A stretch of DNA of 64,000 nucleotides, taken from a virus. Taxonomy: Duplodnaviria; Caudoviricetes. The stretch is from IMG/VR virus record IMGVR_UViG_3300017909_001210, positions 1 to 64,000 of that record. The stretch is one strand, 5' to 3'. Positions 1 through 64,000 of the stretch are shown piece after piece. Under the pieces are notes generated by a model. That model did no database searches and was not told the origin of the DNA. It saw only the letters and a program-made list of their open reading frames with translations. Position numbers and translations under genes: made by a program. Within the stretch, counting starts at the first letter, position 1; each line of letters starts with the position of its first letter.

Positions 1-38
1 CAATTATCTAGACCTAAACAGCCTGGAGGTAAAGGGTA

Positions 39-758
39 ATGGCTACACAACTATTTAAAAACTTTCCCGACATTCAATACACTTTAGATAGTGGTAAAGT
101 AATTACCATAAAAGATTTCTTTAGGAAATCTAAAATAGAACAATCTGCAGTTAACAGTGTTATTGATTATGAATACTTAGAGTTAATGGAAGGAGATAGA
201 CCTGATGTTGTTGCAACAAAACTTTATGGTGACGGAGATTTACACTGGACTTTTTTCTTAGTTAATAACTGGAACAACTATTATGAATGGTGGAAAGATA
301 ACCAAGAGTTTGAACAATATCTAAACAAGTATTATTCAGGTCAGTATTTAACTGCATACAATAAAACAGATATCGTAGGTGCAAGTAATAAATTTTTATT
401 AGGTGAAACTGTTTCATGTTTAAGAAATGGTGTCACAATCGAAGGTGTAGTAAATGAAGTGCAACCTAACTTTGCAAGAATAGGAATTGAGGGTGGAGAA
501 TTCAGAGGTGGTGAACAGGTCACTGGTGATGTAAGTGGTCACTCACTAACTATTAAAGACGCAATTAGAAAGTTAGACGGAACTGCATATTATTATAACG
601 GAAACCACAAATCAAATGTTTTCTCTAATGGTATGTTTGAGAAATCAATCTATGATGACGAATGGGAAAAGAACGAAGAGAAAAGAAGTATTAAAGTGAT
701 TAAACCTCAATACGTAAGAAGAGTAGTTAGAGAGTTTAATAAAGTAATGAGTGCATAA
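39..758 (+). CDS. gp53: Baseplate wedge subunit, T4 gp53-like
   Basis: N-terminal F..FP.I.Y, RPDVVATKLYGD..LHW..FL.N motif typical of gp53; position before hub and gp5 genes. Confidence 0.85.
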   Translation: MATQLFKNFPDIQYTLDSGKVITIKDFFRKSKIEQSAVNSVIDYEYLELMEGDRPDVVATKLYGDGDLHWTFFLVNNWNNYYEWWKDNQEFEQYLNKYYSGQYLTAYNKTDIVGASNKFLLGETVSCLRNGVTIEGVVNEVQPNFARIGIEGGEFRGGEQVTGDVSGHSLTIKDAIRKLDGTAYYYNGNHKSNVFSNGMFEKSIYDDEWEKNEEKRSIKVIKPQYVRRVVREFNKVMSA

Positions 759-2197
759 TGTCCACAAAAGGAAATTTTAAAGCTGGTGAATTCAGTATTG
801 AATCACTTGCAATTGTAAATCAAGATAACGAGTCTGTAGATATAACAGACCTCACTATGGGGGTCACGTTATTCGAATCAATTTATAATAAATTTATTAC
901 AGGTAATGTAAATGTTTTAGACGGATTGAATCTATTAGGAAACTATAGATTTACTGGACAAGAATACATTCGTGTTTCAGTTGCACAAAAAGAAGGTCTT
1001 GGTCAAGAACCTGAAAAGAAATATACAATCGACAAAACTTTTAGAATCTATAAAGTTGAAAATGTCAAAAGACCAAAAGAGGCCTCTCAAATGTATCAAC
1101 TTAGATTTTGTGACCCAAGAATGTTCTTCTGTAGAAAGAAACGTTTAAGTAAAATGTTTAGGGGTTCATATGAAACAATGTTGCAACAAGCATTAATTGA
1201 AGATGCAAAAATTAAACCACAAGAGTTTGATTGGTTTGAAGAAACAGAACCAAAGAACTTACAATTCATATGTCCTAACTGGACTGTTTCGAAGTTTATT
1301 GATTACGTAGTTAACGAAGCAAACATTGGTGAACAAGCAGAATGGAAGAATGGTATGTTTTTCTTTCAAACACTAAATGGTGGATTTAGATTTAGTTCGA
1401 TTGACACTATGTTAAAACGTGAGTTCCCAGTTCCATTTTCATACAGACCAAGAAGTGGGGAAGAAACTGAACTCTTAGATTTAAATGCAAAAGGTGGTTT
1501 AAACTCTCAGATAAAATCTTTTTATATACCACAACAATTTGATACACTTAGAGGAACAGCTAAAGGTGCATATTCTTCTATGCAGAAAACATATGACCCA
1601 ATCAGAAAACAAGAGGTTGAGTTTGTATATGATTTAGAAAAGACAATGAAACGTGGTAAACACTTATCAGGATTCCCTTTAATAAGAACAGGTGAAATGG
1701 AAAAGTCATTAACAACTGAGAATCAAATTGACCCTACGATATCACCTGCTGTGACAGAAGTAGATATTGATTTTGCACCAAACGAATCATACGATAGTAA
1801 TGTTAGATATGATTTTACAAGTTCACACTTATTTGACAATGAAGATACACTAGGAAATGACGAAGTGTTCCAAGGATACAAGTCAGTTGATAATGCAAGA
1901 TTAGAAAGACGTGCATTAATGGAAATACTACAACAAAACAGAATTGTAGTGACCATTCCTATGAGAACAGACTTAACAGTGGGTAATGTTATTCAATTGG
2001 AAATACCACAACCCGAACCAACAAACAAAGAAGACAAACTAAATGACGGAAGATATCTTATAACTGATTTATCTATTATTATGAGTATACCTAACAAACA
2101 AGGTGAAATGCACCTAGAGTGTGTTAAAGAAAGTTTTGCAAATAAGATTGTTGACGTAAAACCATTACAAGAAGTAGAACCTGCGGAAGAAATATAG
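758..2197 (+). CDS. Probable baseplate hub protein (gp27-like position)
   Basis: 479 aa between gp53 and gp5; 'LFESIYNKFITGNVNVLDGLNLL...GQEYI' resembles hub N-termini of marine T4-like phages. Mostly synteny. Confidence 0.6.
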   Translation: MSTKGNFKAGEFSIESLAIVNQDNESVDITDLTMGVTLFESIYNKFITGNVNVLDGLNLLGNYRFTGQEYIRVSVAQKEGLGQEPEKKYTIDKTFRIYKVENVKRPKEASQMYQLRFCDPRMFFCRKKRLSKMFRGSYETMLQQALIEDAKIKPQEFDWFEETEPKNLQFICPNWTVSKFIDYVVNEANIGEQAEWKNGMFFFQTLNGGFRFSSIDTMLKREFPVPFSYRPRSGEETELLDLNAKGGLNSQIKSFYIPQQFDTLRGTAKGAYSSMQKTYDPIRKQEVEFVYDLEKTMKRGKHLSGFPLIRTGEMEKSLTTENQIDPTISPAVTEVDIDFAPNESYDSNVRYDFTSSHLFDNEDTLGNDEVFQGYKSVDNARLERRALMEILQQNRIVVTIPMRTDLTVGNVIQLEIPQPEPTNKEDKLNDGRYLITDLSIIMSIPNKQGEMHLECVKESFANKIVDVKPLQEVEPAEEI

Positions 2198-3447
2198 TGA
2201 AACATTTTTTTGGAATAGTAGAAGACAGACATGACCCATTGAAGATAGGAAGGGTTCGTGTTCGTGTCCATGGAATTCATTCAGATAATAAATTAGAATT
2301 ATCTACACCTGATTTACCATGGGCTCAAGTATTACTTCCAACAACTTCTGCTGGTTTGTCAGGTATAGGAATACAACATGGTTTGGTAGAAGGTGCAACA
2401 GTCTTTGGATATTTCAGAGACGAAGCATGTCAAGACCCAATCATATTTGGTGTTGCAACTGGTGTCCCTCAATCGGGATATAAAGTTGATGCATTCGGAA
2501 ATGAATTATCAAGAAGTGTTGATAAAGGTTTCAATGACCCACGTAGATTAACAGTTGCAGATTATGAGGGAACACCTGATGCACCGAACCCCGAACAGGA
2601 TTCAAGACGACCACATGGTTTAACAAGTGCAATCGATACACAACCTAAGGCACCAAAAGAAATAACAATTAATTATGATGCAACGGGTTCTACAATTACG
2701 GAAGGAGAAATCACTGAAGATATGCTTCCCTACTACCCATTATACACTGGAGAGTCAGATGTGTCAAGTCTTGCACGTGGTGATTCTGTATTAGATAAAA
2801 AGATTGAGATTGAAGGACATACATTCCCCGACTCAGTTGCAAAACCATTATATCCATATAACAAAGTGTATCAATCAGAGTCAGGTCATGTCATAGAGAT
2901 AGACGATACAGTTGGTAAAGAAAGAATATCTCAATATCATAGGTCAGGAACATTTCAGGAAGTTCACCCTGATGGAAGTGTAGTGCAACGAATCGTAAAT
3001 GATAATTATCAGATAGTTGCAAAGGACGATAAGATTTATATAGCTGGTAATGCAGACTTAACAGTAGAAAAAGGAAACGTGACAATCAATGTTAACACTG
3101 GTAATGTAGATATGAAAGTGTTAAAAGGTAATGTCACCTCAGAGATTACAGAAGGAAATCTAAAAGCAGATATCCTCAAAGGAACAACAGACGTATTATC
3201 AGAAGGTAAGATTACAATCACTGGTAATAACACAACAGAAATTATATCAGACACAACAGTCACGGGAACACTTACAGTATCGGGTGCAACTACTTTACAA
3301 TCGACATTAGATGTCACTGGTAAACAGACAAATTCAAGTAGTATTACTGCAAGTGGAGAAGTTCAAGGTAAGGGTGTTAAACTTTCAACACATACACATA
3401 AAATTGCTTCAGGTTCTTCTGCTGGAAATACATTAAAACCTAATTAG
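2197..3447 (+). CDS. gp5: Baseplate central spike gp5-like (OB-fold + beta-helix, no lysozyme domain)
   Basis: FFGIVEDRHDPLKIGRVRVRVHG OB-fold start; YPYNKVYQSESGHVIEIDDT..ERI motif; V/T/G-rich beta-helix; C-terminal HTH. First codon at 2197 is GTG. Confidence 0.9.
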   Translation: MKHFFGIVEDRHDPLKIGRVRVRVHGIHSDNKLELSTPDLPWAQVLLPTTSAGLSGIGIQHGLVEGATVFGYFRDEACQDPIIFGVATGVPQSGYKVDAFGNELSRSVDKGFNDPRRLTVADYEGTPDAPNPEQDSRRPHGLTSAIDTQPKAPKEITINYDATGSTITEGEITEDMLPYYPLYTGESDVSSLARGDSVLDKKIEIEGHTFPDSVAKPLYPYNKVYQSESGHVIEIDDTVGKERISQYHRSGTFQEVHPDGSVVQRIVNDNYQIVAKDDKIYIAGNADLTVEKGNVTINVNTGNVDMKVLKGNVTSEITEGNLKADILKGTTDVLSEGKITITGNNTTEIISDTTVTGTLTVSGATTLQSTLDVTGKQTNSSSITASGEVQGKGVKLSTHTHKIASGSSAGNTLKPN

Positions 3448-3451
3448 TTTG

Positions 3452-3459
3452 TATAAATA
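3452..3459 (+). promoter_or_regulatory. T4-type late promoter TATAAATA
   Basis: Exact consensus 5 nt before the gp25 ATG; gp55 sigma is encoded in the window. Confidence 0.8.
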
Positions 3460-3464
3460 GATAT

Positions 3465-3884
3465 ATGGTAGACTTAGTAAATAACGGAAAGACAGTTGCA
3501 ACGAAAGATATCTATGCAGATTTAGATATCTTCTTTCGTAGACACCCAATCACTGGTGACATAGTCAGAAAGACTGATACAGACGCAATCAAAAGGTCTG
3601 TTAGAAACATAGTCATGACCAACAAATTTGAAAGACCCTTTAAACCCAACTTTGGTGGTTCAATCAGAAACAAATTATTTGAATTAAATACTGATAGACA
3701 ACTAAACAGAATGAGAAGGAACCTTGCAAAAGAAATAGAACAATTAGAACCTCGTGTTAATAATGTAAATGTAGTTTTTGGTGACTTGGAAGACTCAAAC
3801 AATTTAGATGTCACTATCTTTTATAACATTACAAATGGAGCTCCACAACAAGAGGTTGAAATAACAGTTTCAAGGACACGATAA
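3465..3884 (+). CDS. gp25: Baseplate wedge subunit gp25
   Basis: YADLD..F..HP.TGD...AIKRSVRNIV.T...ERPF.P.FG...EPRV motif. Confidence 0.92.
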   Translation: MVDLVNNGKTVATKDIYADLDIFFRRHPITGDIVRKTDTDAIKRSVRNIVMTNKFERPFKPNFGGSIRNKLFELNTDRQLNRMRRNLAKEIEQLEPRVNNVNVVFGDLEDSNNLDVTIFYNITNGAPQQEVEITVSRTR

Positions 3885-5755
3885 TGGCAGTAAAAAGTTC
3901 AAACCTACAGATAACCGATTTAGATTTCGATAACATTGCAGATAACCTTAAGAACTATCTTAAAGGTCAAGAACAATTCAAGGATTATAACTTTGAAGGT
4001 TCTAGTATGTCAGTTCTTATCGACTTACTTGCATATGCATCTCACATTGGTGCAGTAAACACTAACATTGCAGCTTCTGAATTATTTTTAGATTCTGCAC
4101 AAATCAGAAAGAACGTTGTATCACGTGCAAAAGATTTAGGTTTTGTTCCTGCTTCTGAATCATGTTCTTCTGCATTCATTGATTTAGAAATGAAGAACGT
4201 AAGAAATGCAGACGGAACTCAACCAACAACTACAGAGATGCAATTACTTAGAGGAACAAACTTTGTGACTGTCTTTGACGGAAGTTCATATAACTTTGTA
4301 GTGACTTCTACTAAAAGACCAACACAAAATAATTTATCATACAATTATAACAACGTTGAAATTGTTCAAGGAACATATGCACAAGATTCATTTATCTTTG
4401 ATAACCAAATTGCAAATCCAAAGTTTGTATTATCAAATGAAAGAGTAGACAAATCACGAATGATAGTAACTGTGACTTCGAATGGAGTTGCAGAAACTTA
4501 TACACTTTCAACAGGTATATCAAATATATCAACCGAATCAAAAGTCTATTATGCACAAGAGAACGAAGAAGGATATGTAGAGATTTACTTTGGTGACGGA
4601 ACACTAGGTAAAGCATTATCAGACGGAGATATTATAGACGTGACTTATATCATAGTTGACGAAATTCATGCGAATGGTGCAAGTCAATTTGTTCTAAGTG
4701 GAACAGTCAATGGTTTCTCAAACTCTCATGTCACTAATGTGACAAAAGCAAGTGGTGGTGCAGAGAAAGAATCAATCGAATCAATCAAGTTTAAAGCAAC
4801 GAAGTTTTACACTTCACAAAACAGACTTGTGACACTTAACGACTATAAAGCAAAAGTTCAAGAATACTATCCAAACGCAGATGCAGTTGCAGTGTGGGGT
4901 GGTGAAGATAACGACCCACCCGAGTATGGTAAAGTGTTTGTTGCACTTAAACCACAAAACTCAGACTATCTATCAGATACAGAAAAAGAATTAGTCAAAT
5001 CAAAACTAAATGCATTAAACATGTTAACAGTTAGACCACAAGTAATAGATGCAGAGATAGTTAAAATACTTGTGACTTGTGTATTCAAGTATAACGAGAA
5101 TGCAACAGACTTATCAATCGGTGAGTTAGAAGCAATCGTAAACACTGCAATTCAAAAATTCGATGCAGACAATTTAAACAACTTTGATGCAATCTTTAGA
5201 CATTCAAATCTATTAAAAGCAGTTGACGATAGTAATACTTCTATTCTATCAAATACATGTAATATTAGATTAAGAAAAAGAAAAGATATCTTAGTTAGTG
5301 AAACCAAAGGTTATTCAGTGACTTTTGGTAATGCATTGTATAATCCACATGGTGGACACAATGCAAGTTCAGGTGGTATCACAACCACAACAGGTTTCTA
5401 TGTCTCAGGTGACTCAGTCAATATTCAATATTTTGATGATGACGGAAATGGTAATCTCAGAAGATATTACCTATCAGGGTCAACTAGGATATATCAGGAT
5501 AGTTCAGCTGGAATAGTTGACTATGCTTTAGGAAAGATTACAATCAATGCAATTCAGATTACCTCAACAGTTAATACTGATTCATCGATTGACTTCACTG
5601 TAGTCCCTTCAGGAAATGACGTAGTTGCAACTAGAGGTAATCTAGTTGACATATCTACTGATGACATTAAGGTGACTGGTGAAGTAGACACCATTGCAAG
5701 TGGTGAAAGTAGTGCTGGTGTAGGGTATACTTCTACCTCAACCAGTAATTATTAA
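3884..5755 (+). CDS. gp6: Baseplate wedge subunit gp6
   Basis: DLDFDNI..NLKNYLK.Q..F.DYNFEGS, SAQIRKNVVS.AK.LG, QNRLVT..DY motifs. Confidence 0.93.
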   Translation: MAVKSSNLQITDLDFDNIADNLKNYLKGQEQFKDYNFEGSSMSVLIDLLAYASHIGAVNTNIAASELFLDSAQIRKNVVSRAKDLGFVPASESCSSAFIDLEMKNVRNADGTQPTTTEMQLLRGTNFVTVFDGSSYNFVVTSTKRPTQNNLSYNYNNVEIVQGTYAQDSFIFDNQIANPKFVLSNERVDKSRMIVTVTSNGVAETYTLSTGISNISTESKVYYAQENEEGYVEIYFGDGTLGKALSDGDIIDVTYIIVDEIHANGASQFVLSGTVNGFSNSHVTNVTKASGGAEKESIESIKFKATKFYTSQNRLVTLNDYKAKVQEYYPNADAVAVWGGEDNDPPEYGKVFVALKPQNSDYLSDTEKELVKSKLNALNMLTVRPQVIDAEIVKILVTCVFKYNENATDLSIGELEAIVNTAIQKFDADNLNNFDAIFRHSNLLKAVDDSNTSILSNTCNIRLRKRKDILVSETKGYSVTFGNALYNPHGGHNASSGGITTTTGFYVSGDSVNIQYFDDDGNGNLRRYYLSGSTRIYQDSSAGIVDYALGKITINAIQITSTVNTDSSIDFTVVPSGNDVVATRGNLVDISTDDIKVTGEVDTIASGESSAGVGYTSTSTSNY

Positions 5756-5826
5756 CAATTATGTGTAAGTGGTCGGGAGTCCCCCGAGTAGTTTCCCATT
5801 CATTTGGATTATAGGAGGAAAATAGA

Positions 5827-6291
5827 ATGGCAGATAAAAAAATTAGTGCATTAACACAAGTGTCTGATACAGATATAGGTGCTGATGATTTACTTCATAT
5901 TGTTGACAACCCAGGCGGAACACCAGTCAACAAAAAAATGACCATTGGTCAGTTATTTGAAAATATCCCTACTCATTTAGCAGTAGACGATATCACTTCA
6001 TTAACTTCAACTGCGTCAAACCTTGCTTCATCTTTTGCAAGTGAAATTACATTGTCAGGTTCAACTGCAGTTGAGTTCACTTTAGATGACGGAACAGACG
6101 TTGGTCAGATTAAAGTAATCTACAAGACAGATAGTTCTTCAGCAGCTGCTGAAGTGACAGTATCATCTTGGGGTTATTCTTCAGATACAACAGACCAAAT
6201 CACTCTTGATGCACAAGGTGAAGCGGTTATTTGTATATGGAATGGTTCAAATTGGTTCCCAATTTCAAACCTAGGTGCAACATTAAGTTAA
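5827..6291 (+). CDS. Hypothetical virion structural protein
   Basis: 154 aa, AGGAGG RBS, MADKKISALT start common in phage structural proteins; inside the baseplate operon. Confidence 0.6.
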   Translation: MADKKISALTQVSDTDIGADDLLHIVDNPGGTPVNKKMTIGQLFENIPTHLAVDDITSLTSTASNLASSFASEITLSGSTAVEFTLDDGTDVGQIKVIYKTDSSSAAAEVTVSSWGYSSDTTDQITLDAQGEAVICIWNGSNWFPISNLGATLS

Positions 6292-6295
6292 GATT

Positions 6296-9200
6296 ATGTC
6301 TAACGATTTTAAAATAGAAAGACTTACCGATAGGTTAACGAACCTCTTACCTAGTTATATCAAGGAAGAGGCTCCAGTCTTTGAACTATTTTTAAAATCA
6401 TACTTTGAATATCTAGAAAGTGAAATCATTACACTTTCTGCTCAAGGTGAACTAGACGGAATCATGTTGGAAGACAGTTCGGGGTCAGTTCTTGCTGAAC
6501 CCCAAACTGTTCGACCTTCACCTGATGAAGACACTTCAAAATTATTACAAGAATCAACAGGTGCAAATCCAAACGCAACTGCCGACCCATGGAAAGTGGG
6601 TGAATATGTAGTTGGTTCAGTATCAAAGTCAGTTGCAAAGATTACTTCCGTAAATGGATTACAAATTTACGTAAACTCAATTTCAGGTTTTGGTTTCTCA
6701 GAGGGAGAAACTATTACAGGAAGAAAGTCAAAACAAACAGGAACAGTTAGTGGTTATAAAGAGAATACCATTATTGCAAACAATAAGATATTAGATTACT
6801 CAGATATCGATAGAACTTCAGAAGACTTTCTTCAACATTTCCAAACAGATTTTTTACCTTCGTTAGACCTTAAACAAACACAAAACAAAAGGTTAACGAT
6901 TAAAGGTATATCAGATTTATACAAAGAAAAGGGAACTGCAGAATCATTAAAGTTCTTAATGAGAATTCTTTATAACGAAGATGCAGAGATTAGATATCCC
7001 GATAACGAAACAATTTACAACTCAGAATCAGATTACTCTCAGAAGAGAAGAGTAAACATTCTAATGACAGACCTAAGAGTTGCACCTTCAGCTACAGACA
7101 AGATAGTTCAATATGATTCAAATAATAGAGTTCTTGCAGAATCAATTGTTGAAAATGTATTTCCGATTGATGTTGAACAGGGTGAATACTCATTAGAGAT
7201 TACAGACAATCATAAAGGTGAGTTTGTATTTAATGAACAAGTATTACTCATTGATAGAGACGGAGTATCACAAACAACTGGAACACTTAAAGGTTTAATC
7301 TCAGATATTATTAACACTAGTTCTTCAACTTATATTAGAAACGAAGAAGAAGATAGTAATTTATTATTCGAAGACGATAGTGGTATTGTATTAGAACAAT
7401 CAAACGTAGGTTCATTGTATTCTTTAAATGATACTATTAACATATCAGGTTCTAAATTAGATACTGGAGCTACAATTGCAAGGACAGTTGTCAATGGTCT
7501 ATTAGAAGGTGGTGTCGACCATATCTATATTGAAGACGGGGGAGCTGGATATGCTGGTGGTGACCTAGTTGTCTTTGAACACGAAGGTCAAGGTAGTGGT
7601 GCAGAAGCAGTTATAGGTGCAGTCGGTGACGAAGTCATTTTAGAGGGTGCAACTGTTTGGGGTCAATACGAATATACTGCAATCGCAGGTGACCCAATTA
7701 TTACTGGAACAGATAACAACGGAAACTATATCGTTTTTAATGACGAAAGTGTTGAAGTGTATCAAGACGGAATCTTGTTAACACCAATTACCGATTATAC
7801 TCATAAAAACGATAGAGTTGTCTTAGTCAATCCACCCGTTGGTGGAGAACTTATAGAAATCTATACAGAAAAAATGCGTCTTTTATCAGAAGACGAAAGT
7901 CCAGTTCAATTAGAAACAACTGCATCACATATTAGAAGTATTAAGATTAAGTCGCCTGGTGCTGGTTTCAAACAAGTTCCTAAAGTATACCCAGGCGGTT
8001 ATATTTACTTTGACGACTTAACAGGTTTTACTGAAGGTGAAGTTGTCACTGGAACAAACTCAAGTGCAACTGCAACTATTCTAAAGATTGACGGAGAAAA
8101 CAAAAGATTAATTGTTAAAAGATTATCAACTGATACAGGTGCATTCCAAAGTGGTGAAGAAATTACTGGTGGAAACTCAAATACAGTTAGACTAAACAAA
8201 CAAGCAGTAGTGTCAAGTGGTGAAGGTGCGAAACTATTTGCATATTCAGATACTATTGGTGGTGTAGGTTCATTGAACATTCAAGAACAAGGTAATGGAT
8301 TTAACTATGACGGAGTTATGGATTCAACTTCATACTTCCCTATGTTGATTACTACACCAACTGCAAACCTTACAAAAGATATTGTTCTAACAGGAAGAAT
8401 TTCAGGTTCAACTGCAAAGGTTGTGTCTTATGATTCAGATAGACATATATTAACTTACACTGATTTAAATGGATGTTTCTTATCAGAAGAAACTGTAGAC
8501 TTCAATAATGTCGATACATTTAAGATTTTAAAATCAAATCCATATCAAGCAAGAGGTAAAGTTGCTGGTGAGGGTGTGATACAAGAACAATTACTTGGAG
8601 ATAAATCTACACTTGATGCAAGTGCAAGTAATATACAAGACGGAAAATTCTATCAGACACATTCATATGTGATTAAGGTTGGTGAAAGTATAAACAAATA
8701 TAGGTCAGTTGTCAAGGACTTATTACACCCAGCTGGTCATATATTCTTTGGTGAGGTTGCAATCAAACAAACAATCAACAATGAGATTGAAGAACAAATT
8801 AGATTTAGACCAACTATTGTTATTCATGAAGCACCAGTATTAACACAACCAAATGCCTTTGCAAACTCAATGAGAAAGATTCTTCTTTGGACTACTGAAG
8901 AAGAAATGAATGACCCATTGGTTGTTTTACAAGACGCAGGTGTTCCAACACCTGAAACAGACCCAAGAACTGGTCTTGCAATCACTGAACCATTTACAGA
9001 ATATGGTGATTCTTCACATAGAAACAGACACTTAAATATATTTAAAATTCAAAACTTTGTAGTAGGAACTACAAGTAGACCTTATAGACAAGAACAAACT
9101 AGTGGGGTCGATATAATAAACGTGTCAGTTGTCAACAATGGTCAACAAAATGTTTTTCAGATAGACGGAGTGAATCAAAAATCACTTTTATTAAACAAAG

Positions 9201-10018
9201 GACACATTTATCATTTTATTCACCCAACAGGTCACCCATTTAAATTTTCTACAACTTCAAATGGAACACATGGTGGTGGAAGTGAATACACTACAGGTGT
9301 TCATGTAAGAGGAGATAACATAGTAGAATTGAGAACTGATAACAATACACCTAATAATCTATATTACTATTGTGCATTACATAGTGGTATGGGTGCAAGT
9401 ATTGGAACAATGTTTGTTGAATACAACACTTCAATTGCAATTGATACAGCAGACCATGATTACTTAGTAAGAAGTAATGAGAGAAGACCTTCATATGAAG
9501 GAAGAATAATTTCAGTTGGAAGTCAACAAGACGAAGTATTCTTAATGGAAGACGGATATAAATTCTTATATGAAGAAGAGGTATATCACTTTGGTTTAGA
9601 ACCAAGTATTACAGAACAAGCAGCTGGAGAAGTTGTAGGTGATTCATTATTATTTGAAGATAACAGTCAAATCATAATGGAAGATGCAACGTTTGATGAT
9701 ATACAAGATAACTATATCTCAACTGAGAGAACTTCAATCATAAGTCATGCACCTTTAGGAGGGACTTTTAGAAGTCTAAATACAATAACAGGACAAAGAG
9801 TTTTTGATATATCATATTATCTAAAAGACGAAACAGATAATGATGATTTTATTTTAGAAGATGGAACAGGTAATATCATGAGTGAAGAATCTAAACCCGA
9901 AGGTTTACGAATCTCAGACCTTGATACCTATTTTCCAAAACATACAGTAGACCACTATTCGGACTTACCAAATTTTAGGACTAATATTGCATTTAGTTCT
10001 TATATAAAGTCTGCATAG
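6296..10018 (+). CDS. gp7: Baseplate wedge initiator gp7-like, with cupredoxin-like insert
   Basis: 1240 aa between gp6 and gp8; P.YIKEE.P.F..FLKSYFEYLE, LYKEKGTAESLKFLMRIL, YQTHSYVIK...HPAG..FFG motifs of marine gp7-like proteins. Confidence 0.75.
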   Translation: MSNDFKIERLTDRLTNLLPSYIKEEAPVFELFLKSYFEYLESEIITLSAQGELDGIMLEDSSGSVLAEPQTVRPSPDEDTSKLLQESTGANPNATADPWKVGEYVVGSVSKSVAKITSVNGLQIYVNSISGFGFSEGETITGRKSKQTGTVSGYKENTIIANNKILDYSDIDRTSEDFLQHFQTDFLPSLDLKQTQNKRLTIKGISDLYKEKGTAESLKFLMRILYNEDAEIRYPDNETIYNSESDYSQKRRVNILMTDLRVAPSATDKIVQYDSNNRVLAESIVENVFPIDVEQGEYSLEITDNHKGEFVFNEQVLLIDRDGVSQTTGTLKGLISDIINTSSSTYIRNEEEDSNLLFEDDSGIVLEQSNVGSLYSLNDTINISGSKLDTGATIARTVVNGLLEGGVDHIYIEDGGAGYAGGDLVVFEHEGQGSGAEAVIGAVGDEVILEGATVWGQYEYTAIAGDPIITGTDNNGNYIVFNDESVEVYQDGILLTPITDYTHKNDRVVLVNPPVGGELIEIYTEKMRLLSEDESPVQLETTASHIRSIKIKSPGAGFKQVPKVYPGGYIYFDDLTGFTEGEVVTGTNSSATATILKIDGENKRLIVKRLSTDTGAFQSGEEITGGNSNTVRLNKQAVVSSGEGAKLFAYSDTIGGVGSLNIQEQGNGFNYDGVMDSTSYFPMLITTPTANLTKDIVLTGRISGSTAKVVSYDSDRHILTYTDLNGCFLSEETVDFNNVDTFKILKSNPYQARGKVAGEGVIQEQLLGDKSTLDASASNIQDGKFYQTHSYVIKVGESINKYRSVVKDLLHPAGHIFFGEVAIKQTINNEIEEQIRFRPTIVIHEAPVLTQPNAFANSMRKILLWTTEEEMNDPLVVLQDAGVPTPETDPRTGLAITEPFTEYGDSSHRNRHLNIFKIQNFVVGTTSRPYRQEQTSGVDIINVSVVNNGQQNVFQIDGVNQKSLLLNKGHIYHFIHPTGHPFKFSTTSNGTHGGGSEYTTGVHVRGDNIVELRTDNNTPNNLYYYCALHSGMGASIGTMFVEYNTSIAIDTADHDYLVRSNERRPSYEGRIISVGSQQDEVFLMEDGYKFLYEEEVYHFGLEPSITEQAAGEVVGDSLLFEDNSQIIMEDATFDDIQDNYISTERTSIISHAPLGGTFRSLNTITGQRVFDISYYLKDETDNDDFILEDGTGNIMSEESKPEGLRISDLDTYFPKHTVDHYSDLPNFRTNIAFSSYIKSA

Positions 10019-10021
10019 TGT

Positions 10022-10040
10022 TATAAATAGTATATAAATA
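10022..10040 (+). promoter_or_regulatory. Tandem late promoters (TATAAATA x2)
   Basis: TATAAATA at 10022-10029 and 10033-10040 upstream of the gp8 RBS (GAGGAG). Confidence 0.75.
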
Positions 10041-10058
10041 ATCTGAGGAGATTAAAAA

Positions 10059-11516
10059 ATGGCAGCAATAATAACGGAAAAGTTTCGAATCCACAATGCG
10101 AAACAATTTAAGGAAGACTTTGGTGAGAGTGCCTCGTCAAGTTATATATTCATAGGACGTTCATTCGATTGGACTGATGAAAACAACCCACCTTCACCTG
10201 CGAATGCAGTTGGTGAAGAAATAGATTCATATGCAGACATGATTGCTATGAAGAAGGTATCTTCTTCAGACGTATCTCATGGTTTGACAAGATATGATTG
10301 GACTTCAGGAACTACATATGACGAATATGCACATGATTATAGTGCAAGTAATACAAGTCCAGCAACAAGTGCAAATAACTTATACGATTCAAGATTCTTT
10401 GTAATCACTGATGAATACAATGTTTATAAGTGTATCAGAACTGGTAGAGATAGTTCAGGTGCTGTGGTAGTATCAGACGTAAAACCAACAGGAACAAGTG
10501 CAACTACTTTAGTAGAAACTGCCGACTCGAATGCTGCCTCAGGTCGTGGTTATGTTTGGAAGTATATGTATACAATTTCTGCCTCAGAAACTATTAAATT
10601 TGTCACTAACGACTTCATTCCAGTTAAAACTATCGGTGCTCAAACTGAAGTTGACGGAACAGGTTCAGGTGGTGCAATCGGTTCAGCTGCAACCGATGAT
10701 GGTTCTGCTCAATGGGACGTAGAAAACTCTGCAGTAGACGGAGGTATTCACCATGTAGTAGTGACTAATGGTGGTGCTGGTTATACAGACGGAACACATA
10801 CAGGTGTTTCAATTGTTGGAGATGGTTCAGGTGCAGTTTGTGAAGTTGTAGTATCTTCAGGTGCAATCACTCATGTCAATGTGACTTCAGTTGGTTCAGG
10901 ATACAAACGTGCTTCAGTAGACGTATCAGGTATCTCAGGAATCGGAAGTGGTTCTAATGGTGCAATCAAACCAATCATATCACCTTTCTATGGACATGGT
11001 GCAGACCCAGTTCAAGAACTTGGTGGAAACTTTATTTGTGTAAATGCAAGATTAGAGTTTGCAGAAGGTTCAGGTGACTTCCCAGTAGATAACGATTTTA
11101 GAAGAATTGGTCTTATCCAAGACCCATTCAATGTTGGAACTACAACAGTTGCAACTTCAACTTCATTAGCTGCATATTCACAAATGACACTTTCAACAGT
11201 GACAGATTTAGACGTAGACGATACTATTATGAGTGCGTCAGTAGACGGAAGTGGTGTTGCAGTATCTAAAGTTGTATCAATAAGTGGTAATGTTGTTTCT
11301 CATGTCCCAGTTGCAAATAGTGCTGGTGGATATGTGGACTTTACTTCAAGTGATACAGTGTATTGGACAGGAAACAGTGGAACAGTTAACTCAGTTAACG
11401 CTGCGTTCCCTGAAGTTGAAAGATATTCAGGTCAAATAATGTATGTCGAAAATAGGGGTGCAGTGACAAGAGCTGCCGACCAAATCGAAGATATCAAACT
11501 GATTATCGAAATGTAA
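10059..11516 (+). CDS. gp8: Baseplate wedge subunit gp8
   Basis: MAAIITEKFRIHNA, YNVYKCI, GYVWKYMY, NDFRRIGLIQDP, C-terminal Q.EDIKLIIE motifs. Confidence 0.9.
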   Translation: MAAIITEKFRIHNAKQFKEDFGESASSSYIFIGRSFDWTDENNPPSPANAVGEEIDSYADMIAMKKVSSSDVSHGLTRYDWTSGTTYDEYAHDYSASNTSPATSANNLYDSRFFVITDEYNVYKCIRTGRDSSGAVVVSDVKPTGTSATTLVETADSNAASGRGYVWKYMYTISASETIKFVTNDFIPVKTIGAQTEVDGTGSGGAIGSAATDDGSAQWDVENSAVDGGIHHVVVTNGGAGYTDGTHTGVSIVGDGSGAVCEVVVSSGAITHVNVTSVGSGYKRASVDVSGISGIGSGSNGAIKPIISPFYGHGADPVQELGGNFICVNARLEFAEGSGDFPVDNDFRRIGLIQDPFNVGTTTVATSTSLAAYSQMTLSTVTDLDVDDTIMSASVDGSGVAVSKVVSISGNVVSHVPVANSAGGYVDFTSSDTVYWTGNSGTVNSVNAAFPEVERYSGQIMYVENRGAVTRAADQIEDIKLIIEM

Positions 11517-11551
11517 TTAATGGGGTCTATTGACCCCACAAGAGAGAAAAC

Positions 11552-14500
11552 ATGGCAGAGAAAACTGATTTAAATATATCACCCTATTATGACGACTACA
11601 GTCAGAGTAAAAACTTCCATAAGGTCTTATTCCGTGCGAGTAGACCTCTTCAAGCAAGGGAATTAACTCAGTCTCAATCTATCCTACAAAACCAAATTGA
11701 AAGGTTTGGTAATCATATTTTTGAAGAAGGTTCGATTGTCACTGGTGCTCAAACTGATGTCGATATGGAACTTTACTTTGTTAAGGTAAAGTCTTCTAAT
11801 CCAAATTCACAAGGGTCAGATTCAGTAGAAGAATATAGAACTTCTTTCCATGGTAAAATACTACAAGGTAAAACAACTGGTGTCGTAGGTAAAGTTGTCA
11901 CTTCAAGTGCAGAATCCTCAGACGACCCAATCACATTGTTCGTTAGATATCAATCACAAGGAACAGATGCAAATAATTCATTTACTTTTGCAGCTGACGA
12001 AGAACTACATGAAGTAAGTGTAGACGAAAATGGTGCAATATCAGACGTATTAAACAATAACGAATTCCAAGTCGACTCTCAAACAGTATTATCTAAACCA
12101 ATCGGAAGAGCTTCGATTGCAAACATTTCAGAAGGTGTTGTATTCATTAGAGGTTTCTTTGTTAAAGTTCCAGCACAAGAACTTATCTTAGAGAAATACT
12201 CAGGTGCTCCTTCATATAGAGTCGGTTTAACAGTCGTAGAGAAATTAATATCTTCTTCAGAAGATTCTTCTCTATTAGATAACTCACAAGGAACAACAAA
12301 CGAAAACGCTGCTGGTGCAGATAGACTTAAGTTCGAATTGAATTTAAGTAAGTATGCACTTACTACAACAGACGATGCAGATTTTGTTGAGTTAGTCAGA
12401 GTTAATGGTGGTCTAATTGAATTAAAAGTAGACAAACCAATATACAATGAAATCGAACATACTCTTGCACGAAGAACTTTCGATGCAAATGGTGATTTTG
12501 TTGTAAGACAATTTACACCAAATTTAAAAGAACACTTAGACGATACAATTAATGGTGGAGTTTATTCAAAAGTAAATGGTGGTGACGAATCTAAGTTTGT
12601 CATGCAAGTATCGCCTGGTAAAGCATATGTTAAAGGTTATGAAATTGAAAAGATTGGAACAACAACAATCGGTCTTCCAAAAGCAAGGTCAACAGTTTCA
12701 TTAGACAATGCAAATACACCAGTCAGAATAGGAAACAAATTAAGAGTCACAAACGTTCACTCTTTACCTGAGTTTGGTAATGAGAGTGGAATTGATACAC
12801 TAGACCCATATCAAGTTGCAGAATTATACGATACAGTCGGAAGTGCTGGTGCAGCTAATACTAGTGAAAAGATAGGTTTATGTAGAATAAGAAACATAGA
12901 CGAACATACAACAGGTGTATATAACTTATACTTGTTTGATATCAAAATGTTAACAAAGATTGATTTAGTATCAATCTCAAGTGCAACACCAGTTTTAGTT
13001 GGTCAAAGAATAGAAGATACCACAACTGGTGCCCATGGTATCGTTGCAGAAGTAGATTACTCAAATAACTTTATCAAAGTTCACGATTTAGTAGGAACTT
13101 TTGGTGTAGGTAATACAATAGCTGCAACTGGTGGTGGAAACTCTTCAGGATTCCAAATCAGTGCTGTTAGAACATATAACATTGACAGAGCAAGAGGTAT
13201 TTCTCAAGTATCAAATAACACTGCAAGAGAAATATTTACTGCAGACGTTGTCACTGATTTATTAAACACTTTAACAGGGACAGTAATCTTTGGAACTGGA
13301 ACTGCACTTACAGGTTTTGGAACTAAGTTTGGAACAGAATTAAAAGAGGGTGATATAGTTTATAACCCAGTAGATACAACAAATTATGTTATTGCAAGTG
13401 TCACTGATGATACTAATGCAGTATTAACTGGTGCTTCTTCAGTTGCATTCCAAGGTAATGTGACACGAAGACGTGCAACATTATACGACCAAAACCAAAC
13501 TGCGTCAATATTCGCATGGCCAAGAAACTGGGTGAAATCTCATACAGGTGAATCGGTCACTGTAAGACGACAGTTCACAACTGAAATATCAGGTGGTCAG
13601 TTCTCAATAACAACGGGTGCAAATGGTGTATTCGGTGCTGTAAACAAAGATAACTTTACAATTGCAGTTGTTGAAGAACAATCAGGTGGTTCATTTACAA
13701 ATGGAGATTTAATTGACCCCGATACACTTACTACCTCAACTGCAGTATCAGGTTCAGGACAACAGATTACATTCAGTGGTATTAATGCAAACAACGATGG
13801 TGCAACTGTAAGAGTATCATATACTGTTCAGATAACAGACCCAGTTAATAGAAACAAAACACTTAGAAATGCAAGATTATTAAAAGTATCAGAAAATTCA
13901 GGTGGTAATTTCTATGGTTGTGGATACGACAACAAAGAAATTTCATTGGGTGTTGCAGATGCATTTAAGGTTCATGCAATATATGAAGGTGTTGACGGAA
14001 CTGCATTACCACCTAAATTTCAAACAACCACAACTTCAGGAACTTTTGTAAACTATGAAGAGGTTGTAGGACAAACTTCAGATGCACGTGCAATCATTAT
14101 TACTTTTGCTGGTGATGGTGCTGATACATATTTCTATTACAAAAACGATAACAGATTTATTGATTCAGAAGTTATTATAGGACAAACTTCAAATGCAGTA
14201 GGAACATTATCTAATATTTCTACAGGTTCACCAAACATAACAAATAGATATTTCTTTGACAATGGTCAGAGAGATGGTTTCTATGATTTATCAAAACTAG
14301 TATTAAAGCCTGGTGAACCAACACCAAACAATCAAATATTAGTAGTGTTTGATTACTTCCAAGCTTCAGGTGGTGGAGATTACTTTGACGTAAATTCATA
14401 CTCAGGTATTGAATACAAAGATATCCCAGTATACTCACCAAACAAAGTTGACTTGGGTGGTTTAGAACCCGATGGAACTTTTGAGTTATCAGACTCAGTT

Positions 14501-17500
14501 GATTTCAGACCTATAGTTGGTCAGGTTCTAGGAAATGCTTCTTTTGGAACAGACAATAACCAAAGTCCTTTAACTGCAACAGACTTATCAGACGAAAGTG
14601 GTCAAGGTGCAAGATACGCACCTTTTGCATACGAAGATGGACGTTCATTTTTAGGAACAAGAACAAACATATCATCAACTGGTGCAAACCATGTTGATAC
14701 TCCAGTTTCAGGTTCAAGTGTAATCGGTGATATAGAATTCTATGTTGGAAGAATAGATAAAATCTTCTTACATAAGTCAGGTATATTCCAAACTTCAACA
14801 GGTAATCCTGCGTTGTCACCAACTAAACCAAAATCACTTGACGATAGTATAGAACTTTTTGAATTATCAATACCACCTTACACTAACAAATTAAGTCAGA
14901 TTAAAGTAAGGTCTCAAGACCATAGACGATATACTATGAAGGATATCGGAAAGATTAATAATAGGGTCACAAACTTAGAAAGAATTACTTCACTATCATT
15001 ACTTGAGAAAGATACTCAATCAAAACAGATTTTAGATGCAGACGGATTCGATAGATACAAATCAGGTTTCTTAGTAGATAACTTTAGAGGTCATAAGATT
15101 GGTGACGTAAATCACCCCGATTATAAATGTGCAATCGATACTAAAATGGGTATGTTAAGACCTCAGTCCTATCAACAGTTCTTTGATATAGGATTAAACA
15201 CTAATGCTTCTTCGAACTATACGAAGACTGGTGACTTAATTACATTACCTTTTGAAGAAATCGATTATGTAGACCAAGATAAAGCTTCAAGAACATTAAA
15301 CGTAAACCCATATCACGTTTTTGCTTTCGTAGGTAATGTCAAGTTAACACCTGAAACAGATATATGGCAAGATACAGAACAACTACCTGAAGTAAGAATC
15401 AACAGAGAAGGAAACTTTGATGCAGTGTTATCAGAAAACACAAATGCATTAGGAACTGTATGGAACAACTGGCAGACAACATGGGTTGGTGAACCTAGTG
15501 TAGTGTCTTCTGAAGTGCAATCAACTTCAAATGGTTCATGGTCAGGTGACCCTGCTCAAGGTGGTGAATGGAATGCTGGTCTAGAAATAACAAGAGAAAT
15601 TACAGAAACACCTGAGATTCAAACAAGAACAGGTGTCACAACTTCAGTCGTTGAAGATTTTGTAGAAACAAGAAACGATAGAGTTGTATCAGTGACAATT
15701 ATACCTTTCATGCGTGCAAGGACTATTGAGATAGATGCAACTAACTTAAAACCAAATACAAACCATTACTTCTATTTTGATAATGTGAATGTTAATAAAT
15801 TCATAAGACCTCAGAGTGGAAGTTATTCACAAGACGGAGGAACAACAGTTTCTTCAAATTGTAAAACAGACGGAAACGGAAGATTACGTGCATTCTTTGA
15901 ATTACCAAATAATTCAGTCAATAGATTCCCAACGGGTCAAAGAGAATTAAGAATTACTTCTTCATTCTATAATTTAAGTAATCCTGCTTCAAATGGTAGT
16001 GCTGTATATCAAGCACAAGGTTTATTACAATCTTCACAAACTGAGATTGTATCAACAAGAAATGGTAGAGTAGTCACGGAAAGATTACAAGGTTCAAGGT
16101 CAATGGACAGAAGGGGTGAAAGATTAAACTCAGCACCTTTTGATACAGAAGCACCTGAGGTAAGACTCAATGAGATTCCTAATGATACAGTAGAATTACC
16201 AGTAGTTCCACCTCAAGCTCCTGCTATACCACCTGAACCACCTTTCGTTCCACCTACATTACCACCTCGACCACCAGTTATATTGGAAGATTTGAGAGAT
16301 AGAACTCCAAGTCAAAGTGCAAGAATGAGAGTTGGAAGAGGTTCAAGATTGGATAGAGGTTGGGGTGACCCACTTGCACAATCATTCTTATGTGAAGCAG
16401 ATGGTGGTATGATGTTAACTTCAGTAGACGTGTTCTTTGAAACAAAAGACGCTTCAATGCCTGTTTCTGTAGAAGTCAGAACCATGGTAAATGGATATCC
16501 TGGCCAGACAGTATTACCATTCTCTACAGTGACACATAACCCTTCTGCAGTTAACACTTCTTCAGACGGGTCAGTTGCAACAACATTTACTTTCGATTCA
16601 CCAGTATACGTAGAAGAAAACGTAGAGTATGCATTGGTTGTATACTCAAATTCAAATGAATACAATATGTTCATTTCAAGAATGGGTGAGAAAGACCTTG
16701 CAACAGGACAAACAATCGCAGGACAACCATATGCTGGTTCATTATTCTTATCTCAAAATGCTTCCACATGGACTGCAGAACAAACTGATGATATGAAGAT
16801 TAAAATCAAAGTTGCAAGATTTGACACTTCAAAAATATCAGATTTAAGATTTGAGAATGATGCATTACCAGTTTCAACTTTACAAAACAATCCAATTGAA
16901 ACATATACAAACCAAACATATGTAAAAGTATATAATTACTTACACGGAATGTATGATACAGTTGGTAATAAAGATAACGTAGTTATTGCTGGTCTAACAG
17001 GTGAGAAAGAAAACTCATTGTTAACACTTGGTAATGTCACCATTACAAGTGGAACACCAGCAGATACAACTTATACAGATGTGGGTGACGGAAAAGCAAA
17101 ATTCAATGTCACTGTTTCAGGTGGTGTTGTGACTAGTATGTTAATCGAAGAGCCTGGACATGGATATACTGTAGGTGAAACTATCACAATAAACAACTTT
17201 GATGCAGAACAAGCTGGAACTTCTACACTTCAATTTCAAGTGTTATCAGTAGGTGATACCATAGGTGGGTGGCCGATTGATTCATTAAACGGAACATTTA
17301 CAAATATAGATAACAGAGGAATCGATTCATTTACAATCACTCCTGATGTTTCTGCATATGACTTTATCTCAGGATATAATGGTGTAGACAATACAGTGGG
17401 TGGAGGAAGTGTTGCAACATGTTCAAGAAACTATTACTTTGACGGATTGCATACAATGATACCTTCAGTTTCAGTTAAGAATACACAAATACTTTGTAGT

Positions 17501-18187
17501 GTATACACAACTGCAATGAGTTCACCCGAAGGTTATGTAAATGGAACTTCATATGTTAAAGATAACACTAGTGATTTCATAACACTGAATGATAATACAT
17601 TCTTTAGTTCACCAAGTGTAGTTGCCTCTGCAATTAACGAACAAAACGAAATGTCTTCAACTAAGTCATTCGAATGTCAATTACAACTTGCTTCATTCAA
17701 CCCGAATGTTTCACCAGTGATTGACGTAGGAACAATTGGTGTAATTGGTTTTGCAAACAGATTAAATAACATAGATAGTAGTTCAGATGTCCCTACAGGA
17801 ACCACATATATCCCTTCTACAGACCCCGAGGGAGATTCTAATGCAATGGTATATGTGACACGTAAAGTGAACCTTAAAACACCTGCTACGAGTCTTAAAG
17901 TTATTGCAGACTTCTTTAGACCACCAACAACCGAGTTGAAAGTCATGTATAAGATTATTAAGAATGACGAAGATACTCCTTTAGATGATGTCGGGTTTGA
18001 ATTCTTCAATACAGATGGTTCACCTGATACTGCGATTGAAGCAGACGGAAGAAACTTTAAAGAATATGAATTCACTGCAAATGACTTGCCTGAATTCAGT
18101 GCTTTTGCAATTAAGATTGTTGGTCAAGGAACAAACACTTCAGTGGTTCCATTAGTGACTGCGTTAAGGACAATGGCACTTGCATAA
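11552..18187 (+). CDS. Large virion structural protein, VrlC/DUF4815-like
   Basis: 2211 aa; TDLNISPYYDDY...FHKVLFR..RPLQARELTQ.QSILQNQIE start, GFLVDNF, WGDPLAQSF motifs typical of this family after gp8. Confidence 0.85.
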   Translation: MAEKTDLNISPYYDDYSQSKNFHKVLFRASRPLQARELTQSQSILQNQIERFGNHIFEEGSIVTGAQTDVDMELYFVKVKSSNPNSQGSDSVEEYRTSFHGKILQGKTTGVVGKVVTSSAESSDDPITLFVRYQSQGTDANNSFTFAADEELHEVSVDENGAISDVLNNNEFQVDSQTVLSKPIGRASIANISEGVVFIRGFFVKVPAQELILEKYSGAPSYRVGLTVVEKLISSSEDSSLLDNSQGTTNENAAGADRLKFELNLSKYALTTTDDADFVELVRVNGGLIELKVDKPIYNEIEHTLARRTFDANGDFVVRQFTPNLKEHLDDTINGGVYSKVNGGDESKFVMQVSPGKAYVKGYEIEKIGTTTIGLPKARSTVSLDNANTPVRIGNKLRVTNVHSLPEFGNESGIDTLDPYQVAELYDTVGSAGAANTSEKIGLCRIRNIDEHTTGVYNLYLFDIKMLTKIDLVSISSATPVLVGQRIEDTTTGAHGIVAEVDYSNNFIKVHDLVGTFGVGNTIAATGGGNSSGFQISAVRTYNIDRARGISQVSNNTAREIFTADVVTDLLNTLTGTVIFGTGTALTGFGTKFGTELKEGDIVYNPVDTTNYVIASVTDDTNAVLTGASSVAFQGNVTRRRATLYDQNQTASIFAWPRNWVKSHTGESVTVRRQFTTEISGGQFSITTGANGVFGAVNKDNFTIAVVEEQSGGSFTNGDLIDPDTLTTSTAVSGSGQQITFSGINANNDGATVRVSYTVQITDPVNRNKTLRNARLLKVSENSGGNFYGCGYDNKEISLGVADAFKVHAIYEGVDGTALPPKFQTTTTSGTFVNYEEVVGQTSDARAIIITFAGDGADTYFYYKNDNRFIDSEVIIGQTSNAVGTLSNISTGSPNITNRYFFDNGQRDGFYDLSKLVLKPGEPTPNNQILVVFDYFQASGGGDYFDVNSYSGIEYKDIPVYSPNKVDLGGLEPDGTFELSDSVDFRPIVGQVLGNASFGTDNNQSPLTATDLSDESGQGARYAPFAYEDGRSFLGTRTNISSTGANHVDTPVSGSSVIGDIEFYVGRIDKIFLHKSGIFQTSTGNPALSPTKPKSLDDSIELFELSIPPYTNKLSQIKVRSQDHRRYTMKDIGKINNRVTNLERITSLSLLEKDTQSKQILDADGFDRYKSGFLVDNFRGHKIGDVNHPDYKCAIDTKMGMLRPQSYQQFFDIGLNTNASSNYTKTGDLITLPFEEIDYVDQDKASRTLNVNPYHVFAFVGNVKLTPETDIWQDTEQLPEVRINREGNFDAVLSENTNALGTVWNNWQTTWVGEPSVVSSEVQSTSNGSWSGDPAQGGEWNAGLEITREITETPEIQTRTGVTTSVVEDFVETRNDRVVSVTIIPFMRARTIEIDATNLKPNTNHYFYFDNVNVNKFIRPQSGSYSQDGGTTVSSNCKTDGNGRLRAFFELPNNSVNRFPTGQRELRITSSFYNLSNPASNGSAVYQAQGLLQSSQTEIVSTRNGRVVTERLQGSRSMDRRGERLNSAPFDTEAPEVRLNEIPNDTVELPVVPPQAPAIPPEPPFVPPTLPPRPPVILEDLRDRTPSQSARMRVGRGSRLDRGWGDPLAQSFLCEADGGMMLTSVDVFFETKDASMPVSVEVRTMVNGYPGQTVLPFSTVTHNPSAVNTSSDGSVATTFTFDSPVYVEENVEYALVVYSNSNEYNMFISRMGEKDLATGQTIAGQPYAGSLFLSQNASTWTAEQTDDMKIKIKVARFDTSKISDLRFENDALPVSTLQNNPIETYTNQTYVKVYNYLHGMYDTVGNKDNVVIAGLTGEKENSLLTLGNVTITSGTPADTTYTDVGDGKAKFNVTVSGGVVTSMLIEEPGHGYTVGETITINNFDAEQAGTSTLQFQVLSVGDTIGGWPIDSLNGTFTNIDNRGIDSFTITPDVSAYDFISGYNGVDNTVGGGSVATCSRNYYFDGLHTMIPSVSVKNTQILCSVYTTAMSSPEGYVNGTSYVKDNTSDFITLNDNTFFSSPSVVASAINEQNEMSSTKSFECQLQLASFNPNVSPVIDVGTIGVIGFANRLNNIDSSSDVPTGTTYIPSTDPEGDSNAMVYVTRKVNLKTPATSLKVIADFFRPPTTELKVMYKIIKNDEDTPLDDVGFEFFNTDGSPDTAIEADGRNFKEYEFTANDLPEFSAFAIKIVGQGTNTSVVPLVTALRTMALA

Positions 18188-18399
18188 TGAAAGATATTGA
18201 GTATGTAAAAGTTGAAGGTCACTCACACTTAGTGAGGGACGATAGTTCTCAAGGAATTGTTAATACGGATATAGAACAATATAAATTAACAATGAAACGT
18301 AGAGAAATCATGAGGAATACTCGTGAGGAGATAAATAAATTAAAGGGTGACATGGACGAGATTAAATCTATGTTAACACAACTTATAGAGAAAGTATAA
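18187..18399 (+). CDS. Small conserved hypothetical protein (coiled-coil C-terminus)
   Basis: 70 aa, translationally coupled on both sides; VKVEGH..LVRD..S..IVN pattern usual after the VrlC-like gene. Confidence 0.7.
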   Translation: MKDIEYVKVEGHSHLVRDDSSQGIVNTDIEQYKLTMKRREIMRNTREEINKLKGDMDEIKSMLTQLIEKV

Positions 18400-19616
18400 T
18401 GGCAAAAACAGTAGACCAATTTTCAACGATAGAAAATTTTAGAACCAAGTATAACGAACTCGCAGTTGACGTTGGTGATAAGAGTGGCCTTAGAACAGAA
18501 GAAACTGGAAACCTTGTCGATGCACTTAATAGTTTAGAAGATAAATCATTCTTCTTTCAAGAGTTTAAGTATAGTGCAACTAGTGGTCAAACTGTATTCT
18601 CAGGTAATGATTCTGCAAACAATTCACTTGTTTTTAGAAGTGAAAGAATCCAAGTATTTAAAAACTCAGACCATTTACTTTTAGGAACAGATTACTCAAT
18701 CGGTGGTGTAGACGGAAACAAACATACAGAAATTACACTTAACGTAGGTGCAACGACTGGTGACGTTATCACTATCTATGCATATACAGGTTCATACTTA
18801 GGAAGTGCAATTGGTGCTGGTGGTGGAACAGACGGACAGTTTACTGAAACAGCTGCAAATACTATTTACAATAAAAACTCAAATGGTATAATATTAAATG
18901 GTTCTTCAACTGGAAGAACAACTACACTTACAACAAGTGCAAAAATAGAATTTGATTCTAATAATACAGGTATCTATTCACAAGAAGATATTACACTTGC
19001 AACTGGTAAGAGTGTCACTGCAGACTCCTTTGTGGGTGATTTAACTGGAACTGTCACTGGTAATGTCACTGGAAATGTCACTGGAAATATTTCAGGTAGT
19101 TCAGGAACAGTCACAAGTATATCTTCACATTCTGCAAGTGGATTATCAGACATTAATTATACCACAACACCTACAAATGGTCAAATCCTTACATGGGATA
19201 ATGCAAACGGATATTGGGAACCAGCAGATAATCAATCTCTTTCTACATTAAGTGGTGATACAGATGACCTTACAGAAGGAACAACAAATCTGTTTTCAAC
19301 TACAGAAAGAATTCAAGATGCAGCCGCAACAATGATTACAAGTGCAACACATAGTAATATATCAGTATCATATGATGATGCCTTAGGAACACTTTCATTT
19401 ACTGCTGGTGCAACATATACAGACTCAGACGCAAGAAGTGCGATTGCTGGTGGTGACGGACTTGCATATAATTCTTCAACAGGAAATATGAGTGTTAACA
19501 CTGCAAAAGGAATCGAAATAAATAATGATACAGTTGAATTAGACTATGAAACGACTTCTACTGCCCCAAGTTCTGCTTCGGGAACTGTAGAAGGTCATTT
19601 ATGGTTTGTGATATGA
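18399..19616 (+). CDS. Fibre/connector-type virion protein
   Basis: 405 aa, T/S/G-rich, VTGN repeats, C-terminal AP...GHLWF module. Confidence 0.65.
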   Translation: MAKTVDQFSTIENFRTKYNELAVDVGDKSGLRTEETGNLVDALNSLEDKSFFFQEFKYSATSGQTVFSGNDSANNSLVFRSERIQVFKNSDHLLLGTDYSIGGVDGNKHTEITLNVGATTGDVITIYAYTGSYLGSAIGAGGGTDGQFTETAANTIYNKNSNGIILNGSSTGRTTTLTTSAKIEFDSNNTGIYSQEDITLATGKSVTADSFVGDLTGTVTGNVTGNVTGNISGSSGTVTSISSHSASGLSDINYTTTPTNGQILTWDNANGYWEPADNQSLSTLSGDTDDLTEGTTNLFSTTERIQDAAATMITSATHSNISVSYDDALGTLSFTAGATYTDSDARSAIAGGDGLAYNSSTGNMSVNTAKGIEINNDTVELDYETTSTAPSSASGTVEGHLWFVI

Positions 19617-19617
19617 T

Positions 19618-20958
19618 ATGTCAGACGAAATTTACATTAATATAGGAAGTTCTTTCCAACAACCTTACCAAGGTCAAACACCTACCCAAGCTCAGTCTGC
19701 AGAGGTTAAACAGATTGTAAAGAGAACACCTGCTAATACTCAAACACTTTATCAGAGTCCAAGTCGGACTCCTTCAACATATAGAAATCCAGTAAATAGA
19801 CAAACAAATATAGATGCACAAGAGAGTAATCCGTTTACTTTTAATGCACAACAACAGATAGATTATCAAAGTCCTTTTAGAAGTCCTTCGATAACACAAG
19901 TAATTGCACAACAACCAAGTCCTTATATTGCACAAAGTGAATATCAAAATCCTTTTACTTTTCAACAAGACGTTCAGAATACTGTTGAGGTTCAAAGTGG
20001 ATATCAAGCTCAACAACCATATCAAACTCAATTATCTGTTCAACAGGTAGGGCCTGTTTCCGTGCGAACTTTGCAAATGTATAGATACCCTTATGCATAT
20101 TGGTATCAATGGAATGATGCTAAGTTTAAAGAACCCATCGACTCTGAAATTATAATGTATCAAGGGCCTCGAGGTGATTTAGATGATACCATGGGTTATG
20201 CCCAAGCAAGAGGTATTTCACAAAACCCAGTAATTCTGCAAGGTGTAATAACTCGATATCCTCAACCAGTTCCAGTAAGTGGTCAGGTGCCAAGTCCAAC
20301 CCCTATCTCATATCAATATTTGGGACAACCCATTCAGTATCAGTATATCACACAGGTTGCTGGGACACCATATACCATTCAAAGGGAGGTTTATCAGTCA
20401 ACAAATCCAGTGCGAACTCAAACCCCAGCTAGAAGTCGGACTCCTGCTCAACAACCTTTGATTGCGCAATCACCTTCTACAACTCCAGTTCCAGCAAGAC
20501 AACCTTTAAGACAACCATTGGAACTTCAACAACAGATAACTATTCAAGCAGACCAAGACGTTCAAAACCAAGTTAGAGCTCCTGCTAGACAACCAAGTCC
20601 ATATATTGCACAGGCACAACAACAAAGTCCGTATATTGCACAACAACCTTCTACATATAGAAACCCAGTGAATAAACAGACTAATACTCAGAATGATACA
20701 AGACAACCTAATATCTATCAGGTTCCTTATCAAGTTCCGTATATACATAGGTCACCTTACATAACTCAAACACCTTATTCTACAAGTAGAACTGTCGGCC
20801 CCATTGCAAAGGTGAAAGCAATTTATCTAAATAAAGACGGACAAAATATTGAAAAAATAGACCAAGTTTACGTAAATAACTCAGGAACAATTGAGAAAAT
20901 TCACCAAACTGTTCCTGCCGCAAGATTTAGTAAGAATCCAAGTAATACTCAACAATAA
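19618..20958 (+). CDS. Gln/Pro/Tyr-rich low-complexity repeat protein, probably virion-associated
   Basis: 446 aa with recurring QQPSPYIAQ and PSTYRNPVN.QTN; C-terminal DQVYVN segment. Confidence 0.7.
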   Translation: MSDEIYINIGSSFQQPYQGQTPTQAQSAEVKQIVKRTPANTQTLYQSPSRTPSTYRNPVNRQTNIDAQESNPFTFNAQQQIDYQSPFRSPSITQVIAQQPSPYIAQSEYQNPFTFQQDVQNTVEVQSGYQAQQPYQTQLSVQQVGPVSVRTLQMYRYPYAYWYQWNDAKFKEPIDSEIIMYQGPRGDLDDTMGYAQARGISQNPVILQGVITRYPQPVPVSGQVPSPTPISYQYLGQPIQYQYITQVAGTPYTIQREVYQSTNPVRTQTPARSRTPAQQPLIAQSPSTTPVPARQPLRQPLELQQQITIQADQDVQNQVRAPARQPSPYIAQAQQQSPYIAQQPSTYRNPVNKQTNTQNDTRQPNIYQVPYQVPYIHRSPYITQTPYSTSRTVGPIAKVKAIYLNKDGQNIEKIDQVYVNNSGTIEKIHQTVPAARFSKNPSNTQQ

Positions 20959-20976
20959 TTTCGTATAAATAGTTAT

Positions 20977-21309
20977 ATGGCTATTATTGCAAATATCTTT
21001 ATCGACCAAGGAACAGACTTCAGTATCACTGTAGACGTGACTGATTCAACAGGTGACGCACTCAATATGAGTGGTTATTCTGCAAGTGCTCAGATACGTA
21101 AGACCTACAGTTCTTCTACTGCAAGTGCAACCTTTGGAACTTCAATTGCAGAAGCAACAGGTCAAGTGACATTAACACTTGACGATACACAAACTACTGC
21201 ATTAGAAGCGGGAAGATATGTATACGATATGAACATCACCAGTGGTGGTGGTCAAACAACAAGAGTAGTAGAGGGACAAGCAATTGTCACTCCAGGCGTC
21301 ACGAGGTAA
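20977..21309 (+). CDS. Small structural protein (BppU-N-like)
   Basis: 110 aa, IDQGTDF...A.AQIRK....GRYVYD..I...RVVEGQA.VTPGVT; late promoter at 20964-20971. Confidence 0.7.
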   Translation: MAIIANIFIDQGTDFSITVDVTDSTGDALNMSGYSASAQIRKTYSSSTASATFGTSIAEATGQVTLTLDDTQTTALEAGRYVYDMNITSGGGQTTRVVEGQAIVTPGVTR

Positions 21310-21312
21310 ATT

Positions 21313-21558
21313 ATGTCAGGAATAAAAGGAACAATATCAAGAGTAGCAACCATAGGTGGTCGAGTAGCTGGACAAGGAAATATCCGTGCTAAACAGGTCG
21401 CTATTGGTAATTCGTCTTCTAATGTAAACCTTTCTGCAAAATCTATCAATGAACTTGCAGATGTAAATGCTTCAGAAACAGATGACGGACTACTTTCATA
21501 CGATGCTGAAACAGATAAGTGGACAACTACTACTGTTTTAGATGGTGGAACGTTTTAA
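21313..21558 (+). CDS. Small structural protein ending in DGGTF
   Basis: 81 aa; L.DVN....DDGLL.YD..T.KW repeat unit; C-terminal DGGTF. Confidence 0.65.
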   Translation: MSGIKGTISRVATIGGRVAGQGNIRAKQVAIGNSSSNVNLSAKSINELADVNASETDDGLLSYDAETDKWTTTTVLDGGTF

Positions 21559-21574
21559 TCGTATAAATAAATAT

Positions 21575-21705
21575 ACAAATCAAGGATACCGACCAGTGAA
21601 GGTATCGACCCACATTGTGAGTGGACTAGTTATATATTATGTTTCTCTCGGGATAGTGAACGAGAATTAATTAATTAATTTTACATAAACTATAGGAATA
21701 GAAAA
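21575..21705 (+). promoter_or_regulatory. Long structured 5' leader of fibre gene (three hairpins)
   Basis: Late promoter at 21562-21569; stems GATACC/GGTATC (21585-21606), CCAC/GTGG (21610-21624), TCTCG/CGAGA (21646-21665). Confidence 0.5.
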
Positions 21706-23295
21706 ATGGCAACAGTTATTCAAATCAAAAGAAGCACAGGCTCTGCCGCTCCAGCTGTATCAGACTTAGCTGAGGGTGAATTAGCGTATGTGCAAGATAG
21801 GAGTAATTCAGGTGCTAGTGCAAAACTTTTTATTGAATCAGTAGATTCTGATAACAGCACTCCTTTAATACAAGCTATTGGTGGTAAGTATTATACGGAT
21901 ATGTTAGCAGGTTCAACTGCAACACCTGCCGACTTTTTAGTTGGTAATGGTTCAACCTCAGGTGGTTCAATCAAGTTAATGGAAGATTCAGACAACGGAA
22001 GTAATTCAGTTGCATTGAAAGCTCCCGATACACTAGCTTCGAATGTATCCTTTGTTCTACCTTCTTCAGATGGTAGTGCAAACCAAGTATTAGGAACAGA
22101 CGGGTCAGGAAACTTATCTTTCTTATCTACTACTTCAACACTAGCTGGTGCTTCAGACTCAGACATTTCAAACCCTGCTTCAGGACACATTCTTGTCCAT
22201 GACGGGACGGATTCGTTTGACAACGTAGCAATCAGTGGTGACATTTCACTTGCATCAAGTGGTGCGGTGACAATTTCTGCTGGTGCAGTAGAATTCTCAA
22301 TGTTAGATGGTGCAATGGTTCAAACTGCATCAGAGTTCGCTTTAAATGGTTTAGGTGATAATGACACCTCAGTCATGACAGCTGCTGCGGTTAATGATTT
22401 AATTGAATCAAAAGTGACTGCAGAAGACCTAGACGTAGCTGGTGACAGTGGAACAGGTTCAGTCGACTTAGATTCACAATCATTAACAATCGCAGGAACA
22501 ACTAACGAGATTGAAACTTCTGCTTCAGGACAAACTATAACAGTAGGTTTACCAAATGACGTGACAGTCGGAAACGACTTAACAGTCACAAATAACTTAG
22601 TTGTTTCAGGTCAATTACAATCAGACGATATTACTGCAGCGACAATGACTGCTTCAGGAAACGTTGTTGTGACAGGAGACTTAACAGTTAACGGAACTAC
22701 TACAACTGTAAACTCAACAACTACATCAGTTGCTGACCCAGTATTTGAAATCGGTGATGATGCATCAGATGACAACTTAGATAGAGGTATTAAATTTAAG
22801 TATAACTCAGGTGGTGCCGCAGGTGGTGCAAAAGTTGGTTTCTTCGGTTATGATGATACAGACGCTACATTTACTTTCATTAGTGATGCAACAGATTCAT
22901 CTTCAACCTTCTCAGGTTCAGCTGGTAATGTTAAGTTCGGTGGTTTAGCACTTTCAGGTTCAATTACTTCATATGACGGGTCAGCACCAACTGCTGGTCA
23001 AGTTCTAATCGGTAATGGAACTAATGGTGATTTACAACTTGGAACTCTAACTGCTGGTGAAGGGATTGATGTCACAAATGCAGACGGAAGTATAACCCTT
23101 TCAGCTGAAGATGCAACTGACTCTAACAAGGGTATTGCTTCATTCTCCGCTTCTTACTTTACAGTGACTAGTGGTGATGTTGCGATTGCAGATGCAACAA
23201 CTTCAAGTAAAGGTATAGCTTCATTCGACTCAAGTAATTTCACACTCACTTCAGGTGACGTTGCAATTACAGCTATTGATGGTGGAACATTTTAA
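21706..23295 (+). CDS. Tail fibre-like protein, Mtd-N-like N-terminus
   Basis: 529 aa; MATVIQIKRS...P...L.EGELAY start; ATxSxKGIASF repeats; ends DGGTF. Confidence 0.75.
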   Translation: MATVIQIKRSTGSAAPAVSDLAEGELAYVQDRSNSGASAKLFIESVDSDNSTPLIQAIGGKYYTDMLAGSTATPADFLVGNGSTSGGSIKLMEDSDNGSNSVALKAPDTLASNVSFVLPSSDGSANQVLGTDGSGNLSFLSTTSTLAGASDSDISNPASGHILVHDGTDSFDNVAISGDISLASSGAVTISAGAVEFSMLDGAMVQTASEFALNGLGDNDTSVMTAAAVNDLIESKVTAEDLDVAGDSGTGSVDLDSQSLTIAGTTNEIETSASGQTITVGLPNDVTVGNDLTVTNNLVVSGQLQSDDITAATMTASGNVVVTGDLTVNGTTTTVNSTTTSVADPVFEIGDDASDDNLDRGIKFKYNSGGAAGGAKVGFFGYDDTDATFTFISDATDSSSTFSGSAGNVKFGGLALSGSITSYDGSAPTAGQVLIGNGTNGDLQLGTLTAGEGIDVTNADGSITLSAEDATDSNKGIASFSASYFTVTSGDVAIADATTSSKGIASFDSSNFTLTSGDVAITAIDGGTF

Positions 23296-23324
23296 TAATA
23301 GTTAATCAATAATAGGAGAGTCAA

Positions 23325-24446
23325 ATGGCAACTGTAATTACATTTAAAAAGAGTTCTACTCAGAATGCAACTCCAGGCGTAAGTGACCTAGTTCTTGGTG
23401 AATTAGCAGTCAATACTTACCACGGAAGATTTTATACTGAGAAGAACGATGGAACGGCTGCCGTTGTCGAGGTCGGGTCAAACCCTGCCTCTTTGACAGT
23501 TAATGATGCTATTACATTTCCAACTTCAGATGGAACATCAGGACAAGTATTACAAACAGACGGAAGTGGAACACTTTCTTTTGCAGATTCTTCATCTGCG
23601 TCAGATAACGTATTCACTTATACTGTCACTTCTAACCAAACAATTTTCTCAGGAAACGATGATGACGGACAAACATTGTCCTATTCAATTGGTGAAGAAC
23701 AAGTATACTTAAATGGTGTTTTATTAGTAGACGGAGGTGCTGACTATACAACAACTAATACTTCTACAATCACTTTACAAGCAAATGCAGTAAGTGGTGA
23801 CGTAGTTGTAATTAGAACGCCTGGTTCTGCGTCAACAAGTGCTTCAACAGGAAGTTCTGACTTGACAACAACAGATTCAGACCAAGCATTATTGTCAGTT
23901 CCCGTTGCAAACAAAGCGATTAAAGTCAACTTGGTTGCAACCCACTCTACAGCAGGAGCTCATTTTGCAGAAGTCGTAGTAGTAAATGACGGAAGTAATT
24001 CTTATATCTCACAATTTGCAGACACTTTTACAGGTTCAAGTCTATTCAGTCTTGCAACTGATATCAGTGGTTCAGATATGAGATTGTTAATTACCCCAAC
24101 AAATACTAATACAAGTGTATCTTCTTCATATATTAAACTTCCAACTGCTGGAACTTCAACAACATTTTCTGCTACAACTGCAGACCAAGTGTTGTCAAGT
24201 GTTTCAACAGGAATTAAAGGTATTAAATATGAATTGGTAGCAACACATGCTACTGCGGGAACACACTTTGCAGAAGTGACATTGACAAACGATGGTTCAG
24301 ATGCATACTTCGTCCAATTTGGAGACGTATTCACAAATGCATCATTGTTTACATTGGACGCAGACGTGTCAGGAAGTAATCAACGACTTCTAATCACACC
24401 TGCGAATACTAACACAACTGTTTCAGTTAAGAAAACAACATTATAG
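23325..24446 (+). CDS. Tail fibre-like protein, Mtd-N-like N-terminus, duplicated C-terminal domain
   Basis: 373 aa; MATVITFKKS...LGELAVN; two HFAEV...NDG..QF copies. Confidence 0.7.
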   Translation: MATVITFKKSSTQNATPGVSDLVLGELAVNTYHGRFYTEKNDGTAAVVEVGSNPASLTVNDAITFPTSDGTSGQVLQTDGSGTLSFADSSSASDNVFTYTVTSNQTIFSGNDDDGQTLSYSIGEEQVYLNGVLLVDGGADYTTTNTSTITLQANAVSGDVVVIRTPGSASTSASTGSSDLTTTDSDQALLSVPVANKAIKVNLVATHSTAGAHFAEVVVVNDGSNSYISQFADTFTGSSLFSLATDISGSDMRLLITPTNTNTSVSSSYIKLPTAGTSTTFSATTADQVLSSVSTGIKGIKYELVATHATAGTHFAEVTLTNDGSDAYFVQFGDVFTNASLFTLDADVSGSNQRLLITPANTNTTVSVKKTTL

Positions 24447-24456
24447 GGGATAAGAA

Positions 24457-24867
24457 ATGGCTAAAACAAATGCTTTTAAGATTGCTGAGTTAATCCGTGC
24501 TATCACTTTTGATGTTGATAATGACGAAATAGTCACAAGTAAAGCAATACAGTCTAAGAATAAAAAGACTGGTGGTGATACATATACTGCAACAACAGAA
24601 GTTGCACTCGATACTTTTGCACATGCAAGTTTCAGAGCTGCAAGATACGTTATTGCAATGGACGAGGGAACAAACTTCCACTCAACCGAAGTTATGTTGG
24701 TTCACGATGGTTCTACAGTGACTATGACTCAATATGGAACATTGAAAGATACTAATCTCGCAACATTCGATGCAGATATTAGTGGTGACAATGTAAGGTT
24801 GTTAATAACACCTGCTAGTGCTAATAGCACAATCGTCAAATTTGATAGAACAGTGGTAGACGCTTAA
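24457..24867 (+). CDS. Small fibre-associated protein
   Basis: 136 aa; shares the TEV.LVHDG....TQYG domain with neighbours. Confidence 0.65.
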   Translation: MAKTNAFKIAELIRAITFDVDNDEIVTSKAIQSKNKKTGGDTYTATTEVALDTFAHASFRAARYVIAMDEGTNFHSTEVMLVHDGSTVTMTQYGTLKDTNLATFDADISGDNVRLLITPASANSTIVKFDRTVVDA

Positions 24868-24885
24868 CATCTAATTTAAAAAACT

Positions 24886-24914
24886 AAGGGGGTTCTTCGG
24901 AACCCTCTTTTTTT
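24886..24914 (+). terminator. Rho-independent terminator with C(UUCG)G tetraloop
   Basis: AAGGGGGTTC-TTCG-GAACCCTCTT followed by a T run. Confidence 0.9.
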
Positions 24915-24963
24915 GGCTTGAAAAAAACCATAAATAGATTTAGACAATTTAAACGAGTATTTT

Positions 24964-25797
24964 ATGGCAACCAATTCGAAATTCATTGCAGATTTAGGTT
25001 TAAAGACTGATGCAGATTTACAAGTAGACGGAAATATAACTGTATCAGGTAATCTAACTGTAAATGGCACAACTACAACAGTTAATTCCACTACAACTTC
25101 AGTGGAAGACTCGATGCTGGAACTTGCAAACCAAAATACTAGTTCAGATACACTTGATATAGGTATTTACGGAAATTATGATGACGGATTGGGTGACGGA
25201 GCTTCAGAATACACTGGATTATTCAGAGATGCAACCGATTCAACTTGGAAATTATTTGACGGACTAGAAGTAGAACCAACAACTACAGTTAACACAAGTG
25301 GTTCAGGTTATTCACTTGCAGATATACAGGTGGGTGACTTAACAGCAACTACTTTAACTGCAACCAACAGTCTTACAGGGTCTTCTATCACCTATCCTAC
25401 CTCAGACGGAACTAACGGACAAGTTCTTACAACAAATGGTAGTGGAACATTATCTTTTGCAGATGCAAGTAGTGGATTGGAAGAAGGAACAGTCACAACA
25501 ACTTCAACAAGTATAACAAATTTAGATAGTATTGCAGTTGCATCATATAGAGGTGCAAAATATTCAATAACAATATCAGATTCTACTAGTGGTGTGTATC
25601 AAATAACAGAATGTCATGTAATTCATGACGGAACCAGTGCTAGTATAACACAATTTGGAACAGTATTGCAAGGTGGTTCAAGTGAATTGGGAACATTTAC
25701 AGTAGATATTAATAGTGGAAACTTGAGATTGAGAGTTGCAAGTGCAACAACCAATTCAACAGTATACAAGTTTAAAAGAATCGACCATTCTGTATAA
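24964..25797 (+). CDS. Fibre-like structural protein
   Basis: 277 aa; GNLTVNGTTTTVNSTTTSV, YPTSDGTNGQVL, TECHVIHDG..TQFG modules shared with neighbours; CATAAATA at 24929-24936. Confidence 0.7.
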   Translation: MATNSKFIADLGLKTDADLQVDGNITVSGNLTVNGTTTTVNSTTTSVEDSMLELANQNTSSDTLDIGIYGNYDDGLGDGASEYTGLFRDATDSTWKLFDGLEVEPTTTVNTSGSGYSLADIQVGDLTATTLTATNSLTGSSITYPTSDGTNGQVLTTNGSGTLSFADASSGLEEGTVTTTSTSITNLDSIAVASYRGAKYSITISDSTSGVYQITECHVIHDGTSASITQFGTVLQGGSSELGTFTVDINSGNLRLRVASATTNSTVYKFKRIDHSV

Positions 25798-25890
25798 TTT
25801 TTTTAATCTTTTTTTAAAATAACCTTCTGCTTAAACGACTCGACTTTATAAATATTAGGGTAAAATCAAAGTAAAAGGGGACTTTTCTAA

Positions 25891-26151
25891 ATGGCAACAC
25901 AAAATACCTTTGTAATTGAATATGGATTGACTGTAGGAACTACCGAAGTCATATCAAGTGCGGGTAAACTCGCTGCAAGTGCATTATCATTATTAAATAC
26001 TGATTCACTTGCTGAAGGGTCAACCAATCAATACTTTTCAAACAGTCTTGCAAGAGGTGCTATATCACTTGCAAGTGGAGAATCAAATTTAAGTTATAAT
26101 TCAACTTCGGGTGAATTATCATTACCACAAGTAGATGGGGGAACATTTTAA
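25891..26151 (+). CDS. Small structural protein ending in DGGTF
   Basis: 86 aa; N-terminus paralogous to next ORF; late promoter at 25847-25854. Confidence 0.65.
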   Translation: MATQNTFVIEYGLTVGTTEVISSAGKLAASALSLLNTDSLAEGSTNQYFSNSLARGAISLASGESNLSYNSTSGELSLPQVDGGTF

Positions 26152-27737
26152 TGACAGCTAAGAACTTTATAATCAAGAATGGTCTTACAGTCGGGACAAC
26201 AGAGGTTATAGACAGTTCAGGTAGACTTACGGGTTCTGCCATAACTGATTCGATTGACGATAGAGTCAATACCCTCTTGACTGCGGGAACAGGTATAACA
26301 TTAACATATGACGATAGTGCAAACACACTAACAATTGACGGACAAACTGGTGATGTGACTGGAGTCACTGCTGGAACAGGTCTATCAGGTGGTGGTTCAT
26401 CAGGTGACGTTTCACTTGCTATCGACTACAGTGCAACTTGGGGAGGTAATTTAATCCCTGATGGAAACGAAACAAGGGACTTAGGTTCTACAAGTGCAAG
26501 GTGGAATGACTTATACCTTGCTGGTTCAACTATTAACTTAGGTGGAACAGAACTTTCAAAAGACTCAGACGGAAATATTGAGATGTCTGCAAGTGGAACA
26601 TTGAAATCACTTAAAGTTGCAGAAATCGAAATTGGAACAGGAGATGACGTTCTTGTTCTTAAAAGAGATAGTAATGGTAAACTTCAATCAAGAAGTAAGA
26701 ACAAAACTTCAAGAACAGAAACAGCTGCAGATGTAGATTTATCTAATAACGATTCAGATGACCTTTCAGAAGGGTCAAGCAACCTCTATTACACTGATGC
26801 ACGTGTTCAAACATTCTTAGGTGGTGGTTCACTTGCTGGTAATGTCATACCAGCTGCTGATAACACATATGACTTAGGTTCATCTTCAAGAATGTGGAAG
26901 GACGTATATATCGGGCCAGGTTCATTATATGTTAATGGTCAGAAAGTGGTTGAAGATAACTCAGGAACAATCGTTGTTTCTGCAGACGATAACCAAAACG
27001 TTTCTGTTCAAACAGGTGGTTCAGGTGACGTAGAACTTGACCCAACAGGAACAGGTGTTATCCAAATTAAAGGAACACTTCAAATCGAAGACGGACAAAA
27101 CATTACTAACAGTGCTGGAAATGAAATATCTTTCGGAAACAATATAACAGTTGACCAAATTGCATCTAAATCAACAGACACTAACTTAGTATTAAGTGGT
27201 AATGGAACAGGTAATGTCACATTAAATGACAATGTTGCAATTACAGGTGACTTAACAGTTTCAGGAACTACAACGACTGTAAACTCAGAAACTATTTCAC
27301 TTGCAGATAACGTAATTGCATTAAACAGTAATTTCACTTCAGGTTCACCAACAGAAGATTCAGGTATTAGTATCACTAGAGGTGGTTCTTCTGCTAAGAC
27401 ACTTCTTTGGGACGAAACAAATGACAAATGGACTGTAGGTTCAGAAACTTTTGTTGCTGGAACTTTCGAAGGAAACCTAACTGGAAATGTCACTGGAAAT
27501 GTCATTGGAGATGTCACTGGAGACTTAACAGGAACAGCTTCAAGTGCAACCCTTGCTACAAATGCTCAAGGATTGACTGGAACTCCAAATATTTCAGTTG
27601 GAACAATTGCCTCAGGTGCTATTACTATCACCAATGCAACAAACAGTGGTGGAACTGCTAGAAACGTTTACCAATCAACATCAGCTCCTGCTTCAGGTGA
27701 TGGTGCGGTTGGTGATTTGTGGATTCTTTACTCCTAA
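26151..27737 (+). CDS. Tail fibre-like protein
   Basis: 528 aa, T/S/G-rich, GNVIPAADNTYDLGSSSRMW motif, VTGN repeats, C-terminal AP...GDLWI module. Confidence 0.7.
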   Translation: MTAKNFIIKNGLTVGTTEVIDSSGRLTGSAITDSIDDRVNTLLTAGTGITLTYDDSANTLTIDGQTGDVTGVTAGTGLSGGGSSGDVSLAIDYSATWGGNLIPDGNETRDLGSTSARWNDLYLAGSTINLGGTELSKDSDGNIEMSASGTLKSLKVAEIEIGTGDDVLVLKRDSNGKLQSRSKNKTSRTETAADVDLSNNDSDDLSEGSSNLYYTDARVQTFLGGGSLAGNVIPAADNTYDLGSSSRMWKDVYIGPGSLYVNGQKVVEDNSGTIVVSADDNQNVSVQTGGSGDVELDPTGTGVIQIKGTLQIEDGQNITNSAGNEISFGNNITVDQIASKSTDTNLVLSGNGTGNVTLNDNVAITGDLTVSGTTTTVNSETISLADNVIALNSNFTSGSPTEDSGISITRGGSSAKTLLWDETNDKWTVGSETFVAGTFEGNLTGNVTGNVIGDVTGDLTGTASSATLATNAQGLTGTPNISVGTIASGAITITNATNSGGTARNVYQSTSAPASGDGAVGDLWILYS

Positions 27738-27791
27738 TCTAGGGGTTTAGAATCTTTATAAATATGAGAACTTTTAACGGGAAATAACTAA

Positions 27792-28364
27792 ATGGCAATC
27801 GGAATTACACAACAACCTTACATTGCAAGTGCTCAGCAGCCTTTTTCATTCCAAAGTCCGTTTACGTATAGTGCAAGGTATCCTGCTAACGCACAACAAC
27901 CCGTGTCGTATCAGTCACCTTTTACGTATAATGCAAGGTATCCAGCGAATGCTCAACAACCAGTGACATATAGGTCACCATTTACCTATAGAGTTCCATA
28001 TCGTGCAAATGCAAGACAACCATTTACTTACAGAAACCCATTTACATATAGGGTTCCATACCAAGCAAATGCAAGACAACCTTTTACATATAACTTTAGG
28101 TCACCATTCACTTACAGAAACCCAAGTAATGCTAGACAACCTTCTGAGTATCAACATAGAAGTCCGTTTACTTACCAAAATCCAGTGAATGCACAAGAAC
28201 CTAATATAAGAAATGCTCAGACACCATTTACATATAGTAATAGACAACCATTTACATATAGTAATAGACAACCAGCAACATATGCGACTCAAGGAAGAAC
28301 TCCTGAAGCAAGGTGGGACGGAGTAGTATCACAACAGTGGCCTGGGTCACCAATAACAGGATAA
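27792..28364 (+). CDS. Pro/Tyr/Gln-rich tandem-repeat protein
   Basis: 190 aa built from (R/Q)(S/N/Q)PFTY and NA(R/Q)QP units; late promoter at 27757-27764. Confidence 0.75.
   Translation: MAIGITQQPYIASAQQPFSFQSPFTYSARYPANAQQPVSYQSPFTYNARYPANAQQPVTYRSPFTYRVPYRANARQPFTYRNPFTYRVPYQANARQPFTYNFRSPFTYRNPSNARQPSEYQHRSPFTYQNPVNAQEPNIRNAQTPFTYSNRQPFTYSNRQPATYATQGRTPEARWDGVVSQQWPGSPITG
28224..28274 (+). repeat. 24-bp exact tandem repeat (2 copies + 3 nt)
   Basis: CCATTTACATATAGTAATAGACAA x2, encodes PFTYSNRQ. Confidence 0.9.
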
Positions 28365-28372
28365 TATAAGAC

Positions 28373-29593
28373 ATGGCATCAGGAAATCAATCAGTCAAGA
28401 CACCTACAGGTTGGAATGCGACCCAAGGTGCATGGGTTAAAACTGGTTCTTCTACGTGGAGTGCAGTTGACCAAATCTATATCAAAACACCTTCAGGGTG
28501 GAATAATGCTTCGGGTCAAGAACTTACACAAGTTCCATACCCTTATATTGCAAACAGTCAAACACCATATATTGCAAATGGTCAACAACCTTATATTGCA
28601 GATGCAAGACAACCTTCTGAGTATCAACATAGGTCACCATTTACATATAGAAATCCAGTAAATGCTCAAGAACCTAACATTAGGAATGCACAAACACCAT
28701 TTACATATCAGAATCCAGTAAATGCACAACAACCTAATATTAGAGATGCACAAAACCCATTTACATACGAAAACAGATATCCTGCGAATGCTCAGTCACC
28801 AAGTAATGCACAAAACCCATTCACTTATGACGCAAGGTATCCTGCGAATATTCAACAACCAGTAGCATTTAGGTCACCTTTCACATATCGTGTGCCTTAT
28901 ATTGCTAATGCTAGACAACCAGTAGCATTTAGGTCACCTTTCACATATCGTGTGCCTTATATTGCTAATGCTAGACAACCTGTTAGTGGAAGGAATCCAT
29001 TTACATATAACAATAGGGCTGCGGTGTCTTACTTCTATCCTGACCCATCGCCTGGTGGTGGTGGTGGTGGCGGTTGCTTCGTCGCTGGGACACCTATTCT
29101 TATGCATGACGGAACAACAAAACCAATTGAGTCAATCGTATTGGGTGACCAAATTAAAGTTTGGAGTGAGGAAGGTCAAATTGTTAAAGAAGTTGAAAAA
29201 CTTATGTCACCAAGACCTACTAAAGTTGTTAACCTCGTTATTGCAAATGAAAACGGAGATACAGTTGCAGAATTAGGAACAACAAAAGACCACCCATTCA
29301 AACTAGTAGACGGAACATGGGGTGTTGTAGATACTGAATATTGGAAAGAATCTCACCCTCAGTTTGAAAATACTGAACAATTGTATGGTGAAGAATTAAA
29401 TGAAGTCAATCTAAAAGTTGGTGATAAACTTCAATCAGTTTGGGGTTCTGCAGTTCTAAAAGATATTATTGATACTGGTGAAGAAAAAGAAGTATACCAT
29501 ATATTAGAAGTAGGTAATTTCTATACAGACGGAGTTGTCGCACATAACATGGTGAAACAAATCTTCGATCCCATCGACAATGAGAGATTCTAG
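28373..29593 (+). CDS. Pro/Tyr repeat protein with C-terminal Hint (intein-like) domain
   Basis: 406 aa; PFTY repeats, Gly7 linker, CFVAGT (Cys codon 29075), TKDHPF block B, VAHN (ends 29548), then 14 aa tail. Confidence 0.85.
   Translation: MASGNQSVKTPTGWNATQGAWVKTGSSTWSAVDQIYIKTPSGWNNASGQELTQVPYPYIANSQTPYIANGQQPYIADARQPSEYQHRSPFTYRNPVNAQEPNIRNAQTPFTYQNPVNAQQPNIRDAQNPFTYENRYPANAQSPSNAQNPFTYDARYPANIQQPVAFRSPFTYRVPYIANARQPVAFRSPFTYRVPYIANARQPVSGRNPFTYNNRAAVSYFYPDPSPGGGGGGGCFVAGTPILMHDGTTKPIESIVLGDQIKVWSEEGQIVKEVEKLMSPRPTKVVNLVIANENGDTVAELGTTKDHPFKLVDGTWGVVDTEYWKESHPQFENTEQLYGEELNEVNLKVGDKLQSVWGSAVLKDIIDTGEEKEVYHILEVGNFYTDGVVAHNMVKQIFDPIDNERF
28855..28980 (+). repeat. 60-bp exact tandem duplication
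   Basis: 28861-28920 is identical to 28921-28980 (20-aa unit VAFRSPFTYRVPYIANARQP). Confidence 0.95.
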
Positions 29594-29635
29594 AGGTTTA
29601 ATTAAACCTTATTAGAACTTCCCTAAATATATATT

Positions 29636-31189
29636 ATGAAACAACTGAAAACCTTAGAAGAAGTCCGCTCAACTATTCAACCTATAGACTATAAAACTTT
29701 AAGTAGTGCTGATTGGTATAACCTAGGTGCATATCATTTAGGAACTATAGACGATATAAGTGACGTTGATAAAGAGTCAGACGTATATAAAAATTTTAAA
29801 TGGGTGTTTGAAAATATTGCACCACCTACTAAAGTAATTAAATGGGGTGATATTTTAGAACTTCGTAAACAGAAGAAATTTGTTCCCTTCTTTGGTGCCT
29901 CAAACGAATCAGTTCATTATCAAAAATTCTTACCACACGTATGGACTTGTAAAGAAAGACCAAATAAAATTACAGGTCAGATGGATTGTGCAAGGATAGT
30001 TGACGGAGAACCCGAATATGCACAAATCAAAGATTATGTAGAGTTTGAACCTAATACAGAAATCACACCTCAGACTGAAACCTCTCTAAATTCAATGTAT
30101 TATCATAGTGCAAAAGCACATTGGTTAATTCAAAGTATACAAGAAGAAGGTTTGAGACACCCAATTCAAGGAACAACATTTAAAATTGACGATAGATTTG
30201 GTTTTAGAATTCACCCAGGCTCTATAAGGTCAAAAGTATACGAAGAATTAGAAGACCCTACTTTTGAAATTTTTGCAACAGACCCTTGGGACGTATTAGA
30301 TACAGAACCCTTAACGTGTGACGAAGCACTGGAATATTGGACTAAAAAGTTAAACGAGAGAAAAAAAAAAAAAAAAAATACGTCCATAACTTTCGTTAAT
30401 GGTGTTATAGAATATCAACATGATTTAATGGATTTAAGTTTCAGAAAAGAAGTGTATGCATTTAACAAAAGAGTTCACTTACAATCAAAAGGAAAACCTT
30501 TAAACATTTACATAGGTTATGATTCAAACCATGGTGACTTACACGAAGTAAATAAGAAGACAATTCTAAAAACACTACAACCTGGCCGTGGTCACCTTAT
30601 GAAAGAGTGTCATTGGGAACCCGAAATCAAATTCCTTGACATTGCAAAACTTCCCGATTATAATAGAGAGTATGCAAATCAATCAACAGAGTTTACTTAC
30701 AGTAGATTTTTAATCCCCTACTTAGAAAACTATGAAGGGTTTAGTATCTTTATTGATAATGACTTCATATGGAGAAAATCTATTTTATCATTGTTCTATT
30801 ATCTGAATATGGACGATGCAGTTGCATGTATCAAGTATCCACAAATCAAACATGACGAAACTAAATTTGACGGACAAGTAAATATAGATTATCCATGTAA
30901 GTTATGGTCATCATTAATGATATTTAATAATGGACATGAAGACTGTAAGAAGTTAACACCTGAAGTAGTGAACACTTGGACGGGAGCCCAATTACATCAA
31001 TTTGAGTGGACTGATAAGATAAGTTCAATACCTGAAAAGTATATCTTTACTGAAGGTTATGATAATCCTGATGAGAAGTGGGATTACACTGGAATACACT
31101 ACACTAGGGGAGGCCCTTGGATAAAAGGTATGGATTATTCCAACATAAATAATTTAGATATTTGGGTAAAGGCAAAAACCTACTTGTAA
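29636..31189 (+). CDS. Two-domain protein: ParB-like N-terminal region + GT-A glycosyltransferase (CDI-like)
   Basis: IYIGYD, STEFTYSRFLIPYL, FIDNDF (DxD), YPCKLWSSLMIFNNGH, LHQFEW, HYTRGGPW; N-part has LIQSIQEEGLRHPI. Confidence 0.8.
   Translation: MKQLKTLEEVRSTIQPIDYKTLSSADWYNLGAYHLGTIDDISDVDKESDVYKNFKWVFENIAPPTKVIKWGDILELRKQKKFVPFFGASNESVHYQKFLPHVWTCKERPNKITGQMDCARIVDGEPEYAQIKDYVEFEPNTEITPQTETSLNSMYYHSAKAHWLIQSIQEEGLRHPIQGTTFKIDDRFGFRIHPGSIRSKVYEELEDPTFEIFATDPWDVLDTEPLTCDEALEYWTKKLNERKKKKKNTSITFVNGVIEYQHDLMDLSFRKEVYAFNKRVHLQSKGKPLNIYIGYDSNHGDLHEVNKKTILKTLQPGRGHLMKECHWEPEIKFLDIAKLPDYNREYANQSTEFTYSRFLIPYLENYEGFSIFIDNDFIWRKSILSLFYYLNMDDAVACIKYPQIKHDETKFDGQVNIDYPCKLWSSLMIFNNGHEDCKKLTPEVVNTWTGAQLHQFEWTDKISSIPEKYIFTEGYDNPDEKWDYTGIHYTRGGPWIKGMDYSNINNLDIWVKAKTYL
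30361..30378 (+). repeat. A18 homopolymer inside the glycosyltransferase ORF
   Basis: 18 consecutive A encoding R-KKKKK-N between the two domains; frame intact. Confidence 0.9.
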
Positions 31190-31219
31190 TTTTTATAACA
31201 TTGAGGTATAATATAAAGT

Positions 31220-31783
31220 ATGAACGCATTAATTTATACAGAAGACAGTAAACTTATAGTCCGAAAGGAAAATGGTTTACAATATGATTTTGAAAACGTA
31301 GATAGACCTGAATTGGGTTTTGACTTTGACGTATTAGTTTATGACGATGTTGAAGTTAAGATTTTAAAATGGGAAGACGGAAAACAATTTGACGAACAAG
31401 AACATACTGCATTGACAGAAGAAGACAGACTTAGTATTGAAACATATATCAAAAATTCTGAACCACCTTTGGGATATAATTTAAATCAACAATATATCAA
31501 TCAATTGGAACAACTTGTGTTAGATTATCAAACACAATGTTCTGAATTGTATGGAATGTATGATTTATTATATGCAAATGTAGCTGGAAGAGAAGGGTCA
31601 AATCACCCTAGACGTTCTGATGCAAGAAGAGCATTAGAATATTTTGATAACATATGGTTTTGTTTTGAAAATGTGGTTGCAGAAATTCAACAAACAAGAG
31701 AAGATACTTTAAAGAGTTTTGACCACTATGCTGGTGCAATTCCCGACCCTTTAGTGACTCCCGACTCTAGGTCAAATAGGTAA
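31220..31783 (+). CDS. Hypothetical protein
   Basis: 187 aa ORF; sigma70-like TTGTAA-N17-TATAAT (31184-31212) just upstream. Confidence 0.7.
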   Translation: MNALIYTEDSKLIVRKENGLQYDFENVDRPELGFDFDVLVYDDVEVKILKWEDGKQFDEQEHTALTEEDRLSIETYIKNSEPPLGYNLNQQYINQLEQLVLDYQTQCSELYGMYDLLYANVAGREGSNHPRRSDARRALEYFDNIWFCFENVVAEIQQTREDTLKSFDHYAGAIPDPLVTPDSRSNR

Positions 31784-31786
31784 TGT

Positions 31787-32524
31787 ATGGAACTCATTTA
31801 TCATAATGAGTCCTTTAAACTAAAAGACGTAGGATTCCCATTAAAAGATATTCATATTATTGATGATTGGTTGCCTGTGCAATTACACCATTGGGTTAAC
31901 AGGTCAGTTAGTGCTAATAATATTTGGTCAAAAAATAACCAAGTCACTGGAGATAGTCCTACAGGTTTACCTCATCACCAATTTTGGGGTGCAACTATGA
32001 TGAAGGGAACCAATTCGAGTTTGATAGACGTAGGAAATTATCCCGATACAGACCTCGATATTAATCAATATCTAGACACTAAGATATGTGCAAAATGGTT
32101 AGATAGAAAACTACAAACTGATTTTGGTTTTGAATGGGTAAGGTTTCAATACATGGGATTAAATTCACAAACACAAGGTTTACATGGAACAACTCATGCA
32201 GATTGTATGCAAGAAGACGAATGGAATTTATCTTTTTTATATTATACAAATACTATATGGTCAGAACATTGGGGAGGCCCTTTGAGAATCTATGACGAAA
32301 TGCAACAAGGTTTACATGGTCGTGCAAATCATATAAAGAATCACCAAATTGCAGAGATTCCTTTCAAACCAAATAGATTAGTAGTGTTTGACGGAAGAAT
32401 ACCACATGGTGCCGATGCACCCACTCAAGAAGCACGATATATAGATAGGAAGTCAATCGTAATACGAGGTGACGAAATTAGATTAGTAGAAGACGATTAT
32501 TGGTTTAGACAATGCCCACAATAG
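31787..32524 (+). CDS. 2OG-Fe(II) oxygenase
   Basis: HAD (HxD) triad start, WGG.L, PNRLVVFDGRIPHGA, RKSIV basic motif. Confidence 0.85.
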   Translation: MELIYHNESFKLKDVGFPLKDIHIIDDWLPVQLHHWVNRSVSANNIWSKNNQVTGDSPTGLPHHQFWGATMMKGTNSSLIDVGNYPDTDLDINQYLDTKICAKWLDRKLQTDFGFEWVRFQYMGLNSQTQGLHGTTHADCMQEDEWNLSFLYYTNTIWSEHWGGPLRIYDEMQQGLHGRANHIKNHQIAEIPFKPNRLVVFDGRIPHGADAPTQEARYIDRKSIVIRGDEIRLVEDDYWFRQCPQ

Positions 32525-33423
32525 AATTTAGCACATTTAATGAAGATACTCTCAAGGACTCTAAACCAGTTCTTGCAAAATCTGTAAAACCTGAATGGTG
32601 GAATAAAATGAAATTCCGTGAGTATAATCGTGGAATTAAACAAGCAACAATACGTTCATGTCCTGCTATGGACGATTGGTTAAAGAGTGGTTGGTATTTA
32701 TTATCTAATAGAGATATTATTGTGAAGAATGCTAGACTTGATGGTGATACAGATGACCATTGGGTTGCAACACATGAGTTTGACGGAGGAACAGAAATGC
32801 CTTCACCTACACACCCTTCTGCACAAATGGGATATGCATTTCAATATTTACATGATGAAGATGCACCAGTTAAGGGTGCATTTAAAATGAGAAATCCATG
32901 GAACATAAAAACACCGCCTGGTTATTCAACGTTTTACTTAGACCCATTTTTATTTCAAAACAAATATTTTGCAACATGGCAAGGTGTAATAGATACAGAT
33001 ACCTTTAATACAAATTACGATAATGCACAAATTATCTTTTATCCACGTGTAAATCATTCCTTCGTTATACCAAAAGGAACTCCTCTAGTTCAAGTCATAC
33101 CATTTAAAAGAGAGGAATGGCAGTCAACCTACATAACATATGACCACCAATCTTGGTTAGACAATAGAAGTCATATTACAAATAATTCAGGTAATAAAAG
33201 TATGGACGAATTTAATAGACAAATAGATACCTCTCAAACAGCTAGGGATAAAAATGACAAACTAGGTGGTTATAGAATGGGTAAAATGCACAAACAAAAG
33301 GGTAAAAATTTTAATGAAGGAAATCCACCACCTGAATGTCCTATGCATAGTGCTGTTGATGACGCTGCAGATGTGATGTCAGGTTATGAAAAACAATTAG
33401 AGTTAGATTTAGATAATGATTAG
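32512..33423 (+). CDS. Conserved phage protein (DUF6065-like beta protein) of unknown function
   Basis: TIRSCPAMDDWL..G, FK..NPW.IKTPPGYS, GVIDTD, IPKGTPLVQVIPFKRE.W motifs often found beside 2OG oxygenases. Confidence 0.6.
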   Translation: MPTIEFSTFNEDTLKDSKPVLAKSVKPEWWNKMKFREYNRGIKQATIRSCPAMDDWLKSGWYLLSNRDIIVKNARLDGDTDDHWVATHEFDGGTEMPSPTHPSAQMGYAFQYLHDEDAPVKGAFKMRNPWNIKTPPGYSTFYLDPFLFQNKYFATWQGVIDTDTFNTNYDNAQIIFYPRVNHSFVIPKGTPLVQVIPFKREEWQSTYITYDHQSWLDNRSHITNNSGNKSMDEFNRQIDTSQTARDKNDKLGGYRMGKMHKQKGKNFNEGNPPPECPMHSAVDDAADVMSGYEKQLELDLDND

Positions 33424-34114
33424 ATTATTATTTCCATATGTCTGTATCGAAGACAACTTATTAGAGACTGGTCAACTAGAACAAGACTATATTGATTTAC
33501 TTAAAAATGAAATAGACTCTATGAGAAAGACAGACCCAGTAGGAAGAAGAATATCCAATCAATACACTGGTTGGCAATCAAATGACGGGTGTGAGTCAAG
33601 TCCTATCTTTACTAAATTGTTGAGAATTATCAATCATAAGTTTAATACAGAATTACTTAATTATACTGGACATAGTTCTAGTGAAGTTCAGTTAAACATT
33701 TCAAATTCATGGGCAAACATAAATGATAAAGGTGCATGGAACGCTCCACACTTACATAATGGTTGTTGGTATAGTGGTGTATTCTATGTCCATTCAGAAG
33801 GAGATGAAGGGAACTTTGTTGCACTCGATAAAGACCCAAAGGTAGTTTCAGATTTTCCCCATTCACCAAGAGAAAGTCAAACCTTTAGACTTGCACCTAG
33901 AACTGGTCACTTATTTCTTTTTCCAAGTGCATTAATGCATATGGTAGAACCTAACCAAACTGATAAAGATAGATATAGTATATCATTTAATATGAATACT
34001 CGGTATTTAACCAAACAACTCCCCGTAGGTGGTGACCCTAAAGGTTTTCACCCTGATGAATTGTGTTTTGAAGTAGATAATAACGGAAAACTTATACATA
34101 AACTCTCTACATAG
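33416..34114 (+). CDS. 2OG-Fe(II) oxygenase, TIGR02466-like
   Basis: SWANIN..G.WNAPHLH..WYSGVFYV, LFLFPSALMHMVEPN, RYSISFN. Confidence 0.85.
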   Translation: MIRLLFPYVCIEDNLLETGQLEQDYIDLLKNEIDSMRKTDPVGRRISNQYTGWQSNDGCESSPIFTKLLRIINHKFNTELLNYTGHSSSEVQLNISNSWANINDKGAWNAPHLHNGCWYSGVFYVHSEGDEGNFVALDKDPKVVSDFPHSPRESQTFRLAPRTGHLFLFPSALMHMVEPNQTDKDRYSISFNMNTRYLTKQLPVGGDPKGFHPDELCFEVDNNGKLIHKLST

Positions 34115-34139
34115 TCATTACGATTTCATAAATAATCGT

Positions 34140-34400
34140 ATGGAAATTGTAATAGACGCTCATATTATATGGAATGTTATCTTAACATTTATACTAATGC
34201 CTGTAGGTTTTTTAGTTAGAAACATTCTATCAGAACAAAAAAGACTTGATATACTAGTCAACAAAACACGTGAAGAAATTGCACGTGATTACGCAACTAG
34301 AGAACAAATCGAAGCAGATTTCCAAAGAATTATGGATTCAATTGAAAGATTATCAGAAAAATTAGATAGAATCCAATCTAAAACTTATTTCCAAGATTAA
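34140..34400 (+). CDS. Small membrane protein with coiled coil
   Basis: 86 aa; one hydrophobic helix (IIWNVILTFILMPVGFLV) then heptad-rich tail; CATAAATA at 34127-34134. Confidence 0.6.
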   Translation: MEIVIDAHIIWNVILTFILMPVGFLVRNILSEQKRLDILVNKTREEIARDYATREQIEADFQRIMDSIERLSEKLDRIQSKTYFQD

Positions 34401-34436
34401 AATTACTATAAATAGTAATAAACAGGATTTATTACT

Positions 34437-35252
34437 ATGTCAGAACCGAATTCAAAAGCAGCCTTAAAAGAATATATCAAGAGAAAACTTGGAGCTCCAG
34501 TTCTAGAAATTAACGTGGACGATGACCAGTTTGACGATAGAATCGATGAGGCACTACAATATTTCAGAGAATTCCATTACGATGGTTCTATTAAGACATT
34601 TTTAAAACACCAAATCACTCAAGAAGAGATTGATTCATTCAAAACGAATGAAACTCATAATGCAGCGACAACTGGAACACATGCAATCTCAGGACAAACT
34701 TACGGAGAGGGTCAAAACTACATTACACTACCCGAACACGTGTTAAGTGTAATCAATATTTTCCCTTTCAATTCAGGTCAAACTTCAAGTATGTTTGATA
34801 TCCAGTATCAATTAAGATTGAATGATTTATATGATTTAACTTCAACAAGTGTTTTATACTATTCACAAGTTCAATCACACTTGTCACTTTTAAACGATAT
34901 CCTAGTGGGTCAGATACCTATTAGATACAATATGCATTCTAACAGACTTTACATGGACTACAGTGCAAGTAAATTAAGTGCTGGTGAGTATATCATTATT
35001 GAATGTTATAGAAAATTAGACCCAACAGACATGACTGATATCTATAATGATATGTGGTTGAAAAAGTATTCAACTGCATTAGTGAAGTATCAATGGGGAG
35101 AGAACCTCTCTAAATTCCAAGGAGTTGAGTTGCCTGGTGGTATAACACTAGACGGAGCTCAAATGAAAACAGAAGCACAAGAAGAGATAACTAAATTAGA
35201 AGAAGAATCCCGACTGAATTTCGAAATGCCAGTCATGGATATGATGGGGTAA
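34437..35252 (+). CDS. gp13: Neck protein gp13
   Basis: LKEYIKRKLGAPVLEINVDDDQ..DRIDEALQYF..FHYDG; QWGENLSKF.GV.LPGG. Confidence 0.93.
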   Translation: MSEPNSKAALKEYIKRKLGAPVLEINVDDDQFDDRIDEALQYFREFHYDGSIKTFLKHQITQEEIDSFKTNETHNAATTGTHAISGQTYGEGQNYITLPEHVLSVINIFPFNSGQTSSMFDIQYQLRLNDLYDLTSTSVLYYSQVQSHLSLLNDILVGQIPIRYNMHSNRLYMDYSASKLSAGEYIIIECYRKLDPTDMTDIYNDMWLKKYSTALVKYQWGENLSKFQGVELPGGITLDGAQMKTEAQEEITKLEEESRLNFEMPVMDMMG

Positions 35253-35256
35253 TTGA

Positions 35257-36117
35257 ATGCCTACAAATGTATTTTTTAACCATGCAGTCAACACTGAACA
35301 ACACCTTTACGAAGATTTAGTTGTTGAGTCGTTAAGATTCTATGGTCATGATGTCTTCTATCTTCCTAGGGAAATAATCGAAGAAGACACAATTTTAACT
35401 GAAGACGTTCAATCACGTTTCGGTGATGCATATTCTGTAGAAATGTATTTAGAAAATCCAGGCGGTGGATTCGAAGGTGAGGGTGACCTCATGTCTAAAT
35501 TCGGTGTTCAAATCAATGAAGAAGCAACCTTTGTGATATCATTGAGAACTTGGGAAAGATTCATATCACTAGATTCAAACCTTGCAACTTCACTTAGACC
35601 AAATGAAGGGGATTTAATTTACTTCCCACTTTCAGGTTCTATGTTTGAAATTAGATTCGTAGAAGACCAAAATCCATTCTTCCAGTTAGGAAAACTATTT
35701 GTATTCAAAATGCGTTGCACATTATTCGAGTATGGTGGAGAAGACTTCGATACTGGAACAGATGCAGACTTGGTTGAACAAGATAGAGCATACACAATTT
35801 CTATGACTATGTCAGATACAGATTCAGAAAACACTGGTTCTTATGTTGCAAATGAAAACGTCACATTGAATAGTGTTGTAGTTGGTGAAGTTGTAAACTA
35901 CAGAGGTTCAAACAGAGAACTCATTATTAAAGATAACACTACAACACTTGCACAAGGAGATAGACTTGTCGGTGCAACCTCGGGTGCAACAAGAACGATT
36001 GCAAGTATTGTTGACGTAATGACTATGGAAGGAAGTGTTGCACAAAATAAAGACTTCGAAGATAAAGATAATAATTATCTAGACTTTAGTGAAACGAATC
36101 CGTTTGGAGAACCCTAA
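35257..36117 (+). CDS. gp14: Neck protein gp14
   Basis: EQ.LYEDLV.ESL..YG.DV.YLPR, SKFG....E.TF, RPNEGDLIYFP, E.NPFGEP. Confidence 0.93.
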   Translation: MPTNVFFNHAVNTEQHLYEDLVVESLRFYGHDVFYLPREIIEEDTILTEDVQSRFGDAYSVEMYLENPGGGFEGEGDLMSKFGVQINEEATFVISLRTWERFISLDSNLATSLRPNEGDLIYFPLSGSMFEIRFVEDQNPFFQLGKLFVFKMRCTLFEYGGEDFDTGTDADLVEQDRAYTISMTMSDTDSENTGSYVANENVTLNSVVVGEVVNYRGSNRELIIKDNTTTLAQGDRLVGATSGATRTIASIVDVMTMEGSVAQNKDFEDKDNNYLDFSETNPFGEP

Positions 36118-37160
36118 TGTTTGGAACTCATTTTTATCACGAAACCATAAAAAGGTCTGTATCGATATTTGGAACACTGTTCAATAATATCTATGTAAAA
36201 AAGATTCAAGAAGATGGAACAGTTTTATCACAACAACTCGTTCCCATTTCATACGGCCCTAAACAAAAGTTCCTTGCAAGACTTACAGAAGACGCAAAAG
36301 AAAGGGATTTAAATGTCACCTCAATTAACCTTCCAAGAATGGCATTCGAATTGACGGGGTTTGAGTATGATGCAACTAGACAACAGAATAAATTAATACG
36401 TCATTCTAAATCAAGTTTAGAAACAGACGGAGTAAATCGTGGGTATCAATATAATCCAGCACCATACAATCTAAACTTTACACTAAGTGTTCTTGCAAAG
36501 AATATGTCTGATGCATTACAGATTGTAGAACAAATTTTACCATATTTCCAACCTGAATATACAGTCACAATGAAAATGATTGACGATATGTCAGACGTTA
36601 GGGACGTTCCAATCACATTAAATTCTGTAGGTTTGGAAGATACATACGAAGGAAGTTTTGAAGAAAGACGTGTAATAGAATATACACTTGAATTTACTAT
36701 GAAAATTTATTTCTTCGGCCCTGTTTATACTGGAACAGTTATCAAAAACGTTGTCGAAAGAGAGTATATTAATACTGATATCTCAGGTCAATTCACAACT
36801 TCACAAATTAATGAGAGTGGATTGGTCAAAGAAGTTAAACATTATGAACCTGCCTTTGCAGAAACTAGTTCTACTGCAGTGACTAACACTGCAACAGTTC
36901 CTTTTGCAACTGCAATAAATAGTAAGATAAGTGTAGGAGATGAGGTCTTTGGAACGAATTTAACACCAAATCCAACAGTTTCCTCTATTGCAAGTAATAG
37001 ATTATCAATAGATTTAAGTTCTGCAGTGACACTAGAAGAGAACACTAAACTTAAATTTGTAGGTTCAGTAGAACCAAGTGATACTTTCGTAGTTGCAGAA
37101 ACAGTGACATTTTATGACGATGGTTCTAAAGAATCATTCAGTGAAACCGATGACAGTTAA
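36117..37160 (+). CDS. gp15: Tail sheath stabiliser/terminator gp15
   Basis: HFYHETIKR...FG.LFNNI, VPISYGPK.KFLARL, LPRMAFE, QI.EQILPYFQP. Confidence 0.93.
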   Translation: MFGTHFYHETIKRSVSIFGTLFNNIYVKKIQEDGTVLSQQLVPISYGPKQKFLARLTEDAKERDLNVTSINLPRMAFELTGFEYDATRQQNKLIRHSKSSLETDGVNRGYQYNPAPYNLNFTLSVLAKNMSDALQIVEQILPYFQPEYTVTMKMIDDMSDVRDVPITLNSVGLEDTYEGSFEERRVIEYTLEFTMKIYFFGPVYTGTVIKNVVEREYINTDISGQFTTSQINESGLVKEVKHYEPAFAETSSTAVTNTATVPFATAINSKISVGDEVFGTNLTPNPTVSSIASNRLSIDLSSAVTLEENTKLKFVGSVEPSDTFVVAETVTFYDDGSKESFSETDDS

Positions 37161-37162
37161 TT

Positions 37163-37570
37163 ATGACAAAAGAAACAGTAGATGAAAAGTTAGATTCTTT
37201 ATTAGATATCAACACTGAAATCAAAAAAGAAACCAAGGTAGTCAAAGTCCCGTCAAGGATAGAGAATATCGATACAGACTACAAATATGCAAGAGAGAAC
37301 CTCTATAACCTCGTAGAACGTGGTCAAGATGCAATCGAAGGTATATTAGAACTTTCCAAAGAAACCGAACACCCACGTGCATATGAAGTCGCAGGACAAC
37401 TTATTAAGACTGTAGCCGATACTGCAGAAAAACTTATAGACGTTCAAAAGAAATTAAAGGATTTAGAAAAAGAAGATAGTAGTATTAAAACACAACATAA
37501 TCATTTATATGTTGGGTCAACTTCTGAATTGCAGAAGTTTTTGAAGAAAGAAAAGAATAAAGATGACTGA
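37163..37570 (+). CDS. gp16: Terminase small subunit
   Basis: DY.YARENLY.L...G..A..., EHPRAYEVAGQLIK, VGSTSELQKFL. Confidence 0.92.
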   Translation: MTKETVDEKLDSLLDINTEIKKETKVVKVPSRIENIDTDYKYARENLYNLVERGQDAIEGILELSKETEHPRAYEVAGQLIKTVADTAEKLIDVQKKLKDLEKEDSSIKTQHNHLYVGSTSELQKFLKKEKNKDD

Positions 37571-39164
37571 TTCGAAGAATGACGGATATCTTGGTAATAA
37601 TCTAATCAAGAGAGCTGGTGTAGAAACAAAATACACTGATAAAGAAATGGCAGAATACTTGAAGTGTTCTGAAAATCCTACACACTTCATTCAAAATTAT
37701 ACACAAATCATATCACTAGACGAAGGTATGGTTCCCTTTACTCTTCGTGGATACCAAGAAAATCTAATTAATCACTATGACGAGAATCGATTTAGTGTTG
37801 TTCTTGCAAGTAGACAGAGTGGTAAATCAATCACTTCTTGTGCATATCTATTGTGGTTTCTATTATTTAAACCCGAAGTCACTGTAGCAGTTCTTGCTAA
37901 CAAAGGTGCAATTGCAAGAGAAATGATTGCACGTATCGTGACAATGTTAGAGTCTGTTCCATTCTTTCTACAGCCTGGTGTTAAGATTCTAAACAAAGGG
38001 TCAATAGAATTTAGTAATGATAGTAAAGTTGTCGCAGCTGCAACTTCTTCAAGTTCGATTCGTGGTATGTCAATCAACTTATTGTATCTTGACGAGTTTG
38101 CGTTTGTGGACGATGCAGAAACGTTCTATACTGCAACATATCCCGTGGTGACCTCAGGTAAAGATTCAAAGGTTATTATTACCTCTACTGCAAATGGTGT
38201 GGGTAATATGTTTCATAAGATATATGAGTCTGCAGTTCATGAACAATCAGAATACAAATCATTTCTTATTAACTGGTTTGACGTGCCTGGCAGAGATGAA
38301 GAATGGAAGAAAGAAACCATTGCAAACACTTCAGAAGCACAATTTGAACAAGAGTATGGTAATTCATTCTTAGGAACTGGTAATACACTTATCAACAGTA
38401 ATACACTACTTGGTATGAGAGCAATAGACCCCGATTGGAATAAAGACAATCTGTTTCTATATGAGAAACCAAAAGAAGGACATAGATACGTTTGCACTGT
38501 AGACGTATCAAAAGGAAGAGGTATGGACTACTCTACATTCACGATTATAGACGTGACAACAAGTCCATTTAAACAAGTATGCACATATAGGGACAATATG
38601 ATAAGTCCTCTCCTCTTTCCTGATATTATAAATAAATACGTAAGACATTACAATGAACCAGTCGTAATTATAGAAAATAATGCAGAAGGTGGAACAGTTG
38701 CAAATCAGTTGCACTACGATATCGAATATCCGAATGTTTTTGTCCAAGGACAGTTAAAGGCGGAGGACATAGGAGTGACTATGTCCCGAAAGATTAAACG
38801 TATCGGTTGTTCCACACTGAAAGAATTATTAGAAGAAAATAGACTTGTTCTGAATGACCGACATACTATTACAGAATTAATGACTTTTGTGCATAAAGGT
38901 AATAGTTGGGAAGCAGATAGAGGATATAATGACGATATGGTCATGAATTTAGTGTTATTCAGTTGGTTTGTGACAACTGAATATTTTGTTCACTTAACGG
39001 ATACAGCAGTCAAAGACTTGTTGTATTCAGAACAACAGAAACTAATCGAAGACGACTTACTACCGCCAGGGGTTTTTGACGGAGGAAATCAACAAGAATC
39101 CTTTGTAGATAGTGAGGGAGATAGATGGTATCACAAATCAATGGACGTTCCATTGAAATTATAG
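37563..39164 (+). CDS. gp17: Terminase large subunit
   Basis: Walker A SRQSGKS, Walker B LYLDEFAF, QFEQEY, nuclease VDVSKGRGMDYS, DDMVM; no intein. Confidence 0.97.
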   Translation: MTDSKNDGYLGNNLIKRAGVETKYTDKEMAEYLKCSENPTHFIQNYTQIISLDEGMVPFTLRGYQENLINHYDENRFSVVLASRQSGKSITSCAYLLWFLLFKPEVTVAVLANKGAIAREMIARIVTMLESVPFFLQPGVKILNKGSIEFSNDSKVVAAATSSSSIRGMSINLLYLDEFAFVDDAETFYTATYPVVTSGKDSKVIITSTANGVGNMFHKIYESAVHEQSEYKSFLINWFDVPGRDEEWKKETIANTSEAQFEQEYGNSFLGTGNTLINSNTLLGMRAIDPDWNKDNLFLYEKPKEGHRYVCTVDVSKGRGMDYSTFTIIDVTTSPFKQVCTYRDNMISPLLFPDIINKYVRHYNEPVVIIENNAEGGTVANQLHYDIEYPNVFVQGQLKAEDIGVTMSRKIKRIGCSTLKELLEENRLVLNDRHTITELMTFVHKGNSWEADRGYNDDMVMNLVLFSWFVTTEYFVHLTDTAVKDLLYSEQQKLIEDDLLPPGVFDGGNQQESFVDSEGDRWYHKSMDVPLKL

Positions 39165-39230
39165 TTTGTTGAGTTTTATAAAGTTATAAATAAAACAGTA
39201 AACAACTTTTAATACAACAGGAGTAAAAGT

Positions 39231-41219
39231 ATGGCATTTCAAGTATCACCAGGCGTTCAGGTAAACGAGATAGACCTGACAAATGTTGTTCCAGCCGTTT
39301 CATCGACTACAGGTGCATTTGCTGGACAATTCCAATGGGGCCCTGTTGATGAAGTTATAACAGTTTCAGATGCAAAGGGTTTAGTCGATAATTTCTATCA
39401 ACCAGCTAATACTGATGCTGGAGCAGAAGACTTCTATTCAGCAGAAGCATTCCTAAAATATGGTTCTTCACTAAGAGTCGTAAGAATTAACTCATCTGAG
39501 TTAAACAATGCAAATGCATCAAGTGGAACTGCATTACTAAAGAATAATGACGAGTATGTATCTACTTACCAAAATGGTTCACAAAACGGAACAGTTGGTA
39601 ATTGGATTGCAAAATACGCAGGTTCATTAGGTAATTCACTAAAAGTTTCAGTATGTGCGTCATCAGATGCATATTTTAACGATGCAGTGACTACACTTTC
39701 AGGACAAGAATCAGTTGGACAAACAACTATCTCAGTAAATGATTCTTCAGGTATGTTTGTAAGAGATATCGTTAAATTCGCAGGTCACAATACAGAATAT
39801 AGAGTGACTTCAATTCCCGATGGAACTTCAATCGTAGTCGAAGCAATCGGACAACCTGCTGGAACAGGTCTAACTGCAGCTGTAGATTCAGGTGCAAACG
39901 TAGATAGATATTGGGAGTTTTATAACTCTTTCGATAAAGCACCTGCTAAGTCAGGAACAGCAACATCTGCTGGAGGTTCAGACGATGAACTTCATATCGT
40001 AATATCAGACGAAGACGGACTTTTCTCAGGAGTTCAGAACACAATTTTAGAAACTTATGGTTTCGTATCTCTTGCTTCAGATAGTAAAGATAGTCAAGGA
40101 CAATCTAACTACTACAAAAATGTAATTGCAAGAGAATCAGAATACGTTTACTGGTCAGGTCACTCAACAGACTTATTGGACAGTGCAAACGAAGAAAGAA
40201 CACACTTAACATCTGCAACAACAGCTTTCGGAAGACCTTCTGCAGTAATCAACGTATCACTAGGTGGTGGTGTTGACGGAAGAATCCCAACTGCTGGAGA
40301 GAAACATGGTGCATATACAGACCATTTCGGTGATGCAGAAACAATAGACGTTTCATTCTTAATCGTAGGTTCTACAAGAACAGATGATGGTTCAGGAAAT
40401 TCACAAGATATTCTTGCAGACCATAATTCTATCGTAAATAATATCATTCAAATCGCAGAAAACAGAAAAGATTGTATGGTTATTGCTTCACCAAGACGTG
40501 CAAGTGTCGTAGGTGTTTCAAGTGAATCAACACAATCTTCAAATGTTATTGCTGATTTTGCTTCAGTCACTTCTTCCTCATATGCAGTGTTAGACAGTGG
40601 TTGGGTATATCAATACGATAGATACAACGACAAATACTGTTATGTTCCTGCTAACGGACATACATCAGGTATAATGGCAAGGTCAGACTTATTAAGAGAC
40701 CCATGGTTCTCACCTGCTGGTTTCTCAAGAGGTCAATACTTAGGTATTACTAAACTTGCATTTAATCCTTCACAATCATCAAGAGATGACTTATATCGTG
40801 CAAGAATTAACCCAGTATGCACATTCGCAGGTCAAGGAACAGTATTATTCGGTGATAAAACAGCTTTATCATCACCTTCAGCATTCGATAGAATCAATGT
40901 CAGAAGGTTATTCATTGTTCTTGAAAAAGCAATCGCAACTGCTGCTAAATCACAACTCTTTGAATTCAACGATGCATTCACAAGAGCGCAATTTAGAGCT
41001 GCAGTAGAACCTTTCTTAAGAGATGTTAAGAATAGACGTGGATTAGTAGATTTCTCAGTATTATGTGATGAAACAAACAACACTGATACTGTTATAGATA
41101 GAAACGAATTCGTTTGTTCTATCTTTGTGAAACCTGCTAGAAGTATTAACTTTATAACTCTCAACTTTGTCGCAGCCAGAAGTGGTGTAGACTTTGAAGA
41201 GATTTACAGTGCAGTTTAA
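39231..41219 (+). CDS. gp18: Tail sheath protein
   Basis: SPGVQVNEIDLT, FQWGPV, PWFSPAG, RINVRRLFI, FEFND..TR, SINFITLNFVA; late promoter 39185-39192. Confidence 0.97.
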   Translation: MAFQVSPGVQVNEIDLTNVVPAVSSTTGAFAGQFQWGPVDEVITVSDAKGLVDNFYQPANTDAGAEDFYSAEAFLKYGSSLRVVRINSSELNNANASSGTALLKNNDEYVSTYQNGSQNGTVGNWIAKYAGSLGNSLKVSVCASSDAYFNDAVTTLSGQESVGQTTISVNDSSGMFVRDIVKFAGHNTEYRVTSIPDGTSIVVEAIGQPAGTGLTAAVDSGANVDRYWEFYNSFDKAPAKSGTATSAGGSDDELHIVISDEDGLFSGVQNTILETYGFVSLASDSKDSQGQSNYYKNVIARESEYVYWSGHSTDLLDSANEERTHLTSATTAFGRPSAVINVSLGGGVDGRIPTAGEKHGAYTDHFGDAETIDVSFLIVGSTRTDDGSGNSQDILADHNSIVNNIIQIAENRKDCMVIASPRRASVVGVSSESTQSSNVIADFASVTSSSYAVLDSGWVYQYDRYNDKYCYVPANGHTSGIMARSDLLRDPWFSPAGFSRGQYLGITKLAFNPSQSSRDDLYRARINPVCTFAGQGTVLFGDKTALSSPSAFDRINVRRLFIVLEKAIATAAKSQLFEFNDAFTRAQFRAAVEPFLRDVKNRRGLVDFSVLCDETNNTDTVIDRNEFVCSIFVKPARSINFITLNFVAARSGVDFEEIYSAV

Positions 41220-41229
41220 GGAGAACTAA

Positions 41230-41727
41230 ATGGCAAGTATAGACCAATTTAAAGCACAACTTATAGGTGGAGGCCCAAGAGCCAACAGATTTAAAGTTTT
41301 CATTCCAAGAGCTGGAAACAAAATTGAATTCTTGTGCAAAGCTGCTAATATCCCAGCAGGAACTTTAGGAGAAGTTATTGTTCCTTTCAGAGGACATAAC
41401 CTTAAACTTGCTGGAGAAAGAACATTCGAAGATTGGCAGATTACAGTAATCAACGATGTTGAGTTTTCAGTTAGAAGTGGTCTAGAAGCATGGCAAGAAG
41501 AAATTCAAGCATTAGATAGTGGTGAAGGTTCAACCTCTACAGACTATCTTATTTCTAGAGCGTTCGTAGAACAACTTAACAAAGATGACTCCGTCCTTGC
41601 GAGATACGAGTTTTTCAACATGTTCCCTAAAGCAATAGGTGCAATCGAATTAAATTACGATACAGTAGATGCATTAGAGGAATTTACAGTTGACTTTACT
41701 TTTTCTCACTGGGAAAGAGTCCTTTAA
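41230..41727 (+). CDS. gp19: Tail tube protein
   Basis: GG.RANRF, LC.AANIP, PFRG..LK.AG.RTFEDW.ITVIND, EEFTV.F. Confidence 0.95.
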   Translation: MASIDQFKAQLIGGGPRANRFKVFIPRAGNKIEFLCKAANIPAGTLGEVIVPFRGHNLKLAGERTFEDWQITVINDVEFSVRSGLEAWQEEIQALDSGEGSTSTDYLISRAFVEQLNKDDSVLARYEFFNMFPKAIGAIELNYDTVDALEEFTVDFTFSHWERVL

Positions 41728-41770
41728 ATCAAAGTGACATACCCCCTAAAAAGGGAGTATAAATAATAGT

Positions 41771-43306
41771 ATGGAATTATTTGGGTTTGAAATATCCCGT
41801 AAAAGGGAAGAATTAAGAGCAACGGAGGACAAGAACCAAAAGTCCTTTGTGCCACCCGTTGACGATGACGGAACCCCCGTCATTGAACAACAAAGTGGTT
41901 TCATATCAGGTGCAGCCTATGGGTCGTATGTCGATATGGAAGGTGGTATCAAGAATGAGGCAGAACTCATTCGAAGATACCGCGAAACCTCTTTGGTTCC
42001 CGAGTGTGATTCGGCAATCGAAGATATAGTTAATGAGTGTATCACTTCTGACACTTCAGATAAGATAGTATCACTCGACCTCAGAGATGTAAAGCTCTCT
42101 GACAGTATCAAAACTAAGATACAAGAAGAGTTTAATCACATCTTATCTATAATGAAGTTCAATCAGAACTCTCATGAATTATTCAGAAAGTGGTATGTAG
42201 ACGGAAGAATTTACTTCCATAAGGTCGTTGATTCGTCACGACCAAAATTAGGTATTGTAGACCTAAGAAATGTTGACCCGATTAAGATTAAGAAGGTCAG
42301 AAACGTAGAAAAACAGAAAGACCCTAAGACAAAGGTCGACAGAATTAAGAAAATTGAAGAGTTTTATCTTTTCAATGATAAAGGTTTTGACAAGTCTACT
42401 GCAACAGAAGGGACTACAGTCAAAATTGCACCTGAAGCTGTGACATACACAACTTCGGGTTTATTGGATTACACTAAAAATGTTGTAATCGGATATCTGC
42501 ATAAAGCATTGAAGACTGCAAATCAGTTATCAATGATGGAAGATGCACTTGTTATCTATAGGATTTCAAGAGCACCCGAGAGAAGAATTTTCTACATTGA
42601 CGTAGGAAACCTTCCAAAAGCAAAGGCAGAACAGTATCTTGCAGACGTTATGAACCGATACAAGAACAAGTTAGTCTACAATGCAGATACAGGTGAAATC
42701 AAAGATGATAGAAAACATATGAGTATGTTAGAAGATTTTTGGTTACCTAGAAGAGAAGGTGGTAGAGGAACAGAGATTACTACCCTGCCTGGTGGACAAA
42801 ACCTTGCAGATATAGACGATATAGAATACTTTAAGAAGAAACTATATCAGTCATTAAATGTTCCTGCGTCTAGAATGGAAGCAGACAATGGATTCAATAT
42901 GGGTCGTGCTTCAGAGATTTCTAGAGATGAACTTAAGTTTAATAAGTTCACAAACAGACTTCAGAAGAAGTTTGCAAGAGTTTTTACAGATATTCTTAAG
43001 ACTCAATTGGTTCTTAAGGAAATCGTAAGTGGTGAAGAGTTTGATAAAGTCAAAGACTTCATTCAATATGATTATGCAACGGACAACCACTTTACAGAGT
43101 TGAAAGATGCAGAAATCATGAGGGAGAGATTAGATACTCTCTCAAATATTTCTGATTATGTCGGACAATATTACTCAAAAGAATGGGTAAGAAAATATGT
43201 GTTAAGACAATCAGAAGAAGACATTAAATTAATTGATAAACAGATTACCGATGAAGGTGGGTCTGAATCAGATGAAGGAAGTGAAGATGACTTCGGAGGA
43301 TTTTAA
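41771..43306 (+). CDS. gp20: Portal protein
   Basis: WYVDGRIYFH, EDALVIYRISRAPERRIFYIDVGNLPK.KAEQY, EDFWLPRREGGRGTEI.TLPGG. Confidence 0.97.
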   Translation: MELFGFEISRKREELRATEDKNQKSFVPPVDDDGTPVIEQQSGFISGAAYGSYVDMEGGIKNEAELIRRYRETSLVPECDSAIEDIVNECITSDTSDKIVSLDLRDVKLSDSIKTKIQEEFNHILSIMKFNQNSHELFRKWYVDGRIYFHKVVDSSRPKLGIVDLRNVDPIKIKKVRNVEKQKDPKTKVDRIKKIEEFYLFNDKGFDKSTATEGTTVKIAPEAVTYTTSGLLDYTKNVVIGYLHKALKTANQLSMMEDALVIYRISRAPERRIFYIDVGNLPKAKAEQYLADVMNRYKNKLVYNADTGEIKDDRKHMSMLEDFWLPRREGGRGTEITTLPGGQNLADIDDIEYFKKKLYQSLNVPASRMEADNGFNMGRASEISRDELKFNKFTNRLQKKFARVFTDILKTQLVLKEIVSGEEFDKVKDFIQYDYATDNHFTELKDAEIMRERLDTLSNISDYVGQYYSKEWVRKYVLRQSEEDIKLIDKQITDEGGSESDEGSEDDFGGF

Positions 43307-43309
43307 TAA

Positions 43310-43495
43310 ATGAGTAGTGAAATAGCAAAAGAGATAGTAAACTCAATTGAAGCAGGTAAGTTAGATACTGCAAAAGACCAAGTCTTTGACGGAATCAAAC
43401 AGAAAGCTGCAGAAACAATCGATATGAAAAGAGTTGAAATGCAAGTAGATTGGATAAATAAAACTCAAGAAGAACCAACAGGTGAAGCCGAGTAA
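43310..43495 (+). CDS. Small prohead core protein (gp67-like position)
   Basis: 61 aa between portal and protease; synteny only. Confidence 0.55.
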   Translation: MSSEIAKEIVNSIEAGKLDTAKDQVFDGIKQKAAETIDMKRVEMQVDWINKTQEEPTGEAE

Positions 43496-43800
43496 TGAAA
43501 TCCTTTGCAGACATTCAGGTCGAATTACGTGAGGCAAAATTTAAGTTGCCACGTGGTCATAAAGACCTGAAAACTGATGTTGTAAAGATTGGTGGTAAGA
43601 AGATTAATATCTCTTACACTGAATACAGAGGTAAGGTTCATGTATATGTAGATGGACAAGACTTCGGTGGTGCAACATATAAAGACTTAAAGACTGCAGA
43701 GAAAGAAATGAAAGGTATGAAAGATGTCATCAAACAAATGTCAGAAGAAGAGAATATAGACATAGAGGAAATTTTCAATGAAATTAATATCAGAGTTTAA
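43495..43800 (+). CDS. Prohead core protein (gp68-like position)
   Basis: 101 aa, MKSF... start, immediately before gp21. Confidence 0.55.
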   Translation: MKSFADIQVELREAKFKLPRGHKDLKTDVVKIGGKKINISYTEYRGKVHVYVDGQDFGGATYKDLKTAEKEMKGMKDVIKQMSEEENIDIEEIFNEINIRV

Positions 43801-44431
43801 TGACTACAGTGTTTCTCCAATTATTGTAGAGGAGAACGAAAAAGGACAAAAAGAATACTTTATTGAAGGTATCTTCATGCAGTCTGAAATAAAGAACAGA
43901 AATGGACGTGTTTACCCTAAAGAAGTAATGCAAAAAGAGGTAAAACGTTATGTAAAAGAATTCGTTGAGAAAGATAGAGCATTTGGTGAGTTAGGACACC
44001 CTGACGGCCCAACTATCAATCTTGACAAAGTGTCACACTTAATTACCAAATTAGAAGAAGATGGGAACAATTACGTGGGACGTGCAAAGATTTTAAGCAC
44101 ACCCAATGGTCAAATCGTAAGAAATTTGATTGATGATGGTGCTAAATTAGGAGTTTCATCTAGAGGTCTAGGTTCACTAGAACAAAAAGGTGGTTCTCAA
44201 TATGTTAAAGATGACTTTCAACTTGCAACAGCAGGTGATATCGTTGCAGACCCTTCTGCTCCTGAAGCTTTCGTTAACGGAATTATGGAAGGAACAGAGT
44301 GGGTATATGAAAACGGATTATTAACTGCAAGACAAGTAGACGAAATGCAGACTGAAATTAAGAATGCAAAGTCTAATAAGTTGGAAGAAGTCAAATTAAA
44401 CCAATGGAAGAGGTTTGTTGAGAACCTCTAA
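43778..44431 (+). CDS. gp21: Prohead protease
   Basis: IEGIFMQ...NRNGRVYP, GELGHP, LGVSSRGLGS, DIVADPSAP.AFV.GIME. Confidence 0.96.
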   Translation: MKLISEFNDYSVSPIIVEENEKGQKEYFIEGIFMQSEIKNRNGRVYPKEVMQKEVKRYVKEFVEKDRAFGELGHPDGPTINLDKVSHLITKLEEDGNNYVGRAKILSTPNGQIVRNLIDDGAKLGVSSRGLGSLEQKGGSQYVKDDFQLATAGDIVADPSAPEAFVNGIMEGTEWVYENGLLTARQVDEMQTEIKNAKSNKLEEVKLNQWKRFVENL

Positions 44432-44469
44432 CATATAAATAAAAAAGTAAACTCAAACAGGAGAAAAAC

Positions 44470-45825
44470 ATGGCAGAGTTAGAAAAAAACCAAGAAACTG
44501 TTGAAGAAACAGTTGAAGCTATAGAGGAAGGTCAACAACCTAACGCTAAAGCTGAAGATGGTGACAAGAAGCCTGTAAAACAAGGGTCATCTGACGCTGA
44601 GAAAATCGAAAGCGGAAAAGGTGATGTCGTCAAACCTGAAGAAAATCCTGTTGACAAAGCTGTTGCATCAGTAAAAGCTGCTGAGAAAGCTCCTTCAAAT
44701 GAAGGTGACGCTCAGAAGAAAGGTGCAGACAAACCCGAAAAAATGGAAAAAATTAAGAAAGTTTCCGAGGGTGAAGAAGAATCTAAGAAAGATGTTGCAG
44801 AAACATCTAAAATGGAGAACATCAAAGCTATCGTCAACAACATGAAGGAAATGACTAAAGAGGAACTTCAAAAAACTTTTGGTGAAGTATCAGAAGAAGA
44901 AGAAGTTGACGAAAGTTTAACAAAAGCAGAAGTCGCTAGAAAAATTGTTGAAACACTCAAGAAACTTGACGCTGAAGAAGTTGCAAAGATTCGTGAGAAG
45001 TATGAAGACGAGGAAGATGATGACGATGATGACGATAACGACATCGAGGAATCAAAATCTGCTGAACTTGAATCTTCATTAGTGGAGATAGAAGTAGAAG
45101 ACGACCTATCTGCAATCTCAGAAGCACTAGAACTATCAGAAGAGAATCAAGAAAAAGCAAAAACAATCTTCAAAGCTGCAGTGACTTCAAAAGTTGCTGA
45201 AATCAAAGAAGAACTTGAGACTCAGTATTCAGAAGAATTAAAAACCTCAGTAGATAAAGTTAAAGGTGACCTTGCGGAAGCTGTAGACAAATATCTAACA
45301 TATTGTGCAGAAGAGTGGACGAAAGAAAACGAACTCGCAATTGAGAGAGGTTTGAGGTCAGAAATGACTGAAAACTTTATCGAAGGATTAAAAACATTGT
45401 TCGTAGAACACTATGTTGATGTCCCTGAAGATAAGTATAATGTTATTGATGAACTCGCAAATAGACTCGATGAGATGGAAGAGAAACTTGACAGTGAAGT
45501 GTCTAAAAACATGGAAATTGTTGAGGAGAACGACTCTCTCAAGAGAGGTAATGTGATTAGAGAAGCCTGCGAAGACTTAACTGAATCACAAAAAGAGAAA
45601 ATGGAATCACTTGCTAATGGTGTAGACTTTAAAGATATCGAAGACTTTAGTGATAAAGTTAACGAAATCAAAGAAGCTTACTTCCCAACAGAAGGTGAAA
45701 CCATCTCTGAAGAAACAGTAATAGAAGAAGGAACTGGAGAAATCTCAGAAGAGAAAGAACCTGTTCTTGACCCTTCAATTGCAAGATATTCAGAGGCATT
45801 AAGTAAACTAAAACCATTAGGTTAA
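44470..45825 (+). CDS. gp22: Prohead scaffolding protein
   Basis: Acidic; KAKTIF.AAV..KV, YL.Y..EEW..EN.LAIE.GLRSE; late promoter 44434-44441. Confidence 0.9.
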   Translation: MAELEKNQETVEETVEAIEEGQQPNAKAEDGDKKPVKQGSSDAEKIESGKGDVVKPEENPVDKAVASVKAAEKAPSNEGDAQKKGADKPEKMEKIKKVSEGEEESKKDVAETSKMENIKAIVNNMKEMTKEELQKTFGEVSEEEEVDESLTKAEVARKIVETLKKLDAEEVAKIREKYEDEEDDDDDDDNDIEESKSAELESSLVEIEVEDDLSAISEALELSEENQEKAKTIFKAAVTSKVAEIKEELETQYSEELKTSVDKVKGDLAEAVDKYLTYCAEEWTKENELAIERGLRSEMTENFIEGLKTLFVEHYVDVPEDKYNVIDELANRLDEMEEKLDSEVSKNMEIVEENDSLKRGNVIREACEDLTESQKEKMESLANGVDFKDIEDFSDKVNEIKEAYFPTEGETISEETVIEEGTGEISEEKEPVLDPSIARYSEALSKLKPLG

Positions 45826-45842
45826 ATTTAAAGGAATAAAAA

Positions 45843-47144
45843 ATGTTTTTATCAGAAAACTTACAGGAGAAGTGGGAGCCGATTCTAGAACATTCAGATT
45901 TACCAAAAATCGAAGACAACTACAAACGTGCCGTCACAGCTGTTATCCTTGAAAACCAAGAGAAAGCTCTTAACGAAGATAGAGATACTCTTGCAGAAGC
46001 AGCACCTTTAAATTCCACTGGCACAGGTATTTCTAACTGGGATCCGATATTGATTTCATTAGTAAGACGTGCTATGCCAAATCTCGTTGCATACGACATT
46101 TGCGGTGTTCAACCAATGACAGGCCCAACTGGTCTTATCTTTGCTATGAAAGCAAGATATAATGATGACGTAGACGCAGACAGATTGAACAAATCAGAAG
46201 CTCTTCATAACGAAGCTAGAACTGATTACTCAGCATCTGCTCAAACTTCATCAACATCAGTAGGTAGTGACCACTCAGGTGACCCATTCAATGGTTCATA
46301 CGCGTCACAAACTTCAGAGGGTATGTCAACTGCTTCAGCTGAGTCACTAGGTGACGGAAGCGGTTCAGGAAACCATTTTGCTGAAATGGCATTCTCAATT
46401 GAGAAAGCTACAGTGACAGCGAAATCAAGAGCACTTAAAGCGGAATACTCATTAGAACTTGCTCAAGACCTTAAAGCAATCCACGGCCTTGACGCAGAAT
46501 CAGAACTTGCAAACATTCTATCATCAGAAATCCTTGCTGAAATCAACAGGGAAGTTGTAAGAAGTGTTAACAACCAAGCGAAAACTGGTGCAGCTGCTAC
46601 AGCTTCAGCAGGAACTTTCAACTTGGACGTTGATGCAAATGGTAGATGGTCTGTAGAGAAGTTCAAAGGATTATTGTTCCAAATCGAAAGAGAATCAAAC
46701 GTTATTGCTAAAGAAACAAGAAGAGGAAAAGGAAACTTTATTCTTTGTTCTTCTGATGTTGCTTCTGCATTATCAATGGCTGGTGTATTAGATTACGCAC
46801 CTGCTCTTTCAACTAACCTTAACGTTGACGATACTGGTAATACTTTTGCTGGTGTATTAAACGGAAGAGTTAAAGTCTATATAGACCCATATGCGTCTGC
46901 AGACTACTTAACTGTAGGTTATAGAGGTTCAAACCCTTATGACGCTGGATTATTCTATTGCCCATACGTTCCATTACAAATGGTTCGTGCAGTTGGTGAG
47001 AATACTTTCCAACCAAAAATTGGTTTCAAAACAAGATACGGAATGGTATCTAATCCTTTTGTTGGTTCAACACCTTCAGACGGACTTGCTTCAGCAGGAA
47101 CAAACCAATACTACAGAAAATTTGCAGTATCAAACATTCTGTAA
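45843..47144 (+). CDS. gp23: Major capsid protein
   Basis: VRRAMPNLVAYDICGVQPMTGPTGLIFA, KSRALKAEY..ELAQDLKAIHG, YCPYVPL, FQPKIGFKTRYG. Confidence 0.98.
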   Translation: MFLSENLQEKWEPILEHSDLPKIEDNYKRAVTAVILENQEKALNEDRDTLAEAAPLNSTGTGISNWDPILISLVRRAMPNLVAYDICGVQPMTGPTGLIFAMKARYNDDVDADRLNKSEALHNEARTDYSASAQTSSTSVGSDHSGDPFNGSYASQTSEGMSTASAESLGDGSGSGNHFAEMAFSIEKATVTAKSRALKAEYSLELAQDLKAIHGLDAESELANILSSEILAEINREVVRSVNNQAKTGAAATASAGTFNLDVDANGRWSVEKFKGLLFQIERESNVIAKETRRGKGNFILCSSDVASALSMAGVLDYAPALSTNLNVDDTGNTFAGVLNGRVKVYIDPYASADYLTVGYRGSNPYDAGLFYCPYVPLQMVRAVGENTFQPKIGFKTRYGMVSNPFVGSTPSDGLASAGTNQYYRKFAVSNIL

Positions 47145-47163
47145 TCGAATTAAATTTCGGATT

Positions 47164-47191
47164 AAAACCCCTCTTTCGAGGGGTTTTTTTT
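47164..47191 (+). terminator. Rho-independent terminator after gp23
   Basis: AAAACCCCTC-TTTC-GAGGGGTTTT plus further Ts. Confidence 0.9.
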
Positions 47192-47192
47192 G

Positions 47193-47200
47193 TATAAATA
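47193..47200 (+). promoter_or_regulatory. Late promoter TATAAATA driving the riboswitch transcript
   Basis: Exact consensus; predicted +1 at 47206. Confidence 0.8.
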
Positions 47201-47205
47201 ATTCA

Positions 47206-47265
47206 ATCGTTCATTCACTCTAAATGTATCAGTGAACGGAAGTAGGCATGGGGCCGAAGGAACGC
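47206..47265 (+). ncRNA. glnA-type (glutamine-I) riboswitch aptamer
   Basis: ATCGTTC start; P1 CGTTC/GAACG (47208-12/47260-64); P2 TTCACT/AGTGAA; CGGAAGTA; P3 GGC/GCC; GAAG; terminal C. Matches the glnA three-stem/E-loop architecture as recalled. Confidence 0.85.
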
Positions 47266-47297
47266 ATTTTTGTTCAACCTTTAAACGGAGAATGGAA

Positions 47298-47414
47298 ATG
47301 ACAAAGAAAGCTAACCTCAAGTTAGTATATCGTGGTGTTCGTCACAATGGTGAAACCATTAAGTCAAAGCAACAAACCAAAGGTGTATACCGCGGTTCTA
47401 AGTGGGTTGCATAA
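47298..47414 (+). CDS. 38-aa basic peptide with two YRG motifs (DUF4278-like)
   Basis: GGAG RBS 47287-47290, ATG 47298; LVYRGVRH and GVYRGSKW. Confidence 0.75.
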   Translation: MTKKANLKLVYRGVRHNGETIKSKQQTKGVYRGSKWVA

Positions 47415-47492
47415 GACCTATATACTATAGTAGAAGGGGGTTCCTAAAACCCCCGACTACGACATAACACACATACACACAAGGAGGAAATT

Positions 47493-47711
47493 ATGTCAAA
47501 TACAACTAAATCAGGTTACGAAATTCGTGCCGACTTACTATCTCTTGCAGAGAGTGTTATTATCAACAACATTGAGAATGAAAGACAAACCATTTATTCG
47601 TGGAATGATAATCATGCTGATACCAAAAAGGAAATACCTTTGAGGACTTATACTGCTCAAGACGTTATCGAAACTGCAAAACAGTTTAATGACTTCGTAA
47701 ACGAGAAGTAA
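47493..47711 (+). CDS. Small hypothetical protein
   Basis: 72 aa, AAGGAGG RBS; GYEIRADLL..A...DVIETAKQFNDFV pattern seen in phage small proteins. Confidence 0.75.
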   Translation: MSNTTKSGYEIRADLLSLAESVIINNIENERQTIYSWNDNHADTKKEIPLRTYTAQDVIETAKQFNDFVNEK

Positions 47712-47766
47712 TGCATAAATAGTATAGTGGGGTGGAATTATTCACCCCCTTTAGAAGGAACAAATT

Positions 47767-47982
47767 ATGTCAGAATATGCAAAAACAGTGAAAGTGTTAG
47801 AAGGCCCTTGGGAGAAAAGTGCATTCCCAAATGGTATAGAAACAACAGACGTTATCAGTAGAACAATATCTACACGATATATTAAGGACGGATACCTTTG
47901 TGAAGAGGTAGTTCAAAGAGAATATCGTGGTGACGATTATCAAGACACCACAACGTCTAAAAGGATTATAAAACTTGACTGA
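47767..47982 (+). CDS. Small hypothetical protein
   Basis: 71 aa, AAGGA RBS, CATAAATA at 47714-47721. Confidence 0.7.
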   Translation: MSEYAKTVKVLEGPWEKSAFPNGIETTDVISRTISTRYIKDGYLCEEVVQREYRGDDYQDTTTSKRIIKLD

Positions 47983-48511
47983 AATAAACAAATCAATTCT
48001 TAATAAGAATAATTTTAGATTACTAATTGACAAAGTTCCAACAGTGGAATACTATGTGCAATCAGTTAATATCCCAGGCTTGTCATTTACAGAAACAATA
48101 AGTGCAGCTGGTGTAGGACTAGACGCGTTTTTCCCAGGCGATAAAGTGTCATTCGAATCACTAAGTGTATCATTCTTAGTGGACGAAGACCTTGCAAACT
48201 TTAAAGAAATGTATGAATGGATGAATGCAATTGTTCCCGTATCAGACCCAAGTGCATATGAGTCTTACGTAGGGACTAAAAAGACCACTACAGGACTCCT
48301 CAGTGACGTTGAGAACGATTTAAATCAGTATTCCGACATAACTATAGTGGTTAATACCAATAAAAACATACCTAATAAGTTCTTTAGGTTTCACGATGCA
48401 TTCCCTATATCCCTCAGTGGTATAGAACTGCAAAGTGGTGCTGAAACAGACGCTGTTGTTGCAACAGTTGAGTTCAGATTCACATATTACGATATCGAAT
48501 CAACCTCTTAA
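47975..48511 (+). CDS. gp3: Tail completion protein gp3
   Basis: NFRLLIDK.P.VEYYVQSVNIPG, FLVDEDL.N..E.Y.W, F.DAFP.SLS...F.FTYY. Confidence 0.9.
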   Translation: MTEINKSILNKNNFRLLIDKVPTVEYYVQSVNIPGLSFTETISAAGVGLDAFFPGDKVSFESLSVSFLVDEDLANFKEMYEWMNAIVPVSDPSAYESYVGTKKTTTGLLSDVENDLNQYSDITIVVNTNKNIPNKFFRFHDAFPISLSGIELQSGAETDAVVATVEFRFTYYDIESTS

Positions 48512-48554
48512 AACACCTATTAATACTACCATAAATATGGTATAATAGTATATT

Positions 48555-48998
48555 ATGACTTTAGATGAAATTAAAAAAGAGTGGGAAAAGGATTGTGAGA
48601 TAGACGATATCGAATTAGATAAATCGTCTTTAGAAGTTCCTAAACTCCATGCAAAATATCAAGACTTATTGTCTAGTAAGATTCTTGTTATGAAACAGTA
48701 TCAATTCAAATATGATACACTTCTAAAGAATAAGTGGTTGTGGTATAACGGAAAAATGTCACAAGAACAAATTAATGAATTGGGTTGGTCAGACGACCCT
48801 TTAGACGGATTAAAGATTATGAAAAATGATTTACAAATTTTCTATAATTCTGATAAAGATATTCAAGAACTCAATGCAAAAATCGAATACTTAAAAGTCA
48901 CAATAGATTATCTCAAAGAGTGTATGCAAAATATCACTTGGAGACACCAAACGATTAAGAATACAATCGATTGGAGAAAATTCATGGCGGGGTCATAA
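48555..48998 (+). CDS. uvsY: Recombination mediator UvsY
   Basis: W.KD..ID..EL...SL..PKLHAKY, I..R..TIKNTIDWRKF.AG. Confidence 0.9.
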   Translation: MTLDEIKKEWEKDCEIDDIELDKSSLEVPKLHAKYQDLLSSKILVMKQYQFKYDTLLKNKWLWYNGKMSQEQINELGWSDDPLDGLKIMKNDLQIFYNSDKDIQELNAKIEYLKVTIDYLKECMQNITWRHQTIKNTIDWRKFMAGS

Positions 48999-49687
48999 TG
49001 CCACTACACGAAAAACATGTTTGGATTGCAGAAGCATTTTTCACACCTTCAGAAGTAGATTCTATACTTGCAGTTGCAAATAAAAAAGATTGGGACGAAG
49101 GAAAGGTTGGTTTTAATGGTGGACAAGACCCTGATGCACAAGAATCTGATAGTGGTGCAGTAAATAGTGAAATCAGACAATCACAAGTTAAATGGTTAAT
49201 GGTTGACGAAATGAACGAAGAGTTTCACAAAAAACTCTATTCTGCAGTTCAATATGCCTGTGGAGATAATCATTGGAACTGGGAATTTACTAATTGGGAA
49301 AATTATCAATTTACAAATTATACTGCAAAACCAAATTTACCTAAAGGTGATTTTTATACTTGGCATACTGATGCAGGCCCACCAACACGTTCATCTTATG
49401 AAGACGGAAGTATTCGTAAATTAAGTTGCACAATTCAATTATCAGACCCCGATGATTATGAGGGTGGTTTATTTCAATGGTTAGAACCGACTCATACTTT
49501 CGATAGAATTCAATTGGGTCAGAGAACAGTTGGTTTAGATGATATGACTAAGACAGCACCATTTAGTGCAAAGACACGTGGTTCTATTATTCTATTTCCT
49601 TCAGACGTTCACCACCAAGTCACACCCGTGACACGTGGTTCTAGAAATTCATTAGTAGGTTGGTTGTTAGGACTACCCTATAAGTAA
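48998..49687 (+). CDS. 2OG-Fe(II) oxygenase (PKHD/P4H-like)
   Basis: YTWHTD, RKLSCTIQLSDP.DYEGG, FPS..HHQVTPVTRG.RNSLVGW; start at TAATG overlap with uvsY. Confidence 0.9.
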   Translation: MPLHEKHVWIAEAFFTPSEVDSILAVANKKDWDEGKVGFNGGQDPDAQESDSGAVNSEIRQSQVKWLMVDEMNEEFHKKLYSAVQYACGDNHWNWEFTNWENYQFTNYTAKPNLPKGDFYTWHTDAGPPTRSSYEDGSIRKLSCTIQLSDPDDYEGGLFQWLEPTHTFDRIQLGQRTVGLDDMTKTAPFSAKTRGSIILFPSDVHHQVTPVTRGSRNSLVGWLLGLPYK

Positions 49688-49688
49688 A

Positions 49689-51134
49689 ATGGTCAGAGTA
49701 TCAAAGATTGACGATGTCTTCATGAAAGTTCATTGTGACGATGGACTTGCACGTGACCTTTACGATTTCTTTTCTTTTACAGTTCCAAATGCAAAGTTCA
49801 TGCCGTCTTATAAAAATAAATTTTGGGACGGAAAGGTTAGACTCTTTTCAATAAAAACAAAAAAGATTTATATTGGTTTACTTCCATATGTAGATGAGTT
49901 CTGTAGAGAACGTGGTTTTGAGTTTGGTGGTATAGAAGAAGTAATTGGAAATAAGACAAAGATTACAGACGAAGACGTGGATTTCTTTATCAATGGTGAT
50001 GACCTAATCCCAGGCTTGGGACTTCCTTTTCAACCACGTGATTATCAGATAGACGCATTCAAGACTGCAGTTCAATATGGAAGACAATTACTACTTTCAC
50101 CAACTGCAAGTGGTAAGTCATTAATCATTTATTTGTTATGTAGGTGGTATGAGGGAGAAATGTCCTTACCGAATGCAAAAACAGTTATCATAGTTCCTAC
50201 AACTTCACTTGTAGAACAAATGACAAAAGATTTTGAGGACTATGGATATAATAAAAAGATTTGTAAGATTTATTCGGGTCAACCTGTTTTTGATTCGGAT
50301 ATCACAATAACCACTTGGCAATCATTTGCTAAGGCTCCTAAGAATGTCTTGGAAAGTTTCGACATTGTCATTGGAGACGAAGCACACTTATTTAAAGCAC
50401 AAACACTAAAAGGTATTCTAGAAAAAATGAAACACACTAGTGTTCGTTTTGGAACGACTGGAACACTAGACGGGTCAGAAGTTCATAGATTGCAATTAGA
50501 AGGTCTTTTCGGCCCAGTCAAGAAAGTCATATCGTCATACCAACTTATGAAAGAAGGAACCATTGCAGATTTAGAGATAGATTGTGTCATACTTCGTCAT
50601 ACTAAACAGAAAAAAATGTCATACCAAGAAGAAATGGATTACTTGGTATCGAATGATAGTAGAAACAAATTCATAACAAATTTAGTTGCAAGCCTTAAAG
50701 GTAATACATTGGTATTGTTTCAATACGTAGAGAAACATGGTGAAGTGTTATATCCTATGTTAGAAGGAAGAGTCAAAGACTTACACTATGTTTATGGTGG
50801 AACAGATACCGAAGATAGAGAAACAGTTAGAGAGGTTGTAGAAAAGTCAGAAGATAGTGTCATACTTGCGTCATACGGAACCTTCTCTACTGGTGTTAAC
50901 ATAAAGAAAATTGATAATGTAGTTTTTGCAAGTCCTTCTAAATCAAGAATCAGAAACTTGCAGTCCATTGGTCGTGGTCTAAGAAAGGTTGAAGGTAAAG
51001 AAAAAATGAGATTATTTGATATTGCAGACGATTTGCAATGTGATAATTTCACACTCGGTCACCTTAAAGAACGTATAAATATTTACAACGAAGAAAATTT
51101 TTCATACGAGATAAAACAATTTGACCTAGTGTAA
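49689..51134 (+). CDS. uvsW: UvsW SF2 helicase
   Basis: PRDYQ, SPTASGKS, DEAH, GTTGT, FSTGVNI, LQSIGRGLR. Confidence 0.96.
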   Translation: MVRVSKIDDVFMKVHCDDGLARDLYDFFSFTVPNAKFMPSYKNKFWDGKVRLFSIKTKKIYIGLLPYVDEFCRERGFEFGGIEEVIGNKTKITDEDVDFFINGDDLIPGLGLPFQPRDYQIDAFKTAVQYGRQLLLSPTASGKSLIIYLLCRWYEGEMSLPNAKTVIIVPTTSLVEQMTKDFEDYGYNKKICKIYSGQPVFDSDITITTWQSFAKAPKNVLESFDIVIGDEAHLFKAQTLKGILEKMKHTSVRFGTTGTLDGSEVHRLQLEGLFGPVKKVISSYQLMKEGTIADLEIDCVILRHTKQKKMSYQEEMDYLVSNDSRNKFITNLVASLKGNTLVLFQYVEKHGEVLYPMLEGRVKDLHYVYGGTDTEDRETVREVVEKSEDSVILASYGTFSTGVNIKKIDNVVFASPSKSRIRNLQSIGRGLRKVEGKEKMRLFDIADDLQCDNFTLGHLKERINIYNEENFSYEIKQFDLV

Positions 51135-51619
51135 TGGCAACTCCAAACGATTTATTAAAACAAAATTACGAAGTAGTAAAACTGAAGACTGGTTCAGAGA
51201 TTGTTGGTATGGTCAGAGAAACCAGTGAAGGTATAGACGTGACACTTCCTATGATATGTCACTTGTCTGTTCAACAACCAATCAATCAAACACTTGCAAC
51301 CTTTTATCCGTATGCACCTTTGAGTGAAGACCCAATCATTAAGATTCCTTTTGACCAAGTGTTGCATAGAAGTAATATGAATTCTCAATTTATTCCATTC
51401 TATGACGAAGCCTCTGCAAAGTGGTTGAAAATGGTTGAAGATAAAAACATTCCTTTAACAAATGACATTCATGCATCAAGAGATTACATGAGAAAAGCAG
51501 TTGACCAAATTCTTAAGAATGTCAAAGAAGAAGATTTGTATGACGAGTTATATGAAGAAGCACTCGAAGATGATTTTGCAACTGCACTCCCACCAACCGA
51601 TAAAAAGAAAATTCACTAA
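51134..51619 (+). CDS. Conserved hypothetical protein downstream of uvsW (Sm-like N-terminus)
   Basis: VVKLKTGSEIVG start, acidic tail ending KKKIH; internal late promoter in uvsW at 51074-51081. Confidence 0.7.
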   Translation: MATPNDLLKQNYEVVKLKTGSEIVGMVRETSEGIDVTLPMICHLSVQQPINQTLATFYPYAPLSEDPIIKIPFDQVLHRSNMNSQFIPFYDEASAKWLKMVEDKNIPLTNDIHASRDYMRKAVDQILKNVKEEDLYDELYEEALEDDFATALPPTDKKKIH

Positions 51620-51719
51620 TTCTATTTCTTAGGTTTTCTAATTACCTATATAGTATCGTTATTACGAAAAGTTATAACACATTATTAGTTTTAATTATAA
51701 TTTGCATAAGGAAAAAACC

Positions 51720-51887
51720 ATGACCAAAGCTATATTGATAGCGAAGAGCATGGTGAGTGAAATCGAAAACATTAGAGAATCCGAGATTACTTCAAAGGCT
51801 ATCGACGCAGTAGAATTCATAACACTGTTGACTCTTCCAATACTATTACCATTAGGTATTATGATAATATCCTCTAACGGGTATTAA
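51720..51887 (+). CDS. 55-aa membrane micro-protein
   Basis: AAGGA RBS, ATG 51720; hydrophobic FITLLTLPILLPLGIMII. Confidence 0.6.
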   Translation: MTKAILIAKSMVSEIENIRESEITSKAIDAVEFITLLTLPILLPLGIMIISSNGY

Positions 51888-51909
51888 GCAAGGTTGTGAC
51901 TAAGGGAAT

Positions 51910-52011
51910 ATGTCACAAAAAAAGATAGAATATATCAAGGAACGATTAGAGTTAATCACACTCTGTTCTATCTTTGTGCTTTCATTATTGGGAGTTAATC
52001 CTCCATCATGA
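51910..52011 (+). CDS. 33-aa membrane micro-protein (not in ORF track)
   Basis: AAGGGA RBS; MSQKKIEYIKERLELITLCSIFVLSLLGVNPPS; ATGA overlap with next ORF. Confidence 0.5.
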   Translation: MSQKKIEYIKERLELITLCSIFVLSLLGVNPPS

Positions 52012-52112
52012 TTCAATGGATACAAGACATTATCGAATTTTGTAAACAATTCCCAGGCTGGTCAGTTGCATTTTTCTTATGTGGTTATGTAATAGGGAGT
52101 GTATATTTCTAA
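52008..52112 (+). CDS. 34-aa membrane micro-protein (not in ORF track)
   Basis: MIQWIQDIIEFCKQFPGWSVAFFLCGYVIGSVYF; ATGA-coupled. Confidence 0.5.
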   Translation: MIQWIQDIIEFCKQFPGWSVAFFLCGYVIGSVYF

Positions 52113-52113
52113 T

Positions 52114-52296
52114 ATGGAATTTATAATAATACCAATTTTATCAATTATCGTGTCTGCATTGTATCTTAAGTATGCACCTATGCACGATTTACGTATGGCA
52201 ATCTATAATGCAGAAGATTTAAACGCTGCAATGAACGTAAGAAAATTGCAAAAGGAAGAAAATGAGTCTAGAAAAGAAAACATTGCAAGTAGTTAA
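52114..52296 (+). CDS. 60-aa membrane micro-protein
   Basis: MEFIIIPILSIIVSALYL N-terminal helix; starts 1 nt after previous stop. Confidence 0.55.
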   Translation: MEFIIIPILSIIVSALYLKYAPMHDLRMAIYNAEDLNAAMNVRKLQKEENESRKENIASS

Positions 52297-52435
52297 TCTT
52301 TCACCCTCAGAGGCATGGGTCGAGAAACTACATGACGTTCACCCAATGAAACAAGTTGCAGTTGCATCAGTTATTCAGATTTGTGTTTTCGGATTCATGT
52401 TATTGTCGTTTTGGACAATAGGACAATTTGTATGA
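52262..52435 (+). CDS. 57-aa membrane micro-protein (not in ORF track)
   Basis: AAGGA upstream; MSLEKKTLQVVNLSPSEAWVEKLHDVHPMKQVAVASVIQICVFGFMLLSFWTIGQFV. Confidence 0.55.
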   Translation: MSLEKKTLQVVNLSPSEAWVEKLHDVHPMKQVAVASVIQICVFGFMLLSFWTIGQFV

Positions 52436-52563
52436 GATATATAATATATACAATGGTTGCAATTACATTCTTTTACATTACAATTGGAGAAAAAGATAGA
52501 ATGGGAACCCGTGCAATCATGAGAGAGAATATTGTAGTATCGGGTGCATATATCCCTTCTTAG
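52432..52563 (+). CDS. 43-aa membrane micro-protein
   Basis: ATGA overlap; MRYIIYTMVAITFFYITIG hydrophobic start. Confidence 0.5.
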   Translation: MRYIIYTMVAITFFYITIGEKDRMGTRAIMRENIVVSGAYIPS

Positions 52564-52624
52564 TATATATCCCCGCTGGGACATAATTATTTTATCATAG
52601 ATTTCTTATTTGACAAGAGGCTTT

Positions 52625-53200
52625 ATGAAAAAAATTTCAAACTTTTTTGCTTTATCAATGACGAAGTTCTTTCGTCTTATAGCAGATACATTTTTTGCAC
52701 ATAGATACGGACACAGAGCAGTAGTCCTAGAGACTATCGCAGGTGTGCCAGGCATGGTTGCTGGTATGTGGATTCATTTAAAAAGTCTTCGTAAAATGGA
52801 AACAGGATACGGCCCAATGATAAGAGAACTACTTGCAGAGGCAGAGAATGAGAGAATGCACCTCATGTTCTTTATAGAAATCACCAAACCTAACTTTTTA
52901 GAAAGGTGGTTAGTCTTATTTTCCCAAGGAATCTTTTGGATATTCTATTTTATATTATATGTTTTCTTTCCCAAGACTGCACATAGAATGATTCATTACT
53001 TTGAAGAAGAAGCAGTAAAGTCGTATACAGAATATCTTCACATGGTAGAAACTGGAGAAGTAGAGAATGTTCCAGCACCACAACTTGCAATCGATTACTA
53101 TAAAATGAAAAAGACTGCAAAATTATCCGACTTAATCAAAAAAGTTCGTGCAGACGAACAACACCATAGTAAAATCAACTTAAAATACTCTGAAAAATAA
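52625..53200 (+). CDS. aox: Alternative oxidase (ubiquinol oxidase, di-iron carboxylate)
   Basis: RAVVLETIAGVPGMVAG, EAENERMHL, YFEEEA..SY, RADEQHH; GAGG RBS before ATG 52625. Confidence 0.92.
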   Translation: MKKISNFFALSMTKFFRLIADTFFAHRYGHRAVVLETIAGVPGMVAGMWIHLKSLRKMETGYGPMIRELLAEAENERMHLMFFIEITKPNFLERWLVLFSQGIFWIFYFILYVFFPKTAHRMIHYFEEEAVKSYTEYLHMVETGEVENVPAPQLAIDYYKMKKTAKLSDLIKKVRADEQHHSKINLKYSEK

Positions 53201-53215
53201 ATACTTAAAAACCCC

Positions 53216-53244
53216 CTTACAATATAAGGATTTTTGTGTATAAT
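53216..53244 (+). promoter_or_regulatory. sigma70-like promoter for gp55
   Basis: CTTACA-N17-TATAAT, 6 nt before ATG 53251. Confidence 0.6.
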
Positions 53245-53250
53245 AGATAC

Positions 53251-53799
53251 ATGACTACTAAAAAACAGAATGAACACTATGTTAACAACAAAGAGTTCAC
53301 ACTAGCAGTCGCCGAGTTCAACGAATCAGTTAAACTTGCCGAATCAAAGGGTAAAACACCCCCAAGAATGCCAGAATACATTGGTGAATGTATCTATAAA
53401 ATTGCGACTCGATTATCGACTCGTCCTAATTTTATCAATTACACATATAGAGATGAAATGATATGTGATGCAATTGAGAATTGTATTCAATATATCGGAA
53501 ATTTCAACAGAGAGAAATCAGATAATGCATTCGCATATATCACTCAAATCTGTTATTATGCCTTCCTAAGACGAATTCAAAAGGAGAAAAAACAAGTCTT
53601 TATCAAACAACAGGCAACAGACGCAGCTGGTATGATTACTGATGCATTTAATACTATAGACGGAGAACACGACCCAACACTTATCAATACGAATGTTGAG
53701 TGGATGCAAGAGAATATGAATCGTGTCGACTATGAACCTCGAAAGTCAAGGAAATCAACAAAAAAGAAAACATCAAACTTAGAAAAATTTACTGAATGA
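53251..53799 (+). CDS. gp55: Late-transcription sigma factor gp55
   Basis: HYVNNKEF, YIGECI.KIA.RLS.RPNF.NYTYRDEMI.DAIENC, NAFAY.TQI.YYAFLRRI.KEKKQ. Confidence 0.96.
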   Translation: MTTKKQNEHYVNNKEFTLAVAEFNESVKLAESKGKTPPRMPEYIGECIYKIATRLSTRPNFINYTYRDEMICDAIENCIQYIGNFNREKSDNAFAYITQICYYAFLRRIQKEKKQVFIKQQATDAAGMITDAFNTIDGEHDPTLINTNVEWMQENMNRVDYEPRKSRKSTKKKTSNLEKFTE

Positions 53800-54863
53800 A
53801 GATAGCATTACTGAATGATACCCATTGTGGTGTTCGTGGTGATATGATAGAAATGTCAAATTACCAAGGTCGATTTTATAATGAAGTGTTCTTCCCTTAT
53901 TTGGACGAACATGACATTAAACACATAATACACTTAGGTGATTATTTTGACCGAAGAAAGTATATAAATTTTGCTTCCATGAAAGCAAATATCAAACACT
54001 TTATCGAACCTATGAATGAACGTGATATTACTATGGACTTGATTCTTGGTAATCATGATACTTATTATAAGAATACCAACGAAGTCAATTCCCCCGAGTT
54101 ATTATTATATAACCAACCAAATGTGAATGTTATTCAAGAGTGTGAAGTAAAAGAGTATGACGGATTCAATATTGCACTTGTCCCATGGATTAATCCCGAG
54201 AACTATGCAGATGCAGTAGACTTTTTATTGTCTGCAAATGCAAGTTGGTGTATGGGTCACTTTGAGTTTGAAGGTGCATTAATGATGCCAGGCATGACAT
54301 GTCAACATGGACTTGACCATTCTTATGTAAAAAGATTTGAGAAAGTATTAAGTGGACATTTTCACCAAAAATCTGAGTTTGCAAATATCAGATATCTTGG
54401 TTCTCAAATGCAATTTACTTGGTCAGATTATGGAGATAACAAATACTTCCATATCTTTGATACTGATACACAAGAACTTTCACCTATTCTAAATCCAATT
54501 ACAATGTTTGAAAAGGCATTCTATAATGACGAGAAAGAAACTTTTGAAACTATTAGTAATGCAGATTATGAAAAATACAGAGGTAAATTTGTAAAAGTTA
54601 TCGTAGTGAATAAAGAAAACCCATATTGGTTTGATACATTCTTAGATAAATTACATTCTGCGAATCCACTACACGTTGCAGTTGTAGACGATAACAAACA
54701 CATGGATTTCTATGGGGACGATGATATAGAAGATATCGAAGACACCCTAACTATATTAAATAATTATATTGACGGACTTGAAATACAAGGAAAGAAAAAA
54801 CCACTTTCTGATTTAATGACTTCTTTATATAATGAGGCTTTGGACGAACATAACTATCTATGA
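53796..54863 (+). CDS. gp47: Recombination nuclease gp47 (Mre11-like)
   Basis: DTHCG, HLGDYFD, GNHD, GHFE, SGHFH metallophosphoesterase motifs. Confidence 0.95.
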   Translation: MKIALLNDTHCGVRGDMIEMSNYQGRFYNEVFFPYLDEHDIKHIIHLGDYFDRRKYINFASMKANIKHFIEPMNERDITMDLILGNHDTYYKNTNEVNSPELLLYNQPNVNVIQECEVKEYDGFNIALVPWINPENYADAVDFLLSANASWCMGHFEFEGALMMPGMTCQHGLDHSYVKRFEKVLSGHFHQKSEFANIRYLGSQMQFTWSDYGDNKYFHIFDTDTQELSPILNPITMFEKAFYNDEKETFETISNADYEKYRGKFVKVIVVNKENPYWFDTFLDKLHSANPLHVAVVDDNKHMDFYGDDDIEDIEDTLTILNNYIDGLEIQGKKKPLSDLMTSLYNEALDEHNYL

Positions 54864-56575
54864 TAAATTTTAAGAAAGTAAGATATAAGAACTTACTATC
54901 CAGTGGAAATAAATTTACTGAAATACAATTAGACAAACACCAAACAACACTTATCTTAGGTGATAATGGTGCTGGTAAATCTACACTTTTAGATGCATTG
55001 TGTTTTGGTTTGTATGGTAAAGGATTCAGAAATCTAAAAAAAGAACTTCTAATCAATTCTGTAAATGGTGGAGGACTCATAGTAGTCGTAGAGTTCTCTA
55101 TTGGTAGGAAACAATACAAAGTAATTCGTGGTGCAAAACCAAACAAATTCGAACTATATGTCAATGACGTGTTGGTCAATCAAGATGCAACAGTCAGAGA
55201 TTATCAAGAACACTTAGAAAAGAACATACTCAAAATGAGTTATCGTTCCTTTACTCAAGTTGCAATCCTAGGGTCGGCAAACTTTACACCTTTCATGCAA
55301 TTAAGAGCAGTTGAAAGACGTAAACTTGTAGAAGACCTTTTGGATATATCAATCTTTTCCACAATGGGAGATATCCTAAAGAAAAAGATTTCTAACCATA
55401 CTGTTGAGGTTAGAGAGAATAATCATGAAATCGAACTTCTTGAAGAAAGAATTAATGGATTGAATGAACAACTTAATGCACTTCGTGAAAATAGAGATGC
55501 AAAAATATCAAAATATGAGAACACTGTTAATGAAACTCAAGAGAATATTAATAACCTTTTGGGAGAAATAGATGAAAAGACGGAAAATGTGGTGGAGAAA
55601 AAATCCACCATCTCAGATAAAGATACTAAAGAAGATAGACTCAAACAAACAGTTGACATGGAGGCTAGACTCGAGGACGCTCGAAGAAAAGCAATTAAAG
55701 ACATTGAATTCTATGAGAACAATGACGATTGTCCCACATGCAAACAGGGTTTAGATAGTGAACACAAGAAAAAACACATTAAGGAAAAAGAGGATAAGAT
55801 TGCAGAAATCAAGGAGGCGGTGTCAAAACTCGAACTCCAAACTGAGGAACTCAATGACAGAATCCAAGAAATCAATGGAATTCAAGACGAGATAACTCAG
55901 ATTCAAAAAGAAATTGGTATTCTTCAAACAGAAGTTGTATCTAACCAAAAGTTTGTTCAAAAGATTCAGAAAGAAATTGCAGAACTAAAAGCAGAAGGAA
56001 ATGGTAATGGTGACGTTTCAGAACGAATCAACGATAGTGAAGACAAACTAGATATTCTACATGCAAAGAAAGAAACACTTACAGAGAATGGACACTACTA
56101 TGAAATTGCACAAGTGTTATTACGTGACCAAGGTGTAAGACAAAAGATTATCAAACAGTATGTTCCAATCATGAACAAACTCATAAACAAGTATCTTGCA
56201 CAATTAGAATTCTATGTAGGTTTTGAATTGAATGAAAAGTTTGAAGAAACAATCAAGTCTAGGTTTAGGGACGTATTCAAATATGATAACTTCTCACAAG
56301 GAGAAAAAATGAGAATCGACCTTGCACTTCTATTTACATGGAGAGCCGTTGCAAGAATGAAGAACTCAGTAAATACTAACTTATTAATATTAGACGAAGT
56401 TTTCGATTCTTCATTAGACTCACAAGGAACAGACGATTTCTTAAAATTACTAAACACCTTGACGGAAAAGACAAATGCATTTATCATATCTCATAAAGGA
56501 GAAACATTATATGATAAATTTAATGACGTTATTAGGTTTGAGAAATACAAAAACTTCTCAAGAATTGCAGAATAA
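54860..56575 (+). CDS. gp46: Recombination ATPase gp46 (Rad50-like)
   Basis: G.NGAGKST, CPTC hook, FSQGEK signature, LLILDEVFD, ISH. Confidence 0.96.
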   Translation: MINFKKVRYKNLLSSGNKFTEIQLDKHQTTLILGDNGAGKSTLLDALCFGLYGKGFRNLKKELLINSVNGGGLIVVVEFSIGRKQYKVIRGAKPNKFELYVNDVLVNQDATVRDYQEHLEKNILKMSYRSFTQVAILGSANFTPFMQLRAVERRKLVEDLLDISIFSTMGDILKKKISNHTVEVRENNHEIELLEERINGLNEQLNALRENRDAKISKYENTVNETQENINNLLGEIDEKTENVVEKKSTISDKDTKEDRLKQTVDMEARLEDARRKAIKDIEFYENNDDCPTCKQGLDSEHKKKHIKEKEDKIAEIKEAVSKLELQTEELNDRIQEINGIQDEITQIQKEIGILQTEVVSNQKFVQKIQKEIAELKAEGNGNGDVSERINDSEDKLDILHAKKETLTENGHYYEIAQVLLRDQGVRQKIIKQYVPIMNKLINKYLAQLEFYVGFELNEKFEETIKSRFRDVFKYDNFSQGEKMRIDLALLFTWRAVARMKNSVNTNLLILDEVFDSSLDSQGTDDFLKLLNTLTEKTNAFIISHKGETLYDKFNDVIRFEKYKNFSRIAE

Positions 56576-56588
56576 TATAAATAGTAAT

Positions 56589-58091
56589 ATGAAATCATTC
56601 TCAGAATTCAATAATCCAACATACGAAGGGGTCAAATTAGACTTACCTAAAGTTATATCTGAAGGGTCTAAAATGTCTAAAGGTGATTTATTTAAAAGAC
56701 AAAATAGACAAGGATTCATTAACAAGGCAGAAGACGGAGTATTACTGGATAAAGACGGGAATGAATTAAAGATAAGAGATAAAGACCTTTGGAACGAATT
56801 GTCTAGTGAACTTGCAAGAGCAGGTGACGAAAAAGATTTAACACTATGGACACCTAAGAACTTCAAACAAGTGTTTGGAACTACATTAGGAAATGTTCTA
56901 AAAGGTGGTAATGGTTTCTCACCCGTAAATCAAAAAAATCCAACGGGTGAAGATTGGGAAGCTGGTATTGCAGTAGGACTTCAAAAATTAGGAAAAGGTA
57001 TAGACTATAACTCACCTGAGTGGCAGAGATTCGATAAGTATTGGACTGATTGGGAAGAGTCTGCAATGAAGACTGCGATAGATTTCAAAAACAAATTAGG
57101 TATAACAGAACTCAAACAAACTGGTTCTATGAAAGTGGGTGGACTTACTAAAGAATGGAAAGGAACAAACACTACACCTAAAACCGACCTTATGGATAAG
57201 AGTGGTAAGATTAGAGTATCACTTAAAAAATCGGGTGGTTCTCAGTTAATGTCTGCTGGTAAATCAGAAGCAATATCTACAGTAGAAGCTGCAATGAGAG
57301 CATATGGAAATTCTTCCAGTGGTCAAAAAGAAGCACAAAAGTTAGTCAAAGAACTAGAAAAGAAAATGATTAAGTTATCTCATAAAGGTGCTGTAGGTGA
57401 TTTAGAACAACTCAAGGGTAAAGACAGTATATCAAGAGAAGAAGAAGAGAAACTTGCAGAATTAGATATTGGTCATAACTTTGCAAAAGAATTAAATGAA
57501 AGAATTGAAAAAACCTTTAACAATAATGACGACTTGAAAAAACTTTTTTGTTATGAAGCAGCGACAGGTCATGCAAAGTTTGGTAAAGATACTTGGCCAA
57601 CTGCTACAATGATTGCAACCTTCTATGAAGGTGGTGGTTTATCTCACGTTCAAAAATTAACAGACCCAATCAAACATGGTGGAGCACTTGCCTCAGGAAA
57701 TGATTTTTATGTATCATTTAAATCAAGTGGTAAAAGTTCACCATACTTATCTTTAAGAAGTAAGAAAGCAAAACAAAAACTAAACATGGACACCCTCTCA
57801 GACATTGTATATAACGAGTGTGGTAATTCGAATCTATTTTTAACAGAAGAGGTTGAAAATCTCACTGAATCTCAGTTAATAAATAAACTTATAAAAATGT
57901 CAAAAGACTTTTCTTCAAAAGTTGCAAGAACAGCTAAGAAGATTCTTGGAGAAATAACTAAGAGAATACAAAGTGCATTTAACTGGATTAAGAAACAAGG
58001 TCAAAAAATATGGAATGCAATATTGTATTTCTTTGGATTCGAAATATCAAACGTGCAAGTCAAAGGAGGAGGGGTTTACCCGTTAGTATAA
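56589..58091 (+). CDS. 500-aa hypothetical late protein, PD-(D/E)XK-like motif
   Basis: Start reassigned to ATG 56589, 5 nt after TATAAATA (56576-56583); EDWE...PKTD...VSLKK motif. Confidence 0.65.
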   Translation: MKSFSEFNNPTYEGVKLDLPKVISEGSKMSKGDLFKRQNRQGFINKAEDGVLLDKDGNELKIRDKDLWNELSSELARAGDEKDLTLWTPKNFKQVFGTTLGNVLKGGNGFSPVNQKNPTGEDWEAGIAVGLQKLGKGIDYNSPEWQRFDKYWTDWEESAMKTAIDFKNKLGITELKQTGSMKVGGLTKEWKGTNTTPKTDLMDKSGKIRVSLKKSGGSQLMSAGKSEAISTVEAAMRAYGNSSSGQKEAQKLVKELEKKMIKLSHKGAVGDLEQLKGKDSISREEEEKLAELDIGHNFAKELNERIEKTFNNNDDLKKLFCYEAATGHAKFGKDTWPTATMIATFYEGGGLSHVQKLTDPIKHGGALASGNDFYVSFKSSGKSSPYLSLRSKKAKQKLNMDTLSDIVYNECGNSNLFLTEEVENLTESQLINKLIKMSKDFSSKVARTAKKILGEITKRIQSAFNWIKKQGQKIWNAILYFFGFEISNVQVKGGGVYPLV

Positions 58092-58092
58092 T

Positions 58093-58719
58093 ATGTTAGA
58101 ATTGATAGACGAGGCTTCAAGAGTCTTACGAACACCACCACCTGAATTCGACTTCGAGAATCCACCCGAAGACCCAAAAGAAATTGAAAAGAACCTTGCA
58201 ACTGCAATGGAACAATTTGGTGGTATTGGATTATCTGCAAATCAAGTTGGATTAAACTATAGAGTTTTTGTTATGAGAACTGCAGATAAAGGAATCGTTG
58301 CATTCTTTAATCCCGAAATAACTAAAGTATCACAAGAAACAGATTTAATGAAAGAGGGTTGTCTATCCTTTCCCGACCTTTACCTTATGATAAAAAGGTC
58401 AAAAGAAATAGAATTTAAATATCAAGATGCAGAAGGTGAAGAACATACACTTTATCTTAATGGTTTAGGTGCAAGGTGTGTTCAACATGAGTGTGACCAC
58501 TTGAATGGTATCCTATTCTTACAACGTGCATCTAGACTCAAATTAGAACGTGCATTAAAAGTTCGTCCTAAAGAGAAAAGAAAAAGAGAAGATTATGAAA
58601 GAAGAATGGCCTATGCAAGAGCAATCGCAGAACGTGAATCTAATCAGAATGCCGAATCTAATAACGGAGAAGGAATCGAAGAGTCTGATAGAGTGGTTCA
58701 AGAATCACAAACATCTTAG
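58093..58719 (+). CDS. def: Peptide deformylase
   Basis: GIGLSANQVG, EGCLSFP, QHECDHLNG. Confidence 0.95.
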   Translation: MLELIDEASRVLRTPPPEFDFENPPEDPKEIEKNLATAMEQFGGIGLSANQVGLNYRVFVMRTADKGIVAFFNPEITKVSQETDLMKEGCLSFPDLYLMIKRSKEIEFKYQDAEGEEHTLYLNGLGARCVQHECDHLNGILFLQRASRLKLERALKVRPKEKRKREDYERRMAYARAIAERESNQNAESNNGEGIEESDRVVQESQTS

Positions 58720-59251
58720 ACAAGTCGGAGATGGTTCGGACTATAGAGGAATTGACCTCATTCATATACACACGAACTGGGTAAGAGATATTTTCAATAG
58801 AGTTGGTCATGACGTGACCAGTGAAATATATCATGCAGTGGGAACAAGAGTATATCCCGAAATGACTGCAATCAATGAATGGGAAATCGGTGGTGTTCAA
58901 GAACCACACTTAGACACTTATTCTTCAGTAGAATTAGAAAACAATGCAATAGAAGAATCACCTAGTAGAGAATGGACTGTTATTCTTTATTTAAATGGTC
59001 ATGAATCATTTAGAGGTGGTGAAACCTATTTTCCCGAGATGGGGCCGACTGGAACTATTATTGAACCAGTTGCAAATGAAGGTATTGTATTCAAAGGTTT
59101 AGAACTAAAACATGGAGTTTATCCAGTTCGTAGAGGTTCTAGATATACCATTTCAATGTGGTTTTCAAACAACAGAGAAAATATCCTTACAGACGAGAGA
59201 ACAAAAGACTTCTCGGCAGACCATTACAAATTAAGACAAATTAATCCATAA
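58595..59251 (+). CDS. 2OG-Fe(II) oxygenase (prolyl 4-hydroxylase-like); true start may be 58613 or 58649
   Basis: PHLD (HxD), TVILYLN...F.GGETYF, HGVYPV..G.RYTISMWF. Confidence 0.85.
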   Translation: MKEEWPMQEQSQNVNLIRMPNLITEKESKSLIEWFKNHKHLRQVGDGSDYRGIDLIHIHTNWVRDIFNRVGHDVTSEIYHAVGTRVYPEMTAINEWEIGGVQEPHLDTYSSVELENNAIEESPSREWTVILYLNGHESFRGGETYFPEMGPTGTIIEPVANEGIVFKGLELKHGVYPVRRGSRYTISMWFSNNRENILTDERTKDFSADHYKLRQINP

Positions 59252-59255
59252 AAAT

Positions 59256-59285
59256 TTGACAATGACCCTCACTTTTTAGTATACT
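59256..59285 (+). promoter_or_regulatory. Early sigma70-like promoter, copy 1
   Basis: TTGACA-ATGACCCTCACTTTTTAG-TATACT. Confidence 0.85.
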
Positions 59286-59311
59286 AGTATAGTAGAAAAA
59301 AAGGAGTAAAT

Positions 59312-59536
59312 ATGTCAAATATCTATAACGACCAAATAATGGACGGAATCGTGCAAGACGTAGATTCTATGTCCGATATTGATGTGGTTTCTGCACTCAA
59401 TATATCAAACGTATATAAAGTATATAAATTCACTGGAGATGATGTGCATGGTGCAAATATCATAGACTATGCAAGAAGTGTCTTAGTGTCCCAAATGTGG
59501 GACGATGTAGTAGACATGGGAGGCCCTTGTGGATAA
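59312..59536 (+). CDS. Small hypothetical early protein
   Basis: 74 aa, AAGGAG RBS, follows promoter copy 1. Confidence 0.7.
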   Translation: MSNIYNDQIMDGIVQDVDSMSDIDVVSALNISNVYKVYKFTGDDVHGANIIDYARSVLVSQMWDDVVDMGGPCG

Positions 59537-59813
59537 TATAGATTTTTTAAGTGAACACGACTTTATTAGATACAAACAAAGTGGTAAAATCTATGAGGGT
59601 TATATTACTAAGGTTGTGAACAATGACTTTCCATTTATTGAATGCAGAGTCCAAGAAACAAATGACTTCAGTGAAAGAATGGGTTCATTTTTCAATGGTA
59701 TCATTTATGCAGAATCATTCAAAGGTTTAGAAGTTGAATGGTGGTTTGACGGACAAGGTTGTGACAATTCTGCAATCGGTGTTTCAGGTTCTTGGGAATT
59801 AATTTGTTCCTAG
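59529..59813 (+). CDS. Small hypothetical early protein
   Basis: 94 aa, GGAGG upstream, overlaps previous stop; GTG start. Confidence 0.65.
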   Translation: MDNIDFLSEHDFIRYKQSGKIYEGYITKVVNNDFPFIECRVQETNDFSERMGSFFNGIIYAESFKGLEVEWWFDGQGCDNSAIGVSGSWELICS

Positions 59814-59816
59814 GTG

Positions 59817-59846
59817 TTGACAATGACCTTCACTTTTTAGTATACT
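59817..59846 (+). promoter_or_regulatory. Early sigma70-like promoter, copy 2
   Basis: TTGACA-ATGACCTTCACTTTTTAG-TATACT, 6 nt before ATG 59853. Confidence 0.85.
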
Positions 59847-59852
59847 TATATT

Positions 59853-62207
59853 ATGACAAATCAAATTAGAAATCAAAAAGACTCACTTGCCAAGTTAATG
59901 GCTACGGAAAACCTTACTATAGTTCATAAGAAGGTTCCAACTGCATACTTCGATTTAGAGAATAGAATACTTTGTTGTCCTATTCTTAAAGATGAAATAT
60001 CACCCGAACTTTATGACTTGTTTATGGGTCACGAAGTATCTCATGCACTGAATACACCATATGAAGGTGTTCACTCTGCAGTGACAAAAAACAGAACACT
60101 TAAAGGATATCTTAATGTTGTTGAAGACGTTAGGATTGAGAGAATGATTAAGAACAAATATCAAGGTCTTAGAAAATCATTCTACAAAGCTTACAACGAA
60201 TTAATGGATATGGATTTCTTCGGAATCAAAGGAAGAAATCTACAAGAACTTTCATTGATTGACAAAATCAACCTTATCACAAAATGTGGTTCAAGGGTTA
60301 ATATCACACTTACTAAAGAAGAACAATTCTTCCTTGACTGGTCTAACAGATGTCAGACTTGGGAAGAGGTTGAAGAGTGTGCAACTGCTATTTACGAGTG
60401 GTCAAAAGAAAACGAAACAAGAACTGAGGAAGATGAAAAAATGGTTCCTCAAATGTTTGATATTGGTGATGACGAAGAAGACGAAGATTACGAAGACGAG
60501 TCTGAAGAGTTCAACAATGACTTTGGTGATTCAGATGAAGAAGACGAAGACGAAGACAACCTTCCCGAGTTAGATTCAGAAGATTCTAATGGTGGTGAAG
60601 AAAAAGAAGAAGAAGAAGGTGAAGAAAAGTCTGAAGAAGAAACCGAAGAAGAAGGTAAATCACAAAGAAAAATGACTGGTGGTAAAGAAGCTTCCAGTGG
60701 TGAGTATGATGACGAAGATGGTGCAAGGGAATCTATTACAGAACAAAATGCACATAACAACGAAGGTAAATTATACTCTGAAGAAAACATTGTAAAAATC
60801 AGTGTTGACCTTGGTAAAAAATTCAACAAAGAAAATGACATGATGAGAAGTGTCAAAGTGTCTTACAAAGATTTACTAAAAGATATGAGAGGTTCATTCT
60901 TTGTTAACGGAAAAGAAAAAAACAAAGAAGTTGCACTTCACACTATGAACAAACTAGATGCAAAAAACAAAAAGATTGTGAATCATATGGTGAAGGAATT
61001 CGAAATGAAACAATCTGCAAAAAGAGCTGTTCATGCATTCAGTGGTAAAACTGGTAAACTTGATATGAATAGACTTGCAAAGTATCAGATTGTTGACGAC
61101 ATTTTCAAAAGAGTGACTTACTTGCCTGAAGGTGAGAATCATGGTGTTAACGTATTGATTGACTGGAGTGGTTCAATTCATAGAGAAGTTCTTGACCTTC
61201 TAGAACAAGCACTTATTCTAACAATGTTCTGTAGAAAAGCAAATATTCCTCATAGAGTGTATCTCTTCTCAGACGTTTACAATAGAGTAGATGAAGAATG
61301 GTCTAGAGAAGACGGACAATTACTTGAATTATTCTCAGACAAACAAAACACTAGAGAATACAAAGAAATGTTCACGTATGTTTCTCAGATTTGGAATGAC
61401 TACTTTGCAGATAGACTTAGTGGTGCTGGAAGAAAATTTGAGAAGTCTTTAGAGATTTGGAATGACTGGTTCGAAGGAACACACTATGTTCAAGAATATG
61501 GGGGGTATTACATTTACCTACCAAGTCATTCAATTCCACATAGATTCAATCTTGGTGGAACACCTCTTGACCATACACTATTTGCAATGAGAACACTTCT
61601 AAGAGATTTCAGAAAAGACTATGGTATTGAGAAATCAATTCTAACAGTTATCACTGATGGGTATTCTCATGGTTCAAGTATCTTATCTTCATCTGAAGAT
61701 ATGAGAGAACAAGAAAAAGAACAATTGAATGGTGAAGATTCTTGGGACTTTGAAAGACATATAGAAATCATTGACCCTTATTCAAGAAGAGTCTATCCTA
61801 TTTCTACAGGAAGATACTACAGAGGTGGTGACTTCAAAAGAACTCAGAATATCCTTGACTGGATTGCAAAAGAAACTGGTGTGATTGTCACTGGATACTT
61901 CGTTGTTGGTAAGAAACAAGACTTTGTTCAAATCTACAGTGAAGTGAAAAATGAAAATGATTACTGGAGAGATTACAAATCTGAGTGGTTAGAGTGTAGA
62001 AAAACTGGTATGGTTGTGAATTGTCATGGATATAACAAACTCTTCATTACCGCTGCTAGTGCAATCGGAACCGAAGGAACTGATGAGTTAGACGATGAGT
62101 TTATCGATGCGAAAAAAGTTAGAGTTCTAGCTGCTTTCAAGAAAAACCAAAAGTCTAAAACAACTTCAAGATTTTTAACTAATGAATTTATTAAGGAGAT
62201 AGCATAA
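59853..62207 (+). CDS. CobT-like protein: HExxH region + acidic linker + VWA domain
   Basis: GHEVSHAL, NVVEDVRIE, long D/E tract, LIDWSGS MIDAS, GGTPL, VITDG. Confidence 0.85.
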   Translation: MTNQIRNQKDSLAKLMATENLTIVHKKVPTAYFDLENRILCCPILKDEISPELYDLFMGHEVSHALNTPYEGVHSAVTKNRTLKGYLNVVEDVRIERMIKNKYQGLRKSFYKAYNELMDMDFFGIKGRNLQELSLIDKINLITKCGSRVNITLTKEEQFFLDWSNRCQTWEEVEECATAIYEWSKENETRTEEDEKMVPQMFDIGDDEEDEDYEDESEEFNNDFGDSDEEDEDEDNLPELDSEDSNGGEEKEEEEGEEKSEEETEEEGKSQRKMTGGKEASSGEYDDEDGARESITEQNAHNNEGKLYSEENIVKISVDLGKKFNKENDMMRSVKVSYKDLLKDMRGSFFVNGKEKNKEVALHTMNKLDAKNKKIVNHMVKEFEMKQSAKRAVHAFSGKTGKLDMNRLAKYQIVDDIFKRVTYLPEGENHGVNVLIDWSGSIHREVLDLLEQALILTMFCRKANIPHRVYLFSDVYNRVDEEWSREDGQLLELFSDKQNTREYKEMFTYVSQIWNDYFADRLSGAGRKFEKSLEIWNDWFEGTHYVQEYGGYYIYLPSHSIPHRFNLGGTPLDHTLFAMRTLLRDFRKDYGIEKSILTVITDGYSHGSSILSSSEDMREQEKEQLNGEDSWDFERHIEIIDPYSRRVYPISTGRYYRGGDFKRTQNILDWIAKETGVIVTGYFVVGKKQDFVQIYSEVKNENDYWRDYKSEWLECRKTGMVVNCHGYNKLFITAASAIGTEGTDELDDEFIDAKKVRVLAAFKKNQKSKTTSRFLTNEFIKEIA

Positions 62208-62449
62208 TGAAGACATATCAAGTAGACCCTGCTTATTATATTTCAAGTGTAAATGATTACAGTAAATTTGCAGATGCAGTTATGGACGTGGGGCCTTCCC
62301 CTTGCGTCAGATATGATTGTCCACTGGTTAATGAATGTAAATCCGAAAAGAAGGAATGTTTTGCATTTAGAATATGGGTTAATAATGGTGGTGAGTTGAA
62401 TGAGAAACAACAAGCTAAAATGGGAACTAGATTTGAAACTATTAAGTAA
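62207..62449 (+). CDS. 80-aa hypothetical protein with four Cys
   Basis: AAGGAG RBS; C-x4-C-x5-C-x6-C. Confidence 0.65.
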   Translation: MKTYQVDPAYYISSVNDYSKFADAVMDVGPSPCVRYDCPLVNECKSEKKECFAFRIWVNNGGELNEKQQAKMGTRFETIK

Positions 62450-62454
62450 AGGGG

Positions 62455-62484
62455 TTGACAATGACCCTCACTTTTTAGTATACT
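62455..62484 (+). promoter_or_regulatory. Early sigma70-like promoter, copy 3
   Basis: TTGACA-ATGACCCTCACTTTTTAG-TATACT. Confidence 0.85.
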
Positions 62485-62528
62485 AATAACTGATGAGAAA
62501 TTTAACAACTTTTAAAAGGAGTAAAAAT

Positions 62529-63773
62529 ATGGATAAAAGAAGTTATGACAGAAGTGAATCGATTTCTATAGACGGAAAACCTTTTCACTTCACACCCGAT
62601 AGGAAGGAATTCTTGGAAGCACTTTCCAAGACGTATCCCGAACAATCGGTTTTTACGAAGGAAGAAATTGAAACAGTGGGTTCATTCCCATATTGGGTCA
62701 AGTCTTCTAGATACAATTTTAGAGACAATGGGGTATTTAATTTAACCCAAGTTCTCAGTGGATACAATGGTGGATATTCTGAAAATGAAGTTGTTCCTCC
62801 AGTTGCACCTCAAGTGGTTTCTATTGCACCACCAGTTGCTCCACAAAATATGCCAGTTGCCGCTGCGACTGAGTCTGTTAATCTGAATGACAATGTAAAA
62901 ATCATTCCCGAGAAAATGTCTAACTATGTTCCTTTTGGACACTTCAAAGATGTCAAGAACATAATCAAGTCTAAAATCTTCTTCCCAGTATTCATTACTG
63001 GTTTGAGTGGTAATGGTAAAACTCTTATGATTGAACAAACATGTGCTCAATTGAAGAGAGAACTTTTCAGAGTTAACATCACTATTGAGACTGATGAGGA
63101 CGACCTAATGGGTGGTCACACTCTAGTCAATGGTAATGTAGTCTTCAGAGAAGGCCCTGTTATCAAAGCGATGAGAAAAGGTGCTGTCCTTCTCTTAGAC
63201 GAAGTTGACTTAGGTTCTAACAAACTTATGTGTCTACAATCAGTTCTTGAAGGTAAAGGATACCTAATCAAGAAAACTGGTGAGTGGGTGACTCCAAAAC
63301 AAGGTTTCACAATTCTTGCAACTGCAAACACTAAAGGACAAGGTTCTGAAGATGGAAAGTTCATTGGAACTCAAATCATGAACGAAGCCATGTTGGAAAG
63401 GTTTGCAATCACAATGCAACAAGAATATCCTCCAGTGACTACTGAGAGAAAAATTCTTTCAAAAGAAATGGAATTGACTGGTGAAGTTGATTCAGAGTTC
63501 GTGACCAAACTAGTAGATTGGGCAGACATAATCAGAAAAACCTTCTACGAAGGTGCGATTGATGACGTTGTCACTACTAGAAGACTGGTTCACATTGTGA
63601 ATGCATACAGAATGTTTGGTGACAAACTCAAGTCAATCCAAATGTGTATTTCAAGGTTTGACGAAGAAACTAGAAATAGTATCCTCGACCTTTACACTAA
63701 GATTGACGCAGGTGTCGATTTAAATGAGGAAAACCCAGTTGACGAAACTGAAACCTCAGAGTATAATAATTAA
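62529..63773 (+). CDS. MoxR-family AAA+ ATPase (CobS-like)
   Basis: GLSGNGKT, LLLDEVD, ATANTKGQG, A.LERF; AAGGAG RBS before ATG 62529. Confidence 0.9.
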   Translation: MDKRSYDRSESISIDGKPFHFTPDRKEFLEALSKTYPEQSVFTKEEIETVGSFPYWVKSSRYNFRDNGVFNLTQVLSGYNGGYSENEVVPPVAPQVVSIAPPVAPQNMPVAAATESVNLNDNVKIIPEKMSNYVPFGHFKDVKNIIKSKIFFPVFITGLSGNGKTLMIEQTCAQLKRELFRVNITIETDEDDLMGGHTLVNGNVVFREGPVIKAMRKGAVLLLDEVDLGSNKLMCLQSVLEGKGYLIKKTGEWVTPKQGFTILATANTKGQGSEDGKFIGTQIMNEAMLERFAITMQQEYPPVTTERKILSKEMELTGEVDSEFVTKLVDWADIIRKTFYEGAIDDVVTTRRLVHIVNAYRMFGDKLKSIQMCISRFDEETRNSILDLYTKIDAGVDLNEENPVDETETSEYNN

Positions 63774-63774
63774 T

Positions 63775-64000
63775 ATGTTTGGAAAAAACAAGAAGATTGA
63801 TTACAAATATAACGAGGGTGAACTCATTAAAGAGTTCTCCTCGTATATTGATTCGACTTACGACAAACATTACAGTTTAAACAAATACCAGTCCACTGAA
63901 TTCATTATTGACAGTGGTCATGGGGAAGGTTTTTGTATCGGAAACATAATGAAATATGCACAAAGATACGGAAAAAAAGATGGTAAGAATAGAGCAGACC
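63775..64000 (+). CDS. DUF3310-like protein (truncated by window end)
   Basis: Manually translated: ...YDKHYS...GFCIGNIMKYAQRYGKKDG; TTGACG-N17-TATAAT at 63739-63767. Confidence 0.7.
   Translation, partial: MFGKNKKIDYKYNEGELIKEFSSYIDSTYDKHYSLNKYQSTEFIIDSGHGEGFCIGNIMKYAQRYGKKDGKNRAD

Follow-up and report, generated by a model that had tools for sequence, protein, structure and literature searches.

What does a run of Pro/Tyr-repeat genes, followed directly by transferase and oxygenase genes, do among the virion genes of a T4-like phage? The question is raised by positions 27792–34114 of the window (the whole 64,000-nt stretch of viral DNA analysed here), which a first-pass annotation had read as seven contiguous, co-oriented genes, lying between fibre and neck genes, that would make and modify a virion coat or adhesin. 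All seven ORFs are present there, side by side on the + strand, with the last tail-fibre gene upstream and gp13 downstream. Our best explanation of the block is a late-gene module specific to one lineage, a clade of uncultured marine T4-like phages, with a structural part and an enzymatic part:

26151–27737, + strand: fibre gene (528 aa), with fibre/structural PHROG matches
27792–28364, + strand: repA (190 aa), a Pro/Gln/Tyr repeat protein
28373–29593, + strand: repB (406 aa), with an N-domain, repeats, a Gly7 run, a Hint domain and a 14-aa tail
29636–31189, + strand: GT517, a two-domain transferase
31220–31783, + strand: u187 (187 aa), a protein without a Pfam or PHROG family
31787–32524, + strand: ox245, a 2OG-Fe(II) oxygenase (PF13640)
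32512–33423, + strand: u303 (303 aa), with a predicted dUTPase-superfamily fold (DUF6065-like)
33416–34114, + strand: ox232, TIGR02466/2OG-FeII_Oxy_5 (PF13759)
34140–34400, + strand: u86 (86 aa), conserved, with a hydrophobic N-terminus, between ox232 and gp13
34437–35252, + strand: gp13-like gene (phrog_211, 3e-48)

The gene u86 is missing from the earlier gene list, and the u303 gene overlaps those of both oxygenases.

The structural part consists, as had been claimed, of Pro/Tyr-repeat proteins, whose core motif is [R/Q]-x-P-[F/Y]-T-Y. Tandem Repeats Finder reports arrays of 60 nt and 24 nt; in repA, all 23 prolines fall at even positions and all 32 Tyr/Phe residues at odd positions; and a 35-aa block common to repA and repB is identical at 34 of 35 residues, yet 13 of its codons differ synonymously. 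Tandem arrays, strict even/odd alternation and synonymous divergence together argue that the repeats are not due to chance, and the sequences indicate strong purifying selection at the protein level. Pro is fixed across 3603 motif instances, with Thr and Tyr at their respective positions in 75% and 92%. The repeat proteins span 190 to 680 aa, share a conserved docking-type N-domain and contain 13% Pro (the upstream fibres are Pro-poor), and Gly makes up 3.9% of the repeat regions. We rejected a collagen- or extensin-type hydroxyproline glycoprotein, as the repeats show neither X-Pro-Gly triplets nor Ser-Pro(n) blocks. With this two-residue periodicity, one face carries Pro, Thr and polar residues and the opposite face Tyr, Phe and Ile, such that the one or two repeat proteins would form an extended, beta-type appendage. 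The last ~30 residues of the fibre (...NSGGTARNVYQSTSAP...GAVGDLWILYS) are ultra-conserved, being retained in 53 distinct fibres of 353 to 963 aa, and were not found in the homologue of phage C48C1; the ultra-conserved 50-aa N-domain of the repeat protein may dock on this equally conserved GDLWILYS end.

In repB, the repeats are followed by an additional module:

28373–28528, + strand: repB N-domain (aa 1–52)
29054–29074, + strand: Gly7 run
29075–29548, + strand: Hint domain (aa 235–392), followed by the 14-aa tail

The Hint domain (158 aa) is terminal apart from this tail, and its Cys1, T70, H73, H157 and N158 are invariant in 14 Hint sequences that are 25 to 35% identical across lineages. 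An N-terminal Cys, a block B TxxH and a terminal HN place it, by sequence, in the Hint superfamily (BIL/Hog-like autoprocessing). A canonical splicing intein was rejected: the +1 residue after HN is M, F, I, G or L in 16 of 16 distinct Hint copies and never Cys, Ser or Thr, so self-cleavage without splicing is expected. In some lineages, the C-terminal Hint would thus cleave itself off after the Gly run, as in Hedgehog and bacterial-intein-like proteins, with which it shares a Cys1 preceded by Gly, the TxxH and HN motifs, a length of ~158 aa, and the lack of both a +1 nucleophile and an endonuclease. It differs from them in capping a fibre-associated phage repeat protein and in scoring below the cut-offs of Hint/intein models (21.4 versus 32.1 for PF05203 of Pfam; 20.8 versus 24.5 for TIGR01445 of NCBIfam). 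The claim of a Hint domain on one repeat protein therefore holds for repB, in nonsplicing form, but its supposed tie to the enzymes does not: only some lineages carry it, and it also caps unrelated phage proteins without comparable enzymes nearby, which argues that it is a separate module. With the Hint optional and the repeat proteins far from short leader/core precursors at 190 to 680 aa, the proposal of a RiPP-like unit of substrate, autoprocessing domain and tailoring enzymes falls.

Among the enzymes, both oxygenase assignments of the first-pass annotation are borne out. ox245 scores 37.1 bits against PF13640 (cut-off, 27), and 25 orthologues all keep H137, D139, H207, R221 and R227, with an HxD...H iron triad plus a distal basic residue. 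Its profile has 40 matches among solved structures, all of the prolyl 4-hydroxylase (P4H) or PHD type except for one chain deposited as uncharacterised; the nearest relatives span E-values from 7e-5 to 0.1, and they include a HIF prolyl hydroxylase, EGLN1, Tpa1 and, as the best match, 6t8m (7e-5), whose entry names the chain prolyl 4-hydroxylase subunit alpha. We therefore assign ox245, by family and from its sequence, to the P4H/PHD-type 2OG-Fe(II) oxygenases. ox232 scores 92.6 bits against TIGR02466 (cut-off, 62.5) and matches PF13759 at an E-value of 1.5e-20; its nearest structures, 3bvc and 2rg4, are both uncharacterised.

The predicted glycosyltransferase is a fusion of a phage-only N-terminal domain (~aa 1 to 270) and a GT8-like C-domain (~aa 289 to 510). 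The GT8 Pfam model (PF01501) matches 11 of 25 orthologues (best E-value, 3.7e-5) but not the copy in the window, and the profile retrieved no solved structure at an E-value of ≤1. Annotated phage relatives of the GT8-like domain are 25 to 37% identical to it, and its DxD motif (D374 and D376, in FIDNDF) is invariant in the 25 orthologues. The earlier label would apply to one domain of a two-domain protein, which is GT8-like by the orthologue matches and the DxD motif. The N-domain family is confined to phages and always occurs joined to a GT8-like domain, and both this N-domain and u187 occur only in the present cassette.

The label DUF6065-like for u303, on the other hand, matched 1 of 25 members (E-value, 0.026) and gives way to a dUTPase fold. 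In VIA-align, the u303 model reaches Z 9.2, the top 22 rows are all dUTPase or dCTP deaminase family members, with the first unrelated row following at Z 3.5; Foldseek yields 32 matches at E-values of ≤1e-3 (best, 9e-5), those shown all being dUTPases. Although the pLDDT of the model is only 67, these matches assign u303 to the dUTPase superfamily at the level of the modelled fold. Of the catalytic motifs, motif 3 (GxIDxD) and the motif 4 Gln are invariant and line up with those of dUTPases; motif 2 may be represented by an RS dipeptide, and motifs 1 and 5 could not be recognised. The fold and the GxIDxD and Q motifs are common to u303 and trimeric dUTPases (1dun, 3h6x, 3ecy and the chlorella virus 3c3i), from which u303 differs in its 303-aa length, long inserts and Cys-Pro-containing tail. 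Its distant relatives adjoin genes for thymidylate synthase, DNA polymerase or ribonucleotide reductase, and no second dUTPase-like gene was found in three genomes that are 80 to 83% complete. u303 looks like a nucleotide enzyme and probably stands outside any chemistry on the repeats.

The timing of expression can be read from promoter boxes in and around the block:

27757–27764, + strand: T4-type late promoter box TATAAATA, 28 nt 5′ of repA
29623–29629, + strand: late-promoter-like box CTAAATA, immediately 5′ of the transferase start codon
34127–34134, + strand: CATAAATA box of u86
34407–34414, + strand: late promoter TATAAATA before gp13, at the downstream end of the block

The window contains 15 late boxes versus 5.6 expected, and an exact copy lies before the first repeat gene in 23 of 64 loci, whilst gp13 has the box in 62 of 64. 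CTAAATA is rarer than expected in the window (4 versus 13.9), and of 86 distinct loci, 82 have a TAAATA core ≤45 nt 5′ of the transferase, as against 0 to 3 of 86 for ox245, u303, ox232, gp14 and gp15. Given the boxes before repA, the transferase and gp13, the enzymes appear to be expressed late, alongside virion genes. A conserved sigma-70-like promoter within the transferase gene could allow early expression of the downstream enzymes also.

The best single reading, unproven and in our estimate somewhat short of an even chance, is that the enzymes act on the repeat proteins. The enzymatic part would constitute a sub-operon (GT517, u187, ox245, u303 and ox232) driven by the late-type box; ox245 would hydroxylate prolines of the [R/Q]xP[F/Y]TY motifs (RSPFTYRNPVNAQ-type peptides), the GT8-like transferase would then glycosylate hydroxyproline, Thr or Tyr, and ox232 may perform a second hydroxylation. 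The acceptors of GT8 enzymes can include protein-linked sugars or Tyr. We infer the link between enzymes and substrate from adjacency and timing: the genes share one orientation, with tight or overlapping junctions, and late boxes stand before repA, the transferase and gp13. Also in favour of this reading are the P4H/PHD-type matches and invariant HxD...H of ox245; the intact DxD, GT8 matches and phage-only N-domain of fixed architecture of the transferase; and the fixed Pro and purifying selection of the repeats. It is weakened in that the motif does not resemble X-Pro-Gly, Ser-Pro(n), LxxLAP or other sequences known to be hydroxylated by P4H enzymes.

Distribution cuts both ways. The make-up of the block is the same in ~90 distinct IMG/VR loci, and whether IMG/VR was scanned with the repeats or with the transferase as seed, every locus with sufficient flank has the repeats upstream and all enzymes downstream. 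In C48C1, the nearest cultured phage, the fibre homologue abuts gp13 and all block genes are missing genome-wide; in P-TIM40, gp13 is likewise preceded by no insert. The block is thus present or absent as a whole, and this joint presence and absence, the outcome of a co-occurrence check suggested earlier, favours action on the repeats. The clade is tight, however (TerL at least 77.6% identical), and its entire structural region is syntenic, so that this constancy represents roughly one evolutionary event and is weak evidence. Synteny of the whole region would equally explain co-occurrence if the repeat proteins, with or without Hint, were unmodified fibre appendages, and the enzyme run a functionally separate accessory island of a kind common in marine T4-like phages, with GT8 directed at host envelope glycans, the oxygenases at host or phage proteins or small molecules, and u303 at the nucleotide pool. 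We regard such a separation as doubtful but a serious possibility. Distant homologues of ox245 follow nrdB in cyanophage ACG-2014f, those of ox232 occur in hundreds of cyanophages, and GT8-like homologues lie in a glycan-type cluster of a pelagiphage; in these accessory or nucleotide-metabolism neighbourhoods, no repeat protein is present among the annotated neighbours inspected, as judged by their annotation. The dUTPase fold of u303 amid the enzyme run and the internal sigma-70-like promoter point in the same direction and weaken the link to the repeats. The fibre-to-neck region of pelagimyophages and cyanomyophages has, moreover, been described as a hypervariable, GT8-rich “host recognition cluster,” whose GT8s are read as modifiers of host LPS (PMC7029224). 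This cluster occupies the same position (baseplate/fibre genes to the gp13/gp14 neck), likewise has GT8 amid fibre genes, and shares a GC content of ~34 to 35%; the present sub-block differs from it in being invariant within the clade, unlike true hyperplastic islands, in its late-promoter boxes and in its pairing with repeat proteins. Late-type boxes 5′ of the transferase sub-operon in nearly all loci also argue against separation, late timing being poorly suited to excluding rival phages via the host surface, as do the confinement of the transferase N-domain and u187 to this cassette and the joint absence of repeats and enzymes from C48C1. The interpretation as a modification system is therefore supported in part: gene content, late virion position, the P4H-type ox245, modularity and late boxes speak for it, and u303, the homologues elsewhere, the Hint and synteny against it.

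An unlikely alternative is that the enzyme run modifies DNA or nucleotides, after the model of T4 or base J; in that case, the dUTPase-like protein would shape the dNTP pool, the 2OG oxygenases would hydroxylate a base, and the transferase, through a DNA- or NTP-binding ParB/Srx-like domain, would glycosylate that base before packaging. The fold and motifs of u303, its status as the sole dUTPase-like gene found in the three genomes, and the overlap of ox245, u303 and ox232 agree with this, as does late expression, which is compatible with modification after replication (exemplified by Mom of phage Mu). The model of the GT517 N-domain (pLDDT, 94) has top Foldseek matches that are one-sided, all being ParB, KorB, Noc or sulfiredoxin (Srx), but weak (E-values, 0.06 to 0.3, over 60 to 120 residues) and below significance; VIA-align returned nothing above Z 4, and a ParB/Srx-like core is a possible reading of the model. 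Against DNA as the target, ox245 groups with protein prolyl hydroxylases, neither oxygenase matched a TET/JBP or AlkB family in Pfam, and the genes lie within the virion gene block. Relatives of ox232 are common in cyanophages, whose DNA is not known to be hypermodified, and a search confined to ThyX did not find this enzyme in the clade's three most complete genomes.

Equally improbable is that the enzymes modify a fibre or other virion protein instead, or that the repeat proteins are assembly scaffolds absent from the mature particle: Thr, Ser and Asn abound in the upstream fibres, phage transferases are known to glycosylate capsid and tail-tube proteins of mycobacteriophages, and u187 (208 metagenome clusters, none with a Pfam domain, and no homologue in cultured phages) has weak Atlas leads (0.83 to 0.87) to Caudo_TAP_N, XkdW and DUF4376 that hint, as weak leads only, at a fibre-assembly helper, but a P4H-type enzyme is better suited to Pro-rich repeat proteins than to Pro-poor fibres.

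Action of the enzymes on the repeats would have counterparts in other systems. Chlorovirus PBCV-1 encodes its own prolyl 4-hydroxylase along with Pro-rich repeat proteins, and mimivirus L230 is a collagen hydroxylase/glucosyltransferase; as in the present block, a virus-encoded P4H-type 2OG oxygenase (coupled, in mimivirus, to a transferase) occurs with Pro-rich repeats that are its presumed or shown substrates. Both of these infect eukaryotes and are giant viruses, and their substrates are (PAPK)n or collagen Gly-X-Y, whereas the present case concerns a T4-like phage in which [R/Q]xP[F/Y]TY repeats of strict two-residue periodicity would be the substrate. On the cellular side, Skp1 is hydroxylated by the prolyl hydroxylase PhyA and then modified by glycosyltransferases, one of them of the GT8 type, and glycogenin is a GT8 enzyme that O-glucosylates Tyr. 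The Skp1 pathway resembles the proposed scheme in its order, with a PHD/P4H-type enzyme acting first on the protein and GT-A transferases after it; the pathway targets a single Pro of a folded cytoplasmic protein, whereas the phage enzymes would face dozens of repeat motifs and would include a remotely GT8-like transferase with a novel N-domain.

The window belongs to a 79.6-kb contig of a T4-like myophage with a GC content of about 35%, whose TerL is 55% identical to that of C48C1, the nearest cultured phage, and about 45% identical to those of cyanomyophages. The lineage is represented in hundreds of ocean metagenome contigs. Between a fibre gene (26151–27737) and a gp13-like neck gene (34437–35252) lie eight co-oriented genes:

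27792–28364, plus strand: repA, PFTY-type Pro/Tyr repeat protein
28373–29593, plus strand: repB, second PFTY-type repeat protein, with a Hint domain
29636–31189, plus strand: GT517, two-domain transferase
31220–31783, plus strand: u187, 187-aa protein
31787–32524, plus strand: ox245, 2OG-Fe(II) oxygenase
32512–33423, plus strand: u303, DUF6065-like protein
33416–34114, plus strand: ox232, 2OG-Fe(II) oxygenase, TIGR02466 member
34140–34400, plus strand: u86, small 86-aa protein

The first-pass annotation had placed repeat proteins and enzymes side by side between the fibre and neck genes, as is indeed the case, with u86 an addition to its list. Neither a blastn search of the block against cultured phages nor an Rfam search of 27–35 kb returned a match, and PADLOC gave generic 2OG matches only. 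The best single explanation for the block, and a tentative one, is that it forms a late fibre-appendage module in which a prolyl 4-hydroxylase (P4H)-type oxygenase and the transferase would decorate the repeat proteins.

Scans seeded with the repeat proteins recovered 78 loci, and those seeded with the transferase at least 73 new ones. At all listed loci with enough flank, the order is repeats, transferase, u187, ox245, u303, ox232, u86, and gp13; some loci have extra genes between u303 and ox232, for which no informative family emerged. In C48C1 and the cyanophage P-TIM40, a fibre or structural gene abuts gp13, and all eight block genes are absent from the entire C48C1 genome. This constant order within the clade, together with absence from C48C1 and P-TIM40, fits a single inserted module. 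Co-occurrence across related genomes had been proposed as a check on the enzyme–repeat link, and repeats and enzymes do stand together at all well-flanked listed loci; however, TerL identity within this tight clade is at least 77.6%, and synteny extends equally to the fibre genes upstream, such that the co-occurrence amounts to about one evolutionary event. Constancy of the block as proof of linkage was dropped, since the whole region is syntenic. Distant relatives of four components (ox245, ox232, u303, and the GT8 domain) are found outside the clade in accessory or nucleotide-metabolism islands, where no neighbour is annotated as a repeat protein.

The repeat proteins are built on a core motif, [R/Q]-x-P-[F/Y]-T-Y, derived from 3603 instances in 189 unique orthologues, and are rich in Pro, Gln, Tyr, Thr, Ala, Asn, and Arg, with acidic residues, Lys, Leu, Cys, and Trp nearly absent. 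They range from 190 to 680 aa in length, with arrays of 9 to 35 motifs. Motif spacings are even in 2732 of 2789 cases, and in repA every one of the 23 Pro residues falls at an even position and every one of the 32 Tyr/Phe residues at an odd one; this strict two-residue register fits a long amphipathic beta-type structure, unlike a disordered linker. A 35-aa block common to repA and repB is identical at 34 of 35 residues despite 13 synonymous codon differences, which points to selection on the peptide. Another module built in the same way lies 8 kb upstream (18399–21309). There, a fibre ending in GHLWFVI comes first, and a third repeat-type protein (19618–20958; 446 aa, Gln/Pro/Tyr-rich), which shares motifs and has a small, conserved domain at its C-terminus, is followed by a 110-aa protein matching an L-shaped tail fibre assembly PHROG (8e-24).

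Two protein ends, one on the fibre and one on repB, are far more conserved than the protein surrounding them. No part of the region is more conserved than the 50-aa N-terminal domain of repB (28373–28528; mean column identity, 77%), and the final 30 residues of the fibre upstream (...YQSTSAP...GAVGDLWILYS; 27642–27737) are near-invariant in 53 distinct fibres of 353 to 963 aa. The fibre homologue of C48C1, a phage that also has no repeat genes, does not end in a GAVGDLWILYS-type sequence, and the motif is absent from the C48C1 genome. The unusual conservation of both ends, along with the missing fibre end in a phage without repeat genes, suggests a docking pair by which the repeat protein would attach to the fibre end. 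Complex prediction with three fibre C-termini and three repB N-domains scored 0.17 against a mark of 0.32, which speaks neither for nor against docking.

At its C-terminal end, repB carries, in order, Gly7, Cys235, a TKDH block, HN, and then Met. In 16 distinct Hint copies, from lineages only 25 to 35% identical, Cys1, TxxH, and HN are invariant, and the +1 position is never occupied by Cys, Ser, or Thr; from these features, the domain is predicted to be a non-splicing, BIL/Hog-like self-cleaving domain, and a canonical intein is ruled out by the +1 residue. Only 26 of the 78 repB-seeded loci contain a Hint, and Hint-less orthologues retain the Gly run and a short tail. Seeding a scan with the Hint domain recovered many unrelated phage proteins that carry a Gly run and a Hint cap at the C-terminus; profiles built from the clade detected no cassette enzymes near them, although remote relatives may escape such profiles. 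Because it occurs in some loci only and on unrelated proteins without detected enzymes, the Hint is an independent module outside any tailoring system, and the RiPP-like layout of substrate, autoprocessing domain, and tailoring enzymes put forward in the first-pass annotation is rejected. Large proteins ending in a Gly run, Hint cap, and short tail are encoded on many unrelated phage contigs (loci L166–L198, L186, L190, L194, L209, and L228), some apparently with two tandem Hint domains (...NILVHNIPPK, then Cys). Whatever the enzyme–repeat link proves to be, the Gly run plus Hint cap is a widespread ending of phage structural proteins.

Boxes of the TATAAATA type precede repA and gp13 (the latter in 62 of 64 loci), with none in between. 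A CTAAATA-type box lies directly upstream of the transferase gene in 82 of 86 distinct loci, and u86 has a similar box ahead of it, whereas ox245, u303, ox232, gp14, and gp15 have essentially none. This placement of boxes indicates that the enzyme run is probably a late sub-operon. Across the window, CTAAATA is rarer than expected (4 versus 13.9 occurrences), and one of the four directly precedes the transferase gene. A perfect TTGACA-17-TATAAT sigma-70-type promoter lies inside this gene (30636–30664), matching at all 12 positions in 49 of the 89 distinct orthologues of the gene and at 10 or more in 78; one subclade loses it, encoding the same Leu-Asp by other codons, and synonymous entropy at the site is 0.65 to 0.75, against a median of 0.97. 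Genes downstream of it may undergo some early transcription.

As to the enzymes themselves, ox245 exceeds the PF13640 cut-off, in keeping with its label as a 2OG-Fe(II) oxygenase, and its 40 solved-structure matches are all of prolyl 4-hydroxylase or PHD type, except for a single chain deposited as uncharacterised. The phrog_274 match of ox245 carries the label "DNA endonuclease V", which was discounted as a naming artefact. Membership of ox232 in TIGR02466 is confirmed, its nearest structures being uncharacterised. GT517 is a fusion in which the C-terminal half, bearing an invariant DxD motif, resembles GT8 glycosyltransferases and the N-terminal half is a separate domain. The latter is confidently modelled (pLDDT 94), and its ParB/Srx-type structure matches are weak, a second aligner giving none. 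Its family comprises 71 clusters, mostly of two-domain proteins of 500 to 540 aa (shorter members may be fragments), with no distant tail of relatives found, and among 185,579 prokaryote genomes it occurs on three phage-like MAG contigs only. Profiles of GT517 and u187 found no relatives among solved structures, and no viral loci were recovered by seeding with P0068, the most divergent transferase. No family could be assigned to u187, for which fibre-assembly-like leads are weak. The linker between the GT517 domains contains a Lys run encoded by an A18 tract (30361–30378), the sole homopolymer of at least 10 nt in the 64-kb window; L001, a 97% identical relative, has a mixed 18-nt sequence in its place, so the tract is specific to the window's genome and may be prone to slippage or carry a risk of misassembly. 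The main rival to a repeat-decorating module, and a distinctly possible one, is that the enzymes serve separate accessory functions, which agrees with the published reading of GT8 genes of this region as modifiers of host LPS (PMC7029224).

Two structure-comparison methods match the model of u303 to trimeric dUTPases (Z 9.2; Foldseek 9e-5), and the profile of u303 aligns with dUTPase motifs 3 and 4. In clade genomes 80 to 83% complete, the Pfam dUTPase model found a weak match to a 304-aa frame at the expected position of the u303 orthologue and nothing else. The DUF6065 label of u303 is weak, and the fold is of the dUTPase type; DUF6065-like proteins (u303; L082 6893–7765; L080 6001–6795) appear to be divergent members of the dUTPase superfamily, an assignment that would stand whatever becomes of the enzyme–repeat link. 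Distant relatives of u303 adjoin thymidylate synthase and DNA polymerase in haloviruses and come after ribonucleotide reductase in cyanophage S-RIM4. In P-TIM40 (L081 2771–6705), a distant relative follows two tryptophan-halogenase genes and precedes hypothetical genes of ~200 to 240 aa. A DNA-modification role for the enzyme run as a cassette, following the T4 or base-J model, is improbable, a reading kept because u303 and the possible ParB-like domain count in its favour.

The fibre-appendage reading can be extended into a fuller scheme for T4-like phages abundant in the sea (possibly SAR11 phages), unlikely to hold in its entirety. In this scheme, a strictly alternating Pro/aromatic, beta-type appendage would be attached to the fibre tip, a dedicated late operon would hydroxylate and glycosylate it, and, in some lineages, a C-terminal thioester supplied by the Hint cap would serve in cleavage or covalent attachment. 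The genomes of marine T4-like phages, from the first cyanophages onward, have turned up many 2OG-Fe(II) oxygenases without a known substrate; if the scheme is true, the repeat proteins would be the first natural substrate for these long-unexplained enzymes. Peptides of the [R/Q]xP[F/Y]TY type (RSPFTYRNPVNAQ, QQPVSYQSPFTY) together with ox245, ox232, and GT517 make a concrete, bench-testable candidate pair. Should the link hold, it would bear on host recognition, and the virus-encoded hydroxylation and glycosylation of structural proteins, known from giant viruses and mycobacteriophages, would then reach oceanic myophages as well.

Follow-up and report, generated by a model that had tools for sequence, protein, structure and literature searches.

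Capsid-adjacent cassette at the locus

Directly downstream of the gene for the major capsid protein gp23 and its intrinsic terminator, the window (the whole 64,000-nt stretch of DNA analysed here) contains a T4-type late promoter box, a predicted glutamine riboswitch aptamer, a hairpin overlapping the translation start and a gene for a 38-residue basic peptide with YRG repeats and a likeness to DUF4278 (Table 1). The sequence-only reading of this DNA had given the order as gp23 terminator, TATAAATA, 5 nt and ATCGTTC, and the sequence indeed reads so, with ATTCA as the spacer and ATCGTTC starting at 47206; GTTCAACCTT is likewise found where that reading had placed it, at 47272-81, and GGAG is at 47287-90. 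The gp23 terminator is conserved in seven strain variants. A blastn search of 47100-47480 against the phage collection in 'distant' mode yielded no match.

Table 1. Features of the capsid-adjacent cassette and associated genes (window coordinates).
Feature	Position	Strand	Evidence and remarks
Major capsid protein gp23 gene, directly upstream of the cassette	45843-47144	+	Pfam Gp23, 491.2 bits
gp23 intrinsic terminator and T run	47164-47192	+	Terminator scan; 10-bp stem 47164-47187, 5 G-C pairs
T4-type late promoter box TATAAATA	47193-47200	+	Sequence; predicted +1 A47206 (+/-1)
Glutamine riboswitch aptamer (predicted)	47206-47268	+	RF01739, 59.9 bits, model 1-53/53
Aptamer P1	47208-12/47260-64	+	
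Aptamer P2	47214-18/47232-36	+	
Aptamer J2/3, CGGAAGUA	47237-44	+	
Aptamer P3	47245-47/47253-55	+	
Aptamer linchpin	C47265, partner G47239	+	Pair taken from the solved structure described in PMC11477058
Expression platform hairpin	47265-47300	+	CAUUUUUGUUC (47265-75) x GAAUGGAAAUG (47290-300); RNAfold, covariation
38-aa YRG-repeat basic peptide gene, DUF4278-like	47298-47414 (stop included)	+	ORF; Pfam/PHROGs
Conserved G5/C5 hairpin past the peptide ORF, without U tract	47436-47454	+	RNAalifold
gp55-like late sigma factor	53251-53799	+	phrog_234 'late sigma transcription factor', 193.8 bits

The match to the Rfam Glutamine riboswitch family (RF01739) reaches 59.9 bits with an E-value of 9.9e-11, the gathering score being 35, and spans the model end to end, with all conserved consensus positions identical in the cmscan alignment. 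It is the sole Rfam match within the window and the only RF01739 match across the whole 79.6-kb virus record. The covariance-model check with Rfam glnA that the sequence-only reading had proposed thus bears out its assignment, and the glnA-motif elements that it had listed are all in place. The three-stem junction is present, with the conserved J2/3 and with GAAG ahead of the 3' strand of P1. The solved glutamine aptamer contains a ligand-dependent long-range G-C pair, the linchpin G23-C60 (PMC11477058), and both corresponding bases, the junction G47239 and C47265 directly 3' of P1, are present here and invariant in the seven strains. Judged by sequence and predicted fold, 47206-47268 is a genuine type-1 glutamine riboswitch (glnA RNA), for which glutamine sensing is expected from class membership.

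Probable link to late transcription

The box TATAAATA is more than a chance word: it occurs in 15 copies, exclusively on the + strand, against an expectation of 5.6 +/- 2.2, and 11 of the 15 sit 6-39 nt ahead of ORF starts. CTAAATA occupies the same box position in sister strains, and for T4-like marine phages the late motif has been published as NATAAATA (PMC2984593). Reading a late promoter requires the late sigma factor gp55, and the phage encodes a homologue of it. Box enrichment, strand bias and the gp55 homologue all agree with the earlier proposal that the aptamer is fused to a T4-type late promoter. Because the box and 5 nt directly precede 47206, the aptamer appears to begin at the predicted late +1. 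With the box-to-start spacing of T4, transcription is predicted to start at A47206, where the Rfam match opens.

Among assembled metatranscriptome contigs of mixed strains, compared over 46000-48500, gp23 is heavily covered and 47176-47427 is uncovered. Several of the contigs over gp23 end at 47105-47136, where they run into Illumina adapter sequence; these ends fall slightly ahead of the terminator stem, and short fragments alone may explain them.

A covarying hairpin over the start codon

In the predicted structure, the platform hairpin buries the AUG at 47298-300 together with an upstream in-frame AUG (47292-94) and the final G of the ribosome-binding site (RBS), GGAG at 47287-90. When the tail is folded with RNAfold, the 11 pairs alone amount to -7.1 kcal/mol, and to -8.7 kcal/mol with two inner pairs; the hairpin is compatible with the folded aptamer, the total being -16 to -19 kcal/mol, and about 6 kcal/mol of this is lost if C47265 and its three 3' neighbours are held open.

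Equivalent helices were sought in the 97 viral units with a callable ORF, a helix being counted if it started exactly at the C 3' of P1 and ended no more than 16 nt from the start codon. Helices of at least five pairs, anchored at the linchpin C, are present in 73% of the units, as opposed to 30% on average and 39% at most over 2000 permutations in which tails were swapped between units; the tail swap replaced a shuffled-tail control, which was dropped because U-rich tails pair with purine-rich start regions. The pairing is CAUUU/AAAUG in the window's lineage and is replaced by compensatory combinations among the units, including CACCU/GGGUG, CACUU/AAGUG, CAUCU/AGAUG, CACUC/GAGUG and CGCCU/AGGUG. 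The sequestering helix covaries across phage units. Among the seven strain variants, 2 of 63 aptamer sites and 1 of 29 platform sites are variable (3/92 together), and the same variants differ at 37 of the 117 sites of the ORF (32%) and at 31-43% of the sites in the flanks.

In the gifB leader of Synechocystis, C68 and the bases downstream of it pair with the RBS, and glutamine turns translation on by drawing this C into a long-range G-C pair (PMC6212724, PMC11477058). Because the platform described here matches this model, we read the element as a likely translational ON switch. The hairpin and P1 are compatible at the level of secondary structure, so that switching would depend on a tertiary event for which a different riboswitch of this class is the sole precedent.

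The sequence-only reading had favoured a different platform, in which GTTCAACCTT pairs with AAGGAAC of the P1 3' strand. An OFF switch could be built on such an anti-P1 helix: without glutamine, GUUCAACCUU (47272-81) would pair with the P1 3' strand and leave the RBS free, whereas with glutamine P1 would form and the freed GUUC would close the start-codon hairpin, stopping translation. The complementarity exists on paper, as 4 + 3 pairs with a 3-nt bulge, and AAC(C)UUUAA is a common loop sequence in many units. However, the helix is worth -1.5 kcal/mol compared with -7.1 to -8.7 kcal/mol for the start-codon hairpin and is missing from all folds that come within 3 kcal/mol of the best one; GUUC is absent from most of the other units, the sole variable platform position within the lineage falls in that very loop, and the class members tested so far go ON with glutamine (PMC6212724). 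We therefore rejected the anti-P1 helix and regard an OFF switch as very unlikely.

Recurrence of the cassette among phages

A pattern scan of IMG/VR recovered 121 units with 134 aptamers in all; 13 units are tandem, and 105 are unique and complete. NTAAATA lies 5-8 nt ahead of P1 in 40 of the 105 unique viral units, compared with 2.3% of random 40-nt windows. The survey of this locus in related phages, which had been suggested in the sequence-only reading, shows the cassette to be recurrent: at least 25 of 104 viral units are located 66-660 nt behind a gp23 homologue, in three capsid lineages, namely that of the window itself (L008/L099, L168 and L172; 87-90% identity), a second with 61-64% identity and a third with 30-35% identity, in which the capsid is nearest to those of Rak2/GAP32-like jumbo phages. 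The box is found at 5-8 nt in 14 of the 26 capsid-adjacent units (window included), and the typical order is terminator, box, aptamer. The encoded peptides belong to at least seven families (YRG, WxxC, GTSGY, RPRAxKN, MTKYQ..NPFYP and others), have a median length of 38 residues and in 98% of cases a pI above 9.

In one uncultured marine phage lineage (contigs L087, L093, L119, L132 and others), the capsid protein is about 70% identical to those of the Rak2/GAP32-like jumbo phages Vibrio phage 2.275.O and Sinorhizobium phage Phosso, and a terminator, CTAAATA, a glutamine riboswitch and a small peptide follow directly behind the capsid gene. RF01739 was not found in the cultured Rak2/GAP32-like phages 2.275.O and Phosso.

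Within the window's own lineage, the cassette is absent from L009 and L011, and in L008 and L172 its site is occupied by a tandem aptamer with another peptide; as far as such genome comparisons indicate, the cassette is dispensable and modular. A further relative with 89% gp23 identity (L007:3410-3720) has a different insert of about 300 nt at this site behind gp23, which starts with ATCGTTCA, contains ACGGAAGT and has no RF01739 match; this insert is perhaps an aptamer that has decayed or strongly diverged, or else an RNA of another kind.

The dispensability of the cassette, which such close relatives as L009 and L011 (87-88% gp23 identity) lack, would suit an aptamer that is an inert passenger, either a recent host fragment or a structure in the gp23 3'-UTR without a regulatory role. 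Against this stand the aptamer and platform being ten times less variable than the flanks in the seven strain variants, the presence of the unit in 64 blocks of contigs, Tara samples included, which form a single cluster of peptide homologues, and the recurrence of the promoter-aptamer-hairpin-peptide logic in three capsid lineages. An inert passenger is hence the least credible of the alternatives considered, and we regard it as extremely improbable.

Downstream region and possible extent of control

Past the peptide ORF, three pairs in the inner stem of the G5/C5 hairpin show compensatory changes among strains in the RNAalifold analysis. An invariant CCTATATACTATAG precedes this hairpin, and the resulting element (47418-47454) could be a 3' stabilizer, a processing site or the leader of the next ORF.

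The terminator scan identified no intrinsic terminator after 47414. As no late box precedes the next ORF (47493-47711), co-transcription of that ORF with the cassette is probable. Such an arrangement raises the possibility that the switch gates more than the peptide, the untranslated leader leading at low glutamine to Rho termination or decay and thereby to control of the downstream ORF or ORFs. Consistent with wider gating, no intrinsic terminator separates the cassette from the 72-aa ORF at 47493, the conserved hairpin has no U tract and NATAAATA does not recur until 47714-21. In the sister phage L008, however, the peptide gene is followed by a complete terminator and another late box, so that the cassette is self-contained there, and the cassette-free L009 and L011 express their downstream genes from a late box of their own. 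We consider wider gating unlikely, although less so than the other alternatives discussed in this work.

Further downstream, at 47714-47750, there is another late box with a structured leader, consisting of CATAAATA and, after it, a GGGGTG...CACCCC hairpin, shortly before a 71-aa ORF at 47767.

Phage identity, probable host and likely origin of the cassette

Among isolates, the gp23 proteins nearest to that of this uncultured marine T4-like phage are those of the Methylophilales phage Melnitz (67% identity) and the Pelagibacter phage HTVC008M (65.5%), with cyanophages at no more than 62%. The record carries CsgG (169 bits) and a proteobacterial-type AOX (227 bits), and psbA was not found in it, the record being 44% complete; to this extent, the earlier observation of AOX and no photosynthesis genes stands. 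The phage AOX (52625-53185) is 71-76% identical to the chromosomal AOX of 11 of 41 SAR86-family genomes and at most 60% identical to the AOX of about 600 other Gamma- and Alphaproteobacteria sampled. It looks like a host-derived metabolic gene and, as such, a clue to the host.

The cassette itself has counterparts in the same bacterial family. On the SAR86-family chromosomes G006 and G022, RF01739 aptamers are followed by YRG peptides with three repeats, and the C-terminus of the G006 peptide, IYRGNKWVA, resembles VYRGSKWVA in the window; YRG peptides were found in only 2 of the 81 SAR86-family genomes sampled. The promoters of these host copies are sigma-70-like, and a late box is absent. The cassette of the sister phage L172, in turn, shares 90% identity across 181 nt with the SAR86 contig L274, which is clearly bacterial (AhpC, AhpF-like, LysR and DsbA) and in which a tandem aptamer precedes an MT.Y..RAVKK peptide. 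Based on the AOX identity, the shared peptide C-terminus and the sister cassette of L172 and L274, we lean towards a host in the SAR86 family. The most likely history of the cassette, as judged from these genomes, is capture from the host followed by a promoter swap.

The aptamer pattern is also present in SAR86, SAR116 and other marine proteobacterial genomes. Five SAR86-group genomes contain 2-7 aptamers each, ahead of glutamine synthetase (GS) genes, a porin-like gene with amtB, a TonB-type receptor and small peptides. In the SAR86 genomes G002-G004 (L346, L347, L351, L349), the aptamers often form arrays of two or three and precede GS genes of type I and a type II-like kind. The element downstream of them is a GUUAAAC...GUUUAAC hairpin, unlike that of the peptide units, and this difference suggests an opposite regulatory logic. 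In G006 (L375; G006:C1:518500-525000), the riboswitch-YRG gene is located 1.9 kb from a cluster of porin-like, glnK, amtB and amtB genes, with two unrelated genes in between.

The peptide product

The peptide has a pI of 10.8, a charge of +8.6 and two YRG motifs. Its residues 8-36 align to positions 2-33 of Pfam DUF4278 (PF14105) with 20.4 bits (E 6.5e-4), below the cut-off of 25.3, and 15 of 17 aligned YRG peptides from other units match the same model at E <= 0.01 (best 3e-9). The peptide is also matched by phrog_5049, a family of unknown function (E 1.6e-4), and a protein-atlas look-up returned DUF4278 leads only (0.81-0.83). A search with the 40-aa in-frame form starting at AUG 47292 identified 11 homologue clusters at 75-100% identity; for the five whose contexts were looked up, all members belong to the same phage lineage and either directly follow gp23 or, where the contig is short, precede the same set of downstream genes. 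The reading frame and stop are kept among the seven strain variants, the one indel being of 3 nt, and the codon-position signal is weak, with 9 variable sites at the first, 11 at the second and 16 at the third position.

[quoted passage not shown] Together with the occurrence of the same aptamer ahead of GS genes in SAR86, this raises the question of whether the peptide might be a GS inactivating factor through which the phage brakes the host GS at high glutamine. Within IF17, however, DUF4278 makes up the N-terminal moiety, which GS inhibition does not require, and the residues that bind GS belong to the C-terminal IF7-like part (PMC6316151); this C-terminal moiety is absent from the peptide, in which 38 residues leave no room for it. 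Because DUF4278 is the part of IF17 that does not bind GS, the peptide should not be filed as a GS inactivating factor, and we judge such a role improbable.

A resemblance to PII was also considered. The second YRG motif can be placed by hhalign on the T-loop of the SAR86 PII protein, TEMYRGSEYSVD, with MYRGSEY in PII facing VYRGSKW in the peptide; the hhalign probability is 1.2% (E 0.043), which does not support homology, and the resemblance is one of motifs only. PII is encoded by 37 and AmtB by 40 of the 41 SAR86-family genomes sampled, and the idea that the peptide substitutes for a missing PII was rejected on these counts. More speculatively, the YRG mini-protein might be a host-derived effector of nitrogen signalling, for example, one that imitates the PII T-loop and acts on AmtB or on some other partner of PII or GS, captured by a SAR86 phage lineage and rewired to a late promoter with its glutamine switch kept. 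We hold this to be about as improbable as a GS inactivating role; if true, the virus would retune nitrogen uptake or assimilation of the host in nitrogen-replete cells only, and the widespread YRG peptide family would gain a function, along with one of the first genomic handles on SAR86 phages.

Proposed working of the unit

The explanation that we find best, and consider probable, is that of a self-contained late unit, in which an ON switch controls the peptide and which was taken as a cassette from the host lineage. Late in infection, host RNA polymerase with the phage gp55-like sigma factor would start transcription at about A47206, 6 nt past TATAAATA, and the transcript, following the T4 rule, would thus open with the glutamine aptamer. 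At low glutamine, C47265 and the next ten bases would pair with 47290-47300, hiding the start codon and the edge of the RBS and leaving the peptide untranslated. Upon binding of L-glutamine, the junction G47239 would insert into P1 and form the linchpin Watson-Crick pair with C47265, whereupon the base of the hairpin would open, the ribosome would load and the peptide would be made. The predicted product is a very basic peptide of 38 residues with two YRG motifs, a free-standing relative of DUF4278, and the cassette would have been taken from the host lineage and then re-fitted with a late promoter. Of this scheme, the sequence comparisons establish what the aptamer is, its anatomy and conservation, the covariation of the sequestering helix, the recurrence of the unit and the existence of host-like copies, and we infer glutamine binding, the start site, the ON direction and the host. 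It can fairly be inferred, in line with the earlier suggestion, that the phage reads the nitrogen status of its host during virion assembly.

The locus and the roughly 100 related viral units display a consistent design, consisting of a late promoter, an aptamer, a covarying hairpin that hides the start and a small basic peptide. We propose that, late in infection, a small effector is made only if the host is rich in glutamine. The locus also links a phage lineage to the uncultured SAR86 bacteria, at the strength of the host assignment given above.

Relationship to known glutamine riboswitch systems

Riboswitches are rare in phages. A full-text literature search found no description of a late promoter fused to a glutamine riboswitch. 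The RNA class, its ligand and its presence in phages of this kind, nevertheless, were already known (PMC9964418, PMC9004378), and the sequence-only reading overstated the novelty of the element. The glnA RNA is listed for T4-like cyanophages, such as S-CREM1 (PMC9964418), and the window shares with them an RNA family residing in T4-like marine myoviruses. Unlike the cyanophages, which have cyanobacterial hosts, the record described here has a proteobacterial-type AOX and CsgG and no psbA in the part sequenced.

Closer parallels are provided by the Methylophilales phage Melnitz, the Pelagibacter phage Mosig and pelagimyophage contigs, in all of which glutamine riboswitches have been reported (Buchholz et al., 2022, PMC9004378). 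Melnitz and Mosig are T4-like marine phages of heterotrophs with the same aptamer (52.8 and 50 bits), and Mosig shares the arrangement of the window, with a late-type box (ATAAATA) that in Mosig lies 6 nt ahead of the aptamer and a small basic ORF after it. The window differs from both in the site of the cassette, behind gp23, and in the YRG peptide, theirs being of the WxxC or RPRAxKN types. The control targets of glutamine switches in marine phages have been unclear, one published reading being tmRNA: the Melnitz copy, which overlaps the annotated 3' end of ssrA, was interpreted by the authors as controlling that gene (PMC9004378). Past the Melnitz riboswitch (L005:1501-1680; MZ577097.1 46398-46580), an unannotated + strand ORF of 34 codons is preceded by a start-occluding CACUU/GAGUG helix, and the hypothetical protein MelnitzEXVC044M_89 has been called on the minus strand over it. 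A design comprising an anti-start hairpin and a small ORF fits the Melnitz locus better than control of the tmRNA does, and the published reading of ssrA control may need revisiting.

The cellular units most similar to the cassette are those of the SAR86 family (G006, G022; L365, L366), in which one or more RF01739 aptamers are likewise followed by a YRG-repeat peptide. These copies have promoters of the sigma-70 type, three repeats and tandem or long-armed aptamers, whereas the phage cassette has a late promoter, a single aptamer and two repeats.

The best-characterized counterpart of the proposed mechanism is the gifB/IF17 leader of Synechocystis sp. PCC 6803 (Klaehn et al., 2018, PMC6212724). 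Both elements contain the same class of aptamer with the transcript start (predicted, in the phage) just before it; in both, the C after P1 and the bases next to it pair with the region of translation start, and both precede a product of the DUF4278 type, or at least DUF4278-like in the phage. The gifB switch is turned ON by glutamine (PMC6212724), and the same direction is suggested here by analogy. The differences concern the promoter, which is a phage late promoter here and an NtcA-controlled host promoter in Synechocystis, the product, a DUF4278-like peptide of 38 residues devoid of the IF7-like GS-binding part, and the carrier, a phage of a probable heterotroph.
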